From: Escherichia coli
GTDB lineage: Bacteria; Pseudomonadota; Gammaproteobacteria; Enterobacterales; Enterobacteriaceae
Reading direction: 5' to 3' (one strand)
Assembly (NCBI RefSeq): GCF_024700885.2
Contig: NZ_CP117016.1
DNA length: 64,000 bases
The notes under the pieces were generated by a model. The model made no database searches. It was given only the letters and a program-made list of their open reading frames with translations, and was not told the DNA's origin. Below, piece by piece: positions 1 through 64,000 of this stretch. The translations under genes were made by a program, and so were the position numbers. The first letter of the stretch is position 1, and the number at the start of each line of letters is the position of its first letter.

Positions 1-3000
1 AGCGTGTTCGCCGTCGAACCGTCCGCCTCTGAACCATCCTTAATGACCACCAGATCCGCGATCTTCGCCGTCCTGACATCGGCGATAAATGTCACGTTCT
101 GACTCTGAGTACTGCTGTTGATGGTTGCAGTGACTGCACTGACTCCCGCCGTCTGGCTGGTGACTGAGATCTCCAACGTCCCGTCCGGCTCTGTGATGAC
201 CGTCGGGGCTGTCGTTGCGCCGTTGTCCGCCAACACGCTGACCGTCTGCCCGGCTAGCGTGTTCCCGAACGCATCCGTCACCCTCACCCGCAGCGTGTTC
301 GCCATTGCGCCGTCAGCCACGGCGTTATCCTGCGTCACCTCCAGACTCGCGATCTGCGCCGTCCTGACATCGGCGATAAACGTCACGTTCCGGCTCGCGG
401 TACTGCTGTTGATACTGGCGGTGACGGCACTGGTGCCCGCCGTCTGGCTGGTGACACTGATCTCCACCGTGCCGTCCTGCTCGGTGATCACCGTCGGGGC
501 AGTCGTTACGCCGTTGTCCGCCAACACGCTGACCGTCTGCCCGCCAAGCGCATTACCGAACGCATCCGTCACCCTCGCCCGCAGCATATTCGCCATTGCG
601 CCGTCTGCCACTGAGTTATCCCGGGTGACCTCTAGATCCGCGATCTGCGCCGTCCTGACATCGGCGATAAATGTCACATCCCGGCTCTGACTGCTGCTGT
701 TGATGGTTGCGGTGACTGTACTGATCCCCGCCGTCTGGCTGGTGACAGAGATCTCCACCGTGCCGTCCGGCTGCGTGGTGACCGTCGGAGCAGTCGTGGC
801 ACCGTTGCCTGCCATCACGCTGACCGTCTGTCCGGCAAGCGCATTACCGAACGCATCGGTCACCCTCGCCCGCAGCATGTTCGCCATTGCGCCGTCAGCC
901 ACTGAGTTATCCTGCGTCACCTCCAGACTCGCGATCTGCGCCGTGCTGACATCGGCGATAAACATCACGTTCTGACTCAGGGTGCTGTTGTTGATGGTTG
1001 CAGTGACTGTACTGGTGCCCGCCGTCTGGCTGGTGACACTGATCTCCACCGTGCCATCCGGCTGAGTGGTCATCGTCGAAGCGACCGTTGCGCCGTTATC
1101 CGCCAACACGCTGACCGTCTGCCCGCCCAGCGTATTACCGAATGCATCGGTCACCCTCGCCCGCAGCGTGTTCGCCGTCGAACCGTCCGCCTCTGAACCA
1201 TCCTTAATAACCACCAGATCCGCGATCTTCGCCGTCCTGACATCGGCGATAAACATCACGTTCTGGCTCGCGGTGCTGTTGTTGATACTGGCAGTGACCG
1301 CACTGATTCCGGCGGTCTGGCTGGTGACAGAGATCTCCGCCGTCCCGTCCGGCTGCGTGGTGACCGTCGGAGCAGTCGTGGCACCGTTGCCTGCCAACAC
1401 GCTGACCGTCTGCCCGGCAAGCACATTACCGAACGCATCGGTGACCTTCACCCGCAGCGTGTTCGCCATTGCGCCGTCAGCCACGGCGTTATCCTGGCTA
1501 ACGACCAGATCCGCGATCTGCGCCGTCCTGACATCGGCGACAAATGTCACGTTCCGGCTCTGACTGCTGTTGTTGATACCGGCAGTGACTGTACTGGTGC
1601 CCGCCGTCTGGCTGGTGACACTGATCTCCACCATACCGTCCGGCTCTGTAATCACCGTCGGAGCAACCGTTGCGCCGTTGCCTGCCGTCACGCTGACCGT
1701 CTGCCCGGCAAGCGTATTACCGAACGCATCGGTCACCCTCGCCCGCAGCGTGTTCGCCATTGCGCCGTCAGCCACGGCGTTATCCTGGCTAACGACCAGA
1801 TCCGCGATCTGCGCCGTCCTGACATCGGCGACAAATGTCACGTTCCGGCTCTGACTGCTGTTGTTGATACCGGCAGTGACTGTACTGGTGCCCGCCGTCT
1901 GGCTGGTGACACTGATCTCCACCATACCGTCCAGCTCTGTAATCACCGTCGGAGCAACCGTTGCGCCGTTGCCTGCCGTCACGCTGACCGTCTGCCCGGC
2001 AAGCGCATTACCGAACGCATCGGTCACCCTCGCCCGTAGCGTGTTCGCCGTCAAACCGTCCGCCTCTGAACCATCCTTAATGACCACCAGATCCGCGATC
2101 TGCGCCGTCCTGACATCAGCGATAAATGTCACGTTCTGGCTCAGGGTGCTGTTGTTGATGCTGACGGTGACCGCACTGATTCCGGCGGTCTGACTGGTGA
2201 CACTGATCTCCACCGTGCCGTCCGGCTGCGTGGTGACCGTCGGAGCAGTCGTGGCACCGTTGCCTGCCATCACGCTGACCGTCTGTCCGGCAAGCGCATT
2301 ACCGAACGCATCGGTGACCCTCGCCCGCAGCATATTCGCCATTGCACCGTCTGCCACTGAGTCGTCCTTAATGACCACCAGATCCGCGATCTGCGCCGTC
2401 CTGACATCGGCGATAAACGTGACGTTCCGGCTCGCGGTACTGCTGTTGATGCTGGCGGTGACCGCACTGGTGCCCGCCGTCTGGCTGGTGACACTGATTT
2501 CCACCGTCCCGTCCTGCCCTGTGATGACAGTCGGAGCGACCGTTGCGCCGTTGCCTGCCATCACGCTGACCGTCTGCCCGGCAAGCGTATTACCGAACGC
2601 ATCGGTCACCCTCGCCCGCAGCGTATTCGCCATTGCGCCGTCAGCCACGGCGTTATCCTGCGTCACTTCCAGCACCGCAATCTGCGCCGTCCTGACATCG
2701 GCGATAAACGTCACGTCCCGGCTCTGGCTGCTGTTGTTGATGCTGGCGGTGACCGCACTGGTTCCGGCGGTCTGGCTGGTGACAGAGATCTCCACCGTGC
2801 CGTCCGGCTGCGTGGTGACCGTCGGAGCAGTCGTGGCACCGTTGCCTGCCATCACGCTGACCGTCTGCCCGGCAAGCGTATTACCGAACGCATCCGTGAC
2901 CCTCGCCCGCAGCGTGTTCGCCGTCGAACCGTCTGCCACTGAGCCGTCCTTAATGACCACCAGGTCCGCGATCTGCGCCGTCCTGACATCGGCGATAAAC

Positions 3001-5910
3001 GTCACGTTCCGGCTCGCGGTACTGCTGTTGATACTGGCGGTGACGGCACTGACTCCCGCCGTCTGGCTGGTGACACTGATCTCCGCCGTGCCGTCCGGCT
3101 CTGTAATCACCGTTGGGGCAACCGTTGCGCCGTTGCCTGCCATCACGCTGACCGTCTGACCGGTAAGCGCATTACCGAATGCATCGGTGACCTTCACCCG
3201 CAGCATATTCGCCATTGCACCGTCTGCCACTGAGTCGTCCTTAATGACCACCAGGTCCGCGATCTTCGCCGTCCTGACATCGGCGATAAACATCACGTTC
3301 TGGCTCGCGGTGCTGTTGTTGATGGTTGCAGTGACCGCACTGATTCCGGCGGTCTGGCTGGTGACAGAGATCTCCGCCGTGCCGTCCGGCTCTGTAGTGA
3401 CCGTCGGAGACACCGTTGCGCTGTTGTCTGCCGTCACGCTGACCGTCTGTCCATTCAGCGCATTCCCGAATGCATCGGTGACCCTCGCCCGCAGCATATT
3501 CGCCATTGCACCGTCAGCCACTGAGTCGTCCTTAATGACCACCAGATCAGCGATCTTCGCCGTCCTGACATCGGCAACAAACGTCACATCCCGGCTCTGG
3601 CTGCTGCTGTTGATGGTTGCAGTGACCGCACTGGTGCCCGCCGTCTGACTGGTGACACTGATCTCCACTGTGCCGTCCTGCCCTGTGATGACAGTCGGAG
3701 TGACCGTTGCGCCGTTATCCGCCAACACGCTGACCGTCTGCCCGGCTAGTGTGTTCCCGAACGCATCGGTCACCCTCACCCGCAGCGTGTTCGCCGTCGA
3801 ACCGTCCGCCTCTGAACCATCCTTAATGACCACCAGATCAGCGATCTTCGCCGTGCTGACATCGGCGATAAATATCACGTTCTGACTCTGGCTACTGCTG
3901 TTGATGGTTGCAGTGACTGCACTGACTCCCGCCGTCTGGCTGGTGACACTGATTTCCACCGTGCCGTCCGGCTCGGTGATCACCGTCGGGGCAACCGTTG
4001 CGCCGTTGTCCGCCATCACGCTGACCGTCTGTCCATTCAGCGCATTCCCGAACGCATCGGTGACCTTCACCCGCAGCGTGTTCGCCATTGCGCCGTCAGC
4101 CACTGAGTTATCCTGCGTCACCTCCAGACTCGCGATCTTCGCCGTCCTGACATCGGCAACAAACGTCACGTTCCGGCTCAGGCTGCTGCTGTTGATGCTG
4201 GCAGTGACCGCACTGGTGCCTGCCGTCTGGCTGGTGACAGAGATCTCCACCGTGCCGTCCGGCTGCGTGGTGACCGTCGGAGCAGTCGTGGCACCGTTGC
4301 CTGCCAACACGCTGACCGTCTGTCCGGCAAGCGCATTACCGAACGCATCGGTGACCTTCACCCGCAGCGTGTTCGCCATTGCACCGTCTGCCACTGAGTC
4401 GTCCTTAATGACCACCAGATCCGCGATCTTCGCCGTCTTGACATCGGCGATAAATGTCACGTTCTGACTCTGAGTACTGCTGTTGATGGTTGCAGTGACT
4501 GCACTGACTCCCGCCGTCTGGCTGGTGACACTGATTTCCACCGTGCCGTCCGGCTGCGTGGTGACCACCGGAGCAACCGTTGCGCCGTTGCCTGCCGTCA
4601 CGCTGACCGTCTGCCCGGCAAGTGTATTCCCGAACGCATCGGTCACCTTCACCTGCAGCGTATTCGCCATTGCGCCGTCTGCCACTGAGTCGTCCTTAAT
4701 GACCACCAGGTCCGCGATCTTCGCCGTGCTGACATCGGCAATAAACGTCACGTTCCGGCTCTGGCTGCTGTTGTTGATGCTGGCGGTGACCGCACTGGTT
4801 CCGGCGGTCTGGCTGGTGACAGAGATCTCCACCGTGCCGTCCGGCTGCGTGGTGACCGTCGGAGCAGTCGTGGCACCGTTGCCTGCCAACACGCTGACCG
4901 TCTGTCCGGCAAGCGCATTACCGAACGCATCGGTGACCCTCGCCCGCAGCATATTCGCCATTGCACCGTCTGCCACTGAGTCGTCCTTAATGACCACCAG
5001 GTCTGCGATCTTCGCCGTCCTGACATCGGCGATAAATGTCACGTTCTGACTCAGGGTGCTGTTGTTAATGCTGGCAGTGACCGCACTGGTGCCTGCCGTC
5101 TGGCTGGTGACACTGATCTCCACCGTGCCGTCCGGCTCTGTGGTGACGGTCGAAGCAACCGTTGCGCCGTTGTCCGCCAACACGCTGACCGTCTGTCCGG
5201 CAAGTGCATTACCGAACGCATCGGTGACCCTCGCCCGCAGCGTGTTCGCCGTCGAACCGTCCGCCTCTGAACCATCCTTAATGACCACCAGATCCGCGAT
5301 CTTCGCCGTCCTGACATCGGCGATAAATGTCACGTTCTGACTCTGAGTACTGCTGTTGATGGTTGCAGTGACTGCACTGACTCCCGCCGTCTGGCTGGTG
5401 ACTGAGATCTCCAACGTCCCGTCCGGCTCTGTGATGACCGTTGGGGCTGTCGTTGCGCCGTTGTCCGCCAACACGCTGACCGTCTGCCCGGCTAGCGTGT
5501 TCCCGAACGCATCCGTCACCCTCACCCGCAGCGTGTTCGCCGTCGAACCGTCCGCCTCTGAACCATCCTTAATGACCACCAGATCAGCGATCTTCGCCGT
5601 CCCGACATCTGCGATAAATGTCACATCCCGGCTCTGGCTGCTGGTGTTGATGCTGGCAGTGACCGCACTGGTTCCGGCCGTCTGGCTGGTGACAGAGATC
5701 TCCACCGTGCCATCCGGCTGCGTAGTGACTGTCGGAGCAGTCGTGGCACCGTTGCCTGCCAACACGCTGACCGTCTGCCCGGCAAGCGTATTACCGAACG
5801 CATCGGTGACCTTCACCCGCAGCGTGTTCGCCGTCGAACCGTCCGCCTCTGAACCATCCTTAATGACCACCAGCTCCGCGACCTGCGCCGTGCTAACATC
5901 AGCAACAAAG
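1..5910. repeat. Tandem array of about 20 near-identical ~291-bp units (a few differ by one codon), coding the repeated Ig-like domains of the adhesin
   Basis: Spurious plus-strand ORFs restart with the same peptide at 118, 700, 1570, 1861, 3901, 4483 and 5356. Spacings are multiples of 291 (+/-3). The periodicity is directly visible in the sequence. The array ends near 5910, where unique sequence begins. Confidence 0.92.
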
Positions 5911-8900
5911 TTCACCGTTTTACTATCGCTGCTTTGATTAACCTTAGCCTCAACAGTGCTGGCATCCGCTACGGTACTGCTCAGATCAACCTCTGCCATG
6001 CCATGCGCATCCGTCCTGATATCTGCGCTCTGCCCTGCATTGGCAAATACAGCCGCCCCCTTCGTCACCGTAAAGGTGACGGTCTGCTCCGGCAGCACAT
6101 TGCCAAACTGATCTTCCACCCGGACATTCACCGTATGTCGATCGCTGCCATTCGCCAGCACATCCGGGTTACCCGTTGTCACTTGCATCGCGACAATTTG
6201 TGCGCTGGCGGCATCGCCACTAATACTGTAATCATTTGAAGTCAAAGCGCTCGCCCAGCCGGACATCTGTAGCTGTGCTTTTAAACCGGTGCCAGGGAGT
6301 AATGCGGTATACGTTGCGGTATAAATTCCTTTTTGATCTTCATTCCAGGCGATGCTTTCCGCTTTTGTATTTGGCAGCTGGATAGCCTGGTTGATAGCGT
6401 ATCGTTGCCCCCCGACCAGGTTTTCATAGCTATCCTTGAGTGTCACCGTAACTTTTATCGCACCGCCCGCGGTGTAGGCCGTTTTGTCGGTAACGATGGA
6501 GGAATAAGCCAGCACAGCTCCGCTTTCGCGGATGGCATACGCATCGGATTGCTGCGCGCTACTCCATGTCGATAGTTTCAGCGTGGCGTAATGGCGATCG
6601 CCAGCAATCTTCGCGGTTCGGGTGGTGGTGTAAACGCCGTCAGACTCTTCGCTCCAGTTACCCGTTTCATTTTTATCTGTACCGCTCACCTCGACCACAC
6701 CGCTACCCGCCAGCAGCGAAGCCATCCCTTTCACCAGGTTTTTCTGCTCATCCATAAGGGTGACGGACACTTTTATCTGGCCACCCGCGGTGTATGTCAC
6801 ATCGTCCGTTTTGATGGTGGAGGTCAGCTGCGAGATATCGCCAGTGATAAAGCTCACTTCCACAGACTGACTACTGCCATTGATCTCGGCCTTGATAAGA
6901 CTGTTTACCGCCTGGTCACTGGCAAGGTTAATGCTGGCAATCCCGTCTTTATCTGTCGTCACAATACCGCCATTTGGATCGGCAAAAACCGCCGCACCAT
7001 TCACGACCGTGAAGGTAACATTTTGTCCCTGCAGTAAATTTTGATGCACATCCCTGACCGTCACAGCGACGGTATTGTGATCGCGTCTGGCAACTGCGTT
7101 ATTCGCGGTGATCTGCATCGCAGCGATTTTGGCGGTATCTTTATCACCCGCAATACTGAACGCATCCGAATGTTTGGTTTTCCAGCCGGGCATCGTCAGC
7201 TGGGCCGTTAATTTGTCGCCAATAAGATGGGCCGTATAGCTTGCTTTATAAATTCCCTCACTTTCTTCCGTCCAGGCACTAACGGCATCAGCCTTCGTGT
7301 TGTCTACTTTAACGGCTTGTTTAAGAAGTTCTTTTCTTCCGGTAACCCCGTTGCCGTTATCATCTCTCAGGGTCACTTTAACGACTATCGGCTTACCCGC
7401 GACGTAATTATCCTGGTCTGTCTCAATCGTGGAGTCAGCGCGGGATGCTGTATTCGCCACGATAGCAATCAGCGCCGGCGTCTTAGCAACATTGTCGCCG
7501 TTAAATTGCGGCATCAGCGATAACGCGCCAGACGTCTTCCCGGCGGTAACTATTTGGGTATAGGTTCCGTTACCGTTGTCTTTCCATTCGCTTAAGGCGA
7601 AATCCTGCAAACCTTTTGCCTGTGTTTTTAACGTCATACCGGGGATCGGCTTGCCGCTGGAATCTCGCGCGGTATAGGTCAGCGTTGAGGTTGATTTTCC
7701 ATCAGCAAGCAGGATTTGCAGATCGACAGAAAGCGTTGAATCGGCGAGGCTTAGTGTGGGTTTTTCCACGACCACCATACTTTCTTCACGCCGGGAGAAA
7801 TTTCCTTTCGAATCTTCCGCTGTAACCGCTATCGGGTAAGTGTTGTCGGTTTCAGGCATTGCCGTGAATCGGTAGGGAGGAATGGTGACCTGAATATCCT
7901 TGCCGGAAACAGCTACTTTTCCGCCCGCTGATTGCAGGGAGGCGGCTTCAATGTCATAACCTTTCAGCGCATATTTGGTTTGCAAGGAAGAAACCAGCGA
8001 TTTAACCTCACCCGGCTTGCCTTTCAACGGATCGGTCAGCGTCAGCCGCACCAGCTCTTTCTTGCGATATTCGAGGACAATATTGTTATTACGATCGACC
8101 AGGTCATAGCGACTGCCCACAAGGCTGCGTCGTGCTGCAACTTCAGCCGGATCGAGCTGTTTTTGCAGTGAATGACCGGGTTGCAACGTCAACTCCATAC
8201 CAATTCGGGTGTCGTTTTCTCCCTGTTTGCCCTGCCGTTGCTCGGCACTAAAGGAGATCAGGGGAACGGGGGTGTAACTCAAACCTGCGGTAATCGCGTG
8301 AGGATCATTTTGTCGCTCGTCTTTACCAAACAGCGCCACTTCATCGCCATAATATTGTTCATAGACCAGCTTGCCGCCCAGCTGCGGCCAGGCCGGTAAC
8401 CAGCCTTCGGCGCGAAGATCCCACCCGTTCGCCGGACGTGCTTCATAGTCATTGTCGAGTTCCGGTGCACTACGCCAGTTACTGAGGCGCAGATAACCGT
8501 TGCCGCTCAGTTTCAGGTAATCGCGCCAGTATTCAACGCCCATCCCGGTTCGGGTGTGATAGCGGGTCAGGTCATGATCGATAAACATATTGACGCCAGA
8601 CATCCAGCTCGATGTGAAATAACGCCAGCCGATACCGTGGTTGGTTTGAGTGCGATCATCCGTACGGTGAAGTGTGTGCTGGCTGAAGACCAGGTTATCC
8701 GGCGTTTCGTACCAGGGATGGAGAAATTCAAATGACGAGCTTTTAAGGCTGAAATCTTCATCCACACCAAGAGATACCCGGGCAGTTCCCCAACGGCTGA
8801 GCCAGTCCGTTGCCTGCGCAGAGGCAGAAGAAGCCACCCAGCCACGCGCCATACTTGCAGCCTGTTCGCTGTCCATATCGCGCGCTAAAAGTGTTCCGCT

Positions 8901-9353
8901 TTGCTGCGCCACTTCCGCGACCTGCATTTGCGGATCTTTGCCATCGCGCTCCATCTGCATTGCTTTCAGGTTGCGCGCTTCAGGGCTGTTACTGTTAATG
9001 AGGGGCACATCTATTTCATCGCCCTGACGCACATTGTCAAAGCCCCGCGCAAAGGTACGGAACTGATTCAGGCGACGTAATTCATCAACGGTGATACCAA
9101 AGCGTGCCGCGACCGTTGGTGGCGATTCCAACGCACCCAGGGTATATGGAATAGTTTTAACTTTCGGCAGGATCAGTGACGCGGCAGTATCCGAGTGCGC
9201 AGGATTAATATGCGTAGGGGCAGCAGCCATAACAGGGAAAATAGTTTGTGTTATCAGGCAAATACCGGCGGTCAGACGACGTAAACGATCCCCCAATCCA
9301 CATATGGTGTTATCGCCCCGACGATCGCCATTCCCATGCACTTTCCCTGCCAT
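1..9353 (-). CDS. Giant inverse-autotransporter (intimin/invasin-family) adhesin; 3' end lies beyond the left window edge
   Basis: Not in the ORF track because the minus frame has no stop inside the window. Manual translation from ATG at 9353 (revcomp of cat 9351-9353; in-frame TGA and TAG just upstream) gives MAGKVHGNGDRRGDNTICGLGDRLRRLTAGICLITQTIFPVMAAAPTH... It continues through a LysM-like segment, an intimin-type barrel block (WLSRWGTARVSLGVDEDFSLKSSSFEFLHPWYE...RPANGWDLRAEGWLPAWPQLGGKLVYEQYYGDEVALFGKD...GSRYDLVDRNNNIVLEYRKKE), divergent Ig-like domains, then 97-aa repeats (FIADVxTAKIADLVVIKDGSEADGSTANTLRVxVTDAFGNTLAGQTVSVLAxNGATTAPTVTTQPDGTVEISVTSQTAGTSAVTASINTSSQSRDVT). I hand-translated about 9353 down to 5300 with no stop. 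Openness of the rest is inferred from repeat identity and from the absence of a terminated long minus ORF in the track. Confidence 0.85.
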   Translation of the reverse strand, partial: MAGKVHGNGDRRGDNTICGLGDRLRRLTAGICLITQTIFPVMAAAPTHINPAHSDTAASLILPKVKTIPYTLGALESPPTVAARFGITVDELRRLNQFRTFARGFDNVRQGDEIDVPLINSNSPEARNLKAMQMERDGKDPQMQVAEVAQQSGTLLARDMDSEQAASMARGWVASSASAQATDWLSRWGTARVSLGVDEDFSLKSSSFEFLHPWYETPDNLVFSQHTLHRTDDRTQTNHGIGWRYFTSSWMSGVNMFIDHDLTRYHTRTGMGVEYWRDYLKLSGNGYLRLSNWRSAPELDNDYEARPANGWDLRAEGWLPAWPQLGGKLVYEQYYGDEVALFGKDERQNDPHAITAGLSYTPVPLISFSAEQRQGKQGENDTRIGMELTLQPGHSLQKQLDPAEVAARRSLVGSRYDLVDRNNNIVLEYRKKELVRLTLTDPLKGKPGEVKSLVSSLQTKYALKGYDIEAASLQSAGGKVAVSGKDIQVTIPPYRFTAMPETDNTYPIAVTAEDSKGNFSRREESMVVVEKPTLSLADSTLSVDLQILLADGKSTSTLTYTARDSSGKPIPGMTLKTQAKGLQDFALSEWKDNGNGTYTQIVTAGKTSGALSLMPQFNGDNVAKTPALIAIVANTASRADSTIETDQDNYVAGKPIVVKVTLRDDNGNGVTGRKELLKQAVKVDNTKADAVSAWTEESEGIYKASYTAHLIGDKLTAQLTMPGWKTKHSDAFSIAGDKDTAKIAAMQITANNAVARRDHNTVAVTVRDVHQNLLQGQNVTFTVVNGAAVFADPNGGIVTTDKDGIASINLASDQAVNSLIKAEINGSSQSVEVSFITGDISQLTSTIKTDDVTYTAGGQIKVSVTLMDEQKNLVKGMASLLAGSGVVEVSGTDKNETGNWSEESDGVYTTTRTAKIAGDRHYATLKLSTWSSAQQSDAYAIRESGAVLAYSSIVTDKTAYTAGGAIKVTVTLKDSYENLVGGQRYAINQAIQLPNTKAESIAWNEDQKGIYTATYTALLPGTGLKAQLQMSGWASALTSNDYSISGDAASAQIVAMQVTTGNPDVLANGSDRHTVNVRVEDQFGNVLPEQTVTFTVTKGAAVFANAGQSADIRTDAHGMAEVDLSSTVADASTVEAKVNQSSDSKTVNFVADVSTAQVAELVVIKDGSEADGSTANTLRVKVTDAFGNTLAGQTVSVLAGNGATTAPTVTTQPDGTVEISVTSQTAGTSAVTASINTSSQSRDVTFIADVGTAKIADLVVIKDGSEADGSTANTLRVRVTDAFGNTLAGQTVSVLADNGATTAPTVITEPDGTLEISVTSQTAGVSAVTATINSSTQSQNVTFIADVRTAKIADLVVIKDGSEADGSTANTLRARVTDAFGNALAGQTVSVLADNGATVASTVTTEPDGTVEISVTSQTAGTSAVTASINNSTLSQNVTFIADVRTAKIADLVVIKDDSVADGAMANMLRARVTDAFGNALAGQTVSVLAGNGATTAPTVTTQPDGTVEISVTSQTAGTSAVTASINNSSQSRNVTFIADVSTAKIADLVVIKDDSVADGAMANTLQVKVTDAFGNTLAGQTVSVTAGNGATVAPVVTTQPDGTVEISVTSQTAGVSAVTATINSSTQSQNVTFIADVKTAKIADLVVIKDDSVADGAMANTLRVKVTDAFGNALAGQTVSVLAGNGATTAPTVTTQPDGTVEISVTSQTAGTSAVTASINSSSLSRNVTFVADVRTAKIASLEVTQDNSVADGAMANTLRVKVTDAFGNALNGQTVSVMADNGATVAPTVITEPDGTVEISVTSQTAGVSAVTATINSSSQSQNVIFIADVSTAKIADLVVIKDGSEADGSTANTLRVRVTDAFGNTLAGQTVSVLADNGATVTPTVITGQDGTVEISVTSQTAGTSAVTATINSSSQSRDVTFVADVRTAKIADLVVIKDDSVADGAMANMLRARVTDAFGNALNGQTVSVTADNSATVSPTVTTEPDGTAEISVTSQTAGISAVTATINNSTASQNVMFIADVRTAKIADLVVIKDDSVADGAMANMLRVKVTDAFGNALTGQTVSVMAGNGATVAPTVITEPDGTAEISVTSQTAGVSAVTASINSSTASRNVTFIADVRTAQIADLVVIKDGSVADGSTANTLRARVTDAFGNTLAGQTVSVMAGNGATTAPTVTTQPDGTVEISVTSQTAGTSAVTASINNSSQSRDVTFIADVRTAQIAVLEVTQDNAVADGAMANTLRARVTDAFGNTLAGQTVSVMAGNGATVAPTVITGQDGTVEISVTSQTAGTSAVTASINSSTASRNVTFIADVRTAQIADLVVIKDDSVADGAMANMLRARVTDAFGNALAGQTVSVMAGNGATTAPTVTTQPDGTVEISVTSQTAGISAVTVSINNSTLSQNVTFIADVRTAQIADLVVIKDGSEADGLTANTLRARVTDAFGNALAGQTVSVTAGNGATVAPTVITELDGMVEISVTSQTAGTSTVTAGINNSSQSRNVTFVADVRTAQIADLVVSQDNAVADGAMANTLRARVTDAFGNTLAGQTVSVTAGNGATVAPTVITEPDGMVEISVTSQTAGTSTVTAGINNSSQSRNVTFVADVRTAQIADLVVSQDNAVADGAMANTLRVKVTDAFGNVLAGQTVSVLAGNGATTAPTVTTQPDGTAEISVTSQTAGISAVTASINNSTASQNVMFIADVRTAKIADLVVIKDGSEADGSTANTLRARVTDAFGNTLGGQTVSVLADNGATVASTMTTQPDGTVEISVTSQTAGTSTVTATINNSTLSQNVMFIADVSTAQIASLEVTQDNSVADGAMANMLRARVTDAFGNALAGQTVSVMAGNGATTAPTVTTQPDGTVEISVTSQTAGISTVTATINSSSQSRDVTFIADVRTAQIADLEVTRDNSVADGAMANMLRARVTDAFGNALGGQTVSVLADNGVTTAPTVITEQDGTVEISVTSQTAGTSAVTASINSSTASRNVTFIADVRTAQIASLEVTQDNAVADGAMANTLRVRVTDAFGNTLAGQTVSVLADNGATTAPTVITEPDGTLEISVTSQTAGVSAVTATINSSTQSQNVTFIADVRTAKIADLVVIKDGSEADGSTANT
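8055..8813 (-). other. Inverse-autotransporter beta-barrel domain region of the adhesin (about aa 181-433)
   Basis: Strong block similarity to the intimin/invasin/FdeC barrel as I remember it (HRTDDRTQxNxGxGWRYF, IDHDLxRxHTRxGxGxEYWRDYLKLSxNGY, RPANGWDxRAEGxLPAWPQLG, YEQYYGDEVxLFGKD, GSRYDLVxRNNNIVLEYRK). Confidence 0.8.
9003..9155 (-). other. LysM-like peptidoglycan-binding segment of the adhesin (about aa 67-117)
   Basis: Translated segment TIPYTLGALESPPTVAARFGITVDELRRLNQFRTFARGFDNVRQGDEIDVPL has the LysM pattern seen at the N-terminus of intimin-like proteins. Confidence 0.6.
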
Positions 9354-9554
9354 TTGTCATCCCTGTCGCTATGCGTTCGGATTAAATGACCTTTCTTTAA
9401 CATGAGGGAAAATGATGATTCATGATTAGCAAATGATGAATACAGGCGGAATAATGGAAATAACAACAAGATAAGAACAATACCTGATCAAGGATTATCA
9501 GGAGGAAGAACAGGAGAGCTTCCCGCCAGAGCAGTAACCCCTCCTGTAAATACG

Positions 9555-29540: not shown

Positions 29541-29647
29541 TGTTGCTCCTTTGCAATTTCACTAACGCTCTATCTTTAGCGATTTTTTTAAGAATTTCGT
29601 CCGCCCGTTTCCTGATATGCTTTTGCCATCCGCTACAAGGAGGTCAG

Positions 29648-30097
29648 ATGGGTATCATAGCGCAAACTAAAATCAGTTCATTGGGCATGCTGTTCGGTGC
29701 CATCGCTTTAATGATGGGGATTATCCACTTTTCATTCGGCCCTTTTTCCGCACCACAGCCAACGCTTGAAAGCATCGTGGCGGATAAAACGGCTGAAATT
29801 AAAAGAGGTCTTCTCGCCGGAATAAAAGGCGAAAAAATTACCACCGTGGAGAAAAAAGAGGACGTGGATGTCGATAAAATCCTCGATCAAAGCGGTATCG
29901 CACTGGCCATTGCTGCGCTACTTTGCGCATTTGTTGGCGGTATGCGTAAGGAAAATCGCTGGGGCATTCGCGGCGCGCTGGTTTTTGGCGGCGGGACGCT
30001 GGCTTTCCATACCTTGCTTTTTGGTATCGGCATCGTGTGCAGCATTTTGCTGATATTCCTTATCTTTTCCTTCCTGACCGGCGGTTCGCTGGTTTAA
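29648..30097 (+). CDS. yidI: Inner membrane protein YidI
   Basis: ORF 29540..30097. ATG 29648 is preceded by aaggaggt and gives MGIIAQTKISSLGMLFGAIALMMGIIHF (149 aa), as in K-12 YidI. Confidence 0.88.
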   Translation: MGIIAQTKISSLGMLFGAIALMMGIIHFSFGPFSAPQPTLESIVADKTAEIKRGLLAGIKGEKITTVEKKEDVDVDKILDQSGIALAIAALLCAFVGGMRKENRWGIRGALVFGGGTLAFHTLLFGIGIVCSILLIFLIFSFLTGGSLV

Positions 30098-30143
30098 GCA
30101 GCCTGAATAATGCCCGCCGGGTGATCATCAGCGGGCATTATCG

Positions 30144-31637
30144 TCAGAACTTCTGTTTTTTCTCTTCCACCTTCACCCCTTGTGTCGGTAGGCCGGTGTC
30201 ATAGTCGCGTACTACTGGCGAATAGCCATCTTGTGGGCGTGGACGAAATGCCCCCATCCAGCGCGGCTGTGCATCTTTACGCCACGGACGCAGGCTCCAT
30301 TGATAACTGCGGAACGGATCGCGAATTTTGTCCATGTAATCCAATAAGGCGTCATGCATTTTGCTGCGAACGTCTGCAAAACGGATATCATCGATCAGGT
30401 TATGCATTTCATTTGGGTCATTACGGCGATCGTAAAGTTCATCACTGGTGAAGAGGTTGAGCACCAGTTTAAAGTCATCCGTCACCCAGCAACGCACCGG
30501 AATAAAACCGCCAAAGCTGTCATGCTCAATCTCGTAGCGGTTAAATTCCACCATTACGCCGCGTGGCTCTTTCACGGCAAGGATATTTTCCCCCGGCAGA
30601 ATCTCTGGTTTTTCAATATCTGCCAGCGCCATCATTGTCGGCAGTAAATCGATATGACTGACTGGCGTATCGACCTGTCGCCGCTCCCCTTGCGGCGAAC
30701 GGATGATCAGCGGAATACGGGTGATGTCGTCATACATCGCCGCTCCTTTACTGATCAGCTTATGTGCACCCATCATTTCACCATGATCGGAGGTATAAAT
30801 GACCCACGTATTTTCACGTTGCTCTGGCGTTAAGGCATTGATGACCCGTCCGATTTGGTCATCAACAAAGTCATTACAGGCAAAATAGAGCGGATGGTGA
30901 TAAAGCCCGTCATCACCGACTGGCGATGGCATCGCCTGCGCCCATAAGCGGTGATGTTCCGGTTTGTTAGCCAGGTCATCCTGTGCTTTCTCGCCCAGCT
31001 CGTAGTAAAAATCAGCGTATTTCTCTAAATACTCCACCGGACAGGTGAACGGGTGATGCGGCTCATCATACGAAACCACCATCAGGAAGGGTTCCTCGGC
31101 GCGCGCGGGCTGTTGCAGAAAATCCACCGCTCGATTGCTGATGCGGTGCGCCCAGGTGAAGGTTTCGTCAATATGGTTCGCCTGTAAATCTTCGACGCTG
31201 TTTAGGCCATTGCGCCACAGGCTAATCTCTTTTTCCGTCAGTTCGCTAAGATAGTTCGCCCCATCGAACCAGTAATCAGCGTCCCACTCCGGCGGACACT
31301 CGCCAGTGCCGAAATAGTCATGACCGTCGAGATGCCATTTGCCAATGTAACAGGTGTGATAGCCCGCATCCTTAAAGTAGCGCCCCATGGTGGAAATGTT
31401 TTTGCCTGGCGCGACGTTGTTGGTCCACGGGCCGGACTGGTTAGCGTAGATACCGGTAAACAGCCCGGCGCGCGCTGGTGTACAAACTGGTGAACAGGTA
31501 TAGGCGGAATTAAAGCGAATACTTTCCGCCGCCAGACTATCAATATTTTGCGTATTCAGCGGCTTACCGCTATAGCAACCGACCATATTGGTGGCCTGGG
31601 TATCGGTCATGATGAACAGAAAATTGGGGCGTTTCAT
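30144..31637 (-). CDS. yidJ: Cys-type sulfatase YidJ
   Basis: 497 aa. MKRPNFLFIMTDTQ plus the sulfatase signature CTPARAGLFTG (C-x-P-x-R). Confidence 0.92.
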   Translation of the reverse strand: MKRPNFLFIMTDTQATNMVGCYSGKPLNTQNIDSLAAESIRFNSAYTCSPVCTPARAGLFTGIYANQSGPWTNNVAPGKNISTMGRYFKDAGYHTCYIGKWHLDGHDYFGTGECPPEWDADYWFDGANYLSELTEKEISLWRNGLNSVEDLQANHIDETFTWAHRISNRAVDFLQQPARAEEPFLMVVSYDEPHHPFTCPVEYLEKYADFYYELGEKAQDDLANKPEHHRLWAQAMPSPVGDDGLYHHPLYFACNDFVDDQIGRVINALTPEQRENTWVIYTSDHGEMMGAHKLISKGAAMYDDITRIPLIIRSPQGERRQVDTPVSHIDLLPTMMALADIEKPEILPGENILAVKEPRGVMVEFNRYEIEHDSFGGFIPVRCWVTDDFKLVLNLFTSDELYDRRNDPNEMHNLIDDIRFADVRSKMHDALLDYMDKIRDPFRSYQWSLRPWRKDAQPRWMGAFRPRPQDGYSPVVRDYDTGLPTQGVKVEEKKQKF

Positions 31638-33349
31638 AGGCTATCCTTCGCGTCGGGAGTAAAGGTTACGGCTGGGTCGTGACGATGCCGCCAGCTGTCA
31701 AAAATCAGGTAGACAATCACTACGGCGGCAATGAAATAACTGATCATCGCTAACCAGCGCGTACCGTAGCCGCCGAATTCAGCCAGCCCGGCATAGACGC
31801 CAATCATCGCGAACAGGATACCCATTGACGCGATCTTGACGTTTTTCCACGGTTTCATGTCCACCGCAAACGCATCTTTGAAGGTGAACGGCGTGGCGCG
31901 CGGTTTGATAAAACCGATCACCAGCATCACTACCACGTTGATACAGAACGTACAGGCCAGCACATAGAGGAAATGGAAGTCGAACTTCACCAGATAGTTG
32001 ATGGTGATGTAGCTGATTATGCCAATCCCCATCGCCACTTTTGCCGCCAGCGCCGGAATGCGCGGGAAGAAAAAGCCCATAATGATGATGGTAACCAGCG
32101 GCACGTTGTAAATACCGTTGAGCTGTTTCATCCAGCTATACAGCCCCTGCGGCGCGTTGGCGATCCACGGCGCGACCAGCACCGAAACGATGGCGATAAA
32201 GAAACCAAATTTGCGCCCGACGGTGACCAGCTGCTGCGGCTCGGCATTCTGGTTAATGATGCGACGGTAAATACCCATACTGAATAACGTACTGGCGCTA
32301 TTCAGAAAGCCGTTGAAGGTACTGATCACCGCACCAAATAACACCGCGCCGAAGAAACCCACCAGTGGCACTGGCAGAACGTTATTGACCAGCGTCGGGT
32401 AGGCCATGTCGGCTTTCGGTAGATCCTGATACAGATGAAACGCAATCAACCCTGGCAGTACCAGTACCAGCGGGTCGAGCATTTTCAGCACCGCCGTTAA
32501 CAGCGCCCCCTTTTGCCCTTCCGCCAGGCTTTTTGACGCCAGCGTGCGTTGCACGATGCCCTGATTTGTACACCAGTAAAAGGTGTTCACCAGAATTAAA
32601 CCGGTAAATGCCGCGCCAATCGGCAAGGGATCGGTCGGGCCACCGACTGAGTTTAATTTCTCGGCGTGAACGGTGGTAATTTGCTCAATGCCCTGCGTAA
32701 AGCTGCCCTTGCCCATCGCGATCAGGCCAAATACCGGTACCATCAACCCGCCAATAACCAGCCCAATACCGTTAATGGAGTCCGCCACTGCCATTGCGCG
32801 CAGTCCGCCGATTACCGCATACAAAATTCCCGCCAGACCAAGCAAAATAACCAGTAGCCAGATAGCCGCGCCGTGGGAAATTTGTAACGATTCCCCGACG
32901 TGAAACAGGCTGTTGAGCGCCAACGCGCCGGAGTAGAGAACAATCGGCAGAAAGCAGACGCCGGTGGCAATGAGGAAGCAGAAGTCGATGATAATACGCG
33001 TCGTTTTATCATAACGTTCCTCCAGAAAATCGGGGATGGTGGCAATGCCGCGCTTCAGATAGCGCGGTAAAAAGATTAGCGCGAGGAAGATCAGCGTCAC
33101 CGCTGAAGTCACTTCCCAGCCCATCACCGACATGCCGCTTTTGTAGGCCTGCCCGGAAAGGCCGACCAGTTGTTCCGTGGAAAGGTTGGTTAACATTAAC
33201 GAAGCGGCAATAACCGGCGCTTTTAGTGATCGTCCGGCAAGAAAATAGCCTTGTTGCGATCCGGTATCTGCTTTACGGACCTTCCACCAGGTGATGACCG
33301 CCACCAGCAGCGTAAAACCGACAAAACTCAAGATTTGTAACGAATTCAT
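31634..33349 (-). CDS. yidK: Sodium:solute symporter family transporter YidK
   Basis: 571 aa, polytopic SSS-like protein. It overlaps yidJ by 4 nt and matches K-12 YidK. Confidence 0.9.
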   Translation of the reverse strand: MNSLQILSFVGFTLLVAVITWWKVRKADTGSQQGYFLAGRSLKAPVIAASLMLTNLSTEQLVGLSGQAYKSGMSVMGWEVTSAVTLIFLALIFLPRYLKRGIATIPDFLEERYDKTTRIIIDFCFLIATGVCFLPIVLYSGALALNSLFHVGESLQISHGAAIWLLVILLGLAGILYAVIGGLRAMAVADSINGIGLVIGGLMVPVFGLIAMGKGSFTQGIEQITTVHAEKLNSVGGPTDPLPIGAAFTGLILVNTFYWCTNQGIVQRTLASKSLAEGQKGALLTAVLKMLDPLVLVLPGLIAFHLYQDLPKADMAYPTLVNNVLPVPLVGFFGAVLFGAVISTFNGFLNSASTLFSMGIYRRIINQNAEPQQLVTVGRKFGFFIAIVSVLVAPWIANAPQGLYSWMKQLNGIYNVPLVTIIIMGFFFPRIPALAAKVAMGIGIISYITINYLVKFDFHFLYVLACTFCINVVVMLVIGFIKPRATPFTFKDAFAVDMKPWKNVKIASMGILFAMIGVYAGLAEFGGYGTRWLAMISYFIAAVVIVYLIFDSWRHRHDPAVTFTPDAKDSL

Positions 33350-33515
33350 CTCATAGCCCTTATTTATGTTTATGTCCCGGACGCATGAATATAGGGAGAG
33401 GTAAAATGCGTCGGGTCAGGCAGTCAGATTCTTAAAATACAAACATCGTATCCCTGAACGGATTGTTTTCTGTTAAGTTCAGGTTGTGAGCATAATTCGC
33501 CGGAGGGATATTAAA

Positions 33516-37344
<3,829 letters not shown>

Positions 37345-37640
37345 TTCCACATCCTCTTTTCTCAATTCTGTAAGTAGGAAGCCTGATTGGTTATGCGGCA
37401 GGCCTGGAGCGAGGATAGGAAGATGCGATCGGCAGAACATGACGACCCAGTGGGATTCGTGATCGCTTTCATGCTTTTCGTTGGGCGGTAGAGATCTACG
37501 TTTTCGCAAAAAAGTAGACATCTGTGAGCACTGGTACACAGCATCGAACACATCTTTAAAAAAAAGATGTTTTTTCAATCGATTAAGCAGAACTTGTGGG
37601 CGTATTACCCGGGCTTTCAGGCAAAAAAAGAGATCTAGAG

Positions 37641-38357
37641 ATGATCTACAAAAGCATTGCGGAGCGGTTAAGAATTCGACTTAATTCCGCAGATTTCACG
37701 CTAAACAGCCTTCTTCCCGGTGAAAAAAAGCTGGCGGAAGAGTTTGCGGTATCGCGGATGACCATCCGTAAAGCCATTGATCTGCTGGTGGCGTGGGGGC
37801 TGGTGGTCCGCCGCCACGGTAGCGGTACTTACCTGGTGCGCAAAGATGTATTGCATCAAACCGCCAGCCTGACCGGGCTGGTGGAGGTGTTAAAACGCCA
37901 GGGAAAAACGGTCACCAGCCAGGTGCTGATTTTTGAAATCATGCCTGCGCCTCCGGCCATTGCCAGCCAGTTACGGATTCAAATCAACGAGCAGATCTAC
38001 TTCTCCCGTCGCGTTCGTTTTGTGGAAGGGAAACCGCTGATGCTGGAAGACAGCTATATGCCGGTAAAACTGTTCCGTAATCTTTCGCTGCAACATCTGG
38101 AAGGGTCGAAGTTTGAATATATTGAACAAGAGTGCGGGATTCTGATTGGCGGTAATTATGAAAGCCTGACGCCGGTGCTCGCCGATAGACTGCTGGCGCG
38201 GCAAATGAAGGTAGCGGAGAACACGCCACTGCTGCGGATCACCTCGTTGTCATATAGCGAGAGCGGGGAGTTTTTGAATTATTCAGTAATGTTCAGAAAT
38301 GCCAACGAATACCAGGTGGAGTACCATTTACGGCGACTCCACCCGGAAAAGAGTTAA
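37641..38357 (+). CDS. yidP: GntR/HutC-family transcriptional regulator YidP
   Basis: ORF 37596..38357. The K-12 N-terminus [19 protein letters not shown] starts at 37641 (238 aa). Confidence 0.9.
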
Positions 38358-40015
38358 CCGATACTCCAGAAGAGCACCGCCAGTAATTGGGGGGTGATAA
38401 TGCGCAGGAACATCACTAACGGATAGACAGTGGCGTAAGAGAGCGCCGCCGCACCGCTCGTTGGATGAAGATTATTAGCAAACGCCAGCGCCGGAGGATC
38501 GGTCATGGAGCCAGCCAGCATCCCGCACATGGTCAGGTAATTCATTTTGGCTAACATCCGCGCCAGAATACCAACAGTAATCAGCGGAACGGCGGTGATC
38601 AGGGCACCATATCCAATCCAGCTTAGCCCTTCGCCATTGACCAGGGTATTCACAAAATCCCCACCAGATTTCAGCCCCACTACCGAGAGGAACAGCACGA
38701 TCCCCAGCTCCCGCAGCGCGAGGTTGGCGCTTGGCGGCATAAACCAGTACAGCTTACCGATACTGCCGATACGCCCGAGGATCAACGCCATAATCAGCGG
38801 ACCGCCCGCCAGCCCCAGTTTCAACGCGGCCGGGAATCCCGGCACAAAGACGGGAATAGAGCCTAACAATACGCCAAGCCCGATACCAATAAACACCGGC
38901 AACATCTGAACCTGTTGCAGTTTTTGCTGCGCATTCCCCAGCACATTGGCAACGGCATCAATTGCGGACGGACGCCCCACCAGGTTGAGGATATCGCCGA
39001 ACTGCAGGCTGATATCGCCACTGGCGACCAGTTCGACCCCGGCACGGTTCAGGCGCGAGATAACAACGTCATAGCGTTCTTTAAAGTGCAGGTCGCGAAT
39101 ACGTTTTCCGAGCACGTTTTCATTGGTGACCACCACACGCTCGACGCGTAAATCAGTGCCTTTCGTGGACAGCGAGGTATCGACCTCCTGACCAATCACC
39201 AGTTGCGCATTATGTAAATCCGCTGGCTGCCCCACCAGATGCAGCAAATCGCCCAGTTGGATAATGGTATCTGGCGAAGGTACTTTTAGGGTTTCTTCTC
39301 GTTTCAGACGCGAGCAGATAATTTTGTCGCCGTTGAGAATCGGTACATCTTTAATGGCTAAATCATGCAGATTAGGGTTCTCAACGCGAATATTGATAGT
39401 CCTGATCAGCGCGCCGCCATTGGTGCGTGAAGACTCGTGCTGCTGGGCTTCTGTCTCGACATTGACGCGGAAAATAACCCGCAACATCCACATGGTGAAC
39501 AAAATCCCGCAAATGCCGAATGGATACGCCATCGCGTAACTCATCCCCATCTGATCGACCATTTCCATTGGTGTACCCAGGTCGCGCAAGATCTGCTGCC
39601 CTGCCCCCAGTGCTGGCGTATTGGTTACCGCACCGGAGAAAATCCCCAGCACTACCGGCAGTGGAATATCAAACAGTTTATGCAGGATGGCGGTAACCAG
39701 ACCACCGATGATGACGATCAGAACAGCAAACAGGTTGAGGCGTAATCCGGAGACGCGCAATGAGGCAAAGAAGCCCGGACCCACCTGAATCCCGATGGTA
39801 TAAACGAACAGGATCAGGCCAAATTCCTGAATAACATGCAGCATATCGCTACTTAATGTCATCCCCGCCTGAGAAACAAAATGGCCGACGATGATCCCAC
39901 CAAACAGCACGCCGCCAATACCTAATCCTATGCCGCGAAATTTGACGTTGCCGATAAACAAACCGACGACTGCCACCAAAGCCAGAATACTGACCGTTAA
40001 TGCTATATCACTCAT
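38354..40015 (-). CDS. yidE: Putative transporter YidE (AAE family, two TrkA-C-like domains)
   Basis: ORF 38354..40039. The K-12 N-terminus [22 protein letters not shown] starts at 40015 (553 aa). Confidence 0.9.
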
Positions 40016-40167
40016 CGTCCATTTCTCTTGAGATAACATTTTAATTGCTACGGATTATGGCTGAATCGGTGAAGCAGATTTGCCTTATAGCGCACATTAT
40101 CACGGGAAAGAACGTGCCGAAATATCTTAAACAGGCGAAAATTAACGCATTGTTGAAGAAGAAAGAC

Positions 40168-40196
40168 AAAAAAAGCCCCACCAGAATGGCGGGGCA
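40168..40196 (-). terminator. ibpAB terminator
   Basis: Minus strand reads GCCCCGCCATTCTGGTGGGGC-TTTTTTTG, directly downstream of ibpB. Confidence 0.8.
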
Positions 40197-40210
40197 AAGA
40201 GAATAGCTAG

Positions 40211-40639
40211 TTAGCTATTTAACGCGGGACGTTCGCTGATAGCGATACGCTGCGCTGCGATGGGTTCAGGCTCATTACGAATTAAATCAATATGCAGTAA
40301 ACCGTTTACGAAGGTTGCGCCAGAGACTTCCATATTTTCAGCCAGCGTAAAGCTCAGGCTAAATGGCTGATTCATAAGCCCTTGATGCAGCCATTTTTTC
40401 TCTTCTTTTGGCTGCTCCGGCGTGCCTTTTACGCTCAGGCGCGTACCTTCCAGTTGAATCTCTAAATCTTCCTGACGAAAACCTGCCAGCGCAAGGGTAA
40501 TGCGGTAGTGGTTATCGTCGCTTTTCTCAATGTTGTACGGCGGGAAGCTCTGGCTTTCACCGGCGTTTTGCAGTGCGTTGGCCAGTTTGTCAAAACCGAT
40601 CCATTGACGCATCAGTGGGGATAAATCGAAGTTACGCAT
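40211..40639 (-). CDS. ibpB: Small heat-shock protein IbpB
   Basis: ORF 40211..40678. [24 protein letters not shown] starts at 40639 (142 aa). Confidence 0.93.
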
Positions 40640-40750
40640 AGTCATTTCTCCTTCTAAGAAGCGAGTAAGTACCTGCAAATCCGAAGATTCGCATATGCTC
40701 CCTGACGGCGAGCATGGAGATGTCAGGCCGCGCCAGGCGGCCTTAAGGAA

Positions 40751-41164
40751 TTAGTTGATTTCGATACGGCGCGGTTTTTTCGCTTCCGGAATCACGCGTT
40801 CGAGATCGATATACAGCAGACCATTCACCAGGTTAGCGCCACGAACATGAATGTTCTCAGCTAACTGGAATTTGCGTTCAAAGTTGCGTTCAGCGATGCC
40901 CTGGTACAGATAGGTGCGCTCTTTTTGTTCGTCGGCGTGAGCACCTTTCACCACCAGCAGATTATCCTGGGCGGTAATTTCCAGTTCGCTCTCAGCAAAA
41001 CCAGCCACAGCGATAGCAATGCGGTAATGGTTTTCGTCTACCAGTTCAACGTTATACGGAGGGTAGCCGCCATTACTCTGGCTCTGGTTGTTTTCTAAGT
41101 GGTTAAACAAACGGTCAAATCCAATAGCAGAACGGTAAAGCGGGGATAAATCAAAGTTACGCAT
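40751..41164 (-). CDS. ibpA: Small heat-shock protein IbpA
   Basis: ORF 40751..41170. [24 protein letters not shown] starts at 41164 (137 aa). Confidence 0.93.
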
Positions 41165-41266
41165 AATCAATAGCTCCTGAAATCAGCGAGAATGTAAGAC
41201 CTTCCACAATGGACAGGTCAGGTAGCCAGAACACCCATCAGGCGCGTCCTCATCGGCTACGATGTA

Positions 41267-41295
41267 AAAATGGGTCTGGAAATGAACTTTTCAAG
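41267..41295 (-). promoter_or_regulatory. Sigma-32 heat-shock promoter of ibpAB
   Basis: Minus strand reads CTTGAAAAGTTCATTTCCAGACCCATTTT. CTTGAAA, 14 nt, then CCCATTTT matches the sigma-32 consensus CTTGAAA-N13-15-CCCCATnT. The 5' UTR below it (about 41165-41265) is where the ibpA RNA thermometer is described. Confidence 0.75.
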
Positions 41296-41469
41296 CCTTA
41301 TCAGCGGACTTTTTTTTGCAGTTTATGGTCTATTGCATAGACTGAGGGGGCAGCACGAAACGTTAAAGTGCGATAGCCGCCACAGTGCGACGTAATGATG
41401 ATGTTATTTTCAGCAAGGGATCGCTATAACTCATCAGGCCAACACCCACGATCAACAGATGAATTTATT

Positions 41470-41802
41470 ATGATAAGAAATGTGTTGTTAGCGTTCATGA
41501 TATGCAGCGGAATGACATTACTCGGAGGATGCTCCAGCGTGATGTCCCATACCGGGGGGAAAGAAGGAACGTATCCCGGCACCCGCGCCAGCGCCACCAT
41601 GATTGGCGACGAGGAAACCAACTGGGGCACTAAGTCGCTGGCGATTCTCGATATGCCGTTTACCGCTGTGATGGACACGCTTTTACTGCCGTGGGATGTG
41701 TTCCGCAAAGACAGCTCGGTGCGCTCACGCGTTGAAAAAAGCGAAGCCAACGCGCAAGCCACAAATGCGGTTATTCCACCCGCCAGAATGCCTGATAACT
41801 GA
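41470..41802 (+). CDS. yidQ: Lipoprotein YidQ
   Basis: ORF 41395..41802. MIRNVLLAFMICSGMTLLGGCSS (lipobox LLGGC) starts at 41470 (110 aa). Confidence 0.88.
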   Translation: MIRNVLLAFMICSGMTLLGGCSSVMSHTGGKEGTYPGTRASATMIGDEETNWGTKSLAILDMPFTAVMDTLLLPWDVFRKDSSVRSRVEKSEANAQATNAVIPPARMPDN

Positions 41803-41803
41803 T

Positions 41804-43051
41804 TTAGCGATCAGTTTCGGTGATCCACAGCTGGCCGCCTTCCATCCACGCCAGCCACTGACCATCCGGCGAGAAGACCACGGCGTCCGCAGAAGGTGGA
41901 TTGGCGTGGTTTTCGGTTAAATACTCAACCTCGCCGCTTTGCGCATGGGCGCAAGCAATTCGATTATCCAGCACAAAGCCCAACCATTCTCCTGACGGAT
42001 GCCAGTTAAATGCAGACTGAATATCCGTTTTATTATGGGTTAACTGGCGCGGCTCGCCGCCTTGTGGCGAGATAAGCCACAGTTGCACAATGCCGTTATC
42101 ATCACGCATTAAAAACGCGATTTGCGTACCCTGCGGATTACAGCGCACCCAGTGGCGCGGGACGTTGACTAACCCCGGATAAGCCCGATGGTGGGTAAAG
42201 GTTAAACGTCGCTGCACGACGCCACGCGGTGGCGCGGGCAGGGTTGTTTCCGTTCCACTTAACGGCGCATCACCTGCCGCTTTCCAGCCAGCTTCATCTT
42301 GCGGTAACTCAACGATAAATAGCTCCGGCACTTTCTCGCCCTTTGGCGAAAGTGTGTCGCCAATAAACGCCAGCGCGTGATTTCCTACCCATCCTTCTTC
42401 ATAAGCACGATTGATTTCATCACTGCCAGGCTGCGGCGTGGGCGTGGTTTTACTCACCAGCACACACCAGTGGCTACCGCTGTATTCACGCGGATGCTGC
42501 TTTTGTACATTGACCGGGCCAAACGGCGCAGCAACACCGACGTTTCGCAAATCCAGCGCCGAATCGAGTTGATGCATTACATGGTCGTTATAGGTAAAGC
42601 TCACCCTTTCTCCGTTCGGGCTAAAGACATGCACATGGCTGCCGCCGCGCAGCGCTCCTGGGGTGTACGGCGCGGTAATATCCATTGCATCGAGATTGCT
42701 CACCTTGCCGCCTTCAGCAATCACTCCGCGCCGATGATGGAAGTCGTAATGCCATGTTTCATCAGGATTTTCCGGGCCGTGAATAAAGACATATTTCTCT
42801 GACTTCGGATGAACGGTCACCACGCCGACGTGTGCGCCCTGTGACGCGCGATAGATAACCTCGACCTCGCCGGTATGGATATTCACACGCTCAATGGTCT
42901 CGCCAGTAAACGACGCCCCAGAAGGACGCACGTCAAATACCAGCCACTGGCTGTCGGGCGTCCAGGTATTGGTATTGGTGAGCAGGTGATTACGGGGAGC
43001 AAAGGTTATCTGTTTCATGGCGCGGTCCTGATACAAAACGGGTCCCGCCAT
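41804..43051 (-). CDS. yidR: YidR (DUF3748, beta-propeller-like)
   Basis: ORF 41804..43054. The start is uncertain (MMAGPVLYQDRAMKQITF...). The sequence matches K-12 YidR. Confidence 0.85.
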   Translation of the reverse strand: MAGPVLYQDRAMKQITFAPRNHLLTNTNTWTPDSQWLVFDVRPSGASFTGETIERVNIHTGEVEVIYRASQGAHVGVVTVHPKSEKYVFIHGPENPDETWHYDFHHRRGVIAEGGKVSNLDAMDITAPYTPGALRGGSHVHVFSPNGERVSFTYNDHVMHQLDSALDLRNVGVAAPFGPVNVQKQHPREYSGSHWCVLVSKTTPTPQPGSDEINRAYEEGWVGNHALAFIGDTLSPKGEKVPELFIVELPQDEAGWKAAGDAPLSGTETTLPAPPRGVVQRRLTFTHHRAYPGLVNVPRHWVRCNPQGTQIAFLMRDDNGIVQLWLISPQGGEPRQLTHNKTDIQSAFNWHPSGEWLGFVLDNRIACAHAQSGEVEYLTENHANPPSADAVVFSPDGQWLAWMEGGQLWITETDR

Positions 43052-43118
43052 CATACTTCACAAGGACTTCACTTTCAGACAATAGTCTTTTGCCATCGTG
43101 ATGAATGTGAGTGAAAAG

Positions 43119-44183
43119 ATGGAACATTTCGACGTGGCGATTATTGGCCTCGGTCCAGCAGGTTCGGCGTTGGCGCGAAAGTTAGCAGACAAAATGCAGG
43201 TGATCGCGCTGGATAAAAAGCACCAGCATGGTACTGAAGGTTTCAGCAAACCCTGCGGCGGTCTGCTGGCACCGGACGCGCAGCGATCTTTTATTCGCGA
43301 TGGACTGACGCTTCCTGTCGATGTGATCGCCAACCCGCAGATTTTCAGCGTCAAAACCGTCGACGTCGCCGCATCGCTCACACGTAACTACCAGCGAAGC
43401 TATATCAATATTAATCGCCACGCTTTCGACTTGTGGATGAAATCGCTGATCCCCGCCAGCGTTGAGGTTTACCACGATAGCCTGTGTCGAAAAATCTGGC
43501 GTGAGGATGATAAATGGCATGTCATTTTTCGTGCAGACGGTTGGGAGCAGCATATTACCGCCCGCTATCTGGTCGGTGCCGATGGTGCCAACTCGATGGT
43601 GCGGCGACATCTCTACCCGGACCATCAAATTCGTAAATATGTCGCTATCCAGCAGTGGTTCGCAGAGAAGCATCCGGTGCCGTTCTACTCCTGCATCTTT
43701 GATAATGCGATAACTGACTGTTACTCATGGAGTATCAGCAAAGACGGTTATTTTATCTTTGGCGGTGCCTATCCAATGAAAGACGGTCAGACGCGTTTCG
43801 CGACGCTGAAAGAGAAAATGAGCGCCTTTCAGTTCCAGTTTGGCAAAGCGGTGAAAAGTGAGAAATGTACCGTGTTGTTTCCCTCACGTTGGCAGGATTT
43901 TGTCTGCGGTAAGGACAATGCCTTTCTGATTGGTGAAGCAGCGGGATTTATCAGCGCCAGCTCGCTGGAGGGAATTAGCTATGCGCTGGATAGCGCAGAG
44001 ATTCTGCGTTCAGTGTTACTGAAGCAGCCGGAGAAGAGCAACGCCGCCTACTGGCGCGCCACCCGCAAACTGCGTTTAAAACTCTTCGGCAAGATAGTAA
44101 AAAGCCGATGCCTGACCGCACCGGCTTTAAGAAAGTGGATTATGCGCAGTGGTGTGGCGCATATTCCACAGTTGAAAGATTAG
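43119..44183 (+). CDS. cbrA: FAD-dependent oxidoreductase CbrA (YidS)
   Basis: ORF 43098..44183. [23 protein letters not shown] (GxGxxG) starts at 43119 (354 aa). Confidence 0.9.
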
Positions 44184-45472
44184 CCAACGCGCTTCACATC
44201 GCCCACCAGCAGGATGTAAGAGAGCGCGCCAATCAACGCGACGGCAGAAATATAAACCAGTGCAGGTGCGAAACCGTAACCCTGCGCCAGGTACCCCACC
44301 ACCAGCGGAACGGTGATGCCGCCCAGACCACCGGCAAAGTTAAACACGCCGCCGGTTAAACCAATCAGGCGCATCGGTGCCAGAGAAGAGACCAGCGACC
44401 AGGTAATCGAAGCAAAACCGTTGCCGAAGAATGCCAGCGCCATCAGGCACATAATCATCATCGGATCGTTGGTGTAGTTAGCGCCCATAATGCAGGTGGA
44501 GATCAGCAAGCCGCAGATAATCGGCGTTTTACGCGCAAAGCCCAGTGAAAAGCCCTTACGTACCAGCAGATCCGCGACCCAGCCAGAGAGCAGGACGCCG
44601 ACAAACGCCGCAAGAAACGGCACCGTGGTCATAAATCCTGCTTTCAGCGCTGTGATTCCTTTTTCCTGGGTTAAATAGTTCGGGAACCAGGTTAAGAAAA
44701 ACCACAGTGTAGAAGCCACCGCAAATTGCCCAAGATAGACGCCAATCAGTTTACGATGGAACACCAGTTTCCAGTCTTTGGCTGTTAACGGCTGACGCGC
44801 CTCTTTCTTCACCGGCGCATCACCATCCACCAGACCGCCGCCATCACGAATGTAATCCAGTTCAGCTTTGCTGATACCTTTAGTCAGGCGCGGCGGCTGA
44901 TAAACCTTAAACCAAATCAGCGACCAGATAATGCCGATACCACCAGTGACAATGAACACCCAGTGCCAGCTCAACATTTCCTGAATCCAGATCAGCAGCG
45001 GAGTCAGAAACGCCAGACCGACAAACTGACCAGACGTATAAAAACCAACGGCGGAAGCGCGTTCATGTTCCGGGAACCAGCTGGTCACCATCCGGTTATT
45101 GGTCGGGAAAGCGGGCGCTTCGAAAATACCGGTTATCGCGCGCAGACCAATTAATGACATTAATCCCGTGGCAAAGCCCTGGAATAAAGTCGCCACTGAC
45201 CAGCCAAATATCGCAATAAAATAAGTCACGCGAGAACCTACGCGATCTAAAAACCAACCGCCGGGGATCTGGCATAGCGTATAAAGCCAGGCGAAGGCCG
45301 AAAATACATAGCCCATTTCCGCTTTGGTAATACCGAACTCTTCCTGAATATGGGCGGAAGCCACGGCCAGGTTAGCGCGGTCAACATAACAAATGACCAC
45401 CGTAATAAAGATCATCACCAGCGTCAGATAACGCCGACGCCCCGGCTTTGCTGCATTAACGGGAATATCCAT
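44180..45472 (-). CDS. dgoT: D-galactonate:H+ symporter DgoT (MFS)
   Basis: ORF 44180..45517. [29 protein letters not shown] starts at 45472 (430 aa). Its 3' end overlaps convergent cbrA by 4 nt. Confidence 0.92.
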
Positions 45473-45591
45473 AGCGAGCTTTCTCCAGATTTTGGGCATA
45501 GCGAAGCCGCTCACCATGCCCTGTAATTTACAGAGGGTTATATTTTTGTATTGCTGTTTTAGTGCCCGATGAGGGGCTTACGTGGCAGGAA

Positions 45592-46740
45592 TTACCACTC
45601 TGCTACGCTGTTATCTTCATGACGCCAGAGCGGATTACGCCAGTCCGGGGCATTTTTACTGAACTCAATAACTTTAGCTTCGTCGATTTCCACACCTAAG
45701 CCCGGTTTCGTTAATGGTTTAAAGAAACCGCCGACCATGCTGAAGTCTTCTTTGTTTTTCACAAAGTCGAGTAACTCCGCGCCTTTGTTGTAATGAATGC
45801 CCATACTTTGTTCCTGAAGTACGGCGTTATAGGAAACAAAGTCGATATGCAGACAAGCCGCCAGTGCAATCGGTCCGAGAGGACAGTGCGGCGCAAGGGT
45901 CACGTCATAGGCTTCTGCCATTCCGGCAATTTTGTAGCATTCGGTAATACCGCCTGCATGAGAGAGATCCGGTTGCAGAATCGAAATACCGCCCGCCTCC
46001 AGCACGCGTTTAAAATCGAAGCGTGAGAACATGCGTTCACCCGCCGCCAGTGGAATATGCGTTTGTGCCGCCAGTTTCGGGTAGTATTCGGCCTGTTCCG
46101 CCAGCACCGGCTCTTCAATAAACAGCGGGCGATACGGCTCCAGTTCTTTAATCAGCACTTTCGCCATCGGCGCGCTGACGCGACCGTGGAAATCAAGACC
46201 AAACTCAATCTGATTGCCAAAAGCTTCACGAATTTGTGCCACTGTGTTGACTGCCGCATCTACCGCGCGGGAGTTATCAATTAGCCCCAGTTCTTCACAA
46301 CCGTTCAGTTTGAAGGTATCGAAGCCGATTTCGCGCAGCGTTTTAATGCCGTCGATAACATCCGCCGGACGATCGCCGCCGACCCAACTGTAGGCTTTAA
46401 TTTTGTCGCGAACCAGGCCGCCCATCAGTTGCCAGACCGGCGCGTTCAGCACTTTACCTTTGATATCCCATAACGCCTGGTCGATCCCGGCAATGGCGCT
46501 CATCAGGATCGGACCGCCACGATAAAATCCGGCGCGATACATCACTTGCCATAAGTCATTGATGCGCGATGGATCCTGACCAATCAAATAGTCACCCAGC
46601 TCGTGAACTGCCGCTTCCACCGTACGGGCGCGGCCTTCGATCACGGGCTCGCCCCAACCGACCACGCCTTCATCGGTTTCAATTTTCAGGAACATCCAGC
46701 GGGGAGGTAAACGATACGTGGTAATTTTGGTGATTTTCAT
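45592..46740 (-). CDS. dgoD: D-galactonate dehydratase
   Basis: 382 aa. [32 protein letters not shown], enolase superfamily. Confidence 0.95.
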
Positions 46741-47354
46741 TGCACTGCCTCTCGATACGCCTTAACAAATGCTGCTGCCTGCTGCGCGGTGCGTTCTACG
46801 GTCTGCCCGGCGCGATAGAGATCGCTGCCTAAACCTGCTCCTGCACAACCTGCGTCTATCCACTGCGCCAGGTTTTCTGGCGTCACGCCGCCAACGGCAA
46901 AGACTGCGATGTCCGGTGGTAATACCGCTTTTAACGCTTTGATGTATTGCGGACCAAAAGCCGATGACGGAAATATTTTCAGCGCCTGCGCGCCCGCGTC
47001 GAGCGCTGTAAAGGCTTCGGTCGCCGTCGCGCAGCCGGGGCAAACGGTCATACCGTAGCCCACCGCACGGCGGATCACTTCACTATGGATATTGGGCGTA
47101 ACGATGAGCTGGCAGCCCATCCTGGCGAGTGCATCGACCTGTTCAGGTTTCAGTACCGTACCTGCGCCAATCAACGCCTTGTCGCCATACGCATCAACGA
47201 TGGCGGGAATGCTCTGCTCCCATTGTGGGGAATTCAGCGGGATTTCAACCGCGTCGAACCCGGCGTCAATCACCGCGCCAACATGCGCCAGCGCCTCGTC
47301 GGGCGTAATACCGCGCAAAATGGCGATCAGCGGGAGTTTAGTTTGCCACTGCAT
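46737..47354 (-). CDS. dgoA: 2-dehydro-3-deoxy-6-phosphogalactonate aldolase
   Basis: 205 aa. [21 protein letters not shown], overlaps dgoD by 4 nt. Confidence 0.93.
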
Positions 47355-48216
47355 GAGCGATGCTCCTTATACCAGCCTGAAATGCCGTGTCGCCCGCTAC
47401 CGCCGTCACGTCGCACCCCATCGCCTGAAAGGCTTGCTGGTAGCGCGCGGTCAGCGATGTTCCGGCGACAAGGGTGATGGCGTGTTGATGGGTCACATAG
47501 TCGCGCATACTGGCGACCTCTGCGCCAATCAACAAACCAGAGAGAAATTCGCTGACCTGTTCACGGGGAAGCGTTCCCAGCACATGCGAGGCGCGAACTT
47601 CAAAAAGCTGCGGCAATATGGCGGGCGCATTAAGGCCACGCTCAAGGCCAGCCGCGAAGGCATCGGCAGAGTTTTCCTGCGGCGGCAAACCTGCGCCAAT
47701 CAATGAGTGATTTAACAGTAAATGATGTAATTCACCGGTCATCACGGTGCGAAAATCGTTGATTTGCTGGCTATCGGCCTGCACCCATTTGCAATGCGTA
47801 CCGGGCATGACATAAAGAGAGGAAGGAGCCAGAGCACGCGCGCCGATCAATTGTGTTTCTTCGCCGCGCATCACATTATGGTTATCGTCATGAGAGATGC
47901 ATAATCCGGGAATAATCCAGATATTGTCGCCAACCGACGTTAATTGATCGCTAATAGACGAAAAACGGGCAGGAACGGATAAATACGGCGCGACTTTCCA
48001 GCCGACATTGCTGCCGACCATTCCTGCCATTACCACTGGCGTATTCTCTTCACGCCAGTCGGTCGTCACTTCTGCTAACACCGCAGCCGGAGATTTTCCG
48101 TTCAGACGCGTGACGCCTGCTTCTGATTGCCTGCTGTCCAGGCAGTGGTCGCCCTGATAAAGCCAGGCGCGCAGATTGGTCGATCCCCAGTCAATTGCGA
48201 TGTAGCGAGCTGTCAT
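47338..48216 (-). CDS. dgoK: 2-dehydro-3-deoxygalactonokinase
   Basis: 292 aa. MTARYIAIDWGSTNLRAWLYQGDHCL, overlaps dgoA and dgoR. Confidence 0.93.
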   Translation of the reverse strand: MTARYIAIDWGSTNLRAWLYQGDHCLDSRQSEAGVTRLNGKSPAAVLAEVTTDWREENTPVVMAGMVGSNVGWKVAPYLSVPARFSSISDQLTSVGDNIWIIPGLCISHDDNHNVMRGEETQLIGARALAPSSLYVMPGTHCKWVQADSQQINDFRTVMTGELHHLLLNHSLIGAGLPPQENSADAFAAGLERGLNAPAILPQLFEVRASHVLGTLPREQVSEFLSGLLIGAEVASMRDYVTHQHAITLVAGTSLTARYQQAFQAMGCDVTAVAGDTAFQAGIRSIAHAVAN

Positions 48217-48902
48217 GTGATTTCCTTTAACCTTCGTGTCGAGCTGGCGATCATGGTAAGCGCCGCCTGCTCTGCCGCATCGCCGTCCTGATGCCGTATT
48301 GCATCGAACAGCGTCTTATGTTCCTGGAGCGTTTGCGGCATGTTGGCCTCATCGCCCATCCAGGTTCGTTCAAAAACCGCCCGCTGCAACGAACTGATCG
48401 CAATGCTAAGTTGCTGTAACACCGGGTTATGCACCGACTGCAGCACCGCCTCGTGGTAGCGAATATCCGCTTCGTTAAACGCTTCGCGGTCCTGATTGTT
48501 GGCAATCATCTCGTTCAGCGCCGATTCAATCTGCGCCAGATCGCTGGAAGTCGCGCGTTCTGCCGCCCAACGGGCAATCGCCGGTTCCACCAGGTTTCGC
48601 ACTTCGCTCATGGCACTGATAAGCCGTGGGTCGTAGTCGTTTTCCAGCACCCATTGCAGTACGTCAGTGTCGAGGTAATTCCACTGGTTACGCGGTGCCA
48701 CAAACGCGCCGCGATAACGTTTCATTTCAATCAGCCGCTTCGCCATCAGCGAACGGAACACCTCACGGATGATGTTGCGCGAGGTTGCAAACTCTTCACA
48801 GAGCTCCGCCTCAGCCGGAAGTGGAGAGCCTGGTACGTATTTGCCGTGAACGATCTGTTTACCCAGCGTAATGACAATGCGATCGGTTTTATTGAGAGTC
48901 AT
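48213..48902 (-). CDS. dgoR: GntR/FadR-family repressor DgoR
   Basis: 229 aa. N-terminal wHTH LPAEAELCEEFATSRNIIREVFRSL, first gene of the dgo operon. Confidence 0.93.
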   Translation of the reverse strand: MTLNKTDRIVITLGKQIVHGKYVPGSPLPAEAELCEEFATSRNIIREVFRSLMAKRLIEMKRYRGAFVAPRNQWNYLDTDVLQWVLENDYDPRLISAMSEVRNLVEPAIARWAAERATSSDLAQIESALNEMIANNQDREAFNEADIRYHEAVLQSVHNPVLQQLSIAISSLQRAVFERTWMGDEANMPQTLQEHKTLFDAIRHQDGDAAEQAALTMIASSTRRLKEIT

Positions 48903-48965
48903 GGAGAGTCCTTGTGCTCTGTATGTTCTTCTCTACTTTACCCCGATCGATGCATAACGCGGCAA

Positions 48966-49043
48966 CTTTGTAGTACCAGCGTGATGACGTTCGCGTTTGC
49001 TGTGCGTGTAATGTAGTACAAATTTATATTGTTGTACTACAAT
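48966..49043. promoter_or_regulatory. dgo promoter/operator region with TGTAGTACA-type repeats
   Basis: ttgtagtacc (48968-48977), tgtagtacaa (49012-49021) and its inverted partner ttgtactaca (49032-49041) lie upstream of dgoR. They are consistent with the GntR-type operator half sites described for DgoR. Confidence 0.6.
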
Positions 49044-49179
49044 TTAGATCACAAAAAGAACAATGCATAAAAAAATGACATGCGTCGGGCAGAAATCTGA
49101 AAAGGGATGTCAGACGCTAAACAGGAGGGAAAGAAGAGTATGCTTTCAACGGCTTAGCTACTCGTTTAAAGGATTAATC

Positions 49180-49836
49180 ATGAAGTTGAATTTTAAGGGA
49201 TTTTTTAAGGCTGCCAGTTTGTGTTCTTTGGCATTTGCGTTGACCGGATGTATCACCTGGGGATTGGTTTCCAATACTGCAAGCCGTCCACATGCCGAGC
49301 AATGGCGGTCAGATACGATTAAGGGTTTATCGCTGGCAGAGGATAGTAACGGTACGAAAGGCTATGTTTTTGTTGGTGAATCGTTGGACTATCTGTTGAC
49401 CACCGGCGGCGGTGAGGTGGTTAAAATGCTGAACGATCCGGCAATTCATGGTGAAAGAATCACCGTTTCTGATAACGCGAAATTTATTTTAAGCAGCAGT
49501 AATAAGAATTTCTCTGGTGCTATTACGCTCTATTACGACTGGAACAACGAAGAAGATAAGGCACTGGCAACACAATATGGTTTTATTTGTGATACCAGCC
49601 GTTGTACATGGATGCTGGACGGCCTGAAAGGCTCTATCCACCAGAAAAATAAAAAAGCGGATTACTCAAACGTGATGGTTTTCCATCAACCCTTTACGGT
49701 GGGATTTTATGAGTACAAAGCATCAGATGGCGTTCCGCGCGGCCTCGTTAATGCGCTGCTACCAGTCACTCTTACGCTGGATATAGTAACGTCACCACTG
49801 CAGTTCGTGATTTTATGCACTACCAGAAATTGTTAA
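49180..49836 (+). CDS. yidX: Lipoprotein YidX
   Basis: ORF 49063..49836. [24 protein letters not shown] (lipobox LTGC) starts at 49180 (218 aa). Position and N-terminus match K-12 YidX. Confidence 0.8.
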
Positions 49837-49879
49837 TCGCTGCGGGCAAACGCGTTTATACTGTTTGCCCGCCCACAGA

Positions 49880-50692
49880 TTAATTCAACACAAACTTCTC
49901 AATAGCAAACGCGACGCCATCTTCAAGGTTGGATTTGGTGACAAAGTTCGCCACTTCTTTCACCGAAGGAATAGCGTTATCCATCGCCACACCGACGCCT
50001 GCATATTCAATCATTGCGATGTCGTTTTCCTGATCGCCAATCGCCATGATTTCTTCCGGTTTAATACCTAACACGTCGGCCAGTGATTTCACACCCGTAC
50101 CTTTGTTAACGCGTTTATCGAGGATTTCGAGGAAGTACGGCGCACTTTTCAGCACGGTATATTTCTCTTTCACTTCCTGCGGAATACGCGCGATAGCCTG
50201 GTCGAGGATGGCGGGTTCATCAATCATCATCACTTTCAGGAACTGGGTATTGGGGTCCATTTTCTCCGCTTCGCAGAACACCAGCGGAATAGTGGCAACG
50301 AAGGATTCATGCACCGTGTAGTAGCTGATATCACGGTTGGCGGTGTACAGCGTGGTGCGGTCCAGCGCGTGGAAATGAGAACCGACTTCGCGGGAGAGTT
50401 TTTCCAGGAAACGGTAGTCGTCATAGCTGAGAGCGGTTTGCGCCACGGTGCTACCATCGGCGGCCTTCTGTACCAGCGCGCCGTTATAAGTAATGCAGTA
50501 GTCGCCCGGCTGTTCCATGTGCAGCTCTTTCAGGTAATTATGAACACCTGCATAAGGGCGGCCCGTCGTCAGCACGACATTTACGCCACGGGCGCGAGCT
50601 GCGGCAATCGCATTTTTAACGGCGGGTGAAATGGTGTGATCGGGCAGCAGAAGGGTGCCATCCATATCGATAGCAATGAGTTTGATAGCCAT
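49880..50692 (-). CDS. yidA: Sugar phosphatase YidA (HAD, Cof-type)
   Basis: 270 aa. MAIKLIAIDMDGTLLLPDHTISPAVKNAI with the DxDGT motif. Confidence 0.93.
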   Translation of the reverse strand: MAIKLIAIDMDGTLLLPDHTISPAVKNAIAAARARGVNVVLTTGRPYAGVHNYLKELHMEQPGDYCITYNGALVQKAADGSTVAQTALSYDDYRFLEKLSREVGSHFHALDRTTLYTANRDISYYTVHESFVATIPLVFCEAEKMDPNTQFLKVMMIDEPAILDQAIARIPQEVKEKYTVLKSAPYFLEILDKRVNKGTGVKSLADVLGIKPEEIMAIGDQENDIAMIEYAGVGVAMDNAIPSVKEVANFVTKSNLEDGVAFAIEKFVLN

Positions 50693-50806
50693 GAGTTCCC
50701 CAGGTAGATTGGTTCCTGACCCATGCTAACGCGATTCCGCTCAAAAATCAGTACAACACCCTGGGGAAAAGGGGGATGCAACGCGCGTTGCGTGCTCCCC
50801 ATTTGC

Positions 50807-51205
50807 TTAGCGGAAGAGTTTCCCTTTCAGCAGTTCCATGCCTGCGGAAAGCAGATCGTTATTGGCTTGTGGTGACACTTCACCTTGCGGTGAGAGTGCA
50901 TCAATAATCTTCGGCAATTGTTCTGCCAGTAAACTGGAAGCCGTACTGGTATCCACGCCCAGTTTTTGCCCGAGATCGGACACCGCATTTGTGCCGAGCG
51001 CCGATTCCAGTTGCTCGCCGCTAACCGATTGATTGCCCTGTTGATTACTCAGCCAGGTTGAGAGAATGGCCCCTAAGCCGCCACTTTGCAGTTTTTCCAG
51101 CAGCACCTGAATGCCGCCCTGCTCCTCAACCCAGCTCAAAATGGCCTGATATTTCCCCGCATCGCCTTTCAGAAAGGCACCGACAACTTCATCAAAAAGC
51201 CCCAT
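50807..51205 (-). CDS. yidB: YidB (DUF937)
   Basis: ORF 50807..51214. MGLFDEVVGAFLKGDAGKYQAILSWVEEQGG starts at 51205 (132 aa). Confidence 0.88.
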   Translation of the reverse strand: MGLFDEVVGAFLKGDAGKYQAILSWVEEQGGIQVLLEKLQSGGLGAILSTWLSNQQGNQSVSGEQLESALGTNAVSDLGQKLGVDTSTASSLLAEQLPKIIDALSPQGEVSPQANNDLLSAGMELLKGKLFR

Positions 51206-51315
51206 GATAATCACCTGTAAAGCGTTACGTGTTGACTCAAAAAGTATAGATCTGCGGGATGATAATTGCGGATTGCAGAAATAAAAAGGGCGAAGATGAT
51301 CTCCGCCCTTTTCTT

Positions 51316-51425
51316 ATAGCTTCTTGCCGGATGCGGCGTTAACGTCTGATCCGGCCTACAAAATCATGCAAATTCAATATATTGCACGAGTCTCGTAGGC
51401 CTGATAAGCGTAGCGCATCAGGCAC
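51316..51425. repeat. BIME (paired REP elements)
   Basis: gccggatgcggcgttaacgtctgatccggcctac ... gtaggcctgataagcgtagcgcatcaggc forms inverted REP copies between yidB and gyrB. Confidence 0.85.
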
Positions 51426-51444
51426 GCTCGCATTGTTAACGTCA

Positions 51445-54960
<3,516 letters not shown>

Positions 54961-54961
<1 letters not shown>

Positions 54962-56061
54962 TACAGTCTCATTGGCATGACAACATAGGCAGCCGACTGT
55001 GATGCGGCATCTTCAATCTGCACGCTGGAAACCGAATCGGTCAGCATCATGCGGACGTTTTCGCATTTCAGCGCGTTCAGAACATCCAGCACATAGCTGA
55101 CGTTGAAGCCGATTTCCATCTCCGCACCGCTATAGGTAACGTCGAGGATCTCTTCCGCTTCTTCCTGTTCCGGGTTGTTGGCGGTGATTTTCAGCTGGTT
55201 TTCGCTGACATACAGACGTACGCCGCGGAATTTCTCGTTAGAGAGAATTGCCGCGCGAGCAAACGCCTGCTTGAGGAGATCGCAACCTGCTTCCAGATGT
55301 TTGTCCGGGTTCTTCGGCAGAACGCGTCGGTAATCCGGGAAGCGACCATCCACCAGTTTCGAGGTGAAGATAAAGTCGCCAACGTGGGCGCGAATGTTGT
55401 TGCTGCCAATCTGCACGCGCAGCGGATTGTCGCCGCCGTCGAGCATACGCATCAGTTCAATCACGCCTTTACGCGGCACGATCACCGAATGGCTTGGCAA
55501 AGATTGACCAATTGGCATTGAACAGACTGCCAGACGGTGGCCGTCGGTCGCCACGGTGCGCAGTTCTTCACCTTCGGTTTCAAACAGCATACCGTTTAAG
55601 TAATAGCGAACGTCCTGATGCGCCATAGAAAACTGGGTCGCTTCAATCAGACGCTTCATCGTCGCCTGTGGCAGGGTAAATTCGACTTCGCTCTGCCAGT
55701 CATCGAGGTTCGGGAAATCTGCCGCTGGCAGGGTAGACAGCGAAAAACGGCTACGCCCGGAGCGCACCAGCATCCGCTCACCTTCCAGCTGCACGGCAAT
55801 TTCCGCGCCTTCAGGCAGACCACGGCAGATATCAAAGAATTTGCGCGCCGGAACGGTCGTCGCTCCTGGCTCGTGTGGCTGAACCAGCGCAACGCGTGCC
55901 ACCATTTCCATCTCGAGATCAGTACCGGTCAGCGACAACGTACCGTCAGCAACCTGTAACAGCAGATTACCGAGAATCGGTAGCGTAGGACGACCACCTA
56001 ACGGACCGCTCACCTGTTGTAGCGGTTTTAATAAATGCTCACGTTCTACGGTAAATTTCAT
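54961..56061 (-). CDS. dnaN: DNA polymerase III beta sliding clamp
   Basis: 366 aa. [37 protein letters not shown]. Confidence 0.97.
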
Positions 56062-56065
56062 AGGT

Positions 56066-57469
56066 TTACGATGACAATGTTCTGATTAAATTTGAAAAAT
56101 CTTCTTTGATATCGTGGCTCTCTTCACGCAGCTGCTCGATCTTCCGGCAGGCATGAAGCACCGTCGTGTGGTCACGACCACCAAACGCATCGCCAATCTC
56201 CGGCAGACTGTGGTTAGTCAGCTCTTTCGCCAGCGCCATCGCCATCTGGCGCGGACGCGCCACCGAGCGGGATCGACGCTTAGAAAGGAGATCCGCGACT
56301 TTGATCTTGTAGTACTCCGCCACCGTCTTCTGAATATTGTCGATAGTGACCAGTTTTTCCTGCAATGCCAGCAAGTCGCGCAGCGCCTCACGCACGAAGT
56401 CGATGGTGATCGCCCGTCCGGTAAAGTTAGCGTTAGCAATAACGCGGTTCAGCGCGCCTTCCAGCTCACGTACGTTAGATCGTAGACGCTTGGCGATAAA
56501 GAACGCCACTTCGCCCGGCAAACGAATGTCGTTTTCGTCGGCCTTTTTCATCAGGATCGCCACGCGGGTTTCCAGCTCTGGCGGTTCGATCGCCACAGTC
56601 AGCCCCCAGCCGAAGCGGGATTTCAAACGATCCTCAACGCCGTTGATCTCTTTCGGATAGCGATCCGAGGTGAGAATGATCTGTTGATTACCTTCCAGCA
56701 GGGCGTTGAAGGTGTGGAAAAACTCTTCCTGAGATCGTTCTTTATTAGCAAAAAACTGAATATCGTCGATCAGCAGTGCATCTACGGAACGGTAGTAGCG
56801 TTTAAACTCTTCGATCGCGTTGTTTTGCAGGGCTTTTACCATGTCCTGAACAAAGCGCTCGGAGTGCATATAAACCACTTTGGCATTCGGCTTGCGCGCC
56901 ATAATGCCGTTACCCACCGCATGCAGCAGGTGAGTTTTACCCAGACCCGTGCCGCCATAAAGGAACAACGGGTTATAGGCACCGCCAGGGTTATCTGCCA
57001 CCTGGCGAGCCGCCGCGCGCGCCAGTTGGTTAGATTTACCTTCAACGAAGTTATCAAACGTGTGTTTGACGTTTACGTTAGAACGATAGGTCGGTTCTGC
57101 CGGGGCCGGGACGTTATCCCAACCTGAGCGCGTAGAAGGCGCAGCACGTTGCGGCTGCGTTTGCGCCACCTGTGCAGGGGCCGCGACGTTGCTCGTCACT
57201 GCCGCTTGTGGCGTTTGCGTCACCGGTTTGGTACCGACTTCAAAACGCAGCTGTGGGGCATCCGCTCCGCAGAAACTGGTTAGCAGTCCATTGATATTAT
57301 TAAGGTACTTGTCCCGTACCCAATCGAGGACAAAACGGTTTGGCGCGTACAGGGCCAGCGTGTTATCGCTCAGTTCCGCCTGCAATGGGCGTATCCACAT
57401 ACTGAATTCTGTGGCTGGTAACTCATCCTGCAATCGGGCAAGACACTGCTGCCAAAGCGAAAGTGACAC
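56066..57469 (-). CDS. dnaA: Chromosomal replication initiator DnaA
   Basis: ORF 56066..57481. The known GTG start at 57469 gives (M)[28 protein letters not shown] (467 aa). It has the AAA+ motif [10 protein letters not shown]. Confidence 0.97.
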
Positions 57470-57589
57470 GGCGGACTCCACTCGAACAAAAGTCGATAAT
57501 GACTAAGGCTGAAACATTCATGATTGTTGACGTACGTCGAAAAGACCCTGCATGAGGGTGACGCACGAACCGCTGTCTGCGGTTATATG

Positions 57590-57860
57590 CCCGATCAAGA
57601 TCCTGCAAAACGATCGGGACCGCGGATCATAGCCTAAACTGCGCAAGAGATCTTCTGTTTCTCACAGATTTTCCCGATTTATCCACAGGACTTTCCAGAA
57701 CTCGCTAAGTGTAAACGATCCTGCCGCGAGGCGGGCACGATTTACGCCGCATATTGGAAAATTTAATGACCATAGACAAAAATTGGCTTAATCGATCTAA
57801 TAAAGATCCAGGACGATCCTTGCGCTTTACCCGTCAGCCCGTATAATCCTCCACCCGGCG
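57590..57860 (-). promoter_or_regulatory. dnaA promoter region: consensus DnaA box plus dense GATC cluster
   Basis: The DnaA box ttatccaca lies at 57679..57687. I count nine GATC sites across about 57594-57830. Confidence 0.8.
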
Positions 57861-58063
57861 CGCCATGCTGGTTTTCACTGGTGTGAGGCCGTACGTTTTC
57901 CACGCGAAAAGGTGCGGAAAAGCGCGGTAAATAAGGAAAGAGAATTGACTCCGGAGTGTACAATTATTACAATCCGGCCTCTTTAATCACCCATGGCTTC
58001 GGTGTCCATCGTTTCATTTTTCGGCGGATATCCAATAAAGCCATTGAATTTATTCAAGTTTAG

Positions 58064-58216
<153 letters not shown>

Positions 58217-58232
58217 TAAAGCTAACCCCTGA

Positions 58233-58592
58233 GTGGTTAAGCTCGCATTTCCCAGGGAGTTACGCTTGTTAACTCCCAGTCAATTCACATTCGTCTTCCA
58301 GCAGCCACAACGGGCTGGCACGCCGCAAATTACCATTCTCGGCCGCCTGAATTCGCTGGGGCATCCCCGTATCGGTCTTACAGTCGCCAAGAAAAACGTT
58401 CGACGCGCCCATGAACGCAATCGGATTAAACGTCTGACGCGTGAAAGCTTCCGTCTGCGCCAACATGAACTCCCGGCTATGGATTTCGTGGTGGTGGCGA
58501 AAAAAGGGGTTGCCGACCTCGATAACCGTGCTCTCTCGGAAGCGTTGGAAAAATTATGGCGCCGCCACTGTCGCCTGGCTCGCGGGTCCTGA
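58233..58592 (+). CDS. rnpA: RNase P protein component
   Basis: 119 aa with a GTG start. (M)[39 protein letters not shown]. Confidence 0.95.
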
Positions 58593-58813
58593 TAGCCCTC
58601 ATTCGGGTCTATCAACGCCTGATTAGTCCGCTACTCGGGCCGCATTGTCGTTTCACTCCAACCTGTTCAAGCTACGGAATTGAGGCATTGCGCAGGTTTG
58701 GAGTGATAAAAGGCAGTTGGTTGACGGTGAAACGCGTATTAAAATGCCACCCTTTACACCCTGGTGGTGACGATCCCGTCCCGCCCGGACCATTTGATAC
58801 CAGAGAACACTAA
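58556..58813 (+). CDS. yidD: Membrane protein insertion efficiency factor YidD
   Basis: 85 aa with the motif [19 protein letters not shown]. It overlaps the rnpA 3' end by 37 nt. Confidence 0.9.
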
Positions 58814-58815
58814 CG

Positions 58816-60462
58816 ATGGATTCGCAACGCAATCTTTTAGTCATCGCTTTGCTGTTCGTGTCTTTCATGATCTGGCAAGCCTGGGAGCAGGATAAAAACC
58901 CGCAACCTCAGGCCCAACAGACCACGCAGACAACGACCACCGCAGCGGGTAGCGCCGCCGACCAGGGCGTACCGGCCAGTGGCCAGGGGAAACTGATCTC
59001 GGTTAAGACCGACGTGCTTGATCTGACCATCAACACCCGTGGTGGTGATGTTGAGCAAGCTCTGCTGCCTGCTTACCCGAAAGAGCTGAACTCTACCCAG
59101 CCGTTCCAGCTGCTGGAAACTTCACCGCAGTTTATTTATCAGGCACAGAGCGGTCTGACCGGTCGTGATGGCCCGGATAATCCGGCTAACGGCCCGCGTC
59201 CGCTGTATAACGTTGAAAAAGACGCTTATGTGCTGGCTGAAGGTCAAAACGAACTGCAGGTGCCGATGACGTATACCGACGCGGCAGGCAACACGTTTAC
59301 CAAAACGTTTGTCCTGAAACGTGGTGATTACGCTGTCAACGTCAACTACAACGTGCAGAACGCTGGCGAGAAACCGCTGGAGATCTCCACCTTTGGTCAG
59401 TTGAAGCAATCCATCACTCTGCCACCGCATCTCGATACCGGAAGCAGCAACTTCGCACTGCACACCTTCCGCGGCGCGGCGTACTCCACGCCTGACGAGA
59501 AGTACGAGAAATACAAGTTCGATACCATTGCCGATAACGAAAACCTGAACATCTCTTCGAAAGGTGGTTGGGTGGCAATGCTGCAACAGTATTTCGCGAC
59601 GGCGTGGATCCCGCATAACGACGGAACCAATAACTTCTATACCGCTAATCTGGGTAATGGCATCGCCGCTATCGGCTACAAGTCTCAGCCGGTACTGGTT
59701 CAGCCTGGTCAGACTGGCGCGATGAACAGCACCCTGTGGGTTGGCCCGGAAATCCAGGACAAAATGGCAGCTGTTGCTCCGCACCTGGATCTGACCGTTG
59801 ATTACGGTTGGTTGTGGTTCATCTCTCAGCCGCTGTTCAAACTGCTGAAATGGATCCATAGCTTTGTGGGTAACTGGGGCTTCTCCATTATCATCATCAC
59901 CTTTATCGTTCGTGGCATCATGTACCCGCTGACCAAAGCGCAGTACACCTCCATGGCGAAGATGCGTATGCTGCAGCCGAAGATTCAGGCAATGCGTGAG
60001 CGTCTGGGCGATGACAAACAGCGTATCAGTCAGGAAATGATGGCGCTGTACAAAGCTGAGAAGGTTAACCCGCTGGGCGGCTGCTTCCCGCTGCTGATCC
60101 AGATGCCAATCTTCCTGGCGTTGTACTACATGCTGATGGGTTCCGTTGAACTGCGTCAGGCACCGTTTGCACTGTGGATCCACGACCTGTCTGCACAGGA
60201 CCCGTACTACATCCTGCCGATCCTGATGGGCGTAACGATGTTCTTCATTCAGAAGATGTCGCCGACCACCGTGACCGACCCGATGCAGCAGAAGATCATG
60301 ACCTTTATGCCGGTCATCTTCACCGTGTTCTTCCTGTGGTTCCCGTCAGGTCTGGTGCTGTACTATATCGTCAGCAACCTGGTAACCATTATTCAGCAGC
60401 AGCTGATTTACCGTGGTCTGGAAAAACGTGGCCTGCATAGCCGCGAGAAGAAAAAATCCTGA
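58816..60462 (+). CDS. yidC: Membrane protein insertase YidC
   Basis: 548 aa. [32 protein letters not shown]. Confidence 0.97.
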
Positions 60463-60486
60463 TTCGGTGAGTTTTCGCTAAAATAA

Positions 60487-60512
60487 GGGCGGTCAGTTGA
60501 CCGCCTTTTTTC
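60487..60512 (+). terminator. yidC terminator
   Basis: gggcggtc-agtt-gaccgcc-ttttttt. A REP-like sequence follows (gtagggcggataagcaccgcgcatccgcc, 60518-60548). Confidence 0.8.
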
Positions 60513-60567
60513 TTTTCGTAGGGCGGATAAGCACCGCGCATCCGCCACACAAAGCAACAGGAACATC

Positions 60568-64000: not shown

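What the first reader, a model, noticed from the sequence alone, without database searches (positions are those of the whole stretch)
1..9353. Giant inverse-autotransporter adhesin gene hidden from the ORF track
The largest gene in the window is not in the supplied track, because its minus-strand frame never terminates inside the window. Instead the track shows about 20 plus-strand ORFs that are antisense artefacts. Translating from ATG 9353 gives a LysM-like segment, a well-conserved intimin/invasin beta-barrel, several divergent Ig-like domains, and then a long run of 97-aa repeats. More than 3100 codons are visible and the C-terminus is still missing. This locus (downstream of nepI) holds no such gene in K-12 as I remember it, so it is accessory. 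A surface adhesin of this size with such a homogeneous repeat stalk is worth characterising for length variation, binding specificity of the missing distal domain, and regulation.
Basis: partly seen in the sequence, partly recalled or inferred. Interest (0 to 1): 0.62.

Follow-up and report, generated by a model that had tools for sequence, protein, structure and literature searches.

The report
Known giant adhesin gene iatC/air
The long open frame is real, but it is the first three-quarters of iatC (also called air or eaeX), a giant intimin/invasin-type surface adhesin of some E. coli strains that has already been named, cloned and studied, so the finding is correct but ordinary.

Summary
Window 1-9353, minus strand, reads as 3117 codons with no stop. 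It contains an inverse-autotransporter beta-barrel (Pfam E 5e-108), seven divergent Ig-like domains, and 20 full 97-aa Big_1 repeats (291-nt period) that run off the window.

The gene is not new. NCBIfam's IatC model scores above its cut-off, and RefSeq annotates identical DNA as iatC. The published PCR primers for the EAEC gene "air" match exactly and give the published 600-bp amplicon.

In E. coli MLI114, which is 100% identical over all 9353 nt, the gene is 12,864 nt (4287 aa). It has 25 repeats and an invasin D4-D5-like tip, and it lies between nepI and eilA in the eip (selC-B) island. K-12 lacks this island; 754 of 5426 complete genomes carry the gene.

Surface display, biofilm and adherence roles, EilA control, the LysM call and variation in repeat number are all published.

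Two modest additions:
- This allele has the most repeats of the ten I sampled (range 11-25).
- It carries a minority tip type, about 53% identical to the common one.

In passing, an AT-rich islet between uhpA and ilvN encodes two orphan paralogues. One was modelled and has a predicted EspG/VirA effector fold, and both conserve the Arg and Gln finger residues.

The parts
1..9353 (-). iatC (= air = eaeX) coding sequence: the 5' 9353 nt of a 12,864-nt gene. The 3' 3511 nt lie beyond the left edge of the window.
   Evidence: 3117 codons with no stop. NCBIfam NF040978 IatC N-terminal model scores 2797.5 bits against a cut-off of 2400, covering residues 1-1065 of 1065. The DNA is 100% identical to iatC of E. 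coli MLI114, annotated as 12,864 nt.
9351..9364 (-). Start codon ATG (9353-9351), in-frame TGA two codons upstream (9359-9357), and an AGGGA Shine-Dalgarno-like motif (9364-9360).
   Evidence: Sequence and translation of 9300-9560. The RefSeq start in elppa4 and MLI114 maps to the same base.
9216..9353 (-). N-terminal extended signal-peptide region (residues about 1-46): basic stretch ...RLRR followed by hydrophobic LTAGICLITQTIFPVMAAAP.
   Evidence: Read directly from the translation. No signal-peptide predictor was available, so the boundary is approximate.
9006..9158 (-). LysM-like periplasmic segment (residues about 66-116).
   Evidence: Pfam LysM is sub-threshold: E 0.028, 14.8 bits against a cut-off of 20.9, residues 81-98. 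Goh 2019 (InterPro) and Fox 2020 (ScanProsite) call it LysM.
8085..8909 (-). Inverse-autotransporter beta-barrel translocation domain (residues 149-423).
   Evidence: Pfam IAT_beta PF11924, E 5.3e-108, profile positions 3-279 of 279.
5925..8054 (-). About seven divergent Ig-like (Big_1 / Invasin_D3) domains (residues about 434-1143).
   Evidence: Pfam Invasin_D3 best stretch at 537-633, plus Big_1 stretches. Domain boundaries were parsed by eye. This region is 97-99% identical among all sampled alleles.
1..5924 (-). Array of 97-aa (291-nt) Big_1 repeats from residue 1144 onwards. The window holds 20 full units plus a partial one; the complete gene has 25.
   Evidence: TRF period 291, 20.3 copies. 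Exact 97-aa spacing of VTDAFGN. An HMM built from the units finds 25 high-scoring copies at residues 1144-3568 in the full-length allele.
7408..8007 (.). Target of the published 'air' diagnostic PCR: primers at 7408-7427 (+) and 7988-8007 (-).
   Evidence: Both primers from PMC3256949 match with 0 mismatches. The amplicon is 600 bp, as published.
9354..9554 (-). 201-nt AT-rich spacer between the nepI stop and the iatC start. It contains a weak terminator-like hairpin (9502-9483) and no consensus sigma-70 promoter on the gene's strand.
   Evidence: The pattern scan is only suggestive.

Best explanation
Window 1-9353 (minus strand) is the 5' 73% of iatC, also published as air (enteroaggregative immunoglobulin repeat protein) and eaeX. 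It is a chromosomal type Ve (inverse autotransporter) adhesin of the intimin/invasin family, encoded in the eip / selC-B island between yicS and nepI.

By analogy with intimin and invasin (inferred, not shown here), it would work as follows:
1. The protein is exported by Sec using the N-terminal signal.
2. The LysM-like segment stays in the periplasm.
3. Residues 149-423 form a 12-stranded outer-membrane barrel.
4. The C-terminal passenger is threaded out through the barrel and folds into a rod of Ig-like domains.

The passenger has about 7 divergent domains, then 25 copies of a 97-aa Big_1 repeat, then about 5 more divergent domains. It is capped by an invasin D4-D5-like (C-type-lectin-like) tip, which lies outside the window.

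Shown experimentally by others, for other alleles:
- surface display and biofilm promotion (SMS-3-5 allele);
- reduced epithelial adherence and biofilm in an eaeX mutant of EAEC 042;
- transcriptional control of the island by the HilA-like regulator EilA, whose gene converges on the 3' end of iatC.

The repeat array expands and contracts in 291-nt steps between lineages. This allele is at the long end.
For: - Open frame and domains.
- NCBIfam IatC equivalog-domain model above its cut-off.
- RefSeq annotation of identical or near-identical DNA as iatC or 'EaeX/Air'.
- Exact match of the published air primers with the 600-bp product.
- MLI114 is 100% identical over all 9353 nt and has an intact 12,864-nt gene flanked by nepI and eilA. 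elppa4 has the same length and the full eip island.
- Full-length Pfam: Big_1 in 27 stretches, IAT_beta, Invasin_D4 at 4107-4164.
- The last 269 aa match the invasin structure 1cwv domains D4-D5, E 3.9e-18.
- K-12 lacks the island; 754 of 5426 complete genomes carry the gene.
- Published function and regulation: PMC6714894, PMC7058095, PMC4210603.
- Intact sampled alleles fit 8802 nt plus a multiple of 291 nt, to within 12 nt, and carry 11 to 25 repeats.
Against: - The 3' 3511 nt are not in the window. Intactness in this exact source is inferred from identical genomes.
- LysM is below Pfam's threshold.
- The distal tip of this allele is only about 53% identical to the tip of the common alleles, which include one of the same length as the functionally tested SMS-3-5 allele. 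Published phenotypes may therefore not transfer fully.
- Goh 2019 found no binding to extracellular matrix and no autoaggregation, so the receptor is unknown and 'adhesin' rests on biofilm and adherence phenotypes.
- Several lineages carry frameshifted, IS1-truncated or deleted copies, so the gene is dispensable.
- No consensus promoter was found upstream.
Confidence: 0.97

Rival explanations
1. The frame is a decaying pseudogene or remnant in this strain. It is open in the window but disrupted further downstream, as in several other lineages.
For: Sampled genomes include a frameshifted copy (PCN033), IS1-truncated copies (strain 222; AF14) and deleted or degraded copies (100117; EC556). The window does not show the 3' end.
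Against: The only genome 100% identical over all 9353 nt (MLI114) has an intact 12,864-nt CDS. elppa4, at 99.9% identity, also has an intact 12,864-nt CDS. More than 3100 codons without a stop in a repetitive gene argues for maintained selection.
Confidence: 0.03
2. The long homogeneous array is partly an assembly artefact: repeat number inflated or collapsed by mis-assembly. The apparent record length would then not be real.
For: Tandem 291-nt repeats at 85% identity are hard to assemble. In the protein database many copies are 'partial' proteins cut inside the array, for example one cluster of 1955 members at 1710 aa. A patch of 9 mismatches in 55 nt separates the window from elppa4 inside one repeat.
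Against: Nineteen independent complete genomes from different hosts and continents match the 9353 nt at 99% identity or more, colinearly in one piece. The units differ enough (mean 85% at the DNA level) to be placed uniquely by long reads. Intact allele lengths across lineages fit whole multiples of 291 nt above 8802 nt, to within 12 nt.
Confidence: 0.04
3. It is a previously undescribed adhesin, distinct from known E. coli inverse autotransporters.
For: The allele is 1300 aa longer than any IatC reported by Goh 2019 (2459-2965 aa), and its tip is divergent.
Against: NCBIfam IatC model above its cut-off. RefSeq gene name iatC/air. Exact air primer sites. Same locus and neighbours as eaeX in the selC-B/eip island. 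The N-terminal 1143 aa are 97-99% identical to all other alleles.
Confidence: 0.01

Closest known systems
IatC of E. coli SMS-3-5 (EcSMS35_4024; Goh et al. 2019, PMC6714894)
   Same: Same gene and locus. Same signal, LysM-like segment, barrel and first seven Ig domains: the N-terminal 1143 aa are about 98% identical to an allele of the same 8802-nt length. The NCBIfam IatC model is passed. That allele was shown to be surface-exposed and to promote biofilm.
   Different: The allele here has 25 rather than 11 copies of the 97-aa repeat (4287 against about 2933 aa). Its D4-D5 tip is only about 53% identical. Goh et al. reported a range of 2459-2965 aa and saw no repeat-number variation.
Air / EaeX of enteroaggregative E. 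coli 042 (Sheikh et al. 2006, as cited in PMC3256949 and PMC7058095)
   Same: The air diagnostic primers match exactly and give a 600-bp product. Same island gene set: chaperone, YopB/SseC-like and IpaD/SipD-like translocators, eilA. RefSeq names some alleles at this locus 'EaeX/Air'. The eaeX mutant is less adherent and forms less biofilm; EilA regulates the island.
   Different: I did not retrieve the 042 allele itself, so its repeat number and tip type relative to this one are unknown.
Invasin of Yersinia pseudotuberculosis (PDB 1cwv)
   Same: Same architecture class: inverse-autotransporter barrel, Ig-like rod and C-type-lectin-like cap. The last approximately 170 aa of the full-length allele align to invasin D4-D5 at E 3.9e-18. 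Pfam Invasin_D3 and Invasin_D4 both hit.
   Different: Invasin has 4 Ig-like domains plus the cap; IatC has roughly 38. Whether the integrin-binding determinants of invasin are conserved was not established, and Goh et al. found no extracellular-matrix binding.
Intimin (eae) of EPEC/EHEC
   Same: Homologous barrel and LysM-barrel-Ig-lectin layout. The NCBIfam intimin model hits at 423 bits.
   Different: That score is far below the intimin cut-off of 1400 bits. There is no Tir partner in this island. Intimin has a short rod.
YrIlm of Yersinia ruckeri and YeeJ of E. coli (large inverse autotransporters with many Big_1 repeats)
   Same: Giant type Ve adhesins with long runs of similar Ig repeats. 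The YrIlm N-terminal model hits at 413 bits.
   Different: That score is below the family cut-off of 750 bits, and the loci differ. The YrIlm repeats are described as almost identical, whereas these average 82% identity.
Escherichia albertii orthologues (1454-1763 aa, 'inverse autotransporter beta domain-containing protein')
   Same: 66-69% identical over the first 1065 aa, with the same Pfam set including Invasin_D4.
   Different: They are far shorter, so they cannot hold a 25-copy array. Their repeat content was not examined.

Membership tests
Inverse autotransporter (type Ve secretion; intimin/invasin family) | N-terminal 12-stranded beta-barrel translocation domain (Pfam IAT_beta PF11924) placed before the passenger | tested here: met
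   Residues 149-423, E 5.3e-108, full profile length; the passenger lies C-terminal to it.
Inverse autotransporter (type Ve secretion; intimin/invasin family) | Passenger built of bacterial Ig-like (Big_1 / Invasin_D3) domains | tested here: met
   Big_1 in 23 stretches within the window and 27 in the full-length protein.
Inverse autotransporter (type Ve secretion; intimin/invasin family) | N-terminal Sec signal peptide | tested here: inconclusive
   A basic stretch followed by a hydrophobic stretch is visible in residues 20-46. No predictor was available.
Inverse autotransporter (type Ve secretion; intimin/invasin family) | Periplasmic LysM domain (present in the large members, not universal) | tested here: inconclusive
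   Pfam LysM scores 14.8 bits against a cut-off of 20.9. It is called LysM in PMC6714894 and PMC7058095.
Inverse autotransporter (type Ve secretion; intimin/invasin family) | C-type-lectin-like distal cap (as in invasin D5 and intimin D3) | tested here: met
   Not in the window. In the identical-sequence genomes the last approximately 170 aa align to invasin 1cwv D4-D5, E 3.9e-18, and Pfam Invasin_D4 hits.
Inverse autotransporter (type Ve secretion; intimin/invasin family) | Surface exposure of the passenger | not testable with these tools
   Shown by immunofluorescence for the SMS-3-5 allele only (PMC6714894).
IatC / Air / EaeX orthologue group | NCBIfam NF040978 (IatC N-terminal equivalog domain) at or above its curated cut-off | tested here: met
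   2797.5 bits against a cut-off of 2400, positions 1-1065 of 1065.
IatC / Air / EaeX orthologue group | Chromosomal position next to nepI, convergent with eilA, inside the eip / selC-B island | tested here: met
   nepI is adjacent in the window. eilA and the eip genes are adjacent in MLI114 and elppa4. This matches the description in PMC7058095.
IatC / Air / EaeX orthologue group | Carries the published air PCR target | tested here: met
   Both primers match exactly; 600-bp amplicon.
Intimin (eae) | NCBIfam intimin_all at or above its cut-off of 1400 bits | tested here: not met
   423 bits. It is a homologue, not an intimin.

The most novel reading that the evidence does not exclude
The lineage represented here carries a distinct functional subtype of IatC/Air. 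It has the longest stalk seen in my sample (25 repeats, 4287 aa, perhaps about 140 nm if each Ig domain adds about 3.6 nm, which is an inference). It also has a minority receptor-binding tip, about 53% identical to the common tip and found at 99% DNA identity or more in only 37 of 730 tip-positive genomes. IatC would then resemble intimin in having tip subtypes with different binding specificities, and the published SMS-3-5 phenotypes (the 042 allele was not retrieved) need not apply to this allele.
Probability: 0.3. Interest if true: 0.3.

Novelty: already known. Interest (0 to 1): 0.1.

Why it matters
The main result is a correct annotation. A 12.9-kb virulence-associated adhesin gene is easily missed when it runs off a window, and short-read assemblies routinely break it inside the repeats. 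The literature and RefSeq also use three names (iatC, air, eaeX) for one locus without cross-reference. It matters little beyond that, because structure class, surface display, biofilm and adherence role, EilA regulation and repeat-number variation are already published. The remaining open questions are narrow: the receptor, the meaning of the divergent tip types, and whether stalk length has a phenotype.

Tried and rejected
- **Protein database for allele lengths.** I searched the 5.8-billion-protein database with the first 1065 aa to get a length distribution. It was uninformative: the best hits are mostly 'partial' proteins cut inside the array, and no full-length giant appeared among the 120 listed. 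I sampled annotated complete genomes instead.\n- **Padded synthetic BLAST query.** I considered this as a way to measure gene length in 60 genomes at once, then dropped it as a hack in favour of direct annotation look-ups.\n- **LysM confirmation.** I tried Pfam at a permissive E-value. The hit stays sub-threshold, so I report it as LysM-like only.\n- **Promoter.** I looked for one in the nepI-iatC spacer. No consensus site lies on the gene's strand, and there is only a weak terminator-like hairpin. No conclusion drawn.\n- **Gene conversion at 2991-3045.** I checked whether the 9-mismatch patch is an exact copy of another repeat. Identity with air rests on the primers, the synteny and the RefSeq naming.\n- **uhpA-ilvN islet proteins.** Pfam, NCBIfam, PADLOC and PHROGs gave nothing, and neither did a profile search of PDB sequences. 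Only fold comparison was informative.
Full report

Yes. The reverse complement of window 1-9353 translates into 3117 codons without a stop. ATG 9353 is the first possible start. An in-frame TGA lies two codons upstream, and an AGGGA motif lies 7 nt before the ATG. The ORF lister omits ORFs that run off the source, which is why this frame is missing from the list. In its place the list shows 17 plus-strand ORFs of 80 aa or more inside 1-9353.

Within the repeat region all of those plus-strand ORFs start at a coordinate equal to 1 mod 3. They are therefore one nearly open antisense frame cut by occasional stops. The four largest have no Pfam match. The gene is G+C-rich (58% overall, 62% in the repeats) against 51% for the rest of the window. 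That composition is the usual reason for long antisense ORFs.

**2. Anatomy**

Pfam finds the inverse-autotransporter barrel at residues 149-423 (E 5.3e-108, full profile length). It also finds Big_1 in 23 stretches and Invasin_D3.

Tandem Repeats Finder reports a 291-nt unit, 20.3 copies, 85% matches, at window 1-5900. The motif VTDAFGN recurs 20 times at exactly 97-residue spacing. The 20 complete units are 71-94% identical at the protein level (mean 82%) and 85% on average at the DNA level. The array is regular, but it is a mosaic of alternative cassettes rather than a run of near-identical copies.

About seven divergent Ig-like domains (residues about 434-1143) lie between the barrel and the array. 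I parsed these by eye, supported by the Pfam stretches.

The 'LysM-like' segment scores only 14.8 bits against Pfam's cut-off of 20.9. Two papers call it LysM with InterPro or ScanProsite.

**3. What it is**

NCBIfam's equivalog-domain model for the IatC N-terminus scores 2797.5 bits against a cut-off of 2400 and aligns end to end. The intimin, SinH, YchO, Ilp and YrIlm models all score far below their cut-offs.

Megablast against 5426 complete E. coli genomes finds identical DNA annotated 'iatC: inverse autotransporter adhesin IatC'. Other alleles at the same locus are annotated 'air: inverse autotransporter adhesin EaeX/Air'.

The primers published for the enteroaggregative E. coli gene air (PMC3256949) match with no mismatch at 7408-7427 and 7988-8007. 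They give exactly the published 600-bp product. So iatC, air and eaeX are one gene. The paper that coined iatC does not mention air, eaeX, eilA or selC.

**4. The missing end and the neighbourhood**

E. coli MLI114 (human stool, Mali) is 100% identical over all 9353 nt. Eighteen more genomes are at least 99% identical.

In MLI114 and in elppa4 the gene is 12,864 nt (4287 aa). It ends 49 nt from the convergent gene eilA, a HilA-like regulator. Beyond eilA, in elppa4, lie an IpaD/SipD-like tip protein, a YopB/SseC-like translocator and a SycD-like chaperone, up to yicS. This is the eip or selC-B island described for EAEC 042. K-12 has yicS and nepI 41 nt apart.

The full-length protein has 25 copies of the 97-aa unit at residues 1144-3568. 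About five further divergent Ig-like domains follow, then an Invasin_D4 hit at 4107-4164. The last approximately 170 aa align to domains D4-D5 of the invasin structure 1cwv at E 3.9e-18. The window therefore holds 73% of the gene.

**5. Mechanism**

The mechanism is inferred from the family:
1. Sec export using the N-terminal signal.
2. The LysM-like segment remains in the periplasm.
3. The barrel inserts into the outer membrane.
4. The C-terminal passenger is threaded out through the barrel and folds into a rod of roughly 38 Ig-like modules capped by a lectin-like tip.

Invasin's five-domain rod is about 18 nm long (from memory). By that measure this rod would be of the order of 140 nm, which is an inference.

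Shown by others:
- The SMS-3-5 allele is on the cell surface and promotes biofilm. It does not cause autoaggregation or extracellular-matrix binding (PMC6714894).
- An eaeX mutant of EAEC 042 adheres less and forms less biofilm, and EilA regulates the island (PMC7058095 citing Sheikh 2006; PMC4210603).

None of this was tested for the present allele.

**6. Variation**

The gene is accessory. 754 of 5426 complete genomes match the 5' non-repeat part, and 749 of them over at least 80% of it.

I sampled 13 further loci. Intact genes measure 8802, 9966, 10,257, 10,548, 11,130, 11,424, 12,282 and 12,864 nt. These lengths fit 8802 plus 0, 4, 5, 6, 8, 9, 12 and 14 times 291, to within 12 nt. The unit HMM counts 11 to 25 copies.

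Other copies are damaged:
- frameshifted (PCN033);
- IS1-truncated (strains 222 and AF14);
- deleted or degraded (100117 and EC556).

The allele in the window has the most repeats of those sampled. [quoted passage not shown] Goh et al. saw none and gave a range of 2459-2965 aa.

One point I did not find in the papers I read concerns the tip. The N-terminal 1143 aa are 97-99% identical in all alleles. The last 190 aa of this allele, by contrast, are only about 53% identical to the tip of six other sampled alleles, and 87% identical to that of strain A30. At the DNA level, the tip matches as follows among the 730 tip-positive genomes:

| DNA identity to this tip | Genomes |
|---|---|
| 99% or more | 37 |
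| 90-95% | 44 |
| 80-90% | 39 |
| 60-80% (partial alignment) | 611 |

So this is a minority tip type.

**7. Verdict on the finding**

The novelty is nil: this is a named gene with an NCBI family model, PCR diagnostics used in EAEC epidemiology, and two functional studies. The only modest additions are the copy-number series from long-read genomes and the tip subtypes. Interest is 0.1.

**8. Noticed in passing: an effector-like gene pair between uhpA and ilvN**

This may be more interesting than the finding itself.

*The islet.* K-12 has uhpA and ilvN 75 nt apart. The window has a 3.3-kb islet there with 33-37% G+C against about 57% in the flanks. It carries two minus-strand ORFs, at 20806-22368 and 22478-23773. 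The two are paralogues (26% identity, E 3e-27).

*No sequence-level family.* Neither ORF has a Pfam, NCBIfam, PADLOC or PHROG match. The homologues found, 121 clusters at 62-100% identity, are all from Escherichia, and every source name given is 'hypothetical' or 'uncharacterised'.

*Fold.* An AlphaFold model of the 431-aa protein, built from an 18-sequence alignment, has moderate confidence (pLDDT 66.8, pTM 0.55).
- In Foldseek, all 27 hits with E at or below 1e-3 are EspG or VirA chains (best 2e-7). The next hit is E 0.38, and TM-scores are only 0.3-0.45.

*Catalytic residues.* The single local hhalign hit against EHEC EspG has low probability (6%). It pairs 'SVTMDAHR' (R222) with EspG 'SIFMDTCR'. 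That EspG arginine is R208. EspG 'AFYQSF' (Q293) resembles 'SSAQGY' (Q324). R208 and Q293 are the catalytic fingers of EspG's Rab1-GAP activity (PMC4017587). R222 and Q324 are invariant in all 18 aligned sequences, including the paralogue.

*Distribution.* All seven iatC-positive genomes I checked have two genes at this site. O157 Sakai has four fragments there (ECs4607-4610). I found no paper treating these genes as effectors.

*Reading.* A reasonable hypothesis is that the islet encodes two divergent EspG/VirA-family type III effector-like proteins, possibly linked to the ETT2/eip system. The fold evidence comes from a medium-confidence model. Co-occurrence with iatC may simply reflect phylogeny.

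Noticed in passing
[not shown]
   Followed up: partly
window 22478-23773 and 20806-22368; L001 36579-37061: RefSeq annotates the 431-aa ORF as a 160-aa CDS (483 nt) in elppa4 and several other genomes, although the 431-codon frame is intact there and in the window. A30 and TB06051 annotate the full 1296 nt. The neighbouring paralogue is annotated at lengths from 367 to 489 aa in different genomes, so its start is uncertain.
   Followed up: partly
window 10973-11633 (+): A RelE/ParE-family toxin (Pfam RelE, E 1.9e-38) and an HTH/MqsA-like antitoxin gene overlap by 17 nt between nepI and yicN. This pair is absent from K-12. It is present in all sampled iatC-positive genomes and in O157 Sakai, and frameshifted in CREC-544 and MS6198.
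   Followed up: partly
window 2991-3045: Nine of the twelve differences between the window and E. coli elppa4 over 32.5 kb fall in a 55-nt patch inside one 291-nt repeat. MLI114 has the window's version. Neither version occurs elsewhere as an exact 75-mer. The patch could be a short gene-conversion tract or a polishing difference.
   Followed up: partly
iatC locus in RefSeq and the literature: One locus carries three names. RefSeq labels alleles with 98% identical N-termini either 'iatC / IatC' or 'air / EaeX/Air'. The paper that named iatC does not cite the earlier air/eaeX/eilA work.
   Followed up: yes
protein database hits to the first 1065 aa: Most database copies of this protein are 'partial' and end inside the repeat array, for example one cluster of 1955 members at 1710 aa. 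The gene appears to be routinely broken in assemblies, probably short-read ones. PCR or short-read surveys therefore cannot see repeat number or tip type.
   Followed up: no
L003 3381-4089; L014 4334-5052; L004 8736-8888; L012 8038-10191: The 3' end of iatC and the eip genes have decayed independently several times. IS1 insertions truncate the gene in strains 222 and AF14. A deletion fuses the chaperone remnant to a truncated iatC in strain 100117. EC556 has a degraded middle section.
   Followed up: no
summary: One of the 755 records matching the iatC 5' region is a plasmid record rather than a chromosome. It was not inspected and could be a mis-assigned contig or a real transfer.
   Followed up: no
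window 26351-26480 (-), 41158-41230 (-), 51360-51402 (+), 56879-56959 (+): Rfam matches above gathering score: istR antitoxin sRNA, a ROSE_2 RNA thermometer, ES036 (CssrF) sRNA, and AsdA, the antisense RNA of dnaA. All are expected for this part of the E. coli chromosome.
   Followed up: no
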